In this document: positions 1-28,702 of the stretch, one piece after another
Position numbering within the stretch: position 1 is the first letter of the stretch
Layout of the letters: each line of letters starts with the position of its first letter
Virus genome (UHGV): UHGV-0186015
Origin: a virus
Direction: 5' to 3' (one strand)
DNA: 28,702 nt
Translations under genes and position numbers: made by a program
Notes under the pieces: model-generated
The model's input: the letters and a program-made list of their open reading frames with translations, nothing else
The model's database searches: none
Told to the model about the DNA's origin: nothing

Positions 1-158
1 TTTTGGGATCCTGATGTCAATTACAGAGATTAGCAACCATCATATTCTTTTAAACCTGAATTATATATTTTAAATATGGCATAACTAATGCAGATCTTAC
101 CAGTATTTGTATTACTAGGTGAAAGACTAATTTCTGGAAATATTACAGCAACTTTTTG

Positions 159-196
159 GGCACAGAGCATACTGTCAGATTAGAGGGCTCTGTGCC
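159..196. repeat. Perfect 10-bp inverted repeat (GGCACAGAGC / GCTCTGTGCC) with 18-nt loop in AT-rich boundary region
   Basis: Arms read directly at 159-168 and 187-196; no U-tract on either strand, so not a classical intrinsic terminator. Lies downstream of the excisionase-like gene on the minus strand. Confidence 0.5.
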
Positions 197-231
197 ATAG
201 TTGTGTCAGCTCACATCTGAGCTAATACAGA

Positions 232-426
232 TTACTCAATAACTCCAGCAAACCTGTAAATCTTGCGTGATGCCCATTTATTTGGACAGGATTTAATATC
301 AGGATCTGGAAAGTCAGACCTGTATTTCTGGCCAGTTCTCCTGTTTACGCTATTCCAGCGAAGAACAGTCGATACTGAAACGCCACAGAAATCGGCGACT
401 TGTTTAGTTGTCATTAAGTTGTTCAT
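232..426 (-). CDS. Excisionase/AlpA-like small HTH DNA-binding protein (Xis/TorI-type)
   Basis: 64-aa ORF with the motif TTKQVADFCGVSVSTVLRW typical of AlpA/Xis-family HTH proteins; start overlaps the stop of the upstream gene (ATGA), last gene of the leftward operon. Confidence 0.6.
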   Translation of the reverse strand: MNNLMTTKQVADFCGVSVSTVLRWNSVNRRTGQKYRSDFPDPDIKSCPNKWASRKIYRFAGVIE

Positions 427-1046
427 TACTTCACCTCCTGCGGCGGCTCCGGTAGCGGCATCCAGTGGGTTACTTTCGATGCTGGTTCTTCCCCATCGTC
501 AGTAACTGCCCACCATTTGTTTCTCGACCAATCGTAATACCCTTCGAAGGTATCGCACTCAGTCCAGCCGTAAGACTTCCCCCAACACCAAACATACTGT
601 TTATCGTTCGGCATTCGCTCACTACAGCTTATCCAACCATCCGGAGTTACCGGAGAGTTGCCCGACAGCTCGTTCAACTTGTAAGTCTGGCTTACAGGTT
701 TGGCACCATGAAGCATGGCGGCGCGGCAGGCGTTCCAGCCTTCATCAAAGCCGACTATGCCATTATTTAAAGACGGAAGAGCATCCGGCACCACCGACAC
801 TGGCTGAGCCATATATAGCGGCTGAACATACCAGCCCTTTGATAACCAACTGTCAGCAATGTTTTTGCTCCTGGTTATTGCCGGAATACCTAAGCCATTG
901 TCTGAATGAAGCCACGCCACCGGCTCTGCTTCCAGTGATGCCAGAGCAATTTCATAAGCAAGGCGCTCAACATTGTCTCGCACGTCTAGGCTGCCGATTC
1001 GTTCTTTGATTTCTTTAATCTGTTCCTTATCGGTGTAAGTGGTCAT
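426..1046 (-). CDS. DUF551-domain phage protein
   Basis: 206-aa ORF; Trp-rich C-terminus ending in THWMPLPEPP, the signature of DUF551 prophage proteins. Confidence 0.65.
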   Translation of the reverse strand: MTTYTDKEQIKEIKERIGSLDVRDNVERLAYEIALASLEAEPVAWLHSDNGLGIPAITRSKNIADSWLSKGWYVQPLYMAQPVSVVPDALPSLNNGIVGFDEGWNACRAAMLHGAKPVSQTYKLNELSGNSPVTPDGWISCSERMPNDKQYVWCWGKSYGWTECDTFEGYYDWSRNKWWAVTDDGEEPASKVTHWMPLPEPPQEVK

Positions 1047-1408
1047 TATGCTCCAGCCTCCGGTGCTTTTGGCATTACTGCCCAGTGAGTGATATTAATA
1101 TTTTCAAGGTCCCCGATCTGAAATGTCCACTGCCATTCTCCGGTTTCTTTTTGTCCCCAGGTGTACCAGAGAGAACGCCAGCCAATCAGCCAGCCTTCTC
1201 CATTAGCATCAAATAACAGAACACTTTCATTTGCTGGTGGCAGTTCAGCTGACACTGGTATTATTTTGTTTTCCAGTGCCGCACATTTAGCTTCTAGCGC
1301 GTCGAATTTACGTACCAGGTACTCAGCATTTGTTTCGTTCACTTTCAGATCTCGCGGTACACATTTCCCGCGAAGAAACCCTTCCATTTCGAAAACATTC
1401 ATGCGCAT
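1046..1408 (-). CDS. Small phage protein with DUF551-like C-terminus (YfdS-like by length and position)
   Basis: 120-aa ORF, C-terminal ITHWAVMP motif; translationally coupled to neighbours in the leftward operon. Confidence 0.55.
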   Translation of the reverse strand: MRMNVFEMEGFLRGKCVPRDLKVNETNAEYLVRKFDALEAKCAALENKIIPVSAELPPANESVLLFDANGEGWLIGWRSLWYTWGQKETGEWQWTFQIGDLENINITHWAVMPKAPEAGA

Positions 1409-1935
1409 TTGCGTAACTCCGATAAATCGTTAAAACGTTCCATAAACATCCCGTAGGCATGACCCGGTGCCAGTGGAATCACGTTGAACATCTCTGTTGC
1501 CGGGATGCCTTCCAGTACAGGCCAGAAAGAGCCATCATCAAGCCCGAGATCGCGGCGTTCGGTTGCCAGCATGATGAGATCGGCATATTTCACGGGTGTA
1601 CTCATAACTGGGGGTAACCCGTATTTCTCACGGATTACGGCGTCTATTTTTTCTTCCATCCGTTTATAGTCAGGAAGAAGGCGTTTCAGTGGTGCGGGAA
1701 TGTCCTGGCAATACGCTTCTGTTGCATCATGCATTAACGCTTCAAAAGCAAATTCCTGCGGCACCAGCTGGCTGCAAAGAACCGCATGTTGGGCGACGCT
1801 GTAGAAGTGCGAAAGATGACCGGCAAAGCGACAGATATTTGAAAGGGAAACCGCGATATCGTTAATATCGATGTCGTCTTTATTTATCTTGTCATAATAA
1901 AAATGCTTCCCGGAAAAAGTTTTAATAAATGACAT
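1399..1935 (-). CDS. yfdR: HD-domain phosphohydrolase (YfdR-like)
   Basis: His/Asp metal-ligand pattern (HLSHFYSVAQHAV ... MHDATEAY ... D); internal ATG at 1933-1935 preferred because GGAGA sits 5-6 nt upstream, giving 178 aa. The longer 1399..1962 ORF is the alternative. Confidence 0.65.
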   Translation of the reverse strand: MSFIKTFSGKHFYYDKINKDDIDINDIAVSLSNICRFAGHLSHFYSVAQHAVLCSQLVPQEFAFEALMHDATEAYCQDIPAPLKRLLPDYKRMEEKIDAVIREKYGLPPVMSTPVKYADLIMLATERRDLGLDDGSFWPVLEGIPATEMFNVIPLAPGHAYGMFMERFNDLSELRKCA

Positions 1936-2028
1936 TTTGTTCTCCACGTATATGCACTGCACCGCGCTGAATTCTGGTAAAAGGAAGCCCTCACCATCCG
2001 GTGATTATTGAGTTAATTACGTTTCCAT

Positions 2029-2050
2029 AAATGCCCCCGCAGGGGCATTT
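2029..2050 (-). other. Intergenic hairpin (AAATGCCCC-N4-GGGGCATTT) between the yfdQ-like and yfdR-like genes
   Basis: Perfect 9-bp stem read directly; no U-run, so a possible RNA stability or processing element rather than a terminator. Confidence 0.35.
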
Positions 2051-2062
2051 GCAGTAATGAAA

Positions 2063-2887
2063 TCAGGCGGTGAAAGTACCAATAAAGGTTTCTACTTTGC
2101 TGTCTTTGAATTTCTCAACAAGCAGATCACGAAATTCGTTAGCCATTTCTTCCTGCACCGCTTCCAGCTGAATAATGCGCAGAACCAGTACAGGACGATC
2201 GCCAGTGATAATGCTGAGGCGTAATTTAAACGGACGTTCTTTCAGACCTTCAAACGGAACGCATTTAAATTCAAATGTCACTGGCATAATGTCTTTGGTC
2301 TTCGCTTCGACAGACTCCATCAGGGAGCGTTTGCCGCTGAAGTCATTATCTTCAAAATCAGCGGTCTGGTTCGCTTCAATTGTGATTTTACGGATCGCCG
2401 CAGCCGCTTTGGTTGCCTGAATGGCGTCACCATTAGCATCAAAGCCCACAAGGTAGTCGGCCCAGTCTTCAATCCATTCTGCCAGTGACTTCTGGGAGTT
2501 ACGCTCGCCGTTAACAGACAACAGGGCAGAGAACGGTGCTGTCTTTTTCAGTTTGAGAGTGGCGGTGTTATCTGCGTGACCTGGTTCATCAATAGTACCC
2601 AGGTTAAGCACACTGACGGTTCGCATATTATCGGCATCGATAAAGCAGCGGGTGCCTTCATCTGCAAGATCTTTAGAATAACGGGTAAAGTCATCGATGC
2701 TGGCAGTGGAAAGCGCACCACGGAAACGGAAGCGATTTAAATTAAATTTTTCCAGATCATGAATGCGGAAATTCTCAGGCAATGCCACAGCATCGGCACC
2801 AATCTTACTGATAATTTCATTAACACCCTGAGCAGAAATAAGGGCATGGATTTGATTAATTGCGGTTGCGTCTAAGTTCTGAGACAT
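2063..2887 (-). CDS. yfdQ: DUF2303-family prophage protein (YfdQ-like)
   Basis: 274-aa ORF, the same length as CPS-53 YfdQ; gene order P-Q-R-S matches the CPS-53 yfd cluster. Symbol assigned from recall, not from a search. Confidence 0.65.
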
Positions 2888-2952
2888 AATAAGTCCTCAC
2901 TATATAAAGATATTCAGTGATGAGATAAATAATCAGTTTATTAAAAACGATA

Positions 2953-3315
2953 TTAACGACCTGCTGCGCGGAGTTTTCCGTCAGGTTCACCGGCAAGAGT
3001 CAGTAATTGTCCCTGGTCTTCCTGCAGAATAGTCAGGCGACCACCGCGATTGACATACATCGGCGTTTCGGTGGTGTCTTCTTCGGAAATTTTCCCGCGG
3101 TTAGTCGGGCGAACATATGAGAGTTTGTGTTTGATTTTTACACGGTTCTCATCAAACGGTTCGATTTCCAGGTTGAGCGAGACCTTACCTTTGGTTTTCG
3201 TGTTCATCACACCGGAAGCGACTTCACTGAGAACAGCGCCGATTTTGGTTTCAAATACGCCGCCGTCCAGCTCCCCGATAAATGCCTGCACATCAGTACT
3301 GCGTTCGCTAGCCAT
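2953..3315 (-). CDS. Hypothetical phage protein, first gene of leftward operon (YfdP-like by length and position)
   Basis: Internal start MASERSTDV... chosen (120 aa) because AGGAG lies 7-8 nt upstream; the 182-aa N-terminal extension has a Cys/Arg-rich non-protein-like composition. Confidence 0.6.
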   Translation of the reverse strand: MASERSTDVQAFIGELDGGVFETKIGAVLSEVASGVMNTKTKGKVSLNLEIEPFDENRVKIKHKLSYVRPTNRGKISEEDTTETPMYVNRGGRLTILQEDQGQLLTLAGEPDGKLRAAGR

Positions 3316-3364
3316 TTTGCTGCTCCTCATCATATCGACCCTGCAAGGCCGATTAGTTTCTCCA

Positions 3365-3450
3365 CAAAACAGAGAAGAACACCTGCGGTGGCAGCCGCCC
3401 GGATGGATTGGGTTATGAGCCCGTCGTCCGGTGATGCTCTTCTCTGTTTT
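3365..3450 (-). repeat. 14-bp perfect inverted repeat (CAAAACAGAGAAGA ... TCTTCTCTGTTTTG) enclosing 58 nt, in the 5' leader of the leftward operon
   Basis: Arms read directly at 3365-3378 and 3437-3450; GC-rich interior; no U-tract after the stem; about 50 nt upstream of the first leftward start codon. Confidence 0.6.
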
Positions 3451-3915
3451 GTAAAAAGAGCGGTACCAGCCGGAAGCAATGGTACAAACTGATACCGCCA
3501 AGGCAGTGGCTGTTGTGGCGGGGTTGTCACTCAGGCGTATGGTCAGCCTGACAACCCGGTGTCCTCAACGGGGAAAGAGTAACCCCGCCATACTTACCGC
3601 CGCGCCATTTCGCGGATTACCACAACGCTGAGAGCACTTAGCCAGTTCGGCGCCACACTTTGTCTCGGCTCCATAAATGCTCTTATCGTTGCACCCTGGT
3701 CTCTTCCCAGGCGTCAAACCGAATCGCCACGCTGGTTAGGCGTCTTATCAGCATCATCATTGACTTGCACATTCCGGCTACCTGGTTTGTTTGCCCGAGC
3801 AAGGAGTGGATTGTCCCCTTTAACGTCTCCAGACCGCTAACGACGCATGTGCCATACGCCGTGTTACAACCAAACTTTGTTTGAATCTTGCCTGTTGCAT
3901 GTTTCTTTTTGATAC

Positions 3916-3943
3916 ATTATGTATCCCAAGGGTACATTGTCAA
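3916..3943 (-). promoter_or_regulatory. Candidate pL-type leftward early promoter with an operator-like near-palindrome in the spacer
   Basis: Minus strand reads TTGACA (3938-3943), 16-nt spacer, CATAAT (3916-3921); spacer contains ATGTATCCCAAGGGTACAT, which shares the TGTAC core with the OR palindromes. Confidence 0.45.
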
Positions 3944-3944
3944 G

Positions 3945-3970
3945 TATAAAAAAACCTGCCGAAGCAGGTT
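3945..3970 (-). terminator. Rho-independent terminator downstream of cI
   Basis: Minus strand: AACCTGC-TTCG-GCAGGTT stem followed by TTTTTATA, 13 nt after the cI stop. Confidence 0.6.
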
Positions 3971-3982
3971 CATAAATATTGA

Positions 3983-4657
3983 TTAGGTCTTTATTTTGTA
4001 TCTTCTTGGTTTTCCCGAGAAAATCACTGTACCAATTATAGAGCAATTACCGTTGATCTTAATGTAAGGTTCAGGCCAGTTTGGGTTTAATGCTTTGAGG
4101 TAACGCTGTGTTCCATCTTCTATCAACCGCTTGAAGGTGGTTTCGCCTGTATCGTGCATCAATGCAATAACGTCGTCACCGTGGCAGGCAGGGACTTCAG
4201 GATCAACAAAAATCATGTCTCCTGGGCGGTACTCATCAATCATTGAATCACCAATCACCCGCAAGATATAAGTCATTTCACCACATGGTACAGGGCAGGG
4301 ATAAGTTTCTGCTGTGCTCAAATCAACCTCAGAATAACCAACTTCTTTCCATGCTCCGGCCTGTACCCATGATATGACAGGGACTAACGTTATTTGTTTG
4401 TTAGTGATTGAAACATCAGGTTTTTTTGTGATGTTCGTTGTCTGGTGTTCTTGATCAAGCCATCCGACAGGCAGGTCGAAACATTTTTCGATGTGCCGTG
4501 CCATGCTGTCACCGATATTTTTAGTTGCACCATCTCCCATAAACCTGCTGGTCTGGGTTGGCTCGCGATCAATCATGGTGGCAAAGGAAGAATTCCCGCC
4601 AACACCATCTCTCAGTTTTCTGGCGTTAGACCGCCGGATGTCATGGACTGTTTTCAT
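3983..4657 (-). CDS. cI: CI-type prophage repressor (N-terminal HTH, C-terminal S24 LexA-like autopeptidase)
   Basis: 224 aa; GDSM (catalytic Ser) and FKRL (Lys) motifs; Ala-Gly candidate cleavage site in VQAGAW; divergent from a Cro-like gene across an operator region. Confidence 0.88.
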   Translation of the reverse strand: MKTVHDIRRSNARKLRDGVGGNSSFATMIDREPTQTSRFMGDGATKNIGDSMARHIEKCFDLPVGWLDQEHQTTNITKKPDVSITNKQITLVPVISWVQAGAWKEVGYSEVDLSTAETYPCPVPCGEMTYILRVIGDSMIDEYRPGDMIFVDPEVPACHGDDVIALMHDTGETTFKRLIEDGTQRYLKALNPNWPEPYIKINGNCSIIGTVIFSGKPRRYKIKT

Positions 4658-4747
4658 AATGAAATTAAAACCTTTGTACCGTTAAGGTACAAGTATCTTG
4701 AAGGTTCATTTTAATCATGTAATATGTACACCGGAGGTACATATTGT
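4658..4747. promoter_or_regulatory. Immunity-region operators OR with divergent pRM/pR
   Basis: Two perfect palindromes: TTGTACC-N5-GGTACAA (4674-4692) and AATATGTAC-N7-GTACATATT (4721-4745). Candidate pR: TTGAAG (4698-4703), 16 nt, TAATAT (4720-4725). Candidate pRM on minus strand: TTGTAC / TTTAAT ending ~6 nt before the cI ATG, suggesting a leaderless cI mRNA. Confidence 0.6.
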
Positions 4748-4948
4748 ATGAAAGCGTATTGGGACTCTTTAACCAAAGAACAGCAGGGCGAGTTGGCCGG
4801 AAAAGTTGGCTCAACACCAGGCTACTTACGGCTGGTTTTCAATGGTTATAAAAAAGCCAGTTTTGTGCTGGCTAAAAAAATTGAGCAATGCACGTCAGGT
4901 GCAATTACGAAATCTGACTTAAGACCGGATATCTATCCGAAAGATTAA
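4748..4948 (+). CDS. cro: Cro-like / YdaS-type small HTH regulator
   Basis: 66 aa from the ATG at 4748, with GGAGG 10 nt upstream; first rightward gene opposite cI. Confidence 0.7.
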   Translation: MKAYWDSLTKEQQGELAGKVGSTPGYLRLVFNGYKKASFVLAKKIEQCTSGAITKSDLRPDIYPKD

Positions 4949-4979
4949 CAGAACACCTTCAATTTTTAACCACAGAACG

Positions 4980-5549
4980 ATGAGGCTAACCGTGGGTAAG
5001 CATCACTGGAAAGTAGAAAAACAGCCTGAGTGGTACGTGAAAGCTGTCAGAAAAACTATCGCGGCATTGCCGGGGGGTTACGCTGAAGCTGCTGACTGGC
5101 TGGATGTAACAGAGAACGCATTATTTAACCGCCTTCGTGCCGATGGCGATCAGATTTTCCCGCTGGGATGGGCAATGGTTTTACAGCGTGCTGCTGGCAC
5201 TCACCACATTGCGGATGCAGTCGCACAGTCTGCTGGTGGGGTGTTTGTATCGCTTCCTGAAATTGAGGAAGTAGAGAACGCCGATATCAACCAACGCCTG
5301 CTGGAGGTCATTGAACAGATCGGCAGTTATTCAAAACAGATTCGTTCAGCAATTGAAGACGGGGTGGTGGAACCACACGAGCAGGCAGCAATTAACGACG
5401 AACTGTACCTGTCAATTTCGAAGCTGCAGGAGCATGCAGCACTGGTCTACAAAATCTTTTGCATTTCAGAAAGTAATGACGCCCGCGAGTGTGCAGCTCC
5501 GGGCGTCGTGGCGTCGATTGCTTCTAATTGTGGAGAAACTAACGCATGA
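4980..5549 (+). CDS. Putative CII-like / YdaT-type early regulatory protein
   Basis: 189-aa ORF immediately after cro; functional assignment is from position and a vague family resemblance only. Confidence 0.5.
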
Positions 5550-5884
5550 ACAGTTTAACAACACCCTACCGTCGCTCGCAACTGATTGCGCTTCCTGTAC
5601 CGGGTGGAAAAGCGAAGGTGGAGTATTGCTATGCAGTGAATGTACCAGGTGACAGGGAAATTGTAACCCACAGCTTTGCAGAGTGGGCTGTGGGTGATTT
5701 CAACCGGCAGAAGGAGACAGTCCTTTGCGACAAATTAACCGCTGGTTCAAAGATCACTACGGAGTACCCGTCAGAGTCATTCGTTGGGAGCCGGAAACAC
5801 AACGGGTTATCTACCTCCGCGAAGGCTATGAGCATGAATGCTTCAGTCCGCTCGAACAGTTTCGTCGTAAATTCAGGGAAATAG
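5546..5884 (+). CDS. Hypothetical early protein; C-terminal half probably out of frame
   Basis: ATG at 5546 overlaps the upstream stop, GGAGA upstream. First ~60 aa look protein-like; the Ser-rich tail looks like shadow translation of the overlapping frame. Confidence 0.35.
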
Positions 5885-5904
5885 AGGTCGGTCATGAGCA
5901 CTAA
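5725..5904 (+). CDS. Small TTG-initiated protein, 59 aa ([59 protein letters not shown])
   Basis: AGGAG at 5712-5716, 8 nt before TTG at 5725; protein-like composition; stop overlaps the ATG of the O-like gene. Absent from the ORF track because it is just under 60 aa. Confidence 0.4.
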
Positions 5905-6835
5905 ATTAACCGGCTATGTATGGGATGGTTGCGCAGCGTCAGGCATGAAATTATCCAGTGTGGCAATTATGGCCCGCCTGGCTGATTTCAGTAATGACGA
6001 AGGTGTGTGCTGGCCATCAATTGAAACCATTGCCCGCCAGATTGGCGCAGGGGTGAGTACTGTAAGAACGGCTATCGCACGGCTGGAAGCAGAAGGCTGG
6101 TTAACGCGTAAGGCGCGTCGCCAGGGTAACCGCAATGCGTCGAACGTCTATCAGCTTAACGTTGCAAAGCTTCAGGCTGCGGCACTTTCTCAACTGTCAG
6201 ATTCTGACCCGTCAAAATCTGACGCATCAAAATCTGACCCGTCAAAATTTGATGCGTCGAAATCTGGCAAAAAAGCGGGTTTTCACCCGTCAGAATCTGG
6301 CGGGGATCCGTCAGTAAAATCAAAACATGATCCGTCAGATAAAAAACCTTCTCGTCCGGACGCTTCGCAACCGGACACGCAGAAGGCTGAACAGGATTTT
6401 TTAACTCGCCATCCTGATGCGGTTGTATTCAGCCCTAAAAAGCGCCAGTGGGGAACGCAGGATGATTTGACCTGCGCACAGTGGCTCTGGAAAAAAATCA
6501 TCGCCCTGTACGAGCAGGCCGCCGAATGTGACGGCGAGGTGGTACGTCCGAAAGAACCGAACTGGACAGCCTGGGCAAATGAAATTCGCCTGATGTGTGT
6601 ACAGGACGGTCGTACCCACAAACAAATCTGCGAGATGTACAACCGTGTCAGCCGCGACCCGTTCTGGTGCCGTAACGTGCTCAGCCCGTCGAAGCTGCGG
6701 GAAAAATGGGATGAACTTTCCCTGCGCTTATCGCCGTCCGTCAGCACGTACACAGAAAAACGCGAAGACCCGTACTTCAAAGCCAGTTACGACAATGTGG
6801 ACTACAGCCAGATCCCGGCAGGATTCAGGGGGTGA
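5894..6835 (+). CDS. Replication initiator (lambda O-like), N-terminal HTH with internal iteron-encoded linker
   Basis: 313 aa; N-terminal HTH typical of phage replication initiators; middle SDSDPSKSDASKSDPSKFDASKS linker is encoded by tandem DNA repeats, as in lambda O/ori. Confidence 0.8.
   Translation: MSTKLTGYVWDGCAASGMKLSSVAIMARLADFSNDEGVCWPSIETIARQIGAGVSTVRTAIARLEAEGWLTRKARRQGNRNASNVYQLNVAKLQAAALSQLSDSDPSKSDASKSDPSKFDASKSGKKAGFHPSESGGDPSVKSKHDPSDKKPSRPDASQPDTQKAEQDFLTRHPDAVVFSPKKRQWGTQDDLTCAQWLWKKIIALYEQAAECDGEVVRPKEPNWTAWANEIRLMCVQDGRTHKQICEMYNRVSRDPFWCRNVLSPSKLREKWDELSLRLSPSVSTYTEKREDPYFKASYDNVDYSQIPAGFRG
6203..6345 (+). repeat. Candidate phage replication origin: four tandem 15-bp iterons plus three degenerate copies inside the O-like gene
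   Basis: TCTGACCCGTCAAAA / TCTGACGCATCAAAA / TCTGACCCGTCAAAA / TTTGATGCGTCGAAA at 6203-6262, then CCGTCAG-containing copies to ~6345 followed by A-rich sequence. Confidence 0.6.
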
Positions 6836-6837
6836 TC

Positions 6838-7320
6838 ATGAGTCTTTTGAATGACGTTCAGAAATTCATTGAAGCCCATCCTGGGTGTACTTCCGGAGAC
6901 ATTGCGGATGCTTTTGCAGGTTACTCACGGCAGCGCGTTCTGCAGTCAGCAAGCAAGTTACGTCAGAGTGGGCGTGTGGCTCACCGTTGTGAAGGGGATA
7001 CACGCAGACATTTCCCGCGCCAGGCTGAGATATCGCAGGAGCCGGAACCAGTTTGTGAAACCAGACCTGTGCGCAATTTCTATGTCGGCACTAACGACCC
7101 CCGGGTGATTTTGTGCCTGACCCGCCAGGCTGAAGAACTGGAGTCCAGGGGCTTATTCCGTCGAGCTGCAACGGTGTGGATGGAGGCATTCCGTGAAAGC
7201 CACTCCCAGCCAGAACGAAACAATTTTCTGGCGCATCGTGAGCGGTGCTTACGGAAAAGCAGCAAGCGCACTGCATCGGGTGAAGAGTGGTATCTGTCAG
7301 GGAATTACGTGGGGGCTTAA
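6838..7320 (+). CDS. PerC-family transcriptional activator-like protein
   Basis: ATG at 6838 with AGGGGG 7 nt upstream; motif AEELESRGLFRRAATVW resembles the conserved PerC/Pch core. Confidence 0.5.
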   Translation: MSLLNDVQKFIEAHPGCTSGDIADAFAGYSRQRVLQSASKLRQSGRVAHRCEGDTRRHFPRQAEISQEPEPVCETRPVRNFYVGTNDPRVILCLTRQAEELESRGLFRRAATVWMEAFRESHSQPERNNFLAHRERCLRKSSKRTASGEEWYLSGNYVGA

Positions 7321-7973
7321 TGAGTAATAAATATTGCCAGGCGCTGGTGGAGCTGCGGAACAAACCAGCCCATGAACTGAAGGAAGTGGGCGATCAGTGG
7401 CGCACGCCGGATAACATTTTCTGGGGAATTAACACCCTGTTTGGCCCGTTTGTCCTGGATCTGTTTACTGACGGTGATAACGCCAAATGTGCCGCGTATT
7501 ACACGGCGGAAGACAACGCGCTGGCGCATGACTGGTCAGAACGTCTTGCGGAGCTTAAAGGCGCTGCCTTTGGTAATCCCCCATACAGCCGCGCCAGTCA
7601 GCATGAGGGGCTATACATCACCGGCATGCGTTACATCATGAAGCATGCCAGTGCCATGCGTGATAAAGGCGGGCGCTATGTTTTCCTGATCAAAGCTGCC
7701 ACCAGCGAAGTGTGGTGGCCGGAAGATGCAGATCATATTGCTTTTATTCGCGGGCGTATTGGTTTTGAACTGCCTGCTTGGTTTATCCAGAAAGATGAGA
7801 AGCAGGTGCCGACAGGCGCTTTCTTCGCTGGTGCTATTGCTGTTTTCGACAAGACCTGGAAGGGACCGGCAATCAGCTACATCGGGCGCGATGAACTTGA
7901 GGCATGTGGTGAGGCGTTTCTGGCGCAGGTTCGCCAGCAGGCGGAAAAACTGGTCAGGGAGATGGCGGCATGA
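7320..7973 (+). CDS. Phage Dam-type DNA N6-adenine methyltransferase
   Basis: 217 aa from the ATG at 7320 (TAATGA overlap with upstream stop); catalytic NPPY motif in FGNPPYS. Confidence 0.75.
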   Translation: MSNKYCQALVELRNKPAHELKEVGDQWRTPDNIFWGINTLFGPFVLDLFTDGDNAKCAAYYTAEDNALAHDWSERLAELKGAAFGNPPYSRASQHEGLYITGMRYIMKHASAMRDKGGRYVFLIKAATSEVWWPEDADHIAFIRGRIGFELPAWFIQKDEKQVPTGAFFAGAIAVFDKTWKGPAISYIGRDELEACGEAFLAQVRQQAEKLVREMAA

Positions 7974-8296
7974 CGACGTTAACTCAATGCCAGCAGCAGG
8001 TGCTGGATATGCTGATTTCTTATCAGAAAGAACGTGGCTTCCCGCCAACCAATCAGGAGGTGGCAACCATGCTGGGATACCGTTCAGTGAATGCAGCGGT
8101 GGAGCATCTTCGCGCACTGGAGAAAAAAGGCGTCATCACGATAAAGCGTGGTGTGGCCCGGGGCATCACGCTTCATACCGCGGTGAAGGACGACGACAGC
8201 GAGGCGGCCGGGATTATCCGCGCACTGCTTGCTGGTGAGGAAAACGCCAGGCTGCGTGCAGCCCACTGGTTACATGAGAGGGGGCTGAAAGTATGA
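7970..8296 (+). CDS. LexA N-terminal DNA-binding-domain-only protein (no S24 peptidase domain)
   Basis: 108 aa; LTQCQQQVLDMLISYQKERGFPPTNQEVATMLGYRSVNAAVEHLRALEKKGVITI matches the LexA winged-helix N-terminal domain; ORF stops before any peptidase domain. Confidence 0.75.
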   Translation: MTTLTQCQQQVLDMLISYQKERGFPPTNQEVATMLGYRSVNAAVEHLRALEKKGVITIKRGVARGITLHTAVKDDDSEAAGIIRALLAGEENARLRAAHWLHERGLKV

Positions 8297-8682
8297 AGCT
8301 GATTCTGCCTTTTCCACCCAGCGTGAACACCTACTGGCGACACCCCAACAAAGGGGCATTTGCTGGTAAGAGCCTGATAAGTGCGGCGGGGCGAAAATTC
8401 CAGAGCGCGGCGTGCGCAGCAATAGTTGAGCAGTTACGTCGTCTGCCGAAACCAACGTCGGCACCTGCTTCAGTGGAGATTGTGTTGTTTCCTCCGGATA
8501 ACCGGATCCGCGATCTGGACAACTATAACAAGGCGCTGTTTGACGCCCTGACCCACGCGGGTGTGTGGGAAGACGACAGCCAGGTGAAAAGAATGTTGGT
8601 GGAGTGGGGACCGGTTATCCCGGAAGGGAAGGTCGAGATCACTATCAGTAAGTACGAGAAAACGGCGGGTGCAGCCGCCTGA
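8293..8682 (+). CDS. rusA: RusA-family Holliday junction resolvase
   Basis: 129 aa; LPFPPSVNTYWR ... DLDNYNKALFDAL ... VWEDDSQV motifs characteristic of RusA. Confidence 0.85.
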   Translation: MKLILPFPPSVNTYWRHPNKGAFAGKSLISAAGRKFQSAACAAIVEQLRRLPKPTSAPASVEIVLFPPDNRIRDLDNYNKALFDALTHAGVWEDDSQVKRMLVEWGPVIPEGKVEITISKYEKTAGAAA

Positions 8683-8701
8683 TCAAGAGGAGAAACGAAG
8701 T

Positions 8702-9511
8702 ATGAATAATCTGATGGTCATTGATGGTATTGAAGTTCGTCGTGATGCTTATGGGCGTTACAGCCTGAACGATCTGCATCGCGCAGCAGTAGCATCTGGT
8801 GCAAATGCCAGAACCAAGGAGCCAGGAAAGTTTCTTTCCAGCCAACAAACTGTTGAGCTTGTTCATGAATTGACCAACACCCAGAATTTGGGTGTTGACC
8901 CGGTGAGTGTGATTCATGGGGGAAATGAACGGGGAACGTATGTCTGCAAGGAACTGGTGTATGCCTATGCAATGTGGATCAGCCCGTCATTCCATCTGAA
9001 GGTGATCCGTACTTTCGATATGGTAACCAGCGCACCGGAAAAATTATCCGGACAAGCTGCTGACAAGATGCAGGCTGGCGTGATCCTGCTGGACTTTATG
9101 CGCCGGGAGTTAAACCTGTCTAACTCTTCAGTGCTTGGTGCCTGTCAGAAACTCCAGGAGGCTGTTGGCTTACCGAATCTGGCACCGCGCTATGCCATTG
9201 ATGCTCCTGCTGATGCACACGATGGCTCAAGTCGCCCGACACTGTCACTGAGTGCACTGCTGAAACAGTATGGTATACGCCTGACGGCTAATCAGGCATA
9301 TCACCAGATGGTGAAACTGGGGATCGTCGAGCAGCGCGAACGATACAGCCGTACCGCGATTAACAACATCAAAAAATTCTGGTCGCTGACAGCGAAAGGT
9401 TGCATGTTCGGCAAGAACATCACCAGTCCCGCAAATCCGCGCGAGACGCAGCCGCATTTCTTCGAATCCCGATTCCCTGAGCTGTTAAAGCTGCTCGATA
9501 CCGTTCATTGA
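8702..9511 (+). CDS. KilA-N domain protein
   Basis: ATG at 8702 with AGAGGAGA upstream; N-terminal MVIDGIEVRRDAYGRYSLNDLHRAA ... WISPSFHLKVI is a KilA-N fold signature. Confidence 0.75.
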   Translation: MNNLMVIDGIEVRRDAYGRYSLNDLHRAAVASGANARTKEPGKFLSSQQTVELVHELTNTQNLGVDPVSVIHGGNERGTYVCKELVYAYAMWISPSFHLKVIRTFDMVTSAPEKLSGQAADKMQAGVILLDFMRRELNLSNSSVLGACQKLQEAVGLPNLAPRYAIDAPADAHDGSSRPTLSLSALLKQYGIRLTANQAYHQMVKLGIVEQRERYSRTAINNIKKFWSLTAKGCMFGKNITSPANPRETQPHFFESRFPELLKLLDTVH

Positions 9512-9512
9512 G

Positions 9513-10508
9513 GTGAACGTGAGAGCACTACTGACCCCTGAAATTGCCCCGCGTATGGGGATCGTATTGTTCAGACCAGGTTCAGAGCTGATGCCCCTGT
9601 TTATGCAGGGGCGTGTCCTGCTGGAGCCTGAGCCGGAACGTTATTCATCTTTCGCCAGTGGTGCCGTTCCGGCGGCATCACAACCGCTGGCGGATGATCC
9701 TGCCGTTCGGGCCGTGTTCCGCAATGAGGCAGTGATCCGTCGTGCTGGTGGCGTGGAATGTCTTGAAAGCTGGTTACTTCGTGAAAAAGGCTGCCAGTGG
9801 CCTCATTCCGACTGGCACAGCGAGAACATGACCACAATGCGACACGCGCCGGGCGCAATCCGTCTGTGCTGGCACTGCGATAACCAGCTGCGCGATCAGT
9901 TCACGGAACGGCTGGAATCAATGGCAACGGATAACTGTGCCCGCTGGGTGTTGTCTGTTGTGCGTCGGGATCTCGGTTTTGATGACAGTCACGTTGTGAC
10001 AATGCCGGAACTGTGCTGGTGGCTGGTTCGTAATGATCTGGCGGATGCCTTACCGGAAAGCGCAGCCCGTAAGGCACTGAGATTACCGAAGCCTGTTGTG
10101 CCATCTGTCACCCGGGAAAGTGACCTTGTGCCTTCGGTTCCTGCCACCAGCATCATCCAGGATAAAGCGAAAAAGGTGCTGGCGCTGAAAGTGGATCCGG
10201 AGTCGCCGGAGTCTTTTATGTTACGCCCCAAACGTCGCCGCTGGGTTAACGAAAAGTACACGCGCTGGGTTAAGACACAGCCGTGTGCATGTTGTGGAAA
10301 GTCTGCTGATGATCCCCACCACCTGATAGGCCACGGTCAGGGGGGAATGGGTACAAAAGCGCATGACCTCTTTGTGTTGCCTTTGTGCAGAAAGCATCAC
10401 GACGAGCTGCATGCGGATACCGTGGCATTTGAAGAGAAGTATGGCTCCCAGTTGGAGCTGATATTTCGTTTTATCGATCGTGCGCTGGCAATAGGCGTAC
10501 TGGCGTAA
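9513..10508 (+). CDS. DUF968-family protein (YdfU-like) with C-terminal Cys/His HNH-like motif
   Basis: 331 aa; C-terminal PCACCGKSADDPHHLIGHGQGGMGTKAHDLFVLPLCRKHHDELH. Start uncertain: GTG at 9513, or GTG at 9519 with GAGG 6 nt upstream. Confidence 0.65.
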   Translation: MNVRALLTPEIAPRMGIVLFRPGSELMPLFMQGRVLLEPEPERYSSFASGAVPAASQPLADDPAVRAVFRNEAVIRRAGGVECLESWLLREKGCQWPHSDWHSENMTTMRHAPGAIRLCWHCDNQLRDQFTERLESMATDNCARWVLSVVRRDLGFDDSHVVTMPELCWWLVRNDLADALPESAARKALRLPKPVVPSVTRESDLVPSVPATSIIQDKAKKVLALKVDPESPESFMLRPKRRRWVNEKYTRWVKTQPCACCGKSADDPHHLIGHGQGGMGTKAHDLFVLPLCRKHHDELHADTVAFEEKYGSQLELIFRFIDRALAIGVLA

Positions 10509-10521
10509 GTGGAGAACGAGC

Positions 10522-11274
10522 ATGAACCTTGAAGCCTTACCAAAATATTACTCCCCAAAATCTCCCAAATTGAGCGATGAGGCACCGGCGACAGGCTCGG
10601 GTGGTTTAACGATTACGGATGTGATGGCTGCGCAGGGGATGGTGCAGTCGAAAGCACCGCTTGGGTTTGCCTTATTCCTGGCAAAAGTTGGTGTTCAGGA
10701 TCCTCAGTTTGCGATTGAAGGTCTGCTCAATTACGCGATGGCACTGGATAACCCGACATTGAACAAATTGAGTGAAGAAACCCGGTTACAGATCATCCCT
10801 TACCTTGTGAATTTTGCCTTTGCTGATTATTCCAGGTCTGCGGCAAGTAAGGCTCGCTGTGAGCATTGTGCTGGTACTGGATTTCATAATGTATTGCGCG
10901 AAGTGGTGAAACACTCCAGAAGCGGGGAGTCTGTTATCAAGGAAGAGTGGGTGAAGGAATTATGTCAGCATTGCCATGGTAAGGGAGAAGTCAGCACGGC
11001 TTGCAGAGGGTGTAAGGGTAAAGGCATTGTCCTGGATGAAAAAAGAACCCGGCTTCATGGCGCGCCTGTTTATAAGATTTGTGGGCGTTGCAATGGAAAT
11101 CGGTTTAGTCGTTTACCGACCACACTGGCACGACGTCATGTCCAGAAGCTGTTACCAGACCTGACTGATTATCAGTGGTACAAAGGATATGCAGACGTCA
11201 TTGATAAACTGGTAACAAAGTGCTGGCAGGAAGAAGCATTCGCAGAGTTACAGTTGCAAAAAGTGACACGATAG
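10522..11274 (+). CDS. Q: Late-gene antiterminator Q (zinc-finger Q family)
   Basis: 250 aa with CxxC ... CxxC ... CxxC zinc-ribbon motifs; sits immediately upstream of the late promoter/terminator and lysis cassette. Confidence 0.8.
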   Translation: MNLEALPKYYSPKSPKLSDEAPATGSGGLTITDVMAAQGMVQSKAPLGFALFLAKVGVQDPQFAIEGLLNYAMALDNPTLNKLSEETRLQIIPYLVNFAFADYSRSAASKARCEHCAGTGFHNVLREVVKHSRSGESVIKEEWVKELCQHCHGKGEVSTACRGCKGKGIVLDEKRTRLHGAPVYKICGRCNGNRFSRLPTTLARRHVQKLLPDLTDYQWYKGYADVIDKLVTKCWQEEAFAELQLQKVTR

Positions 11275-11371
11275 CTACATTTTTAATGATTTTCTCCGCA
11301 CAATGCTTGCAATTTTCAAAAAATATGGTTAGCCTTAACATAAAGATGGGCATTGAATGTCTAACTTTTAT
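11275..11371 (+). promoter_or_regulatory. Probable late promoter pR' / qut region (assigned by position)
   Basis: Intergenic between Q and the first downstream terminator; candidate TTGCAA (11306-11311) with a weak -10 (TAGCCT) 17 nt downstream. Exact elements not resolved. Confidence 0.3.
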
Positions 11372-11396
11372 AAACCCGCTCAGGCGGGTTTTATGT
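11372..11396 (+). terminator. Rho-independent terminator (tR'-like)
   Basis: AAACCCGC-TCAG-GCGGGTTT stem followed by a T-rich tract. Confidence 0.6.
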
Positions 11397-11421
11397 TGCA
11401 TGTTTTTTGAACAGCTGATAT

Positions 11422-11437
11422 TGTGATCTTCATCACA
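11422..11437. promoter_or_regulatory. Perfect CRP-consensus palindrome TGTGA-N6-TCACA upstream of the cargo ORF
   Basis: TGTGA (11422-11426), 6-nt spacer, TCACA (11433-11437); candidate extended -10 TGtGATACT at 11440-11448 just downstream. Confidence 0.5.
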
Positions 11438-11466
11438 TTTGTGATACTGGTTGAAAGGAGATCACC

Positions 11467-11670
11467 ATGCAAAATAGTAAACACACGACCAAGAAGGTCG
11501 TGGCAATTGCAAATAATATTGAGATTGGCTCAGTATTAGTGTCTGCTACTCAGAAAAGTATTCTGCTGAATACTGGTTGGGAATTACCAATTAGAGAAGT
11601 AGACAAGCTGTCTCATTCCTATGAGGTTTACATTAAACCTCGTCATAAAACCCTCCATCCTTCGCGATGA
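11467..11670 (+). CDS. Small cargo (moron) protein of unknown function, 67 aa
   Basis: AAAGGAG 6 nt before the ATG; insulated by intrinsic terminators on both sides; at the Q-holin junction, the slot that holds stx in Stx phages. No family recognised. Confidence 0.6.
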   Translation: MQNSKHTTKKVVAIANNIEIGSVLVSATQKSILLNTGWELPIREVDKLSHSYEVYIKPRHKTLHPSR

Positions 11671-11687
11671 TGAAAATAAGATTTTTG

Positions 11688-11713
11688 AGGCCGCCTACGG
11701 GCGGCCTTTTTTA
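11688..11713 (+). terminator. Strong Rho-independent terminator
   Basis: AGGCCGCC-TACG-GGCGGCCT stem followed by TTTTTT. Confidence 0.7.
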
Positions 11714-11799
11714 TGCGCACTTCTGCAAATCAGCGTTATAACCAGCTTCTTTCCCTTTTACTTGTGGCACTTCCGGTAATCGGAGGTGGGAATTATGAA

Positions 11800-12135
11800 A
11801 TGCACAACGATCCTCATTCCTGGCCTGATTTACTTGAACTGTTACAGAGCTGGTGGCGTGGAGACACACCGCTGGGCGCAGTGATTATGTCGATCGTTAT
11901 GGCTGGCTTGCGCATTGCCTATTTTGGCGGTGGTGGTGGCTGGAAGCGAAAAACGCTCGAGATTTTGCTCTGTGGTGCTCTGACGCTGACTTTTGCATCC
12001 GCTCTTGAGTATGTCGGATGGCCCAAATCGCTTTCTGTTGCCATTGGTGGCGGCGTTGGGCTGATCGGTGTCGATGCTATTCGTGGGGCTGCAATGCGAG
12101 TAATCGGTAACAAATTTGGTAGCTCGAAGGAGTAA
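11800..12135 (+). CDS. S: Class I holin (lambda S-like)
   Basis: 111 aa from the ATG at 11800 (GGAGG upstream); three predicted TM segments and a charged C-terminus alignable to lambda S. The upstream in-frame ATG at 11713 has no SD and sits in the terminator T-run. Confidence 0.75.
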   Translation: MHNDPHSWPDLLELLQSWWRGDTPLGAVIMSIVMAGLRIAYFGGGGGWKRKTLEILLCGALTLTFASALEYVGWPKSLSVAIGGGVGLIGVDAIRGAAMRVIGNKFGSSKE

Positions 12136-12138
12136 TTT

Positions 12139-12615
12139 ATGCAGGTACTAAATCCCCAGCGTAAAGCTTTCCTTGATATGGTGGCCTGGTCAGAAGGAAC
12201 GGATAACGGGCGACAACCGACACGTAACCACGGTTATGACGTTATTGTCGGTGGCGAACTCTTCACTGATTACTCCGATCACCCTCGAAAACTTGTCACG
12301 CTAAACCCGAAACTCAAATCAACAGCCGCAGGCCGTTATCAACTTCTTTCACGCTGGTGGGATGCTTACCGCAAGCAGTTAGGGCTGACAGACTTCTCTC
12401 CTAAAAGCCAGGATGCTGTTGCATTGCAGCAGATTAAGGAGCGTGGCGCTTTACTAATGATTGATCGCGGTGACATCCGTCAGGCAATCGACCGTTGCAG
12501 CAATATCTGGGCCTCATTGCCTGGCGCTGGTTATGGTCAGTTCGAGCATAAGGTTGACAGCCTGATTGCAAAATTCAAAGAAGCGGGCGGAACGGTCAGA
12601 GAGAGTGAGGTATGA
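12139..12615 (+). CDS. R: Endolysin, lambda R-type lytic transglycosylase
   Basis: 158 aa; QRKAFLDMVAWSEGTDNGRQPTRNHGYDVIVGGELFTDYSDHPRK ... corresponds closely to lambda gpR at the same length. Confidence 0.95.
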   Translation: MQVLNPQRKAFLDMVAWSEGTDNGRQPTRNHGYDVIVGGELFTDYSDHPRKLVTLNPKLKSTAAGRYQLLSRWWDAYRKQLGLTDFSPKSQDAVALQQIKERGALLMIDRGDIRQAIDRCSNIWASLPGAGYGQFEHKVDSLIAKFKEAGGTVRESEV

Positions 12616-13050
12616 GCAGAATAACCGCGATTATCTCCGCTCTGGTTATCTGCATCATCGTCTGCCTGTCATGGGCTGTTTAATCATTACCGTGATAACG
12701 CCATCGCCTACAAAGACCAGCGCGATAAAGCCACATCCATCATCGCTGATATGCAGAAGCGTCAACGTGATGTAGCAGAACTCGATGCCAGATATACAAA
12801 GGAGCTTGCTGATGCTAACGCGACTATCAAAAGTCTCCGTGCTGATGTTTCTGCTGGGCGTAAGCGCCTGCAAGTCGCCGCCACCTGTGCAAAGTCAACG
12901 ACCGGAGCCAGCGGCATGGGCGATGGAGAAAGCCCAAGACTTACAGCAGATGCTGAACTCAATTATTACCGTCTCCGAAGTGGAATCGACAAGATAACCG
13001 CGCAGGTTAACTACCTGCAGGAGTACATCAGGACGCAATGCCTGAAATAA
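12612..13050 (+). pseudogene. Rz: Rz i-spanin interrupted by a +1 frameshift
   Basis: Frame from ATG 12612 encodes [23 protein letters not shown] then TAA at 12681-12683; the remainder ([15 protein letters not shown] ... YIRTQCLK) continues in the +1 frame to 13050. The shift lies in the T-run GTTTAA. Confidence 0.7.
12812..12997 (+). CDS. Rz1: Rz1 o-spanin lipoprotein, embedded in the +1 frame of Rz
   Basis: AAAGGAG 7 nt before the ATG at 12812; signal peptide with lipobox-like VSAC, Pro-rich mature region, 61 aa. Confidence 0.7.
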
Positions 13051-13081
13051 TTTTTTTGCAAATCACAAAGTCAATTTAATG

Positions 13082-13106
13082 AGCCTCGCGATGCGGGGCT
13101 TTTTTA
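13082..13106 (+). terminator. Rho-independent terminator after the lysis cassette
   Basis: AGCCTCGC-GAT-GCGGGGCT stem (one G-U pair) followed by TTTTTT. Confidence 0.6.
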
Positions 13107-13252
13107 TGTCCGCATTAAACGCGCTTCACACGCGCGACTTATGAACACAGAACCTTTCAGGATGACCCTTGAGGATGCCGGTTTGGTGATCGGTGCCTTT
13201 CTGTGGGCCGGAATCCTGTGTGACAAGGTTCATCACTAAAAGGTGAACACTG

Positions 13253-13795
13253 ATGAATTATCCAACTATCGTTAACGGCATCGATTTCCGAGATCTGATT
13301 TTTGTGGCAAACAACGATCCGGTTACAGATTCTTTTATGGTGGCAAAAGCATTTGGAAAGCTGCCGAAGAACGTAGTTCGTGACATTGAACGAACCATAG
13401 AAGCTTGCCCTCCTGAGTTTGATACAAAGCTCAACTTTGAGCTTTGCTATAAAAACAATGAGTTACAGAATGGTAAACCGCAAAAATTCTACCGTCTCCG
13501 CAAGGATGGGTTGATGCTTTTGGTTATGTCCTACACCAAAAAAGAAGCAATGCGTATCAAAATTGCTTACATCAACGCATTCAACTGGATGTACGCCATG
13601 CTTCAGGTTGGTCATCGTCAATTTGAAGAAGAGCGAAACGCCGTAATGCTGGAGTACATGAAAGAAAAGGATGTCGCCAGCATGTCTGGCCGTCTGCTCA
13701 ATCGCTGGGGAAAAATTAAGAAGCCTCAGCTAATGGCGAGAATTGAACGCCTTGAACAGCACGGGCAAACCGTAATCCCCGGACTCACTAATTAA
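13253..13795 (+). CDS. Rha-family phage regulatory protein
   Basis: 180 aa; N-terminal FVANNDPVTDSFMVAKAFGKLPKNVVRDIERTIE matches the Rha N-terminal domain. Confidence 0.7.
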   Translation: MNYPTIVNGIDFRDLIFVANNDPVTDSFMVAKAFGKLPKNVVRDIERTIEACPPEFDTKLNFELCYKNNELQNGKPQKFYRLRKDGLMLLVMSYTKKEAMRIKIAYINAFNWMYAMLQVGHRQFEEERNAVMLEYMKEKDVASMSGRLLNRWGKIKKPQLMARIERLEQHGQTVIPGLTN

Positions 13796-14274
13796 CGGCA
13801 GTACCGCGAAACAACCCAAGCCAGAAAGTGGGGAAATAACACTGGCAGCCACTGAAAGATGAACCTCCAGCCTTATGGCAAAAAAGATTCTTTGTGGTGG
13901 CGGACTGATGGAAAGACATCGGTTATTGCAGAGACCATTCAATGAGTGGTCTCGACAATGGCTTATACCCTACACGGGATAACTTAACTGATATCCCTTT
14001 TAACGGATAAACGGAGCCAACAATTGCAGAGAATGTCGGCATTATGGCAGTACAATTTGGATAAAGCGGGGATTAGAAAGATAGAGGCGAGCCGGTCAGA
14101 TAAAAATGAATCAGGCTCAAAGTGAAGCGGAAAAGGTCTGTGGCACAAACTGATGCTGCCATAATTACAGCCTGATGACTTGTGGAATGAAACATGTTGA
14201 ACCTCCTTAATTGATGTGATTCGAGTGAGGAAGGCATTCTGTCCTTCTATAGTGTCCAGTAAATCAAACAGGAA

Positions 14275-14298
14275 GCTTGTCTCACGTGTGAGACAAGC
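14275..14298. repeat. 24-bp perfect palindrome GCTTGTCTCAC-GT-GTGAGACAAGC, followed by two overlapping shorter palindromes
   Basis: Read directly; adjacent GAGTTGTA-N5-TACAACTC (14311-14331) and AACTCTT-CA-AAGAGTT (14327-14342). Confidence 0.7.
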
Positions 14299-14318
14299 CT
14301 CTCCATTAGCGAGTTGTA

Positions 14319-14783
14319 TTGATTACAACTCTTCAAAGAGTTCATTACTGGGTAGATGAAAATAGTTTCACGATGAATGGAGGAGGCTATGTTGGTGGCT
14401 TCTTCATTGGAGTACATATGCCCCCACGAACCCCAAAAACCTGCCGTGTTCGCGGCTGCCGCAATACCACCACAGATCCGTCAGGATATTGCAAAAGCCA
14501 CATAAGCGAAGGCTGGAAGCAATACAAGCCGGGCCAGTCCTGTCATCAGCGCGTTTATGATTCGCGGGTTTGTCCCTCATGCTCGCCAGCCCTGTGCGAG
14601 GGTGGAAGAAACAGGGCATGTATTCAGGAGCGTGCGACCGTGGTCGCACGGTATCTTTGTCAGGAGGTTTTGATGAAAGAGTCGCATAAATTTAATTCAA
14701 TAATGGAACGATTCAGTGCTCCTGAGCGAGAGGCTTACAACATGCATTCATTGAGTGCCTGTTGTAATATCGCCAAATATTAA
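14319..14783 (+). CDS. Cys-rich hypothetical ORF (possible zinc-binding protein or spurious)
   Basis: 154-aa ORF with ~13 Cys, rare Arg codons, and an internal 9-bp palindrome at 14631-14650; coding status doubtful. Confidence 0.25.
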   Translation: MITTLQRVHYWVDENSFTMNGGGYVGGFFIGVHMPPRTPKTCRVRGCRNTTTDPSGYCKSHISEGWKQYKPGQSCHQRVYDSRVCPSCSPALCEGGRNRACIQERATVVARYLCQEVLMKESHKFNSIMERFSAPEREAYNMHSLSACCNIAKY

Positions 14784-14915
14784 TCAGGTGCGCGAGATGT
14801 CGGCTAATACTGACCCTGACGAAATGTGGCGCTGCTTTAATCTGAAAGATGGTGCAGACGACCTGTAGTTCGCATCCATTCCTGATTACCCTATTCAAGT
14901 TGATGAGACAGAAAC

Positions 14916-15161
14916 ATGACAGCAGCTAAAGAGCAGATTGAATATGAGCTAAATGAATTCTTCGCGTCCGCCCTTGGTGATGTGTTTAAAAGTTGCCGAC
15001 TGGCTGAAAGCGTATCGGATTACCAGATCTCTACTGTTAGTTTTCCAACGGAAAAAAACGCCTGGCTGGAGCTAGGTGAATTACCCGTGATTATCGAGTT
15101 GTCTAACGGACGTCGCTTTGAGATTAGTGCGTCTGAATGGTTGCAAATCACACCGCTTTAA
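14916..15161 (+). CDS. Hypothetical small acidic protein immediately upstream of cos
   Basis: 81 aa with protein-like composition; weak RBS; no family recognised. Confidence 0.4.
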   Translation: MTAAKEQIEYELNEFFASALGDVFKSCRLAESVSDYQISTVSFPTEKNAWLELGELPVIIELSNGRRFEISASEWLQITPL

Positions 15162-15189
15162 ATTAAGCCCGCAGTCCACCTTGGCTACT

Positions 15190-15425
15190 GACATTCGCTA
15201 GTAGCTGGGTCCTTTCCAGCGATCCGGCAGGCTACGGGGCGGAAGGCGCGCGGGTTTTCGCTATTTATGAAAATTTTCCGGTTTAAGGCGTTTCCGTTCT
15301 TCTTCGCCGTAACTTAATGTTTTTATTTAAAACACCCCCTGAAAAGAAAGGAAACGACAGGTGCTGAAAACGGGCTTTTTGGCCTCTGTCGTTTCCTTTC
15401 TCTGTTTTTGTCCGTGGAATGAACA
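15190..15425 (+). other. cos: cos site (cosQ-cosN-cosB) of a lambda-like packaging system
   Basis: From ~15250 onward (CGCGGGTTTTCGCTATTTATGAAAATTTTCCGGTTTAAGGCG...) the sequence follows the phage lambda left end up to the nu1 start; upstream GGGTCCTTTCC...ACG resembles the lambda right end. Candidate 12-nt cohesive end at 15236-15247. Confidence 0.8.
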
Positions 15426-15945
15426 ATGGAAGTCAACAAAAAGCAGCTGGCTGACATTTTCGGTGCGAGTATCCGTACCATTCAGAACTGGCAGGAGCAG
15501 GGAATGCCCGTTCTGCGAGGCGGTGGGAAGGGTAATGAGGTGCTTTATGACTCTGCCACCGTCATAAAATGGTATGCCGAAAGGGATGCTGAAATTGAGA
15601 ACGAAAAGCTGCGCCGGGAGGTTGAAGAACTGCGGCAGGCCAGCGAGACAGATCTGCAGCCAGGGACTATTGAGTACGAACGCCATCGACTTACGCGTGC
15701 GCAGGCCGACGCACAGGAGCTGAAGAATGCCAGAGACTCCGCTGAAGTGGTGGAAACCGCATTCTGTACTTTCGTGCTGTCGCGGATCGCAGGTGAAATT
15801 GCCAGTATTCTCGACGGGATCCCCCTGTCGGTGCAGCGGCGTTTTCCGGAACTGGAAAACCGACATGTTGATTTCCTGAAACGGGATATCATCAAAGCCA
15901 TGAACAAAGCAGCCGCGCTGGATGAACTGATACCGGGGTTGCTGA

Positions 15946-15971
<26 letters not shown>
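15426..15971 (+). CDS. nu1: Terminase small subunit Nu1
   Basis: 181 aa, MEVNKKQLADIFGASIRTIQNWQEQGMPVLRGGGKG..., recognisably lambda gpNu1 at the same length. Confidence 0.97.
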
Positions 15972-19652
<3,681 letters not shown>

Positions 19653-19672
<20 letters not shown>

Positions 19673-20972
19673 TCTCCCGCATATTGCCAGCATGGCCTTT
19701 AATGAGCCGCTGATGCTTGAACCCGCCTATTCGCGGGTTTTCTTTTGTGCGCTTGCAGGCCAGCTTGGGATCAGCCGCCTGACGGATGCGGTGTCCGGCG
19801 ACAGCCTGACTGCCGGAGAGGCACCCGCGACGCTGGCGTTAGCCGGTGATGGTGACGGACCACGACAGGCCCGCAGTTATCAGGTCATGAACGGCATCGC
19901 CGTGCTGCCGGTGTCCGGTACGCTGGTCAGCCGGACGCGGGCGCTGCAGCCTTATTCGGGGATGACCGGTTACAACGGCATTATCGCCCGTCTGCAACAG
20001 GCTGCCAGTGACCCGATGGTGGACGGCATTCTGCTCGATATGGACACGCCCGGCGGAATGGTGGCAGGGGCATTTGACTGCGCTGACATCATCGCCCGTG
20101 TGCGTGACATAAAACCTGTATGGGCGCTGGCCAACGACATGAACTGCAGTGCAGGTCAGCTGCTTGCCAGCGCCGCCTCCCGGCGTCTGGTCACGCAGAC
20201 CGCCCGGACAGGCTCCATCGGCGTCATGATGGCTCACAGTAATTACGGTGCTGCGCTGGAGAAACAGGGCGTGGAAATCACGCTGATTTACAGCGGCAGC
20301 CATAAGGTGGATGGCAACCCCTACAGCCATCTTCCGGATGACGTCCGGGAGACACTGCAGTCCCGGATGGACGCAACCCGCCAGATGTTTGCGCAGAAGG
20401 TGTCGGCATATACCGGCCTGTCCGTGCAGGCTGTGCTGGATACAGAGGCTGCAGTGTACAGCGGTCAGGAGGCCATTGATGCCGGACTGGCTGATGAACT
20501 TGTTAACAGCACCGATGCGATCACCGTCATGCGTGATGCACTGGATGCACGTAAATCCCGTCTCTCAGGAGGGCGAATGACCAAAGAGACTCAATCAACA
20601 ACTGTTTCAGCCACTGCTTCGCAGGCTGACGTTACTGACGTGGTGCCAGCGACGGAGGGCGAAAACGCCAGCGCGGCGCAACCGGACGTGAACGCGCAGA
20701 TCACCGCAGCGGTTGCGGCAGAAAACAGCCGCATTATGGGGATCCTCAACTGTGAGGAGGCTCACGGACGCGAAGAACAGGCGCGCGTTCTGGCAGAAAC
20801 CCCCGGAATGACCGTGGACACGGCCCGCCGCATTCTGGCTGCAGCACCACAGAGTGCACAGGCGCGCAGTGACACTGCGCTGGATCGTCTGATGCAGGGG
20901 GCACCGGCACCGCTGGCTGCAGGTAACCCGGCATCTGATGCCGTTAACGATTTGCTGAACACACCAGTGTAA
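19653..20972 (+). CDS. C: Head maturation protease / minor capsid protein C (GTG start)
   Basis: GTG at 19653 preceded by AGGAGGAGAAGA gives MTAVLRNLPHIA... and 439 aa, the lambda gpC length; the track ORF from 19539 is an upstream in-frame extension overlapping B. Confidence 0.9.
20367..20972 (+). CDS. nu3: Scaffolding protein Nu3, nested in-frame in the 3' part of C
   Basis: In-frame internal ATG at 20367 (MDATRQMFAQKV...) at the position where lambda nu3 initiates inside C. Confidence 0.6.
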   Translation: MDATRQMFAQKVSAYTGLSVQAVLDTEAAVYSGQEAIDAGLADELVNSTDAITVMRDALDARKSRLSGGRMTKETQSTTVSATASQADVTDVVPATEGENASAAQPDVNAQITAAVAAENSRIMGILNCEEAHGREEQARVLAETPGMTVDTARRILAAAPQSAQARSDTALDRLMQGAPAPLAAGNPASDAVNDLLNTPV

Positions 20973-20981
20973 GGGATGTTT

Positions 20982-21314
20982 ATGACGAGCAAAGAAACCT
21001 TTACCCATTACCAGCCGCTGGGCAACAGTGACCCGGCTCATACCGCAACCGCGCCCGGCGGATTGAGTGCGACAGCGCCTGCAATGACCCCGCTGATGCT
21101 GGACACCTCCACCCGTAAGCTGGTTGCATGGGATGGCACCACCGACGGTGCTGCCGTTGGCATTCTGGCGGTTGCTGCTGACCAGACCAGCAACACGCTG
21201 ACGTTCTACAAGTCCGGCACGTTCCGTTATGAGGATGTGCTCTGGCCGGAGGCTGCCAGCGACGAGACGAAAAAACGAACCGCGTTTGCCGGAACGGCAA
21301 TCAGCATCGTTTAA
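20982..21314 (+). CDS. D: Head decoration protein D
   Basis: 110 aa from the second ATG ([12 protein letters not shown]...), matches lambda gpD. Confidence 0.95.
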
Positions 21315-21335
21315 CTTTACCCTTCATCACTAAAG

Positions 21336-21356
21336 GCCGCCTGTGCGGCTTTTTTT
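21336..21356 (+). terminator. Short hairpin plus T7 run between D and E (terminator-like)
   Basis: GCCGC-CTGT-GCGGC followed by TTTTTTT; within the late operon, so would be read through under Q antitermination. Confidence 0.4.
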
Positions 21357-21369
21357 ACGGGATTTTTTT

Positions 21370-22395
21370 ATGTCGATGTACACAACCGCCCAGCTGCTGG
21401 CGGCAAATGAGCAGAAATTTAAGTTTGATCCGCTGTTTCTGCGTCTCTTTTTCCGTGAGAGCTATCCCTTCACCACGGAGAAGGTCTATCTCTCACAAAT
21501 TCCGGGACTGGTAAACATGGCGCTGTACGTTTCGCCGATTGTTTCCGGTGAGGTTATCCGCTCCCGTGGCGGCTCCACCTCTGAATTTACGCCGGGATAT
21601 GTCAAACCCAAGCATGAAGTGAATCCGCAGATGACCCTGCGTCGCCTGCCGGATGAAGATCCGCAGAATCTGGCGGACCCGGCTTACCGTCGCCGTCGCA
21701 TCATCATGCAGAACATGCGTGATGAAGAGCTGGCCATTGCCCAGGTCGAAGAGATGCAGGCAGTTTCTGCCGTGCTTAAAGGCAAATACACCATGACCGG
21801 TGAAGCCTTCGATCCGGTTGAGGTGGATATGGGCCGCAGTGCGGCGAATAACATCACGCAGTCCGGCGGCACGGAGTGGAGCAAGCGTGACAAGTCCACG
21901 TATGACCCGACCGACGATATCGAAGCCTACGCGCTGAACGCCAGCGGTGTGGTGAATATCATCGTGTTTGATCCGAAAGGCTGGGCGCTGTTCCGTTCCT
22001 TCAAAGCCGTCAAGGAGAAGCTGGATACCCGTCGTGGCTCTCATTCCGAGCTGGAGACAGCGGTGAAAGACCTGGGTAAAGCGGTGTCCTATAAGGGGAT
22101 GTATGGCGATGTGGCCATCGTCGTGTATTCCGGACAGTACGTGGAAAACGGCGTCAAAAAGAACTTCCTGCCGGACAACACGATGGTGCTGGGGAACACT
22201 CAGGCACGCGGTCTGCGCACCTATGGCTGCATTCAGGATGCGGACGCACAGCGCGAAGGCATTAACGCCTCTGCCCGTTACCCGAAAAACTGGGTGACCA
22301 CCGGCGATCCGGCGCGTGAGTTCACCATGATTCAGTCAGCACCGCTGATGCTGCTGGCTGATCCTGATGAGTTCGTGTCCGTTCAACTGGCGTAA
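21370..22395 (+). CDS. E: Major capsid protein E
   Basis: 341 aa from the ATG at 21370 (MSMYTTAQLLAANEQKF...), matches lambda gpE. Confidence 0.97.
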   Translation: MSMYTTAQLLAANEQKFKFDPLFLRLFFRESYPFTTEKVYLSQIPGLVNMALYVSPIVSGEVIRSRGGSTSEFTPGYVKPKHEVNPQMTLRRLPDEDPQNLADPAYRRRRIIMQNMRDEELAIAQVEEMQAVSAVLKGKYTMTGEAFDPVEVDMGRSAANNITQSGGTEWSKRDKSTYDPTDDIEAYALNASGVVNIIVFDPKGWALFRSFKAVKEKLDTRRGSHSELETAVKDLGKAVSYKGMYGDVAIVVYSGQYVENGVKKNFLPDNTMVLGNTQARGLRTYGCIQDADAQREGINASARYPKNWVTTGDPAREFTMIQSAPLMLLADPDEFVSVQLA

Positions 22396-22436
22396 TCATG
22401 GCCCTTCGGGGCCATTGTTTCTCTGTGGAGAAGTCC

Positions 22437-22835
22437 ATGACGAAAGATGAACTGATTGCCCGTCTCCGCTCGCTGGGTGAACAACTGAACCGTGATGTCA
22501 GCCTGACGGGGACGAAAGAAGAACTGGCGCTTCGTGTGGCAGAGCTGGAAGAGGAGCTTGATGACACGGATGACACTGCCGGTCAGGACACCCCTCTCAG
22601 CCCGGAAAATGTGCTGACCGGGCATGAAAATGAGGTGGTATCAGCGCAGCCGGACACCATGATTCAGGATGCGGCTGAACTGGTCACGGTCGTGGCAATG
22701 GTGACGCTGCATACTGATGCACTTCACGCCACGCGGGATGAACCTGTGGCATTTGTGCTGCCGGGAACGGCGTTTCGTGTCTCTGCCGGTGTGGCAGCCG
22801 AAATGACAGAACGTGGCCTGACCAGAATGCAATAA
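22437..22835 (+). CDS. FI: DNA-packaging protein FI
   Basis: 132 aa from the ATG at 22437 (MTKDELIARLRSLGEQLN...), lambda gpFI-like; the upstream extension from 22398 overlaps an intergenic hairpin. Confidence 0.9.
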   Translation: MTKDELIARLRSLGEQLNRDVSLTGTKEELALRVAELEEELDDTDDTAGQDTPLSPENVLTGHENEVVSAQPDTMIQDAAELVTVVAMVTLHTDALHATRDEPVAFVLPGTAFRVSAGVAAEMTERGLTRMQ

Positions 22836-22846
22836 CGGGAGGCGCT

Positions 22847-23200
22847 GTGGCTGATTTCGATAACCTGTTCGATGCTGCCATTGCCCGCGCCGATGAAACG
22901 ATACGCGGGTACATGGGAACGTCAGCCACCATTACATCCGGTGAGCAGTCAGGTGCGGTGATACGTGGTGTTTTTGATGACCCTGAAAATATCAGCTATG
23001 CCGGACAGGGCGTGCGCGTTGAAGGCTCCAGCCCGTCCCTGTTTGTCCGGACTGATGAGGTGCGGCAGCTGCGGCGTGGAGACACGCTGACCATCGGTGA
23101 GGAAAATTTCTGGGTAGATCGGGTTTCGCCGGATGATGGCGGAAGCTGTCATCTCTGGCTTGGACGGGGCGTACCGCCTGCCGTTAACCGTCGCCGCTGA
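22847..23200 (+). CDS. FII: Head-tail connector protein FII (GTG start)
   Basis: 117 aa, MADFDNLFDAAIARADETIRGYMG..., lambda gpFII-like. Confidence 0.95.
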   Translation: MADFDNLFDAAIARADETIRGYMGTSATITSGEQSGAVIRGVFDDPENISYAGQGVRVEGSSPSLFVRTDEVRQLRRGDTLTIGEENFWVDRVSPDDGGSCHLWLGRGVPPAVNRRR

Positions 23201-23211
23201 AAGGGGGATGT

Positions 23212-23790
23212 ATGGCCATAAAAGGTCTTGAGCAGGCCGTTGAAAACCTCAGTTGTATCAGCAAAACGGCGGTGCCTGGTGCGTCAGCAATGGCCATTAA
23301 CCGCGTTGCTTCATCCGCGATATCGCAGTCTGCGTCACAGGTTGCCCGTGAGACAAAGGTACGCCGGAAACTGGTAAAGGAAAGGGCCAGGCTGAAAAGG
23401 GCCACGGTTAAAAATCCGCAGGCCAGAATCAAGGTTAACCGGGGGGATTTGCCCGTAATCAAGCTGGGGAATGCGCGGGTTGTCCTGTCCCGCCGCAGGC
23501 GTCGTAAAAAGGGGCAGCGTTCATCCCTGAAAGGTGGCGGCAGCGTGCTTGTGGTGGGTAACCGTCGTATTCCCGGCGCGTTTATTCAGCAACTGAAAAA
23601 TGGCCGGTGGCATGTTATGCAGCGTGTGGCCGGGAAAAACCGTTACCCCATTGATGTGGTGAAAATCCCGATGGCGGTGCCACTGACCACGGCGTTTAAA
23701 CAGAATATTGAGCGGATACGGCGTGAGCGTCTTCCGAAAGAGCTGGGCTATGCGCTGCAGCATCAACTGAGAATGGTAATAAAGCGATGA
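23212..23790 (+). CDS. Z: Tail completion protein Z
   Basis: 192 aa, lambda gpZ-like. Confidence 0.95.
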   Translation: MAIKGLEQAVENLSCISKTAVPGASAMAINRVASSAISQSASQVARETKVRRKLVKERARLKRATVKNPQARIKVNRGDLPVIKLGNARVVLSRRRRRKKGQRSSLKGGGSVLVVGNRRIPGAFIQQLKNGRWHVMQRVAGKNRYPIDVVKIPMAVPLTTAFKQNIERIRRERLPKELGYALQHQLRMVIKR

Positions 23791-24182
23791 AACATACTGA
23801 ACTCCGTGCAGCCGTACTGGATGCACTGGAGAAGCATGATACAGGGGCGACGCTTTTTGATGGTCGCCCCGCTGTTTTTGATGAGGAAGATTTTCCGGCA
23901 ATTGCCGTTTATCTCACCGGCGCTGAATACACGGGCGAAGAGCTGGACAGCGATACCTGGCAGGCGGAGCTGCATATTGAAGTTTTCCTGCCTGCTCAGG
24001 TGCCGGATTCAGAGCTGGATTCGTGGATGGAGTCCCGGATTTATCCGGTGATGAGCGATATCCCGGCACTGTCAGATTTGATCACCAGTATGGTGGCCAG
24101 TGGCTATGACTACCGGCGCGACGATGATGCGGGCCTGTGGAGTTCAGCCGATCTGACTTATGTCATTACCTATGAAATGTGA
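23787..24182 (+). CDS. U: Tail terminator protein U
   Basis: 131 aa, lambda gpU-like; ATGA overlap with Z. Confidence 0.95.
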
Positions 24183-24189
24183 GGACGCT

Positions 24190-24930
24190 ATGCCTGTACC
24201 AAATCCAGTAATGCCGGTGAAAGGTGCCGGGACCACACTGTGGGTTTATAAGGGGAACGGTGACCCTTATGCGAATCCGCTTTCAGACGTTGACTGGTCG
24301 CGTCTGGCAAAAGTTAAAGACCTGACGCCCGGCGAACTGACCGCTGAGTCCTATGACGACAGCTATCTCGATGATGAAGATGCAGACTGGACTGCGACCG
24401 GGCAGGGGCAGAAATCTGCCGGAGATACCAGCTTCACGCTGGCGTGGATGCCCGGAGAGCAGGGGCAGCAGGCGCTGCTGGCGTGGTTTAATGAAGGCGA
24501 TACCCGTGCCTATAAAATCCGCTTCCCGAACGGCACGGTCGATGTGTTCCGTGGCTGGGTCAGCAGTATCGGTAAGGCGGTGACGGCGAAGGAAGTGATC
24601 ACCCGCACGGTGAAAGTCACCAATGTGGGACGTCCGTCGATGGCAGAAGATCGCAGCACGGTAACAGCGGCAACCGGCATGACCGTGACGCCTGCCAGCA
24701 CCTCGGTGGTGAAAGGGCAGAGCACCACGCTGACCGTGGCATTCCAGCCGGAAGGCGCAACCGACAAGAGCTTTCGTGCGGTGTCTGCGGATAAAACAAA
24801 AGCCACCGTGTCGGTCAGTGGTATGACCATCACCGTGAACGGCGTTGCTGCAGGCAAGGTCAACATTCCGGTTGTATCCGGTAATGGTGAATTTGCTGCG
24901 GTTGCAGAAATTACCGTCACCGCCAGTTAA
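24190..24930 (+). CDS. V: Major tail tube protein V
   Basis: 246 aa from the ATG at 24190 ([22 protein letters not shown]...), with GAGGA upstream; lambda gpV-like including the C-terminal Ig-like domain. Confidence 0.95.
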
Positions 24931-24945
24931 TCCGGAGAGTCAGAG

Positions 24946-25368
24946 ATGTTCCTGAAAACCGAATCATTTGAACATAACGGTGTGACCGTCACGCTTTCTG
25001 AACTGTCAGCCCTGCAGCGTATTGAGCATCTCGCTCTGATGAAACGGCAGGCAGAACAGGCGGAGTCAGACAGCAACCGGAAGTTTACTGTGGAAGACGC
25101 CATCAGAACCGGCGCGTTTCTGGTGGCGATGTCCCTGTGGCATAACCATCCGCAGAAGACGCAGATGCCGTCCATGAATGAAGCCGTTAAACAGATTGAG
25201 CAGGAAGTGCTTACCACCTGGCCCACAGAGGCAATTTCTCATGCTGAAAACGTGGTGTACCGGCTGTCCGGTATGTATGAGTTTGTTGTGAATAATGCCC
25301 CTGAACAGACAGAGGACGCCGGGCCTGCAGAGCCTGTTTCTGCGGGAAAGTGTTCGACGGTGAGCTGA
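24946..25368 (+). CDS. G: Tail assembly chaperone G
   Basis: 140 aa, lambda gpG-like. Confidence 0.95.
   Translation: MFLKTESFEHNGVTVTLSELSALQRIEHLALMKRQAEQAESDSNRKFTVEDAIRTGAFLVAMSLWHNHPQKTQMPSMNEAVKQIEQEVLTTWPTEAISHAENVVYRLSGMYEFVVNNAPEQTEDAGPAEPVSAGKCSTVS
25344..25350 (+). other. Slippery heptamer G GGA AAG for the -1 programmed frameshift producing gpGT
   Basis: GGGAAAG read directly in the G frame, 18 nt before the G stop; the T frame is -1 relative to G. Confidence 0.8.
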
Positions 25369-25784
25369 GTTTTGCCCTGAAACTGGCGCGTGAGATGGGG
25401 CGACCCGACTGGCGTGCCATGCTTGCCGGGATGTCATCCACGGAGTATGCCGACTGGCACCGCTTTTACAGTACCCATTATTTTCATGATGTTCTGCTGG
25501 ATATGCACTTTTCCGGGCTGACGTACACCGTGCTCAGCCTGTTTTTCAGCGATCCGGATATGCATCCGCTGGATTTCAGTTTGCTGAACCGGCGTGAGGC
25601 TGACGAAGAGCCTGAAGATGATGTGCTGATGCAGAAAGCGGCAGGGCTTGCCGGAGGTGTCCGCTTTGGCCCGGACGGGAATGAAGTTATCCCTACTTCC
25701 CCGGATGTGGCGGACATGACGGAGGATGACGTAATGCTGATAACAGTATCAGAAGGGATCGCAGGAGGAGTCCGGTATGGCTGA
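25350..25784 (+). CDS. T: Tail assembly protein T, expressed only as a G-T fusion by -1 frameshift
   Basis: ORF in the -1 frame relative to G with no independent start context; lambda gpT-like. The fusion product spans 24946 to 25784. Confidence 0.85.
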   Translation: MFDGELSFALKLAREMGRPDWRAMLAGMSSTEYADWHRFYSTHYFHDVLLDMHFSGLTYTVLSLFFSDPDMHPLDFSLLNRREADEEPEDDVLMQKAAGLAGGVRFGPDGNEVIPTSPDVADMTEDDVMLITVSEGIAGGVRYG

Positions 25785-28338
25785 ACCGGTAGGCGATCTG
25801 GTCGTTGATTTGAGTCTGGATGCGGCCAGATTTGACGAGCAGATGGCCAGAGTCAGGCGTCATTTTTCCGGTACGGAAAGTGATGCGAAAAAAACAGCGG
25901 CAGTCGTTGAACAGTCGATGAACCGGCAGGCGCTGGCTGCACAGAAAGCGGGAATTTCCGTCGGGCAGTATAAAGCCGCCATGCGTATGCTGCCTGCGCA
26001 GTTCACTGACGTGGCCACGCAGCTTGCAGGCGGGCAAAGTCCGTGGCTGATCCTGCTGCAACAGGGGGGTCAGGTGAAGGACTCCTTCGGCGGGATGATC
26101 CCCATGTTCCGGGGGCTTGCCGGTGCGATCACCCTGCCGATGGTGGGGGTCACCTCGCTGGCGGTGGCGACCGGTGCGCTGGCGTATGCCTGGTATCAGG
26201 GCAACTCAACCCTGTCCGATTTCAACAAAAAGCTGGTCCTTTCCGGCAATCAGGCCGGGCTGACGGCAGATCGTATGCTGGTCCTGTCCAGAGCCGGGCA
26301 GGCGGCAGGGCTGACGTTTAACCAGACCAGCGAGTCACTCAGCGCACTGGTTAAGGCGGGGGTAAGCGGTGAGGCTCAGATTGCGTCCATCAGCCAGAGT
26401 GTGGCGCGTTTCTCCTCTGCATCCGGCGTGGAGGTGGACAAGGTCGCTGAAGCCTTCGGGAAGCTGACCACTGACCCGACGTCGGGGCTGACAGCGATGG
26501 CGCGCCAGTTCCATAACGTGACGGCGGAGCAGATTGCGTATGTTGCTCAGTTGCAGCGTTCCGGCGAAGAAGCCGGGGCATTGCAGGCGGCGAACGAGGC
26601 CGCGACGAAAGGGTTTGATGACCAGACCCGCCGCCTGAAAGAGAACATGGGCACGCTGGAAACCTGGGCAGACAGGACAGCACGGGCATTCAAATCCATG
26701 TGGGATGCGGTGCTGGATATTGGTCGTCCTGATACCGCGCAGGAGATGCTGATTAAGGCAGAGGCCGCGTTTAAGAAAGCGGACGATATCTGGAATCTGC
26801 GCAAGGATGATTATTTTGTTAACGATGAAGCGCGGGCGCGTTACTGGGATGATCGTGAAAAGGCCCGTCTTGCGCTTGAAGCCGCCCGAAAGAAGGCTGA
26901 GCAGCAGAGTCAACAGGACAAAAATGCGCAGCAGCAGAGCGATACCGAAGCGTCACGGCTGAAATATACCGAAGAGGCGCAGAAGGCTTACGAACGGCTG
27001 CAGACGCCGCTGGAGAAATATACCGCCCGTCAGGAAGAACTGAATAAGGCACTGAAAGACGGGAAAATCCTGCAGGCGGATTACAACACGCTGATGGCGG
27101 CGGCGAAAAAGGATTATGAAGCGACGCTGAAAAAGCCGAAGCAGTCCGGCGTGAAGGTGTCTGCGGGCGATCGTCAGGAAGACAGTGCTCATGCTGCCCT
27201 GCTGACGCTTCAGGCAGAACTCCGGACACTGGAGAAGCATGCCGGAGCGAATGAGAAAATCAGCCAGCAGCGCCGGGATTTATGGAAGGCAGAAAGTCAG
27301 TTCGCGGTACTGGAGGAGGCAGCGCAACGTCGCCAGCTGTCTGCACAGGAGAAATCCCTGCTGGCGCATAAAGACGAGACGCTGGAGTACAAACGCCAGC
27401 TGGCTGCACTTGGTGACAAGGTTACGTATCAGGAGCGCCTGAACGCGCTGGCGCAGCAGGCGGATAAATTCGCACAGCAGCAACGGGCAAAACGGGCAGC
27501 CATTGAGGCGAAAAACCGGGGGCTGACTGACCGGCAGGCAGCGCGGGAAGCCACAGAACAGCGCCTGAAGGAACAGTATGGCGATAATCCTCTGGCGCTG
27601 AATAATGTCATGTCAGAGCAGAAAAAGACCTGGGCAGCTGAAGACCAGCTTCGCGGGAGCTGGATGGCAGCCCTGAAGTCCGGCTGGAGTGAGTGGGAAG
27701 AGAGCGCCACGGACAGTATGTCGCAGGTAAAAAGTGCAGCCACGCAGACCTTTGATGGTATTGCGCAAAATATGGCGGCGATGCTGACCGGCAGTGAACA
27801 GAACTGGCGTAGCTTCACCCGATCCGTGCTGTCCATGATGACAGAAATTCTGCTTAAGCAGGCAATGGTGGGGATTGTCGGGAGTATCGGCAGCGCCATT
27901 GGCGGTGCTACCGGTGGCGGGGCATCAGCGTCAGGTGGTACAGCCATTCAGGCCGCTGCTGCGAAACTCCATTTTGCGACCGGGGGATTTACGGGAACCG
28001 GTGGCAAATATGAACCTGCCGGGATTGTTCACCGTGGTGAATTTGTCTTCACGAAGGAGGCAACCAGCCGGATTGGCGTGGGGAATCTCTACCGGCTGAT
28101 GCGCGGCTATGCCACCGGCGGTTATGTCGGTACACCGGGCAGCATGGCGGACAGTCGGTCGCAGGCGTCCGGGAAGTTTGAGCAGAATAACCATGTGGTG
28201 ATTAACAACGACGGCACGAACGGTCAGATAGGGCCACAGGCGCTGAAGGCGGTTTATGACGTAGCCCGTAAGGCGGCAATGGATGTTGTGACCGGGCAGA
28301 TGCGTGATGGTGGTCTGTTCTCTGGAGGTGGACGATGA
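25777..28338 (+). CDS. H: Tail tape measure protein H
   Basis: 853 aa, lambda gpH-like along its length. Confidence 0.97.
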   Translation: MAEPVGDLVVDLSLDAARFDEQMARVRRHFSGTESDAKKTAAVVEQSMNRQALAAQKAGISVGQYKAAMRMLPAQFTDVATQLAGGQSPWLILLQQGGQVKDSFGGMIPMFRGLAGAITLPMVGVTSLAVATGALAYAWYQGNSTLSDFNKKLVLSGNQAGLTADRMLVLSRAGQAAGLTFNQTSESLSALVKAGVSGEAQIASISQSVARFSSASGVEVDKVAEAFGKLTTDPTSGLTAMARQFHNVTAEQIAYVAQLQRSGEEAGALQAANEAATKGFDDQTRRLKENMGTLETWADRTARAFKSMWDAVLDIGRPDTAQEMLIKAEAAFKKADDIWNLRKDDYFVNDEARARYWDDREKARLALEAARKKAEQQSQQDKNAQQQSDTEASRLKYTEEAQKAYERLQTPLEKYTARQEELNKALKDGKILQADYNTLMAAAKKDYEATLKKPKQSGVKVSAGDRQEDSAHAALLTLQAELRTLEKHAGANEKISQQRRDLWKAESQFAVLEEAAQRRQLSAQEKSLLAHKDETLEYKRQLAALGDKVTYQERLNALAQQADKFAQQQRAKRAAIEAKNRGLTDRQAAREATEQRLKEQYGDNPLALNNVMSEQKKTWAAEDQLRGSWMAALKSGWSEWEESATDSMSQVKSAATQTFDGIAQNMAAMLTGSEQNWRSFTRSVLSMMTEILLKQAMVGIVGSIGSAIGGATGGGASASGGTAIQAAAAKLHFATGGFTGTGGKYEPAGIVHRGEFVFTKEATSRIGVGNLYRLMRGYATGGYVGTPGSMADSRSQASGKFEQNNHVVINNDGTNGQIGPQALKAVYDVARKAAMDVVTGQMRDGGLFSGGGR

Positions 28339-28664
28339 AAACCTTCCGCTGGAAAGTGAAACCGGGTATGGATGTGGCTTCGACTCCTTCCGTCAGGGAG
28401 GTGCGCTTTGGTGATGGTTACTCCCAGCGCGCGCCTGCCGGGCTGAATGCCAACCTGAAAACGTACAGCGTGACGATTTCTGTCCCCCGTTGGGAGGCCA
28501 CGGCGCTGGAATCGTTTCTGGCAGAGCACGGAGGCTGGAAAGCCTTTCTGTGGACGCCGCCTTATGACTGGCGGCAGATAAAGGTGATCTGCGCAAAATG
28601 GACGTCGCGGGTCAGTATGCTGCGTGTTGAGTTCAGCGCAGAGTTTAAACAGGTGGTGAACTGA
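28335..28664 (+). CDS. M: Minor tail protein M
   Basis: 109 aa, lambda gpM-like; ATGA overlap with H. Confidence 0.95.
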   Translation: MKTFRWKVKPGMDVASTPSVREVRFGDGYSQRAPAGLNANLKTYSVTISVPRWEATALESFLAEHGGWKAFLWTPPYDWRQIKVICAKWTSRVSMLRVEFSAEFKQVVN

Positions 28665-28702
28665 TGCAGGATATCCGGCAGGAAACACTGAATGAATGCA
28701 CC
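28664..28702 (+). CDS. L: Minor tail protein L, 5' fragment truncated by the window end
   Basis: ATG at 28664 overlapping the M stop; MQDIRQETLNEC matches the lambda gpL N-terminus. Confidence 0.8.
   Translation, partial: MQDIRQETLNECT

Follow-up and report, generated by a model that had tools for sequence, protein, structure and literature searches.

In the leader of the lambda N gene, cleavage of a hairpin by RNase III, an enzyme that leaves 2-nt 3′ overhangs, alters expression of the first early-left gene. The put RNA of HK022 acts in cis through the β′ zinc-binding domain. Mimics of tRNA occur in non-tRNA transcripts, namely in the thrS operator and in the C4 RNA precursor of P1 and P7, which is cut by RNase P. 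The small RNA DicF, encoded in the dicBF operon of the Qin prophage of E. coli K-12, comes in a 53-nt form made by termination and a 72-nt form that RNase III cuts from the full-length RNA (PMC5069750, PMC9438474), and dicB, which lies downstream of it, is known to be expressed (PMC5069750). RNase III takes approx. 22 bp of duplex (PMC6212723). The phages SfII, SfV and SfIV, relatives of the phage studied here, lack N, cII and cIII (PMC3851460). They belong to an N-less lambdoid group together with the cdtI and Stx2c phages, mEp460, ST64B and relatives in many Enterobacterales. Expression of the early-left genes without N is a question that concerns the whole group.

The window, i.e. the whole stretch of 28,702 nucleotides that was analysed (UHGV virus genome UHGV-0186015), contains a long inverted repeat between the repressor gene and the first early-left gene. 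In the untranslated leader of the leftward transcript of an N-less lambdoid prophage, this repeat forms the helix that closes a conserved, structured RNA cassette. The features of the region are, from the repressor gene leftward:

3983..4657, minus strand: repressor gene, cI-type, ymfK-like, Peptidase_S24 (Pfam PF00717, E = 1.5e-26)
3945..3971, minus strand: repressor-gene terminator (terminator scan), stem 3971-3952, then a U-run
3916..3943, minus strand: pL promoter, TTGACA 3943-3938, 16-nt spacer, CATAAT 3921-3916 (11/12 consensus positions matched)
3629..3876, minus strand: module X, conserved non-coding, predicted multi-hairpin RNA (homology, double changes)
3512..3626, minus strand: module A, cloverleaf-like RNA (homology, RNAalifold, model R2)
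3453..3511, minus strand: DicF-like sRNA candidate, seed/spacer AGCCACUGCCUU at 3511-3500, then an intrinsic terminator
3364..3452, minus strand: long-stem RNA cassette (fold, covariation, model R1, G·U versus A·C)
3452-3433 / 3383-3364, minus strand: closing stem of the cassette (P1 stem), 20 bp, of which 3452-3438 / 3378-3364 are 15 perfect bp
3431-3399, minus strand: hairpin 1, with apical GGG 3422-3420, loop CUCAUAA 3419-3413 and CCC 3412-3410
3398-3385, minus strand: hairpin 2, variable
3356..3363, minus strand: conserved GGAGAAAC motif directly 3′ of the stem (alignment, fold)
3351-3336, minus strand: small hairpin CGGCC/GGUCG (sequence)
3328-3323, minus strand: Shine-Dalgarno (SD) sequence GAGGAG (sequence), followed by the yfdP start codon at 3315-3313
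2953..3315, minus strand: yfdP, first early-left gene (RefSeq WP_000135680, 'protein YfdP')
2063-2887, after yfdP: yfdQ (Pfam DUF2303)
1399-1962, after yfdQ: yfdR (Pfam YfbR-like)

In a 98%-identical prophage, RefSeq lists the repressor as 'ymfK: LexA family protein' and has no annotation between it and yfdP. The terminator of the repressor gene consists of an 8-bp stem, GAACCTGC/GCAGGTTT, followed by TTTTATACTT. The operator-like palindrome TGTAC-N7-GTACA is found only at 3920-3936 (one mismatch), 4675-4691 and 4725-4741, compared with a chance expectation of 0.35. Its copy at 3920-3936 overlaps pL, which is probably repressor-controlled. We infer a transcription start near 3909. The leader of ~590 nt between pL and yfdP is non-coding, ORF-less and N-less, and the phage encodes Q and no N. 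The first-pass annotation had seen neither a convincing ORF nor N in this interval, which agrees with our results. The minus-strand ORFs start with GTG or TTG and comprise 39-66 aa, and a 4-nt indel among homologues lies inside the only ATG ORF of module X (29/39 aa). Homologous cassettes are 104, 105, 106, 108, 112, 123, 127, 129 or 131 nt long, with length differences of 1, 2, 4 nt and so on that are not multiples of three; on these indel patterns, a small protein gene in the leader was rejected. In some genomes, PGAP places a 'hypothetical protein' or a 'frameshifted hypothetical protein' over the cassette stretch. A promoter scan found no promoter-like site between the leader terminator and yfdP.

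An inverted-repeat search of the leader gave perfect arms of 15 nt, ACAAAACAGAGAAGA at 3364-3378 and TCTTCTCTGTTTTGT at 3438-3452. The repeat had been described as 14 bp at 3365-3378 / 3437-3450; it is real, with coordinates that were off by 1-2 nt. The arms reach 25 nt at 84% identity once mismatches are allowed, enclose 59 nt with 66% G+C, and end on the minus strand at 3364, 48 nt before the yfdP ATG at 3315-3313. With spacers of up to 100 nt, shuffling the 667-nt leader 200 times gave longest perfect inverted repeats of 6-12 bp, compared with the 15 bp observed. The 106-nt cassette RNA folds with −51.2 kcal/mol versus −25.8 ± 3.3 kcal/mol for shuffled sequences (z = −7.6), and none of 200 shuffles was as good. 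An attenuator, one of the functions initially proposed for the repeat, does not fit, as its 3′ arm lacks a U-run and the intrinsic terminator is a separate hairpin upstream (3499-3453).

The cassette spans ~100 nt and includes the stem, two hairpins and the conserved GGAGAAAC, which pairs with the terminator U-run in the minimum-energy fold and thereby extends the helix to 25 bp. GGAGA is present in 25/25 aligned members, in some with a 2-nt register shift. Aligned sequences come from Escherichia, Shigella, Citrobacter, Enterobacter, Kosakonia and Mixta as well as Erwinia, Leclercia, Phytobacter, Buttiauxella, Pseudescherichia and Pseudocitrobacter, and covariation supports the fold over at least 10 enterobacterial genera. 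Among 25 sequences, standard pairs fill 96.8% of 850 pair cells, compared with 37-50% when the partners are slid by 1-3 columns. Both sides have changed at 10 of the 34 pairs, and the covariation score was reached by none of 500 shuffles. Thus, compensatory changes keep the stem in related prophages, consistent with the riboregulatory structure on the leftward transcript that had been suggested among other options. G·U cells outnumber A·C cells in the aligned pairs by 50 to 3, which points to an RNA of one strand, and the cassette model R1 scores 118.7 bits on the minus strand and 43 bits on the plus strand, supporting a folded RNA made from the minus strand.

Searches of Rfam with the whole window at the gathering score and with 3000-4300 at E ≤ 10 yielded chance-level matches only, namely the terminator look-alikes STnc370, STnc50 and rsmX and one miRNA hairpin. 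ARAGORN detected no tRNA gene in the window and the Rfam tRNA model had no match; what is present is a hairpin resembling an anticodon arm. A literature search by sequence found the cassette and module A sequences in no paper. A preprint on Pas sRNAs was considered as a description of the locus and dismissed, its subject being late-region sRNAs. The cassette is an unannotated and so far unnamed RNA motif, supported by covariation and outside any Rfam family.

The window harbors a single copy according to model R1. Among complete E. coli genomes, 2490/5426 (~46%) carry the cassette, with one copy as the median and at most 5, and carriers include Shiga-toxin and cdt phages. The order repressor, leader, cassette, (yfdP) yfdQ yfdR stays constant over repressor identities from 28 to 100%. 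A miniature inverted-repeat element, also proposed for this repeat, is contradicted by the copy number and the fixed prophage synteny, as is any other mobile element. A hairpin with at least five T lies directly upstream of the cassette in 55 of 56 distinct contexts. Between the GGAGA motif and the start codon of the first early-left gene lie 25-46 nt in 21/27 contexts with varying first genes, and the order of small hairpin, SD and AUG after the cassette recurs before different first genes; in some contexts, 100-150 nt separate the cassette from the next ORF. Klebsiella-type relatives have only a stem of 6-7 bp plus NCCA. E. coli K-12 does not carry the cassette; its e14 element shares the repressor and has only a 174-nt ymfK-ymfJ spacer. 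For this reason, published RNase III maps of K-12 miss the cassette.

Upstream of the cassette, the leader is made up of further conserved RNAs. Module X ends with a boxA-like UGCUCUC (3637-3631), shows double changes at 8 pairs among 3 sequences and is 83% identical to sequences in Uetakevirus phages, where it precedes tRNA-Arg, and in P1, where it lies between trnI and ban. Module A is closed by the stem GUUGUGG 3626-3620 / CCACAAC 3518-3512 and contains a CCGCG/CGCGG hairpin, a CGGU/ACCG stem around a CU-rich hairpin, and a hairpin GUUGUCAGG.../...UGACAAC. Homologues of it sit immediately 5′ of dicF in Qin and where the P1 ban operon begins. RNAalifold predicts 30 pairs, 7 of them with compensatory changes, and model R2 for this module scores 144 bits in the window, 142 bits in Qin and 95 bits in P1. 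An alternative fold through a 10-bp repeat (3516-3525 / 3581-3590) was discarded, since the repeat is lost in P1 and other homologues while the cloverleaf hairpins are kept. In sister prophages, a type-B module replaces module A; together with the same terminator it matches Rfam STnc100 (RF02076) over the full length with 42.4 bits, the gathering score being 47.

The leader terminator (hairpin 3499-3459 with a 13-bp stem, then C and five U at 3458-3453; approx. −18.6 kcal/mol by RNAfold for the identical sequence) abuts the cassette without a gap. It shares GGCGGTATCAGTTT and its flanks with DicF, and module A and the terminator start align with Qin. The setting is that of DicF, i.e. an early-left operon with module A upstream and the intrinsic terminator 3499-3453. 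The DicF model RF00039 found no match in the window at the gathering score (48 bits) or over 3000-4300 at E ≤ 10; the same search gave 76.7 bits on Qin. In Qin, a long-range stem of ~21 bp begins 8 nt past the DicF U-run, and by our own arithmetic the end of 72-nt DicF falls inside this stem. The first-pass annotation had missed that the leader is homologous to the DicF locus, that its terminator is DicF-like and that the cassette apex resembles a tRNA.

The P1 ban operon combines module A and its terminator with module X, a type-B module and four long-stem cassettes whose arms are related. Module A lies 40 nt after the C1-controlled Pban, and two of the four cassettes have the UCAU apex.

Taken together, we tentatively favor the idea that the cassette is an RNase III-type processing and 5′-UTR module separating a DicF-like sRNA from the early-left mRNA, a reading that is plausible and somewhat short of probable. 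A transcript from pL would comprise modules X and A, the DicF-like seed and terminator (3511-3453), the cassette (3452-3364), and the small hairpin, SD and yfdP. At the leader terminator, most polymerases would stop, giving off a leader RNA or a small RNA of the DicF family. Read-through transcripts would carry the cassette, whose helix of 20 uninterrupted pairs (25 if the U-run/GGAGA extension is counted) has the size of an RNase III substrate (~22 bp, about two helical turns). Cleavage would liberate the small RNA upstream with a short 3′ tail of the kind reported for 72-nt DicF, and would create an early-left mRNA 5′ end ~40 nt before the start codon, which may set stability or translation of the message. 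RNase III specificity is not predictable from helix length alone. The 6-7-bp stem of the Klebsiella-type relatives is too short for RNase III and resembles a tRNA-type (RNase P) substrate, and the P1 cassettes have no preceding terminators; both speak against cleavage by RNase III. A plain processing helix needs neither the invariant UCAU loop with GGG/CCC nor the AAUCCA after it, suggesting that something besides processing has been selected at the apex.

This apex, GGG/CUCAUAA/CCC, copies the anticodon arm of initiator tRNA, and CGGGCUCAUAACCC is identical over 14 nt to the anticodon stem-loop of E. coli tRNA-fMet. The cassette might therefore be a tRNA mimic in which the long stem is scaffolding for an initiator-tRNA-like arm, bound or cut by an arm-recognising factor (candidates being MetRS, the P site of the 30S subunit, initiation factors, VapC-type toxins or other anticodon nucleases, and RNase P, for which the tRNA-like shape would be a substrate) and serving as decoy, sensor or tRNA-style punctuation. 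UCAU closed by GGG/CCC occurs in all members, including the distant P1 copies (GUCAUAU and UUCAUAU) and ST64B (CUCAUUA). Several tRNA connections point the same way: one compared locus contains a tRNA-fMet-like gene fragment with the CGGGCUCAUAACCC string, Klebsiella-type phages have the short stem GGCCUG/CAGGCC plus (A/G)CCA directly after tRNA-Asn and tRNA-Arg, the P1 copies lie within a tRNA array, one with GGGUUCGAAUCCC, and module X has tRNA neighbors in two other phages. We consider this reading unlikely: neither ARAGORN nor the Rfam tRNA model recognizes a tRNA, D arm and T loop are missing, the 'anticodon' loop is closed by 3 bp only, and the resemblance could be ancestry from a decayed tRNA gene. 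A broader version, for which the chance appears slim, would make the cassette a new class of leader RNA whose initiator-tRNA anticodon-arm mimic, presented on a long helix, is read by a host or phage factor and decides expression of the early-left operon as decoy, sensor or N-independent antitermination signal. Candidates for this factor are toxins or defence nucleases that target anticodons, the initiation machinery, and RNA polymerase.

The presence of Q without N and a strong intrinsic terminator blocking the whole early-left operon would also suit cis-acting processive antitermination of the put type replacing N, likewise among the initial proposals for the repeat, in which module A, or the cassette for terminators further downstream, modifies RNA polymerase. 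A terminator follows module A directly in three settings that are unrelated to each other, namely at dicF in Qin, in the ban operon of P1 and in the present pL leader, dicB is expressed downstream of DicF (PMC5069750), and putL of HK022 is likewise closely followed by terminator-like hairpins. Against this, models R1 and R2 found no match in the putL and putR regions of HK022, a cloverleaf, or a stem with two hairpins, differs from the two stems of put, and the inverted repeat comes after the leader terminator, module A before it. No strong terminator was located inside the early-left operon. Moreover, module A and terminator can equally be explained as one small RNA, type-B module and terminator being nearly STnc100. 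We hold put-like antitermination to be rather improbable; if any element here is put-like, module A (3626-3512), which the first-pass annotation had not singled out, is a better candidate than the inverted repeat. Rfam has no put family, and a 9-mer common to putL and module A that was spotted by eye, GCGCGGCGG, was treated as chance. About as improbable is a purely 5′-UTR role of the uncleaved hairpin, shielding the mRNA from 5′-end-dependent decay or gating the ribosome binding site of the first cistron. The ~40 nt to the next start codon, with small hairpin and SD between, are conserved before different genes, and GGAGAAAC could be a stand-by or anti-SD partner. On the other hand, in several contexts the next ORF is 100-150 nt away, the P1 and Klebsiella-type copies are not beside start codons, and no conserved pairing between cassette and SD was seen. 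A kissing interaction between the loop and the SD of yfdP was rejected as well, since the 5-nt match in the window is not conserved elsewhere. Finally, the PGAP calls and the tRNA-like flavour could indicate a non-functional or DNA-level feature, be it a palindrome bound by a protein, a miniature mobile element, the remains of a tRNA gene or a piece of a small protein gene. Compensatory changes that keep pairs, the 50 to 3 excess of G·U over A·C expected of a one-strand RNA, indels that are not multiples of three, and one copy per prophage in fixed synteny rather than dispersed copies argue against it. Covariation and strand asymmetry largely refute this explanation, which we regard as very improbable.

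The seemingly empty leader of N-less phages thus turns out to be a series of conserved, structured RNAs interrupted midway by a strong terminator, which narrows the question to which module lets polymerase through, what is released and what is cut. Three subjects that had been treated separately are now linked: the DicF sRNA locus, the non-coding parts of the P1 ban operon, and STnc100-like prophage RNAs. In addition, a motif with an initiator-tRNA-like apex is added to the RNA inventory, one that annotation pipelines now cover with spurious or 'frameshifted' hypothetical proteins.

Compared with known systems, the leader resembles the lambda N leader, where a long hairpin of the pL transcript likewise precedes the first early-left start codon by a few tens of nucleotides. 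It differs in lacking an N or nutL partner and in its conserved tRNA-like apex, and the lambda N leader, like sib and the early RNase III sites of T7, has no sequence relationship to the cassette. HK022 and the window phage are both N-less lambdoid phages with structured leader RNA near intrinsic terminators downstream of early promoters; put consists of two stems upstream of terminators, whereas the inverted repeat follows its terminator and has no detectable similarity to put. With the thrS operator and C4 RNA, the cassette shares an anticodon-arm-like hairpin inside a non-tRNA transcript, but it mimics initiator tRNA, its downstream genes do not encode translation factors, and no cognate binding protein is known. 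The P1 ban operon, whose non-coding parts comprise an annotated 'dicF-like region' and unannotated stretches around tRNA genes, contains the same modules as the window leader in another order, with real tRNA genes interleaved and without terminators before the cassettes; its non-coding parts have no described function and lie under the predicted antisense ORFs plp and upl. STnc100 differs from the window leader, which has module A instead of type B and no STnc100 match, and the cassette lies outside the STnc100 model. The dicF region of Qin is likewise an N-less lambdoid early-left operon with module A upstream, the GGCGGTATCAGTTT terminator start and a long helix beginning 0-8 nt from the U-run. 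The window RNA is not a member of the DicF family; seed and loop differ, so that ftsZ and other DicF targets are not implied. The two helices are positional analogues and not demonstrably homologous: the Qin helix encloses a type-B/STnc100-like module of ~150 nt, the window helix a tRNA-like two-hairpin core of 59 nt.

The long-stem cassette (3364-3452, - strand), closed by an inverted repeat, is very probably a functional, structured leader RNA. The first-pass annotation had proposed a 14-bp repeat; the repeat is real, with coordinates 1-2 nt off and perfect arms of 15 nt (3364-3378 / 3438-3452). Its interior is indeed GC-rich (66% G+C) and measures 59 nt instead of 58 nt, and the distance to the start codon, estimated at about 50 nt, is 48 nt. 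The longest inverted repeat in shuffled leaders was at most 12 bp versus the 15 observed, and the RNA fold of this region had z = -7.6 against shuffles. The folding and covariance analysis suggested earlier was performed on an alignment of 25 distinct cassette copies, in which the stem is kept with changes on both sides of pairs. Standard pairs occupy 96.8% of pair cells, versus 37-50% when the partners are slid by 1-3 columns; both sides change in 10 of the 34 pairs, no shuffle matched the covariation score, and G·U and A·C cells stand at 50 to 3. The covariance model derived from this alignment scored 118.7 bits on the - strand of the window versus 43 bits on the + strand. Thus, the cassette is an RNA of the pL transcript and not a DNA palindrome. 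Because cassettes differ in length by 1, 2, 4 and more nucleotides, no reading frame runs through them. Uninterrupted 15-bp arms set the Escherichia subgroup apart, most other genera having a conserved mismatch in mid-helix.

All long-stem copies lie on the leftward strand and share a single architecture:

Order of elements in the cassette, 5' to 3'
U-run of the upstream terminator
Helix of ~20 bp, 5' arm
Hairpin 1, CCGGN-CGAC-GGG-CUCAUAA-CCC-AAUCCA-NCCGG
Hairpin 2, variable in length and sequence
3' arm of the helix
GGAGAAAC, directly 3' of the stem (the GGAGA motif, 3356-3363)

When exact matches to the apical sequence were sought, the element turned up in more than 120 viral contigs. Species-representative genomes contributed 29 stretches; some two dozen of these, from many Enterobacterales genera, have the cassette. 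Among 5426 complete E. coli genomes, 2490 carry the cassette (median 1 copy, maximum 5), almost always on the chromosome.

As a lambdoid prophage, the window falls in the cdtI / Ayreon / Stx2c-phage / mEp460 / SfV group, with 95-98% identity across the leader region.

Features of the window
2953-3315, leftward: yfdP, then yfdQ and yfdR
3458-3453, leftward: C and five U of the terminator
3499-3459, leftward: 13-bp stem of the strong intrinsic terminator, after a 12-nt spacer
3943-3916, leftward: near-consensus promoter (TTGACA 3943-3938, 16-nt spacer, CATAAT ending at 3916)
3983-4657, - strand: Peptidase_S24 repressor, ymfK-like
4748-4948: cro-like gene
4980-5549: CII-like gene, then replication genes
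10522-11274: Q antiterminator, then lysis genes

A palindrome, TGTAC-N7-GTACA, overlaps the leftward promoter. Because this operator-like sequence recurs only in the pR/pRM region of the window, the promoter is the repressor-controlled pL. The untranslated pL leader is 3316-3909 (~590 nt), and no promoter-like site was found between its terminator and yfdP. The leader had been called N-less, and the window contains no N-like gene; N, cII and cIII are absent from the sister phages SfII, SfV and SfIV (PMC3851460). Elsewhere in the window, a 108-aa protein encoded just before rusA (7970-8296, + strand) has a LexA DNA-binding domain alone (PF01726, E = 2.9e-19), without a peptidase domain.

Far from being empty, the leader consists of a patchwork of conserved RNA modules. 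Module X (3876-3629), ~245 nt of non-coding sequence, is common to the lambdoid prophage, P1-like plasmid-prophages and Uetakevirus phages. Genes for tRNAs adjoin it in the latter two: it lies between trnI and ban in P1 and ahead of tRNA-Arg in Uetakevirus phages. Module A (3626-3512) shares 91% identity with the stretch directly 5' of dicF in Qin, the E. coli K-12 prophage; owing to this resemblance, part of the leader region is matched in 4755 of 5426 E. coli genomes. It also starts the P1 ban operon, 40 nt past a C1-controlled promoter, where GenBank labels it 'dicF-like region'. Its fold resembles a cloverleaf, with four helices meeting at a junction, and carries compensatory changes, most of all in a CU-rich hairpin; its covariance model matched only the window, Qin and P1. 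A copy at 86% identity occurs in Actinobacillus phage vB_Apl-pPE4 (6147-6262; Pasteurellaceae host); either the transfer reaches unexpectedly far or the record is mislabelled or contaminated. The loop of module A hairpin 2 (3570-3590 and homologues) is always CU-rich (UCCUUCC, UCCUCC); judging from its sequence it resembles an anti-Shine-Dalgarno and might base-pair with motifs of the GGAG type, for instance the one following the cassette. Four nucleotides before module A, a boxA-like UGCUCUC (3631-3637, - strand) precedes a hairpin, CCGCG-AAAUGG-CGCGG, an arrangement that recalls antitermination sites of the nut or rrn type; in sister leaders the position of the boxA-like sequence is taken by GUGCUCUCUUC or GUGCGCUUCC.

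The terminator shares GGCGGTATCAGTTT in its 5' arm with DicF; its 3' arm has co-varied and its loop is different. The Rfam DicF model did not accept the window terminator region, and the terminator RNA is best described as DicF-like by position and ancestry, not as a DicF. Across prophages, at least five different seeds precede the shared GGCGG terminator stem (window 3453-3511 versus homologues): UUUCUGGUGACGUUU in DicF, and GCUGUGUGUAGUCUU, AGCCACUGCCUU, AUGCCAACUGGUAGUUUUU and GCUGCAUUGCUGUCUUU, which points to a superfamily of DicF RNAs whose targets have diversified. In sister prophages a type-B module stands in place of module A; it also follows DicF in Qin. Together with the same terminator it falls just short of the threshold of Rfam STnc100 (42.4 versus 47 bits), with sub-threshold matches of 33-42 bits at L007 2651-2874, L002 2728-2937, L004 3842-3961 and L269 1798-1916; PGAP labels it a frameshifted hypothetical protein.

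Each non-coding module of the window leader has a counterpart in non-coding stretches of the P1 ban operon, where a type-B module occurs too. Its four long-stem cassettes, related to that of the window, lie on the ban operon sense strand. Two ORFs predicted on the antisense strand, plp and upl, overlie them and may therefore be mis-annotations.

Copies of module X and P1 cassettes (L-numbers, sequence stretches compared; L004, P1, AF234172 66239-71333)
Window 3629-3876: module X
L160 2501-2745: module X
L161 2501-2610: module X
L004 4771-5000: module X
L004 2825-2907, + strand: cassette
L004 3265-3351, + strand: cassette
L004 3482-3594, + strand: cassette
L004 3767-3845, + strand: cassette

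Of 56 distinct upstream contexts, 55 have a G+C-rich hairpin and five or more consecutive T immediately ahead of the cassette. The order repressor, 420-1300-nt leader, terminator, cassette, (yfdP) yfdQ yfdR is kept at repressor identities of 28-100%. The next start codon lies 25-46 nt past the GGAGA motif in 21 of 27 distinct contexts, even with a different first gene, and the interval holds a Shine-Dalgarno sequence preceded by a small hairpin. In ST64B, an extra long-stem cassette (L269 1736-1803, arms CAACAGAUAAGAG / CUCUUAUCGUUG) directly precedes the type-B module; therefore, tandem cassettes are possible in one leader.

The tip of hairpin 1, CGGGCUCAUAACCC, matches at 14 of 14 nucleotides what we take to be the tRNA-fMet anticodon stem-loop, including three initiator-marking G-C pairs. 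In distant copies the 7-nt loop retains UCAU and its GGG/CCC closing pairs (GUCAUAU and UUCAUAU in P1, CUCAUUA in ST64B), one P1 cassette contains the T-arm-like GGGUUCGAAUCCC, and the scan also retrieved a tRNA-fMet-like gene fragment with the apical string (L152). In Klebsiella-type phages, a short-stem relative with a 6-7-bp GGCCUG/CAGGCC stem followed by (A/G)CCA lies downstream of Q, directly after tRNA-Asn and tRNA-Arg; contig L106 has short-stem and long-stem forms together. Klebsiella phage GZ7 (L010 1508-1575) and similar viral contigs have an unannotated tRNA-like RNA between Q and the lysis genes, again after tRNA-Asn and tRNA-Arg, with a 6-7-bp acceptor-like stem, the same UCAU hairpin, a co-varying second hairpin and (A/G)CCA at the 3' end, without D or T arm. 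Because the apex matches tRNA-fMet, yet neither ARAGORN nor Rfam called a tRNA for the long-stem or short-stem form, the cassette looks tRNA-derived or tRNA-mimicking, but not a tRNA.

At 20 bp, or 25 bp when the U-run/GGAGA extension is counted, the conserved cassette helix has the length of an RNase III substrate, and it lies where a small-RNA unit ended by a terminator meets the first early-left cistron. The 53-nt DicF species arises by intrinsic termination and RNase E processing at its 5' end, the 72-nt species from read-through dicBF RNA processed by RNase III (PMC5069750; PMC9438474). In Qin, a long-range ~21-bp helix starts 8 nt past the DicF U-run, and we infer that the 72-nt end falls within its 5' arm, as the 53-nt end plus 19 nt reaches it. 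In the window, the repeat is placed in the same way with respect to its terminator. From helix size, junction position and the Qin parallel, we tentatively propose that RNase III cleaves read-through transcripts within the cassette helix. Such a cut would free the upstream DicF-like RNA and leave an early-left mRNA beginning about 40-60 nt ahead of yfdP.

As RNase III cleavage leaves the invariant tRNA-fMet-like apex unexplained, two other functions keep some weight. That same apex would fit a tRNA mimic acting as decoy, sensor or RNase P-type punctuation mark, which we consider unlikely. The suggestion of an HK022 put analogue stood up less well: searches of HK022 with the cassette and module A models gave no similarity to put. 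An operon blocked by a strong terminator and without N might nonetheless use put-like, factor-independent antitermination; this is quite improbable, and its most plausible seat would be module A, not the inverted repeat.

Rfam has no family for the cassette, and its sequence was not found in the literature searched by sequence; an earlier account in older papers is possible. Flank homology places the locus itself among early-left leaders of dicF type, a group familiar since the 1990s. Phage early leaders with long RNase III hairpins have precedents too: in the lambda N leader, RNase III cleavage alters N expression, and a cut in the window leader would act much alike. Beside these systems, the cassette with its tRNA-like apex, its coupling to terminator and first cistron, and its spread over Enterobacterales and into P1 appear to be undescribed.

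Follow-up and report, generated by a model that had tools for sequence, protein, structure and literature searches.

The replication operon of an e14-like prophage probably holds two genes in one stretch of DNA, ymfM and an out-of-frame DUF4222 gene

Two overlapping genes upstream of the replication initiator

Between positions 5546 and 5904 of the window, which is the whole 28,702-nt stretch of virus genome UHGV-0186015 that was analysed, two same-strand genes overlap out of frame, and both are very probably real: ymfM and a gene for a small protein of the DUF4222 family. The stretch concerned is the early-right (replication) operon of an e14-like lambdoid prophage. The first gene (ORF-A, 112 aa; 5546-5884, plus strand) begins with the ATG at 5546 and ends with a TAG at 5882-5884, while the second (ORF-B, 59 aa; 5725-5904, plus strand) begins with TTG and ends with the TAA at 5902-5904. 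Relative to ORF-A, ORF-B occupies the -1 frame (5546 mod 3 = 2; 5725 mod 3 = 1); 160 of its 180 nt are contained within ymfM, and it extends 20 nt past the ymfM stop. Judged by substitution patterns, amino-acid-level selection acts on the N-terminal module of YmfM and on the DUF4222 protein, whereas the remaining tail of YmfM bears the marks only of selection against stop codons, of a slight tendency to avoid hydrophobic residues and of a precisely fixed stop.

Both neighbors of the pair are recognizable phage genes. Upstream lies ymfL (4992-5549, plus strand), which encodes a CII/CP76-type regulator (Pfam Phage_CP76, E = 1e-14; limits as annotated by PGAP in a genome 99.7% identical) and whose TGA stop overlaps the ymfM ATG in an ATGA junction that is read directly in the sequence. 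Downstream lies an O-like replication initiator gene (5894-6835, plus strand; Pfam HTH_36, E = 3e-12), named 'DNA replication protein O' in phage records, and both overlapping ORFs terminate beside its start at 5894. All 37 unique sequences compared share the two-frame layout; they come from about 11 genera and, at 85% nucleotide identity, fall into 11 clusters. Both frames are likewise kept in 79/79 complete viral loci and 36/36 genome loci; the 80 loci returned by the IMG/VR scan are near-identical (95-97%) and are informative only in that both ORFs are intact in all of the complete ones.

All features listed in an earlier sequence-only reading of this DNA were found in place when the sequence was re-read. 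That reading had offered a choice between a hidden TTG-initiated gene and a frameshifted longer one. Its TTG-started 59-aa gene appears real and is of a kind missed by ATG-only or longest-ORF calling, but the choice itself does not hold, as the ATG-started ORF appears real too. As to other elements, the Rfam search of 4600-6400 gave only an ES205 match below threshold and a spurious mir-5880 match to a tandem repeat, the scan of 5300-6000 for promoters yielded no promoter-like sites, and the terminator scan of the same interval gave two terminator-like sites, which is chance level.

The DUF4222 gene

The small gene suspected behind the TTG start encodes a DUF4222 protein and is under strong purifying selection. 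ORF-B matches PF13973 with E = 2.2e-18 and 66 bits (cut-off 27), its residues 3-53 aligning to profile positions 4-52 of 53; it corresponds to PGAP protein WP_071789194 and also matches phrog_1343, a family of small phage proteins. Its frame has a pN/pS of 0.19 at a pS of 0.67, so that synonymous sites are near saturation. The Shine-Dalgarno sequence AGGAG (5712-5716, plus strand), read in the sequence inside ymfM, lies exactly 8 nt before the TTG at 5725, as had been noted, and in nearly all loci compared a GGAG-like motif precedes the DUF4222 start by no more than about 15 nt. The start codon is ATG in 31/36 genome loci, GTG in two and TTG in three, the last being E. coli/Shigella loci. Independent translation of the DUF4222 gene from this internal Shine-Dalgarno sequence and TTG is the best explanation of the sequence data.

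DUF4222 proteins form 138 clusters, mostly of 59-70 aa and all with PF13973, in which the domain stands alone. The gene adjoins a replication gene in all loci compared, and ORF-B thus shares with the Pfam DUF4222/phrog_1343 family both its typical length and its typical place just upstream of the replication initiator. It departs from the family in being almost wholly overlapped by a second frame and, in E. coli, in its TTG start; the family's more remote members in phages of Serratia and Citrobacter are stand-alone genes that follow KilA-N or Rha genes and have no overlapping ORF. At its other end the gene overlaps the start of the replication gene, as the earlier reading had described; counted from the ATG at 5894 the overlap is 11 nt, and the DUF4222 stop lies 8 nt after that ATG. 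The AlphaFold model (pLDDT 82) is a small beta-barrel, and a fold search with it gave only generic small beta-barrel matches, with SH3/Tudor/KOW-like barrels considered. The PDB sequence search found nothing, and no NCBIfam family matched either YmfM or the DUF4222 protein.

ymfM and its N-terminal module

By sequence and position, ORF-A is the orthologue of E. coli K-12 YmfM (b1148), annotated as 'cell division inhibitor YmfM' (SfiC): identity is 96% over 112 aa, the synteny ymfK-ymfT-ymfL-ymfM-replication gene is identical, and the protein matches phrog_1170 (E = 4e-68). Its ribosome-binding site GGAGA (5531-5535, plus strand) lies 10 nt before the ATG within the conserved block TGGAGAnACTAACGC-ATG-AACAGTTTAAC. 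All 33 loci compared have GGAGA and the start codon, which is GTG in two of them, and nearly all have a very similar flanking block, regardless of the type of N-terminal module that follows.

This module (residues 1 to about 57; 5546-5716, plus strand) is the part of ymfM under amino-acid-level selection, with a pN/pS of 0.35-0.51 in its own frame against 0.9-1.4 in the other two. This purifying selection covers the first 57 or so codons. The module occurs as three co-linear sequence types, related to one another with hhalign probabilities of 95% (A-B) and 88% (B-C). Homologues that consist of the module alone, 53-68 aa long, are found in other prophages, one of them a 59-aa copy between cII and KilA-N with an ATGA overlap at each side, and among 1.84 billion proteins the family has 108 representatives, some of which stand alone at 58-68 aa. 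The Pfam search with ORF-A gave no match. The structure model of YmfM is of low confidence (pLDDT 52), too low for a fold search.

An overprinted tail that is kept open

The YmfM tail (residues 61-112, 52 aa; 5726-5881, plus strand) is read in the +1 frame of the DUF4222 gene. The Ser-rich character that had been ascribed to the C-terminal half of ORF-A is confirmed by count, with 11 Ser and 4 Thr in 53 residues (28%) against 12% in the N-terminal half and 3% in ORF-B. Across all homologues the 112-aa frame is open throughout, but purifying selection at the amino-acid level is confined to its N-terminal half: the pN/pS of the tail frame is 1.70, equal to that of the +2 control frame (1.71), which means no amino-acid-level constraint. 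Within the overlap, the DUF4222 product alone is constrained in this way. Both frames of the overlap nevertheless show selection beyond what one coding frame explains, through the low pN/pS in the DUF4222 frame and, in the ymfM frame, through stop avoidance, codon avoidance at four sites and a fixed stop.

The tail frame is stop-free in 37/37 unique sequences. By synonymous recoding of the DUF4222 gene, an open +1 frame is expected at a mean of 7.4% per locus (range 3-17%); shuffling of codons within the gene, a much weaker null, gives 27% per locus. Because the loci are phylogenetically related, these values cannot simply be multiplied into a joint probability for the open frame. Evidence at the level of single codons comes from the stop-prone DUF4222 codons 4, 18, 28 and 43, which are filled only by codons ending in T or C and never by the common CTG or GTG. 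The tail frame is open also in the divergent clade of locus L123 (P = 0.04) and in SfV-type phages, where it runs on in frame into the Ash/Rha protein. By comparison, the +2 frame of DUF4222 always contains one to six stops, and control DUF4222 genes that lack the upstream N-terminal module carry three to seven stops in the +1 frame. The module is not joined to the +1 frame in Providencia and Yersinia, yet that frame is largely open there.

The tail is predicted to be disordered (pLDDT below 50 for residues 67-112). Compared with open synonymous recodings, it is enriched in Ser and Thr (33% versus 24% expected) and poor in hydrophobic residues (19% versus 30% expected); the Ser and Thr excess is seen in 33/33 loci, and the mean hydrophobic deficit has the same sense. 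In the DUF4222 frame, third-position C is raised to 0.37 against a background of 0.27. Some lineages that retain the N-terminal module have a tail that is missing or cut to 18 aa. A 90-aa antisense ORF (5629-5901), whose codons are in register with those of DUF4222, is open in no more than 22/33 loci and was dismissed as a by-product of codon usage.

A stop at a fixed distance from the next gene

The ymfM stop TAG (5882-5884, plus strand) is made from a rare Ile codon of the DUF4222 frame, ATA, and the G that follows; it lies 12 nt upstream of the ATG of the replication gene and in frame with it. In 24 unique sequences, the DUF4222 codon 53 that makes the stop is ATA (16), TTA (7) or CTA (1), always a rare NTA codon, and the stop in the ymfM frame is always TAA or TAG. 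The distance to the next ATG is 12 nt (9 nt in L029) in 34/35 loci in which a next gene is called, and in 35/36 related genome loci a stop is found no more than about 12 nt from the start of the next gene. This spacing is held across five sequence types of the N-terminus of the next gene, whatever the family of that gene. Even in L121, from which DUF4222 is deleted, and in L123, in which the frames differ, the ORF ends no more than 11 nt from the next start. The N-terminal module ends at the start of DUF4222 in Providencia and Yersinia; in Providencia, DUF4222 ends in turn at the start of the next gene.

Alternative readings of the overlap

The view embodied in the PGAP annotation, that the DUF4222 gene alone is real and the 112-aa ATG ORF spurious, draws on the failure of ORF-A to match Pfam or NCBIfam and on its unconstrained C-terminal half. 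It is very improbable, given the purifying selection specific to the ymfM frame over codons 1 to about 57, the conserved ymfM ribosome-binding site and start codon, the stand-alone family members found elsewhere, and the avoidance of stops and fixed stop position in a frame that does contain stops in controls without the module. The converse view, taken by the K-12 and phage records, would make the TTG ORF a chance one, in keeping with a weak start codon and with records that annotate the 339-nt ORF only; it is hardly credible in the face of the Pfam match, a pN/pS of 0.19 with near-saturated synonymous sites, a confident fold prediction, ATG starts in other genera and stand-alone DUF4222 genes without an overlapping ORF. 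An equally slight chance attaches to a single gene split by a frameshift, whether as the decayed ancestor of about 120 aa proposed earlier or through a programmed -1 frameshift yielding a YmfM-N::DUF4222 fusion. The frameshift window of 5697-5725 had been correctly drawn, because the ORF-B frame is closed by a stop nine codons before the TTG, and that open run of nine codons, like the in-frame fusion proteins of 102-119 aa with PF13973 in databases (P0027, P0056, P0063 and P0067), is compatible with a split gene. However, each of these fusions shares at least 90% identity with the two-frame form, and they do not all go back to one and the same small indel or deletion; an ancestral fused gene was therefore rejected, the fusions being recent variants. 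The layout is two-framed in every one of the unique sequences and loci counted above, DUF4222 proteins stand alone and are mostly 59-70 aa long, and the N-terminal module and DUF4222 each occur without the other. Programmed frameshifting was rejected as well, since no slippery X_XXY_YYZ heptamer occurs in the ymfM frame at 5546-5760 and in some loci (L017 and L038) the DUF frame is closed by a stop zero to one codon before the DUF4222 start.

Accepting both genes, one may ask whether the open tail is merely inherited. In a neutral run-on, the ymfM stop would have been lost at a mosaic junction, the gene would by chance extend as far as the first stop in its frame, and the open frame would be passed on without selection, as the lack of amino-acid-level constraint, the 3-17% of recodings open by chance and the shared ancestry of the loci would allow. 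This is very improbable: at a pS of 0.67 the four stop-prone codons never end in A or G, while T and C both occur, openness recurs in the divergent L123 and SfV clades, and the stop codon always comes from a rare NTA. The tail peptide could instead be functional in itself, as a disordered, composition-constrained linker, a degron or a spacer needed by the N-terminal module in this lineage, a proposal that can coexist with the main explanation and that we regard as less likely than not. The Ser and Thr excess, the hydrophobic deficit and the raised third-position C all fit it, as do the use of the same stretch by SfV-type phages as an in-frame link between the module and the Ash/Rha protein and the open +1 frame of Providencia and Yersinia, detached from the module. 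Against it stand a pN/pS no different from that of an untranslated control frame and the lineages that keep the module with the tail absent or truncated, and it leaves unexplained why the stop is fixed relative to the next gene.

A possible ribosome relay

The reading with two overlapping genes suggests a mechanism in which ymfM would be initiated at its conserved ribosome-binding site and ATG, overlapping the ymfL stop, and would encode the module of about 57 aa. In the e14-like lineage ymfM has no stop after the module and would be read through the +1 frame of DUF4222, adding a hydrophilic, predicted-disordered tail of about 52 aa, while the 59-aa DUF4222 product, a predicted small beta-barrel, would be made from the internal start. 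Ribosomes translating ymfM would thereby travel across the DUF4222 gene and terminate 12 nt short of the replication-gene ATG, and ymfL, ymfM, (DUF4222) and O may be read as an unbroken, translationally coupled chain. As they pass over the DUF4222 start, the same ribosomes may also modulate initiation there. We infer, with less than even confidence, that the act of translating the tail, by delivering ribosomes to the replication gene, is what is selected. The relay does not account for the largely open +1 frame in Providencia and Yersinia. In the 59-aa forms the ribosomes translating DUF4222 also end at the O start, which speaks against a relay in that there is no obvious need for a second coupling partner, and the consistent hydrophilic bias of the tail could mean that the tail peptide itself matters.

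Comparison with known systems

Out-of-frame sharing of DNA by phage genes is known from lambda Rz/Rz1, an embedded pair in which Rz1 lies in the +1 frame within Rz. Like that pair, ymfM and the DUF4222 gene are conserved same-strand genes that share DNA in different frames, the inner one with its own ribosome-binding site. Unlike Rz1, the inner DUF4222 gene is not fully embedded, the overlapped part of ymfM shows stop avoidance only, and no evidence links the two products functionally. The overlap is a clean and widely conserved case of a frame selected only for openness and for a set stop, and it may serve as a benchmark for the detection of overlapping genes.

Translational coupling by proximity of stop and start is likewise familiar, with termination-reinitiation at ATGA-type junctions in phage and bacterial operons. 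The ATGA shared by ymfL and ymfM and the nearness of the ymfM and DUF4222 stops to the replication-gene ATG resemble such junctions, but the coupling proposed here would need a 52-codon alien frame kept open across another gene, an arrangement for which we know of no described precedent. The locus would offer a test of long-range translational coupling.

Small phage-encoded inhibitors of the FtsZ ring include lambda Kil, Rac KilR, Qin DicB and T7 Gp0.4. Both the N-terminal module of about 57 aa and the 59-aa DUF4222 protein are in the size range of these inhibitors, and a prophage early operon and SOS induction are further points in common; the gene considered here differs in belonging to the replication operon and not to the early-left operon. 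In the Pfam, NCBIfam and PDB sequence searches, neither product matched any family of FtsZ inhibitors.

The filamentation phenotype and genome annotation

In 2020-21, ymfM was reported as the long-sought division inhibitor gene sfiC, with YmfM described as an SOS-inducible inhibitor of the FtsZ ring and the induced ymfM ORF blocking FtsZ-ring formation (Ansari et al., bioRxiv 10.1101/2020.11.19.390815). That study treats ymfM as a single gene, and its text makes no mention of a nested ORF, an overlap or DUF4222 (bioRxiv 10.1101/2020.11.19.390815). K-12 has the same nested TTG-start DUF4222 ORF, with one residue different, and the ymfM ORF clone that causes filamentation includes the DUF4222 Shine-Dalgarno sequence, its start codon and 53/59 of its codons. 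The other filamentation clone found carries the whole region (PMC3614548); a further source on function and annotation is PMC6206680. Because every published construct found carries both genes, the phenotype cannot yet be credited to either protein, and a ymfM deletion presumably takes out most of the DUF4222 gene too. The literature search found no ribosome profiling or proteomics of ymfM and no dissection of its ORF. A wider conjecture, which we consider rather unlikely, is that SfiC filamentation comes wholly or partly from the nested DUF4222 protein or needs both products and, more generally, that the 52-codon alien frame is kept open for the sole purpose of passing ribosomes on to the start of the replication gene.

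The genome annotations examined each recognize one of the two genes. The K-12 RefSeq record NC_000913.3 and the phage records PhiR29_1 and SfII carry the 339-nt ymfM ORF only, whereas PGAP calls DUF4222 only and leaves 175 nt after ymfL unannotated. Each scheme thus omits a gene that is supported by comparative evidence, the K-12 reference the DUF4222 gene and the NCBI pipeline, in thousands of other E. coli genomes, ymfM. Among 5,426 complete E. coli genomes, about 1,900 carry the segment at a coverage of at least 80%.

Setting and the two genes

The region 5546-5904 is part of the early-right operon of an e14-like lambdoid prophage. In the ORF map and domain searches, a LexA/cI-type repressor gene (3983-4657, minus strand) is followed by a Cro-like gene (4724-4948), while ymfL, which encodes a CII/CP76-type regulator and ends at 5549, precedes two overlapping ORFs and an O-like HTH_36 replication gene (5894-6835) comes after them. 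The segment was matched in 2,685 of 5,426 complete E. coli genomes, with at least 80% of the query covered in 1,931. Within the O-like gene, a 15-nt tandem repeat at 6203-6266 (4.3 copies of TCTGACCCGTCAAAA, with a 30-nt super-period), which encodes the stretch SDPSKSDASKSDPSKFDASKS, probably represents replication-origin iterons; an Rfam mir-5880 match produced by this repeat was rejected as spurious.

The segment is dual-coding. DUF4222 and the N-terminal module of YmfM (residues 1 to ~57) are constrained as proteins. For the YmfM tail (residues 61-112), read in the +1 frame of the DUF4222 gene, the constraint extends only to an open frame, a hydrophilic character and a single stop position. 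What the sequence-only reading had observed is confirmed: the ORF map bears out its coordinates for the ATG-start ORF (5546-5884, 112 aa) and the TTG-start ORF (5725-5904, 59 aa), and the AGGAG 8 nt ahead of TTG 5725, the -1 frame of the TTG ORF relative to the ATG ORF, its 11-nt overlap with the following gene and the Ser/Thr richness of the 112-aa ORF over its second half likewise hold. Its interpretation is partly supported, as set out below.

The suspected hidden TTG-start gene is real: it matches Pfam DUF4222 (E = 2.2e-18), is annotated by PGAP and has a pN/pS of 0.19 over the overlap (pS 0.67). A search of 5.8 billion proteins returned 138 clusters across Enterobacterales, mostly of 59-70 aa. 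Among 36 genome loci from ~11 genera the start is ATG in 31, GTG in two and TTG in three, the last being the E. coli/Shigella loci; nearly all carry a GGAG-like motif no more than ~15 nt ahead of the start.

The ATG-start ORF is equally a real gene, with 96% identity to K-12 YmfM, labeled 'cell division inhibitor YmfM' in NC_000913.3. Its first ~57 residues are kept even in the most distant homologues, and the remainder diverges freely. The upstream modules of the 36 loci form three co-linear sequence types, connected by hhalign (A-B probability 95%, E = 3e-8; B-C 88%), each with a pN/pS of 0.35-0.51 in the ymfM frame, compared with 0.9-1.4 in both others. All of them keep the ribosome-binding site and start (block TGGAGAnACTAACGC-ATG-AACAGTTTAAC). 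Among 1.84 billion representatives searched by profile, just 108 relatives turned up, some of them stand-alone proteins of 58-68 aa. One such stand-alone gene is flanked by cII and KilA-N, overlaps both neighbors at ATGA and has no DUF4222 nearby. Residues ~14-51 of the N-module also match a unit, LPVGGGDVTYCYAVDNTGDVTL, repeated 4-7 times in large Gly/Thr-rich proteins (P0240 and similar matches, 500-1400 aa); the two may have a beta-hairpin motif in common, or the match may be due to chance.

Shinhara et al. 2011 (PMC3175480) described an abundant 116-nt cis-antisense sRNA of K-12, ECS003, whose position is opposite the ribosome-binding site of ymfM. The equivalent region of the window is the ymfL/ymfM junction (~5470-5600, minus strand), where the block ACTAACGCATGAACAGTTTAAC shows unusually high nucleotide conservation between E. 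coli and Klebsiella and in most other loci compared. A simple scan found no promoter at this junction, and the sole Rfam match there, to ES205 (5469-5537, minus strand), was below threshold.

A frame kept open and its stop

In this arrangement position 3 of DUF4222 codons is position 2 of ymfM codons, so that no synonymous DUF4222 change leaves the YmfM tail as it was. In the tail frame pN/pS is 1.70, equal to that of the untranslated +2 control frame (1.71), and the tail is predicted to be disordered (pLDDT < 50, residues 67-112). Nevertheless, the frame is without stops across the whole DUF4222 gene in 37/37 unique sequences (11 clusters at 85% nucleotide identity), versus 3-17% of trials per locus (mean 7.4%) under synonymous recoding with local codon usage and 27% under within-gene codon shuffling; the +2 control contained 1-6 stops every time. 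At DUF4222 codons 4, 18, 28 and 43, where a synonym ending in A or G would put a stop into the ymfM frame, all 24 same-length unique sequences use T- or C-ending codons, and the common CTG and GTG are absent; three of these sites show T as well as C, and codon 28 is invariably GTT. Codon 53 is the reverse, an invariably rare NTA (ATA 16, TTA 7, CTA 1) which makes the ymfM stop.

This stop is TAA or TAG in every locus with a called next gene, and read-through therefore seems unlikely. It precedes the next ATG by 12 nt in the window (5882-5896), as it does in 33 further loci, and by 9 nt in one (L029), always in frame with that ATG at a multiple of three, and the position holds across five sequence types of the next gene's N-terminus.

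Competing explanations

A decayed frameshift, offered by the sequence-only reading in the form of an ancestral ~120-aa gene, does not stand, and nor does a programmed one. The two-frame layout is universal in the loci compared, each module is found without the other, some loci have a DUF4222-frame stop right ahead of the ATG, database fusions are few and are >90% identical indel variants, and the ymfM frame from 5546 to 5760 holds no slippery heptamer. That only one of the two ORFs is real is likewise rejected, given the separate evidence for each.

We tentatively suggest that the selected property could be translation through the segment. Ribosomes on ymfM would be delivered to 12 nt or less from the replication-gene start, which would keep ymfL > ymfM > (DUF4222) > O translationally coupled. 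The main alternative, compatible with such delivery and in our estimation somewhat less likely, is a function of the tail peptide that depends on composition only. Compared with open recodings, the tail has a Ser/Thr fraction of 0.33 versus 0.24 expected and a hydrophobic fraction of 0.19 versus 0.30 expected, the Ser/Thr excess being present in 33/33 loci.

Other lineages

DUF4222 genes without a preceding N-module carry stops in the +1 frame: four in Serratia phage BZS1 (after KilA-N), seven in Citrobacter phage phiNP (after Rha) and three in the phage recorded as Elizabethkingia EKP1. In a divergent clade (L123), a 55-aa DUF4222 of clearly divergent sequence type is fully nested in a 117-aa ymfM-like ORF, and its +1 frame is open (chance 0.04). 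In Entomohabitans, DUF4222 is mostly deleted and the 78-aa N-module ORF still terminates 8 nt beyond the next start.

In a Providencia prophage (L120, 2487-2675) and Yersinia phage YeP3 (L133, 687-956), the N-module forms a gene of its own, which terminates where DUF4222 starts. The +1 frame over the DUF4222 core is nonetheless open for 62-89 codons (chance ~0.03 in the Providencia locus), which neither ribosome delivery nor fusion accounts for.

In SfV-type phages, an N-module of a fourth type (MNSLTANNRLSQQLVV...) runs in the +1 frame through a DUF4222 gene of 59 aa with a GTG start and, meeting no stop, continues into an in-frame Ash or Ash-Rha protein of 278-383 aa, the Phage_ASH domain beginning at residue 117 (SfV orf37, L129, 552-1388; PhiR40_1, L137, 593-1744, with additional Rha). 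The e14-type stop site (ATA-G, giving TAG) is TGT-G in SfV, creating an in-frame GTG. Accordingly, Ash may have its own start at this GTG, or else the long ORF could represent a fusion. The in-frame relation of ymfM stop and O-like ATG recalls this arrangement.

Annotation and the division inhibitor

K-12 RefSeq and phage records carry ymfM only and PGAP DUF4222 only, and PHROGs lists two separate families, both of unknown function. Each gene was already known individually; what is new is that the two co-exist in a conserved manner, that the stop is fixed and that the identity of the division inhibitor becomes ambiguous. The architecture resembles lambda Rz/Rz1, an embedded out-of-frame phage gene pair; beside such pairs, the oddity is that one frame is selected for openness, not sequence.

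YmfM was published as the FtsZ-ring inhibitor SfiC using pBAD24 with the ymfM 'open reading frame' and a ymfM deletion (bioRxiv 10.1101/2020.11.19.390815), and an earlier library clone carried the entire region (PMC3614548). The published ORF takes in the DUF4222 Shine-Dalgarno, its TTG and the first 53 of its 59 codons, which cover the whole Pfam domain. Because both genes co-exist in one stretch, which product is the division inhibitor becomes ambiguous. The text of that paper mentions neither the overlap nor DUF4222, and no later dissection of the ORF was found in the literature. Two rare metagenomic ymfM alleles, P0013 (107 aa) and P0017 (105 aa), have in-frame deletions that take out precisely the Shine-Dalgarno of DUF4222 (residues NRQKE) or its start codon (residues ETVLCDK), and from their sequences look like natural DUF4222-null, YmfM-intact variants.

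A 90-aa antisense ORF (5629-5901, minus strand) also runs in register with the DUF4222 codons; since this frame is open in just 22/33 related loci, it is most likely a by-product of TTA, CTA and TCA codon avoidance.

Follow-up and report, generated by a model that had tools for sequence, protein, structure and literature searches.

The gene for a 67-amino-acid protein (ORF67) in an Escherichia coli lambdoid prophage is, in our judgement, probably part of a minimal autonomous cassette (a moron) that is lodged between the tandem terminators of a lambda-type late leader. The prophage is the whole of the sequence analyzed here (UHGV virus genome UHGV-0186015, 28,702 nucleotides, hereafter the window). 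Morons as a type are already known; what is new here is an orphan small protein at the classic lambdoid cargo site.

Sequence and comparison show the layout Q, pR' with a pause element, T1, the putative promoter P_B, a 5' hairpin, a Shine-Dalgarno sequence (SD), ORF67, T2, and the holin and endolysin genes. The features are as follows.

10522-11274, + strand: late antiterminator Q, 250 amino acids (Pfam PF03589 Antiterm, 2.7e-53).
11307-11351, + strand: late promoter pR', with -35 TTGCAA (11307-11312), a 17-nt spacer, -10 TAGCCT (11330-11335), and predicted +1 at A11342.
11372-11397, + strand: T1, the tR' equivalent, with a stem (11372-11379/11384-11391) followed by UUUUAUGUU.
11396-11432, + strand: inferred promoter P_B, with -35 TTGCAT (11396-11401), a 17-nt spacer, -10 TATTGT (11419-11424), and predicted +1 at A11432.
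11422-11437, no strand: CRP-consensus palindrome TGTGATCTTCATCACA (TGTGA-TCTTCA-TCACA), centered at 11429.5.
11432-11445, + strand: predicted 5'-terminal mRNA stem-loop AUCAC-AUUU-GUGAU, beginning at the predicted +1 of P_B.
11454-11460, + strand: SD AAAGGAG, with the ATG 6 nt downstream; GGAG is kept in all loci of the family.
11467-11670, + strand: ORF67, 67 amino acids (61-70 across the family), ATG start; a basic, beta-rich soluble protein, phrog_25981.
11687-11713, + strand: T2, a strong intrinsic terminator, GAGGCCGCC-TACG-GGCGGCCTT followed by a T-run.
11800-12135, + strand: lambda-family holin, the first lysis gene (Pfam PF05106, 1.1e-27; PGAP).
12139-12615, + strand: GH24 endolysin, directly after the holin (PGAP annotation).

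The components of a lambda-type late leader were all found upstream of ORF67: a lambda-Q homologue, a promoter with a -10-like AACGAT+GGG element at +1, and an intrinsic terminator. The Q protein matches lambda Q (PDB 7ubm, E=1.6e-38) and carries an inserted DnaJ-like CXXC zinc module. The -35 hexamer of pR' sits 33 bases past the Q stop codon, and six bases separate the -10 hexamer from A11342. The initial transcribed sequence AAAGATGGGC (11342-11351, +1 to +10) matches the sigma-70-dependent pause element of lambda, in which phage the role of that element is known. The lambda promoter reads TTGACT-17-TAAATT-tgactc-AACGATGGGT, and SfV, Ayreon, and the Citrobacter relatives have AACGATGGGC, in register with AAAGATGGGC of the window and AACGATGGGT of lambda. 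As lambda pR' and the sequences of the relatives share this register, we take the element to be the true late promoter pR' with a lambda-type pause element. T1 begins about 30 nt past the pR' start, and the predicted pR' leader RNA is about 52 nt long. The fold of T1 has a dG of -12.7 (z -3.0), and that of the whole leader a dG of -19.4 (z -3.1). T1 is the weaker terminator because its U-tract is interrupted (UUUUAUGUU), and a simple scan for terminators passed over it for this reason; in the SfV and Ayreon phages the corresponding hairpin carries a terminator annotation. Rfam and tRNA scans of 11200-11900 and 10500-12500 gave nothing above the gathering score and no tRNA.

T2, on the other side of the gene, has a 9-bp stem (11687-11708) with 7 GC pairs and a dG of -19.7 kcal/mol (z -4.4). 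The two intrinsic terminators that an earlier sequence-only reading of the window had placed around the ORF are therefore both there, and its description of an insulated gene holds, although the insulation did not come with the cargo. A terminator of the T2 type, AGGCYGCC-N4-5-GGYGGCCTTTT (AGGCTGCC-N4-5-GGYGGCCTTTT), follows every member of the ORF67 family, and it also occurs without ORF67 on at least 120 IMG/VR contigs. None of 81 T2-type sites inspected had a family member upstream; about 31 of the 81 lie within the Q-to-lysis interval, with many different upstream cargos, and several of those are 35-38 nt before the first lysis-gene match. Three loci (L097, L073, and L039) have the T2-type terminator within about 10 nt after a T1-like hairpin, with no cargo between. 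Because the T2 type is widespread without the ORF and empty T1-T2 tandems exist, T1 and T2 are best regarded, on comparison of these loci, as the phage's own tandem late-leader terminators, with the cassette (about 11393-11686) between them. T2 as a component of the cargo was considered and rejected, since the same terminator type is common upstream of lysis cassettes that have no ORF67.

The limits of similarity to other phages fall at the same terminators. The SfV, mEp460, Ayreon, and Stx2c phages share about 80% DNA identity with the window across Q-pR', ending at the start of T1, and in the Citrobacter phages the similarity runs from Q through T2 and stops right after the T-run of T2. SfV, Ayreon, and Stx2c phages have Q-pR'-T1 without ORF67, the presence/absence pattern of a moron; the gene indeed lies at the lambdoid cargo position that had been proposed for it, the Q-lysis junction, and the cargo is absent from homologous phages. 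SfV orf47 and Ayreon gp52 show the same arrangement, with an insertion directly after T1 of the Q-pR'-T1 module. The cargo there is a small gene plus a DNA methyltransferase, and in the Citrobacter relatives ORF70, the homologue of ORF67, is followed by the same (N6/N4) methyltransferase. The SfV orf47 protein is nevertheless unrelated to ORF67, and its locus has neither the P_B-hairpin motif nor T2.

Chromosomes of E. coli such as FDAARGOS_497, ST648, and ECONIH1 match the 526 bases around the cassette with 100% identity. Of 5426 complete E. coli genomes, 33 contain these 526 bases, and 32 of the 5426 contain the 321-base cassette when it is searched alone; the L011-type and L008-type subtypes of the family were not found in the complete E. 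coli genomes. The local gene order in RefSeq is DUF968 protein, antitermination protein, WP_001181554.1 (a hypothetical protein, the RefSeq/PGAP name for the ORF67 product), lambda-family holin, GH24 endolysin, and lysis protein. The exact ORF67 sequence is on at least 1000 contigs.

Both the 67-amino-acid ORF and its AAAGGAG ribosome binding site were confirmed, and so was the statement that the family is unrecognized: Pfam, NCBIfam, and PADLOC gave no family match. ORF67 matches the HMM of phrog_25981, a PHROGs family of unknown function, over positions 1-67 of 67 (E=3.8e-51), and the same HMM is matched by 12 of 12 aligned members. A word-indexed search of 5.8 billion protein clusters found two relatives in Citrobacter amalonaticus (78% identity), and an exhaustive phmmer scan of 1.8 billion representatives found five more (36-53% identity). 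With a profile search the family came to 11 clusters besides the query, that is, about 12 among 5.8 billion; the query's own cluster was missing from the list as an artefact, the database having merged it with the cluster of the neighboring holin. One apparent distant member (L021) was discarded as a chance peptide-pattern match between ribonucleotide reductase genes. The ORF67 family is thus a very rare orphan family of enterobacterial prophages. Megablast with the region and tblastn with ORF67 against 50,697 phage records gave no match; phrog_25981 is present in PHROGs and absent from these deposited phage genomes. We found no literature on the accession WP_001181554.1 or on phrog_25981.

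ORF67 is a genuine coding gene under purifying selection, as judged from sequence comparison. Its homologues at 36-78% identity share conserved motifs, namely TGW-x-(I/L)-P, SH-x-YEV, PRHK-xx-HPS, and a C-terminal W or M, and in distant pairs pS is near saturation (0.70-0.89) against a pN of only 0.31-0.42; these observations are the reason for our conclusion. Third-position changes are in excess, and dN/dS is 0.25-0.7 wherever it could be computed.

In every family locus long enough to show its neighbors, the gene lies between Q and the lysis cassette, and the neighbors themselves differ. The Q protein is of the PF03589 type in the window and in Citrobacter, PF06323 in L008, DUF1133/PF06530 in L011, and PF06530 in L014 and L024. 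The lysis partners include holin_3_1, holin_8 with holin_3_7, and an unnamed 106-amino-acid holin, with lysozyme, GH19, or GH108 endolysins. The family therefore accompanies at least three unrelated Q families, at least three holin types, and at least three endolysin types. In L011, L014, and L023, opposite-strand genes lie upstream of the ORF67 homologue. Since the gene keeps no particular phage neighbor, a host or general component is the more likely partner of ORF67 than a neighboring phage protein.

To find what these loci have in common upstream of the gene, we compared the 110 nt before the ORF in 11 family loci, which represent nine lineages and in which the spacers cannot be aligned. 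The pattern TTGNNN-N17-TANNNT-N7-purine has exactly one match per locus in all 11, and MAFFT aligns the matches in register. Searched across 1.39 Mb of fetched phage DNA, the stricter pattern TTGNNN-N17-TANTGTGA, which includes TGTGA, matched nowhere but upstream of family members. In the window, this putative promoter (P_B) agrees with the sigma-70 consensus at 7 of 12 positions and was not called by a simple consensus scan.

A short RNA hairpin is tied to the same register. It starts at the predicted +1 purine in 10 of the 11 loci and 2 nt later in the eleventh. Over the 11 sequences, 93.9% of the cells of the helix are paired, against at most 54.5% in slid controls; compensatory changes occur in three of six pairs, and the covariation score was reached by 0 of 500 shuffles. 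The first pair varies among A-U, G-C, and G-U, and the fourth between A-U and G-C. The fixed register of the hairpin to the -10 hexamer is the best available evidence that transcription would start at the predicted +1. The regulatory region differs among E. coli variants by five substitutions, which are located in the spacer, within the palindrome's N6, and immediately past the hairpin. None touches a core motif, a pattern that weakly suggests constraint on these motifs. Stem-loops at the 5' end stabilize mRNA in E. coli, as in the ompA 5' UTR. The cassette resembles this case in having a short, covariation-supported hairpin at or at most 2 nt from the 5' end in 11 of 11 loci; it differs in that the 5' end here is predicted from sequence alone. 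Sequestration of the SD was also considered: 11423-11431 could pair with the SD region, which would hide the SD in read-through RNA. This pairing is absent in the other loci, and the idea was rejected.

P_B thus appears to be an autonomous sigma-70-like promoter, and the gene is probably transcribed both from P_B and from antiterminated pR'. The comparative evidence for P_B supports the earlier proposal that the gene has its own promoter in addition to the late one; the activation by cAMP-CRP that was part of the same proposal does not stand, as the operator would be centered at about -2.5.

ORF67 could instead be simply the first gene of the late operon, transcribed only from Q-antiterminated pR', with the upstream motifs acting as an RNA processing or translation signal. 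The ORF always follows Q/pR' and precedes the lysis genes, P_B is a weak match to the consensus, and the strong SD would serve a read-through transcript, all of which agree with this explanation. Unless transcription starts there, however, the invariant TTG-17-TA...T register, with a hairpin beginning at the predicted +1 in 10 of 11 loci, is difficult to account for. Every family member moreover keeps a strong terminator directly after the ORF; a promoter that is active in the lysogen and lies before a holin would need just such a terminator, and its retention counts against late transcription alone. We regard this explanation as unlikely. Leak-through from pR' past the interrupted U-tract of T1 might by itself express ORF67.

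A further alternative is that P_B is the displaced late promoter of another Q type, in which TGTGAT and the hairpin would be a Q-utilization or pause signal and the likeness to a CRP site coincidental. In small-Q phages, the sequence of the putative pR' regions is TTAACGCG...TAnTGTG(A/T)TAAGAG, and TAGTGTGATaagagtcGTCAC in L014 resembles TAATGTGATattaGTCAC of P_B; given this resemblance of the -10 region, P_B could be either a relic or dependent on a factor. Against this, the pR' assignments in small-Q phages are themselves only inferred, and the Q of the window is of the lambda type with its own cognate pR'. Even a displaced promoter would still be constitutive and end at T2, with the same outcome for the expression of ORF67. 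This origin of P_B seems improbable to us.

The third element of the region is the palindrome. The perfect TGTGA-N6-TCACA site noticed at 11422-11437 by the sequence-only reading is exact, and it is the sole match in the window, where shuffles give an expectation of 0.03 (any match in 3 of 100). The ideal CRP site is AAATGTGATCTAGATCACATTT, and the palindrome equals it at 18 of 22 positions. The CRP core is kept at 10 of 10 positions in the window and at 9 or more of 10, with N6 spacing, in 10 of the 11 loci, and is lost in L022. The palindrome overlaps P_B from the -10 hexamer through +6, and its center, at about -2.5 relative to the predicted start, is 24.5 bp away from the SD and 37.5 bp away from the ATG.

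That the palindrome is conserved does not in itself argue for CRP, because its right half is primarily an arm of the hairpin and its left half a -10-like overlap. TCACA (11433-11437), the right half, forms the 5' arm of the covarying hairpin. In L002 and L008 this arm reads TCGCA and the downstream arm co-varies, while the left half remains TGTGA. The palindrome as an RNA helix of its own was rejected: it is 94.5% pairable without a single compensatory change, and changes in the right half follow the downstream arm. The left half shares the -10 hexamer (TAT-TGT-GA). By lineage it is TGTGA in seven of nine, GGTGA in one, and lost in L022, which (as TATTAT-TAAGTAG-ATCACAC) retains the promoter and hairpin. 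As most lineages keep the left half, TGTGA(T) must be under some constraint besides that of a minimal -10 hexamer, and CRP is a reasonable candidate for the cause. Given the known specificity of CRP, cAMP-CRP is likely to bind the window site in vitro. That CRP really regulates the cassette, by repression, is possible, but we put it at somewhat less than an even chance. Repression by CRP at core promoters has precedents, such as cyaA.

Activation is another matter. It had been suggested that cAMP-CRP at 11422-11437 activates a promoter with an extended -10 element (TGtGATACT, 11440-11448), and the exactness and uniqueness of the palindrome and its N6 spacing in 10 of 11 loci speak for a site of this kind. 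The center of the palindrome is, however, near neither -41.5 nor -61.5 of the predicted start, and for this reason activation is excluded by the predicted geometry; CRP could only repress P_B or be irrelevant. Class II geometry (-41.5) would place the start at about 11471, inside the ORF, and class I geometry further in. The extended -10 lies inside the 3' arm of the hairpin, is not conserved (TGCGGCGTT in L002 and TGTGACTTT in L014), and would put the start inside the SD; L022, moreover, keeps the promoter and hairpin without the left half-site. This model is very improbable, and the extended -10 was not upheld.

The product of the cassette is a cytoplasmic protein, basic and beta-rich. It has a pI of 9.9 and a GRAVY of -0.42; all family members are basic (pI 8.9-10.2) and hydrophilic. 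An AlphaFold2 model built from a 12-sequence alignment predicts five strands and a beta-rich fold. We treat this model as moderately confident only (pLDDT 69.6 overall, 82-86 for residues 11-40). In fold and family comparisons, ORF67 matched no described lysis-accessory, toxin, or defence family. A match to a late-gene or lysis-accessory family was thus looked for and not found, and the candidacy for a toxin or defence role that the sequence-only reading had put forward gained nothing, as nothing points to such a function. If we had to guess, we would take ORF67 for a small binding protein and not for an enzyme.

ORF67 ends in TGA TGA where its relatives read TGG TGG, and the E. coli lineage therefore lacks the C-terminal Trp/Met that every other member keeps; E. 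coli ORF67 may be impaired through this loss. Read-through of UGA by tRNA-Trp could regenerate the ancestral C-terminus at a low level. Decay of the gene in E. coli to a state without any current role, for which this lost C-terminus is the argument, is scarcely credible, given that E. coli variants with differences at 1.6-1.9% of the cassette bases encode the identical protein (WP_001181554.1), that the substitutions within ORF67 in the GN25 and KK19-02 variants are synonymous, and that no frameshift has occurred and every core regulatory motif is intact.

The autonomous cassette between resident terminators suggests the following course of expression. In the lysogen, pR' would fire constitutively and stop at T1, and P_B would start at about A11432 and give an mRNA of about 280 nt, the first bases of which would form a protective stem-loop. 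T2 would end this mRNA, and the holin and endolysin would stay silent; we infer that T2 insulates the lysis genes from P_B. On induction, Q-modified polymerase from pR' would read through T1, the cassette, and T2, and of all late products ORF67 would be the first and the most abundant. Binding by cAMP-CRP, if it takes place, would repress P_B, and expression from P_B would occur mainly at low cAMP, for example on glucose. A fuller version, in which ORF67 is a host-directed small basic protein whose expression in the lysogen is gated by a CRP operator (on at low cAMP, off at high cAMP) and which is made in bulk as a late product, is speculative and rather unlikely as a whole. If true, it would link the carbon status of the host to a prophage function such as lysis timing, induction, or exclusion.

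Several known systems are similar in part. The moron of Hendrix and Juhala is reportedly an additional gene that has been inserted among conserved phage genes together with a promoter and a terminator of its own, as in HK97 and lambda. The present gene is like it in being absent from SfV, Ayreon, and the empty-tandem loci and in having a putative promoter upstream and a terminator downstream, and unlike it in that both flanking terminators appear to be resident, not imported. The leader of the lambda 6S RNA is 194 nt long. The pR'-tR' leader of StxS is 258 nt (PMC7547250); in lysogens of lambda and Stx phages, pR' is constitutively active and its transcripts end at tR' (PMC7547250). The pR' of the window and its pause element are built like those of these two leaders, but the leader itself is much shorter (about 52 nt predicted to T1), and ORF67 is downstream of T1 and not in the leader. 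Lambda orf-64 was rejected as a homologue of ORF67 (hhalign probability 0.3%). In Stx1 phages, stx1 lies at the same junction and is transcribed not only from pR' but also from Pstx1, a promoter of its own that Fur represses (PMC7547250). Like stx1AB with Pstx1, the cassette lies at the Q/pR'/tR'-to-lysis junction and combines pR' with a putative sigma-70 promoter of its own that is overlapped by a candidate operator of a global regulator. It differs in that the cargo is a 67-amino-acid orphan and not a toxin, the candidate regulator is CRP and not Fur, and tandem terminators flank the cassette.

The conserved promoter/hairpin design and its placement between tandem terminators are neat, not surprising, and nothing so far suggests that ORF67 is more than one of many uncharacterized prophage accessory genes. 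As an orphan without a fold match, its function would be new information. The Q-to-lysis junction is a carrier site of medically important cargo, such as Shiga toxin, and a conserved, self-regulated gene there is noteworthy; the cassette is found in extraintestinal E. coli lineages, such as ST648. It is compact (about 320 bp with promoter, 5' stem-loop, SD, an ORF of 61-70 amino acids, and terminator) and recurs in unrelated phage backbones. It suggests a general design rule: wherever a promoter active in the lysogen precedes a holin, a strong terminator has to follow that promoter. Should both P_B and the CRP operator prove real, the cassette would be the second case, after stx1 and Fur, of a global regulator that controls late cargo without induction.

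The late promoter pR' (11307-11351) and T1, the first late-leader terminator (11372-11397), delimit a predicted short transcript.

Window 11342-11395: predicted leader RNA from pR' to T1, about 52 nt

In the computed fold (dG -19.4, z -3.1), this leader RNA forms two hairpins. It corresponds to lambda 6S RNA and to the StxS sRNA precursor, and could act as an sRNA. The small-Q phages (Q of about 120 amino acids, PF06530; L014 4858, L024 2889, L055 8417, and L077 8673 were compared) have in common a putative late promoter, TTAACGCG...TAnTGTG(A/T)TAAGAG, with a T1-like hairpin after it. The -10 region of this promoter resembles that of P_B, the inferred cassette promoter of the 67-aa gene ORF67.

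The sequence GUGAUCUUC (window 11423-11431) is complementary to GGAGAUCAC (11457-11465), which overlaps the SD of ORF67. This SD-hiding helix could form only in transcripts begun upstream of P_B, that is, by late read-through; we sought conservation of the helix in other family loci and found none. A second CRP-like sequence, TGTGAGGAGGCTCACG, with one mismatch, lies at 20751-20766. Two CRP-like sites with at most one mismatch were observed in the window against 0.98 expected, which is consistent with a chance number.

The 3' end of ORF67 reads CGA TGA TGA AAA TAA (window 11665-11679), and at this position the Citrobacter homologues have CGA TGG TGG AAG TAA (R-W-W-K). The double TGA was present in all six E. 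coli variants examined, whereas a C-terminal W or M is kept in all family members other than E. coli ORF67. Speculatively, read-through of UGA by tRNA-Trp would restore the ancestral residues.

In the protein database, the 67-aa protein of window 11467-11667 is placed in a 753-member cluster labelled '90% identity', in which the neighboring lambda-family holin supplies the representative (P0013) and most of the named members. This placing is a clustering artefact, and consequently the ORF67 protein is hidden from representative-based searches. The start of the holin gene itself is as follows.

Window 11795-11802: ATGAAATGCAC, holin start, annotated ATG at 11800

Close relatives of the holin (P0013) begin with MKMHND, a dual start like that of lambda S107/S105. 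Since the frames of the upstream ATG (11795) and the annotated ATG differ by one base, the window holin seems to lack an antiholin start.

The T2-type terminator, AGGCTGCC-N4-5-GGYGGCCTTTT (window 11687-11713), is widespread in IMG/VR (at least 120 viral contigs; loci L029-L108 were examined). It often precedes the first lysis-gene match by 35-38 nt, and the cargos on its upstream side are of many kinds. A T1-like hairpin stands about 10 nt ahead of it in some contigs, giving tandem late terminators. Ayreon (L026, 1721-2438) carries a lipoprotein-like ORF (MTVMKKVLIAAIGFCLVGC...) between annotated terminators at the post-T1 insertion point that the ORF67 cassette also occupies. Ayreon and SfV (L027, 1875-3223) each have a small orf47-type gene (64-67 aa) that is unrelated to ORF67, together with a DNA methyltransferase. 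The insertion point after T1 is a cargo hot spot.

Follow-up and report, generated by a model that had tools for sequence, protein, structure and literature searches.

A one-base insertion splits the Rz gene of a lambda-like prophage that also carries a stop codon in its large terminase gene and an intact nested Rz1 gene

The window, by which we mean the whole 28,702-nucleotide stretch of DNA analyzed here (UHGV virus genome UHGV-0186015), is a lambdoid prophage with a CPS-53/yfd-like early region, a Q-type antiterminator gene (10522-11274), a lysis cassette and lambda-like late genes (Nu1/A/W/B/C/D/E...H/M). No tRNA genes were found in the window. The order of the cassette is antiterminator, terminator, holin, endolysin and Rz/Rz1, which places the spanin genes at its end. 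The features of the cassette are as follows, all on the plus strand.

11687..11717, plus strand: GC-rich hairpin (11687-11708) with a T-run, a terminator-like site upstream of the lysis genes
11800..12135, plus strand: holin of the lambda family, class I (111 aa, one in-frame start; Pfam Phage_holin_3_1, E=5e-28)
12139..12615, plus strand: endolysin, a lambda R-type transglycosylase (158 aa, intact)
12612..12683, plus strand: 5' fragment of the Rz i-spanin gene, 23 codons for the N-terminal membrane anchor and a premature TAA
12679..12681, plus strand: TTT run that holds the inserted T (TT in relatives; the gap against the closest prophage falls at 12679)
12682..13050, plus strand: 3' part of Rz, the periplasmic coiled-coil domain, 122 codons, now in the +1 frame
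12799..12804, plus strand: Shine-Dalgarno sequence AAGGAG of Rz1, 7 nt before the Rz1 ATG and identical in HK75
12812..12997, plus strand: Rz1 o-spanin lipoprotein precursor (61 aa, intact), inside the 3' part of Rz
13081..13107, plus strand: intrinsic terminator-like hairpin with a T-run, downstream of the lysis cassette

Both ends of the cassette have counterparts in phage HK75. The terminator-like site upstream of the holin gene resembles the lambda tR' late terminator by position, and a Tr' is annotated at the matching position of HK75; a terminator is likewise annotated in HK75 at the place equivalent to the downstream hairpin. In the closest complete E. coli prophage (NZ_OZ547461, called L121 here), the counterpart of the endolysin is a GH24 protein with 95% identity along its whole length, and tblastn revealed no stops in the endolysin of the window. 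Between the antiterminator gene and the upstream hairpin lies a 67-aa ORF (11467-11670), which has no Pfam match; the annotation of E. coli FDAARGOS_497 lists it as a hypothetical protein. Further downstream, between the lysis cassette and Nu1/cos, a Rha-family regulatory protein of 180 aa with a C-terminal ORF11CD3 domain is encoded at 13253-13795. The corresponding region of lambda is the site of bor and other accessory (moron) genes.

The start of the holin gene (11795-11802) reads ATGAAATG in the window and ATGAAAATG in L121, the latter being the Met-Lys-Met dual start of lambda S. The ATG at 11800 is in frame; an ATG at 11795 is out of frame, yet it is better spaced to the GGAGG at 11782-11786. 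Since the upstream ATG is out of frame, this is a holin allele without an antiholin start. We considered it as a third lesion private to this prophage and rejected this, as at least 33 complete E. coli genomes have exactly the same sequence. In E. coli FDAARGOS_497, the gene with this allele carries the annotation of a 111-aa holin; no isolated phage of the collection has it.

Read directly, positions 12672-12690 of the window are TGGGCTGTTTAATCATTAC. A sequence-only reading of this DNA had claimed that the Rz frame ends at a TAA just behind the transmembrane segment and that the rest of the gene continues in the +1 frame. Both statements are exact: frame 0 from the Rz ATG at 12612 gives 23 residues and then the TAA at 12681-12683, so that Rz is cut down to its membrane anchor, and the +1 frame is open from 12682 to a C-terminus of ...YIRTQCLK and a TAA at 13048-13050. 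As encoded, there is no single polypeptide with both the transmembrane segment and the periplasmic coiled-coil of an i-spanin. The anchor (12612-12680) and the periplasmic part (12682-13047) lie in different frames with the TAA between them and are joined only once one T is deleted. The first ATG in the +1 frame of the 3' part is at 12751, and no start there gives an exported product; the 99-aa ORF that begins at this ATG (12751-13050) matches Pfam Phage_lysis (E=2e-34) and is without a membrane anchor or signal.

Alignment to relatives supports the single-T insertion proposed from the sequence alone. The window has GCTGTTTAAT where L121 has GCTGTTAAT, and this is the lone gap in Rz between the two. 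All 80 of the listed phage and E. coli matches that span the insertion site are one base shorter than the query, most of the listed matches being 500 nt long against a query of 501 nt. Deletion of one T from 12679-12681 yields a 145-aa Rz ORF (Pfam Phage_lysis, E=1e-35), which can be aligned over its entire length with the Rz proteins of HK75, lambda and three E. coli prophages; its identity to Rz of HK75, a viable phage, is about 97%. The comparison with lambda Rz that the earlier reading had called for agrees with this: 22 of the 23 residues of the anchor fragment are those of the N-terminus of lambda and HK75 Rz, and the one-T-deleted protein aligns over its full length. The repaired protein and the 99-aa ORF both score far above the gathering score of the i-spanin family PF03245 (Phage_lysis). 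Judged by sequence, the identity of Rz is settled by near-identical characterised homologues.

The nested Rz1 gene had been described as intact with its ribosome-binding site and lipobox, and we found it so. It is contained entirely in 12682-13050, shifted one frame ahead of the Rz 3' part, and has its own ribosome-binding site, as expected for an embedded o-spanin. Its product matches Pfam Rz1 (E=2e-20) and is identical to annotated HK75 Rz1 at 60 of 61 residues. The lipobox VSAC at residues 17-20, with the cysteine at position 20, fits the consensus [LVI][ASTVI][GAS]C (PMC6139136). The exact Rz1 protein is present on 524 contigs in the public collection and is common in intact cassettes.

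The GTTTAA allele was also found in four public assemblies (ERZ19636494, SRR7658642, ERZ27289130 and ERZ28618764). These sister contigs were recovered by exact-protein look-up with the 99-aa 3' ORF, endolysin, portal and terminase fragments. They are 99.6-100% identical to the window with zero gaps, and all of them carry TGGGCTGTTTAATCATTACCG. Seven SNPs separate the window from all four sister assemblies, and since the four differ from it at the same SNPs, the window represents a fifth independent source. The five sources do not differ by a single SNP in the lysis cassette; all seven are in the terminase gene, at 16533-16581, 17342 and 17433. Five of the seven are clustered within 49 bases (16533-16581), a pattern suggestive of recombination with another lambdoid prophage over a small patch.

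The terminase gene carries a second lesion and is given here in the same form as the features above.

15946..17871, plus strand: large terminase subunit (gpA homologue) with an in-frame TGA at 16846-16848 (W301*)

The codon at 16846-16848 is TGG in relatives and TGA in the window, where the next base is A, and the stop falls between the GpA_ATPase and GpA_nuclease domains (Pfam). A frameshift in the terminase gene was considered and rejected; the disruption is an in-frame nonsense codon. The same TGA is present in L129, L144, L145 and L146, and every sister contig spanning the site has it. When the proteins of the intact relative L121 were run against the window by tblastn, about 35 gave matches, and only Rz (split between two frames) and the large terminase (one stop) were disrupted. 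The roughly 33 remaining genes in this comparison are intact, with identities of 93-100% to functional relatives. No contig with only one of the two lesions was found, and all contigs spanning both sites carry both.

In the sister contig L138, the region immediately left of window position 1 (11047-12746) encodes an AraC-family regulator and an NAD-binding protein. A set of 5,426 complete E. coli genomes contains neither gene, and their only relative among species representatives, at 61%, is from Herbaspirillum. No integrase was seen at the window's left end in L138. In three related lambda-like prophages (L127, 13708-20641; L131, 13708-15870; L133, 5781-13122), the genes D (decoration) and E (major capsid) are separated by an element, which carries integrase, AlpA, D5-type primase and SSB genes and may be a satellite or P4-like. 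In L133 this element is preceded by a 91-aa capsid-E fragment, suggesting insertion into the capsid gene itself.

These findings are very probably explained by a lambda-like prophage in early mutational decay, in which Rz was inactivated by a spontaneous change of TT to TTT and which is inherited vertically with its host lineage. The Rz frameshift is an ordinary pseudogenising insertion: a simple one-base change that is absent from HK75, lambda and all listed E. coli prophage matches, accompanied by a further inactivating lesion in an essential gene (terminase W301*), with both lesions present throughout the lineage formed by the window and four independent assemblies. Given the terminase stop in the same prophage, the Rz lesion is one of two decay lesions and not a special state of the lysis system. 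Incomplete prophages preferentially lose lysis and terminase genes (PMC7744054), and the two lesions fit this published pattern, in which genes of lytic functions are lost first.

The topology of Rz is type II (N-in, C-out), and its periplasmic domain binds Rz1 (PMC5295617); defects in either spanin subunit are reported to lead to fragile spherical cells (PMC5295617, PMC6139136). In the window, translation from the Rz start at 12612 ends at UAA after 23 codons and produces the membrane anchor alone. The periplasmic coiled-coil, which needs both an inner-membrane tether and binding to Rz1, would not be made in an exportable form, and Rz1 would still be translated from its own ribosome-binding site without a partner. 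We infer that no functional i-spanin is made, and the published Rz topology predicts a lysis defect, in line with the impaired outer-membrane disruption that the sequence-only reading had predicted. On induction, the holin and endolysin should still kill the cell and degrade its wall; the outer-membrane fusion step would then fail, leaving spherical unlysed cells where divalent cations stabilise the outer membrane. We also infer a lack of packaging, which should fail because the terminase is truncated too.

Lambda late transcripts are Q-antiterminated, so any polarity of the premature stop on Rz1 and downstream genes is predicted to be small. The host cell should still die on induction, and neither lesion is therefore obviously adaptive for the host; both look like neutral decay. 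Since the cassette is without SNPs in five sources, the open 3' frame of Rz and the intact Rz1 reflect recency and are not evidence of selection. Together, the intactness of the other compared genes and the invariance of the cassette indicate either that the decay is very recent or that the element is under some selection. Both lesions might also leak slightly: A is the base after the terminase UGA, and shaken cultures poor in cations do not need spanins.

One alternative, which we consider improbable, is that this is an attenuated yet viable phage, which tolerates the loss of Rz and reads through its terminase stop by means of tRNA-Trp. UGA followed by A is a leaky context, and read-through by tRNA-Trp would restore the wild-type residue. 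However, UGA read-through reaches a few percent at most. The stop lies in an inter-domain segment, and the good state of the remaining compared genes would also suit a functional phage, as would the occurrence of the element in five samples or more; the five occurrences are equally well accounted for by vertical transmission in a bacterial lineage. The need for spanins was long overlooked, since shaken laboratory cultures lyse without them (PMC6139136), while Berry et al. 2012, in the form in which PMC5295617 cites that work, report that a defect in either spanin blocks lysis. In addition, the Rz allele was found in no isolated phage of a 50,697-record collection. If this were nevertheless a viable phage, a lineage with reduced burst and delayed release would persist in gut communities, with the outer membrane rupturing without spanins under shear or at low cation concentrations.

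Another possibility is a domesticated remnant, in which the 23-aa membrane peptide, the orphan Rz1 or both are retained for the benefit of the host. We regard this as highly unlikely. Rz1 is intact with good translation signals, and the Rac prophage of E. coli K-12 likewise has an intact rzoR beside a dead rzpR. However, the inserted T is 130 nt upstream of Rz1 and therefore could not have damaged it, the invariance of the cassette makes its intactness uninformative on selection, and the same Rz1 protein is common where the cassette is whole. We know of no function for Rz1 without Rz. Leaky or tolerated lesions on the one hand, or an orphan Rz1 or 23-aa anchor peptide retained by the host on the other, are a quite improbable account of the locus, and nothing positive supports either an attenuated phage or a retained function.

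Full-length Rz might also be produced in a regulated manner by programmed +1 frameshifting of the prfB type, with GUU slipping over the U of UAA. Formally, a +1 shift at a stop codon corresponds to the arrangement in prfB (CUU UGA C); a GGG precedes the GUU by 2 nt, and the downstream Rz frame is fully open. The signals of prfB itself, namely a slippery P-site, a weak stop and a Shine-Dalgarno-like stimulator, are not found at this site (GGG-CU-GUU-UAA-U), which has only the GGG upstream. Re-pairing from GUU to UUU creates a mismatch at the first position of the codon, no termination context in E. coli is stronger than UAA-U, there is no stimulator of the AGGGGG type, and the upstream TGGGCT consists of conserved Trp-Ala codons found in every Rz. 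To look for the frameshift allele elsewhere, we used a degenerate 24-nt pattern, with the same pattern minus one T as a control. The frameshift pattern had no matches in genome_contigs (185,579 species-representative genomes), viral_contigs (IMG/VR) or metagenome_contigs, showing an allele private to one lineage, while the in-frame control pattern matched at least 120 loci in viral_contigs (IMG/VR), most of them with Rz ORFs of 142-155 aa. Near full-length copies number about 1,700 in E. coli records. With no shifted match against at least 120 in-frame ones, the site is not conserved among homologues and a conserved recoding site is rejected; programmed recoding is scarcely credible here. A genuine programmed frameshift signal is present elsewhere in the window, in contrast to the Rz site: the -1 slippery heptamer GGGAAAG of gpG/gpT is intact at the G/T overlap (25344-25350). 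Transcriptional slippage was rejected as well, the T3 run being far too short.

A sequencing or assembly error, with TT in the true DNA and an intact Rz, is extremely unlikely: a one-base length change in a short homopolymer is the commonest type of sequencing error, but the same TTT is present in four contigs independently assembled from different samples, their contig names point to different assemblers (k119 and k141 MEGAHIT-style, scaffolds, Logan), and the shared SNPs show that the sister contigs are not the same data as the window. The same three-T run in five sources and several assemblers is thus not a sequencing error. A run of three bases is not error-prone in short-read chemistry.

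Early decay of a vertically inherited prophage, as preferred above, has practical consequences for annotation. The annotation should label Rz a frameshifted pseudogene and include Rz1, and the prophage should be scored as defective despite its near-complete look; prophage-completeness tools would probably score it as intact. The prophage offers a clean case of how prophage decay begins: a lysis gene and the terminase gene each carry a point lesion, and the rest is untouched. The Rz lesion itself opens no new biological question.

Among known systems, the locus corresponds to the embedded lambda-type spanin pair Rz/Rz1 of the HK75/HK97 subtype. It occupies the same place, after holin and endolysin, and shares with this subtype the anchor, the repaired Rz and an Rz1 that is embedded in the +1 frame and has a lipobox, at the levels of identity given above. 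It differs in that the i-spanin of the window is split by a one-base insertion after codon 23, leaving no complete i-spanin. From prfB (RF2), which it resembles in that full-length Rz would need a +1 shift at an in-frame stop, the Rz site differs by its lack of conservation, its unfavourable GUU P-site, its strong UAA-U stop and the missing proper Shine-Dalgarno-like stimulator.

The closest known analogue is Rac of E. coli K-12 MG1655, a defective lambdoid prophage in which rzpR is annotated as a pseudogene while the rzoR nested in it is still an intact CDS of 61 codons. In Rac, the 5' end of Rz is deleted and the prophage is heavily degraded, whereas in the window one base is inserted and nearly everything else is intact; Rz1 of Rac is of the lambda type and that of the window of the HK75 type. 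A further parallel is provided by the amber and frameshift null alleles of lambda Rz made in the laboratory, in which Rz ends early and Rz1 stays in place. The Mg2+-stabilised spherical cells produced by such nulls (PMC5295617) would be the phenotype expected for the prophage in the window. Those alleles were engineered or selected, whereas the allele described here is natural and fixed in a prophage lineage seen in metagenomes.

Follow-up and report, generated by a model that had tools for sequence, protein, structure and literature searches.

The stretch between the Rha gene and cos of this prophage carries a cluster of inverted repeats and a cysteine-rich open reading frame (ORF) of doubtful status. 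This raises the question of whether the repeats are binding sites for a regulator, parts of a structured RNA or traces of recombination, and whether anything in the interval is a gene. A sequence-only reading of the window (the whole stretch of DNA analyzed, 28,702 nt) had seen no confidently coding gene here and had offered these three explanations for the dense dyad symmetry, with Rha as one possible ligand. The features recovered by comparison with related phages and E. coli genomes are listed in Table 1.

Table 1. Features in and around the Rha-cos interval (window coordinates)
Feature	Position	Strand	Description
Rha-family gene	13253-13795	+	Left landmark, outside the feature under study; Pfam Phage_pRha (E = 1.7e-21) and ORF11CD3 (E = 8e-26)
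Post-Rha/KilA conserved segment	13796-14033		Mostly unannotated; 97-99% identity to HK620, HK022, Sf101, CUS-3 and epsilon34
Module A	14034-14417		Conserved unannotated cassette; 83-97% identity to SfIV and E. coli/IMG-VR prophages
Vestige of SfIV-type overlapped o-spanin (Rz1)	14034-14125	+	C-terminal tail; frame comparison with SfIV Rz1
40-codon ORF	14073-14195	-	MFHSTSHQAVIMAASVCATDLFRFTLSLIHFYLTGSPLSF; AAGGAGG (14208 to 14202), 6 nt before ATG
Weak sigma-70-like promoter candidate	14236-14263	-	TTTACT-16 nt-CAGAAT; between hairpin 1 and the small ORF
Hairpin 1	14272-14301	-	13-pair stem with 6 G-C pairs, 4-nt loop, tail CUGUUUGAUUU (14271 to 14261)
Hairpin 2	14311-14331		8-bp AU-rich arms, 5-nt loop
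Hairpin 3	14327-14342		7-bp arms, 2-nt centre (AACTCTT ca AAGAGTT); overlaps hairpin 2
154-aa "Cys-rich ORF"	14319-14783	+	TTG at 14319, stop at 14783; open frame across four unrelated pieces
HNH endonuclease 5' fragment	14418-14553	+	~45 codons; N-terminal zinc ribbon only, CxxxxC ... CxxH
Recombination junction	14551-14564		Microhomology GCGnTTATGrTTCG between HNH gene and element B
Element B	14553-14660	+	Lambda-type, non-coding; ends in hairpin 4 (14631-14639 / 14642-14650, 9-bp arms around GT), tail GUAUCUUUGU
Truncated start of another phage gene	14673-14783	+	36 codons; AGGAGG at 14662-14667
81-aa ORF	14916-15161	+	Rare, just before cos; annotated hypothetical protein WP_000122986.1 in L191

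Mosaic layout of the interval

Judging from its segment-wise homologies, the Rha-cos interval of this lambda-type (Nu1/A, cos) prophage was pieced together by recombination, a case of ordinary prophage mosaicism. The same origin is supported by L191, the closest E. coli relative, which matches the window at 97.8% over 14550-16500 and is devoid of 14034-14549. Of 5,426 complete E. coli genomes, moreover, a single one contains a match to a query spanning the HNH/element B junction. The segment behind the Rha gene is common to many lambdoid and P22-like phages, where it follows Rha/KilA genes. It extends to 14076 in a group of relatives (class 2) whose HNH loci lack exactly 14077-14412, and there the alignment passes from ...GATTAG to TACATATG and directly into HNH.

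As suggested by these alignments, an L191-like parent with the order Rha/KilA, conserved segment, element B and cos would have recombined with an HK97/SfIV-type phage. The left crossover would lie within the shared post-Rha/KilA segment and the right one in the 14-bp microhomology inside the HNH gene, and the two together would have brought in module A and the first ~45 HNH codons. The junctions lie at ~14034/14077 and 14551-14564 rather than at the palindromes, and the palindromes are already present in intact relatives, which speaks against their being recombination scars. In the window, the hairpins and their cassette are passengers of recombination with no tie to Rha.

The 154-aa ORF is, by its composition, a chimeric pseudo-ORF, an accident rather than a gene, and the doubts first cast on it were justified. 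Its frame consists of intergenic read-through, HNH codons 1 to 45, the non-coding element B and the first 20 codons of another truncated gene. A 198-aa YDC107_1 protein begins with a stretch that shares 70% identity with the first 20 residues of this last piece, after which homology stops. The HNH piece aligned by BLASTP with residues 1 to 49 of the intact 116-aa HNH protein of L003, and its DNA is 85-97% identical up to ~14553. Zinc-ribbon motifs of cos-adjacent phage HNH endonucleases have been described, and the motif CRVRGC...CKSH of the window fits their CxxxxC and CxxH classes (PMC3592412). The earlier guess of an HNH or zinc-ribbon fold was therefore right for the residues encoded from 14418 to ~14553. 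The catalytic domain is missing: no Pfam HNH match was obtained for the window ORF, compared to E = 2.8e-16 (residues 66 to 112) for the intact relative, and tblastn found no credible HNH C-terminal half anywhere in the window. Because this domain is absent and PGAP labels the same relic "HNH endonuclease, incomplete" in L002, we consider the fragment a pseudogene. Compared with HK97 gp74-type HNH proteins (PF01844), it has kept the Shine-Dalgarno (SD) sequence, the ATG, residues 1 to 49 with their zinc ribbon and the location upstream of cos and the terminase genes, but not the catalytic part. Moreover, intact HNH copies adjoin P27/HK97-type terminase genes (with a P27-family small terminase), whereas the window has lambda Nu1/A. 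A lambda-type terminase is not known to need an HNH partner.

Two other interpretations of this frame were rejected. An N-terminal extension of HNH from the TTG at 14319 was discarded because a 1-nt deletion in SfIV breaks the frame, and 14553-14655 was not retained as decayed HNH since it aligns at 91-95% to a non-HNH element of lambda type. This element B is kept in phages 2B8, PhiR46_1 and YDC107_1 as well as in E. coli L002 and L191, and its core occurs in more than 1,000 of the 5,426 E. coli genomes. Its closing stem-loop, hairpin 4, scored as terminator-like on the plus strand and shows in 2B8 a compensatory G-C to A-T change in the stem together with a better U tail (GACUUUUGUCGUU). Hairpin 4 thus looks like a rightward terminator, which would act on the late strand upstream of cos or of inserted accessory genes.

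Inverted repeats and hairpin 1

All four inverted repeats reported earlier are present where they had been placed, with arms of 7 to 11 bp. They had been taken for palindromes, in part perfect ones; none is perfect, since each has an asymmetric centre of 2 to 5 nt. The repeat at 14275-14298 has perfect 11-bp arms around an asymmetric GT and extends to 14-nt arms with 93% complementarity, forming hairpin 1. It is the longest in the window, in which first-order Markov shuffles predict 0.10 repeats with arms of this length. With an arm length of 8 bp or more and a loop of 8 nt or less as criteria, the window contains 11 repeats, compared to 4.0 under the null, and 3 of the 11 fall within the 376 bp from 14275 to 14650. 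The cluster exceeds chance, so the impression of dense dyad symmetry holds.

In minus-strand RNA, hairpin 1 would fold into a stable stem-loop followed by a U-rich tail. For the window and L003, a consensus scan gave this stem-loop a terminator-like score, restricted to the minus strand. The same scan called no terminator in SfIV, where the tail contains few U residues. Three stem pairs change on both sides. The compensatory changes U-A to or from C-G and C-G to or from A-U are seen in 8 of 18 distinct sequences, and a third pair behaves likewise. None of 500 shuffles reached the covariation score, which reflects few events because all relatives are closely related (at least 83% identical). 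RNAalifold independently recovered the core of the stem. Template-switch mutation can likewise alter both arms of a DNA palindrome, with no need for selection. Additionally, 95.3% of the cells are paired on the minus strand versus 84.2% on the plus strand, with 31 versus 5 G.U cells. These compensatory changes and the strand-asymmetric tolerance of G.U pairs support, for hairpin 1, the structured RNA that had been proposed. Like intrinsic terminators, it combines a G+C-containing stem, a short loop, a U-rich 3' tail on one strand and compensatory stem evolution; unlike them, it has an interrupted U tract, which is degraded in SfIV. The most likely role of hairpin 1 is that of an intrinsic terminator or insulator acting leftward, or else that of an RNA or leader stem-loop.

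In hairpin 2, one pair changes from U-A to C-G and RNAalifold does not choose the stem; about 88-90% of the cells are paired on either strand, so that its strand is ambiguous. Hairpin 3 is perfect in 6 of 47 variants, the window's included, and most variants carry AAGAATT, leading to U.G on the minus strand and C.A on the plus strand.

Module A and its 40-codon ORF

Hairpins 1 to 3 belong to a conserved stretch that we call module A. It was detected in 632 of the 5,426 complete E. coli genomes, many of them O157:H7, and PGAP usually annotates nothing there; O157 Sakai is not among the best 60 matches. Module A usually has the lysis cassette on one side and an intact HNH gene on the other. Its indel core, 14077-14412, represents a 336-bp presence/absence polymorphism immediately 5' of the HNH ATG, and the full cassette is found in ~25 of 80 HNH loci. 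The palindromes had been expected to recur in close relatives, which is true in part: class-2 loci and L191 are without them. In L080-type relatives, L163 and L179, the right flank differs and the hairpins remain with the small ORF. Rfam searches at gathering and permissive thresholds returned nothing relevant for the cassette, and a description of it was not found in a literature search. We infer that hairpins 1 to 3 belong natively to module A and that this is a small unit read leftward, in antisense orientation to the late operon.

Module A also holds the minus-strand ORF of 40 codons, whose SD sequence and ATG are kept in every variant recovered and whose frame is never broken. Among an unbiased set of relatives, 9 of 10 variable sites in codons 20 to 40 are synonymous third positions, and residues 21 to 40 are invariant. 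This constrained half overlaps, on the opposite strand, the o-spanin tail of SfIV-type phages, in whose frame the substitutions are non-synonymous. The N-terminal half varies like unconstrained sequence and is never disrupted. In terms of substitution pattern, the ORF shows a clear coding signature. Given this signature and the annotation of the 81-aa ORF in L191, the earlier view that confidently coding genes are missing from the interval is only partly right. Conserved coding signal adjoins the palindromes and does not run across them. Two ORFs that cross the hairpins on the plus strand (47 aa from 14216 and 42 aa from 14377) were rejected as genes because of a 1-nt insertion in L047-type variants and, in SfIV, a 1-nt deletion and the lack of an ATG. 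As for the o-spanin vestige, SfIV Rz1 ends in ...LSALGQCNLDKAGIRRIEASRSGRSESGSK before its stop and the window frame in ...SALWQYNLDKAGIRKIEASRSDKNESGSK.

The 40-aa product has no Pfam family, and searching a large protein database returned only 17 near-identical entries labelled "hypothetical" or "uncharacterised". A scan of genome contigs with the back-translated alignment of the small ORF gave one match, which was spurious. Pfam gave no match for a 54-aa ORF either. No Pfam family and no tblastn match in the phage collection were found for the 81-aa ORF, and the DNA around it occurs in 2 of the 5,426 genomes. In many relatives, the 40-codon gene lies co-oriented just upstream of bor/iss. 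Sigma-70 promoter scans of both strands gave nothing strong. The candidate in Table 1 scored 7.7 bits in our own PWM scan, above the 99.9th percentile of window scores and below the threshold of the consensus scanner; its CAGAAT is invariant in all variants. Scans of the window, SfIV and L003 revealed neither a convincing minus-strand promoter upstream of hairpin 1 nor a terminator downstream of the 40-aa ORF. Read leftward, hairpin 1 is directly followed by a promoter-like site of low strength and then by a strong ribosome-binding site and the conserved 40-codon gene.

This organization recalls phage morons, which are accessory gene cassettes inserted between conserved lambdoid genes, a concept reportedly drawn from comparison of the HK97 and HK022 genomes, with lambda bor as an example. 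A classical moron has the order promoter, gene, terminator. Module A is likewise small, dispensable and located at a gene boundary with presence/absence polymorphism, and it is oriented against the late operon like bor, which it adjoins together with iss in many relatives. However, its terminator-like hairpin lies upstream of the gene, the promoter candidate is weak or doubtful and the scans showed no terminator behind the gene.

Weighing the explanations for the hairpins

Overall, we consider it probable that the interval is a mosaic with an accidental 154-aa frame, in which hairpins 1 to 3 are native to module A, hairpin 1 acts as a stem-loop or terminator and hairpin 4 closes element B. A related reading is that hairpins 1 to 3 form the body and terminator of a stand-alone antisense sRNA of ~70-130 nt, or a leader or attenuator of the 40-codon ORF. 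HnrS (EcOnc10-12) is a 66-nt Hfq-binding sRNA of EHEC prophages Sp9, Sp10 and Sp12 that modulates virulence and was recently found in the lysis-to-packaging niche (PMC13502914; PMC4104026). Module A shares this niche and strand logic: HnrS of Sakai Sp12 likewise runs against the late genes, in the gap that separates Rz from the HNH/DNase and terminase genes, and it ends in an intrinsic terminator. Its place in Sakai was inferred from terminator and seed because the EcOnc10 coordinates (2014 supplement) do not exactly align with the current Sakai record. The order of a 5' hairpin, a single-stranded GCUAAUGG and a terminator hairpin would suit an sRNA as well, and hairpins 2 and 3 are mutually exclusive, as in attenuators. 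However, the terminator stem has no competitor in either alternative hairpin, the U tail is interrupted, no promoter like that of HnrS (TTGAAA-17-TAAAAT) lies upstream, and 14197-14417 showed neither an Rfam family nor homology to HnrS in a blastn search (word size 7) against the Sakai HnrS region. Only element B matched there: its core is 86% identical to the sequence flanking the inferred HnrS terminator hairpin, beside which hairpin 4 has the equivalent position and the opposite direction. A stand-alone sRNA or attenuator is therefore possible, but in our view unlikely.

The hairpins could also act in the plus-strand late mRNA, as processing or stability elements (e.g., RNase III sites) separating lysis from packaging genes, or in translational control of the HNH gene that follows. 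The pairing of hairpin 1 favors the minus strand, class-2 HNH genes function without the cassette, and where flanks differ the cassette keeps with the small ORF rather than with HNH, which makes this quite improbable despite a plus-strand fold whose stability likewise exceeds that of shuffles (z = -3.2), hairpin 2 wobble pairs that favor the plus strand in several variants, and a further stem (14376-14385 / 14399-14408) abutting the HNH ribosome-binding site whose G.U pairs form only on the plus strand. Another explanation is that the hairpins have no function and are kept by mutational bias, intrastrand template switching perfecting quasi-palindromes, and by hitchhiking with neighboring genes. 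The dispensability of the cassette, the minority of perfect hairpin 3 variants and the few independent events among such close relatives would fit. We nevertheless consider it very unlikely, since the stem of hairpin 1 is 95% paired across every variant found, its imperfections are strand-biased, and Sakai has a distinct stem-loop, the HnrS terminator, at the equivalent position downstream of element B.

A role of the palindromes as operators recognized by a dimeric regulator, be it Rha or another phage protein, seems more doubtful still. Dyad symmetry speaks for it, and the half-sites of hairpin 1 change together (TCTCAC to TCCAAC in both arms), as in operator/repressor co-evolution. Yet DNA recognition would not bias the symmetry breaks to G.U on one strand, and each phage has a single copy of the site without a repeated half-site array. 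The idea of Rha-binding sites in particular does not agree with the distribution of the cassette, which travels with HNH genes where no Rha/KilA is present (SfIV, L003) and is lacking both in 2B8, which carries Rha, and in L191, which has a KilA-N gene at that position. Least probable of all is a type I toxin-antitoxin system with a 40-aa membrane toxin and the hairpins as regulatory RNA. A small ORF with a strong SD and a structured region upstream is compatible with it, and the window contains a distal CCUCCUCC able to pair with this SD; this sequestering pairing is not conserved in SfIV, the ORF has no family match, and its product has no hydrophobic stretch of transmembrane grade, the best 15-aa Kyte-Doolittle window reaching 1.1-1.5 versus 2.4-3.2 for six known toxins.

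Under the preferred account of a mosaic interval and hairpins native to their modules, the dense dyad symmetry comes from terminator-like stem-loops, whether imported or native, and not from Rha operators. The 154-aa ORF is best annotated as a fragment of an HNH pseudogene to which unrelated remnants have become joined. Furthermore, the analysis reveals two widespread unannotated elements, module A and element B, in the lysis-to-packaging gap of E. coli prophages, and these represent cheap candidates for prophage sRNA and small-protein screens. Going further, we tentatively suggest, as no more than an outside chance, that module A represents a previously undescribed antisense unit with autonomous expression in HK97-like/lambdoid prophages, encoding a 40-aa protein and a structured RNA that ends at hairpin 1. 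If so, this unit would be present in about 12% of complete E. coli genomes and would parallel HnrS, which fills the same niche in other prophages. In lysogens, it would reduce the leaky expression of the HNH nuclease and packaging genes next to it or, alternatively, be co-expressed with bor/iss as a lysogenic-conversion function.

Mosaic layout of the Rha-cos gap

The window is a lambdoid prophage with its holin, lysozyme and Rz genes at 11.7-13.05 kb. Using similarity searches and alignments, we split the interval between the Rha-family gene and cos into five pieces, (a) to (e).

Features of the Rha-cos gap and its flanks
Feature	Position	Strand	Remarks
Rha-family gene	13253-13795		Pfam Phage_pRha + ORF11CD3
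Piece (a)	13796-14033		97-99% identity to a mostly unannotated segment of P22-like (HK620, Sf101, CUS-3, epsilon34) and HK022-like phages
Piece (b), module A	14034-14417
40-codon ORF	14073-14195	minus	ATG 14195, stop 14073-14075; AAGGAGG 6 nt before ATG
Hairpin 1	14275-14298		11-bp perfect arms, asymmetric GT centre; extends to 14-nt arms, 93% complementarity
Hairpin 2	14311-14331		8-bp arms, 5-nt loop
Hairpin 3	14327-14342		7-bp arms, 2-nt centre; overlaps hairpin 2
Piece (c)	14418-~14553		HNH endonuclease gene, 5' end
Piece (d), element B	14553-14660		91-95% identity with lambda-like phages 2B8, PhiR46_1, YDC107_1 and E. coli loci L002, L191
Hairpin 4	14631-14650		9-bp arms, GT centre
Piece (e)	14673 onward		truncated gene start, rare 81-aa ORF (14916-15161), cos
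Lambda-type cos	cosN about 15237-15248		after ~1.45-kb gap 3' of the Rha-family gene
Nu1	15426		then A at 15946

The counterpart of piece (a) lies 3' of KilA/Rha-type genes in the P22-like and HK022-like phages. In the window, piece (a) contains an imperfect hairpin 3' of Rha (13925-13959), and two relatives (L041 and L073) carry a different hairpin at this position, the L073 stem being a 14-bp perfect one. This is a position-conserved stem-loop and probably terminates the Rha/KilA accessory gene.

Over 14550-16500 the window is 97.8% identical to E. coli locus L191, which lacks 14034-14549, and HK97/SfIV-type prophages carry module A and the HNH 5' end, followed by the remainder of HNH and a P27-type terminase. 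Because of this, the window looks like a recombinant of L191-like and HK97/SfIV-type prophages. In the alignments, the right-hand crossover falls in a 14-bp microhomology (GCGnTTATGrTTCG, 14551-14564), and a query spanning this junction matched only 1 of 5,426 complete E. coli genomes. The arrangement is a rare and probably recent event.

Directly left of cos, the plus-strand 81-aa ORF is annotated in L191 as hypothetical protein WP_000122986.1; only 2 of the 5,426 genomes contain the DNA around it, and neither a Pfam family nor a tblastn match in phages was found for it. Between cos and the Nu1 start, an inverted repeat with 26-nt arms (15345-15401, 85% complementary) matches lambda at the same position and is presumably an already known element in the leader of lambda-type cos/Nu1.

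The cysteine-rich reading frame

The sequence-only reading had guessed at an HNH or zinc-ribbon fold for the 154-aa Cys-rich ORF. In an intact homologue of 116 aa from the prophage locus L003 (3385-3735), Pfam places the HNH domain at residues 66-112, and the window ORF matches this homologue well only over residues 1-49. Pfam detected no HNH domain in the ORF, and no C-terminal HNH remnant was found elsewhere in the window. The N-terminal zinc ribbon (CRVRGC...CKSH) is what remains; it agrees with the CxxxxC and CxxH classes known from HNH enzymes encoded next to cos (PMC3592412) and explains the cysteine richness. The guess held for the core of the ORF.

Upstream of the HNH start, a 1-nt deletion in the SfIV alignment disrupts the frame, and its openness from TTG 14319 to that start is an accident. 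Downstream, the frame crosses the non-coding element B and then the first 20 codons of another gene (ATG 14673 behind AGGAGG), which share 70% identity with the beginning of a 198-aa protein from YDC107_1. The equivalent relic in the E. coli locus L002 is labeled "HNH endonuclease, incomplete" by PGAP. The 154-aa ORF is a chimeric pseudo-ORF. The second gene is itself truncated, a plus-strand stub of 36 codons (14673-14783) with a strong SD, whose first 20 residues match the starts of hypothetical proteins (198-286 aa) from phages YDC107_1 and PhiR46_1.

Inverted repeats and their possible roles

All four inverted repeats were found where they had been reported, though none of them is a perfect palindrome. 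Hairpin 1 is the longest repeat in the entire window (0.10 expected per window). The window has 11 repeats whose arms reach at least 8 bp (null, 4.0 per window), and 3 of these fall within 376 bp. The cluster is beyond chance.

Among 18 distinct sequences, double changes keep the stem of hairpin 1 (U-A<->C-G and C-G<->A-U in 8, a third pair once), and by eye some variants have A-U in place of an outer G-C pair. None of 500 shuffles reached the observed covariation score, pairing was lost when the 3' partners were moved by 1-3 columns, and RNAalifold independently recovered the stem core. Paired changes in DNA palindromes can also arise by template-switch mutation, and the relatives sampled are at least 83% identical, so that few independent events are represented. 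Pairing is strand biased, with 95.3% of the cells paired on the minus strand versus 84.2% on the plus strand and 31 versus 5 G.U cells, which argues for recognition as RNA rather than DNA. A U-rich tail (CUGUUUGAUUU) is present on the minus strand only, and a consensus scanner called a minus-strand terminator at hairpin 1 in the window and in L003; it made no such call in SfIV.

The suggestion of a structured RNA is supported for hairpin 1; the other proposals are not. As Rha operators, the repeats should follow Rha, but module A occurs without Rha or KilA in SfIV and L003 and is absent both from 2B8, a phage with Rha, and from L191, where a KilA-N gene occupies that position. Recombination scars were also proposed; junctions are plentiful, yet the palindromes lie off them and pre-exist in intact relatives. 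Our conclusion is that hairpin 1 forms an RNA stem-loop in a putative leftward transcript; its most likely role is that of an intrinsic terminator or insulator, or else of a leader element. A weak promoter-like site (TTTACT-16-CAGAAT) and the 40-codon ORF come directly after it; sigma-70 scans found no promoter upstream of it on the minus strand.

For hairpin 2, there is one U-A -> U.G -> C-G series, and pairing is strand ambiguous (88% versus 90%). Hairpin 3, favoured by RNAalifold within a larger fold, is perfect in only a minority of variants, including that of the window; in most, the minus strand has U.G and the plus strand C.A. Hairpin 4 lies outside HNH and closes element B, and scored as terminator-like on the late strand. 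Phage 2B8, where it stands about 85 bp left of cosN, shows a compensatory G-C -> A-T change in this stem together with a good U tail; the AGGAGG-ATG of an inserted gene comes after it in the window, PhiR46_1 and YDC107_1. Overall, the gap is an ordinary product of lambdoid mosaicism, made up of a fragment of an HNH pseudogene and several stem-loops that resemble terminators.

The antisense cassette and element B

Module A was found in 632 of the 5,426 genomes, many of them O157:H7, and PGAP nearly always leaves the stretch without annotation. About 25 of 80 IMG/VR loci collected via the HNH protein carry it. Another 16 lack exactly 14077-14412, ...GGAGATTAG being joined to TACATATG directly into HNH. 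Module A is dispensable. In decayed prophages with other right flanks, the hairpins remain with its left part. In one IMG/VR prophage (L047, 1829-2503) it is partly tandem duplicated, as two blastn matches 61 bp apart. In SfIV, plus-strand 14034-14125 codes for the C-terminal end of an overlapped o-spanin; the window has a vestige of it.

On the minus strand, the 40-codon ORF is predicted to be a small antisense gene. Among the relatives gathered by HNH similarity, a sample unbiased for this stretch, 9 of 10 variable sites in codons 20-40 are third positions, all synonymous, and LFRFTLSLIHFYLTGSPLSF is invariant; read in the overlapping spanin frame, these substitutions change the amino acid (D/G, K/R, N/S). 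Rare non-synonymous variants occur in this C-terminal half. Variation is free in the N-terminal half, with 8 variable sites at first, 9 at second and 4 at third codon positions, and this half is uninterrupted in 47 of 47 variants. In its most common setting, the ORF is immediately followed by a co-oriented bor/iss. Database searches gave no Pfam family or named homologue, and in hydropathy the product falls far short of type I toxins. About 630 E. coli genomes have the ORF without annotation.

The non-coding core of element B (14550-14618, about 70 bp) occurs in more than 1,000 of the 5,426 genomes, with inconsistent annotations. Its copy in O157 Sakai Sp12 (about 1960-2050 in L187, the Sp12 locus) is flanked by Rz and by the hairpin inferred to terminate the antisense sRNA HnrS/EcOnc10. 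Hairpins 1-3 show no homology to HnrS. HNH codons 6-11 (14435-14450) match an arm of the inferred HnrS terminator in L187 at 15 of 16 nt (AAAAACCTGCCGTGTT versus AAAAAACTGCCGTGTT, E = 0.08); this may be chance, or the terminator may derive from an HNH 5' remnant.

HnrS shows that functional antisense RNAs do occur in the lysis-to-packaging gap. A modestly interesting by-product of the analysis is an antisense cassette that is widespread but unannotated and contains a conserved ORF of 40 codons.
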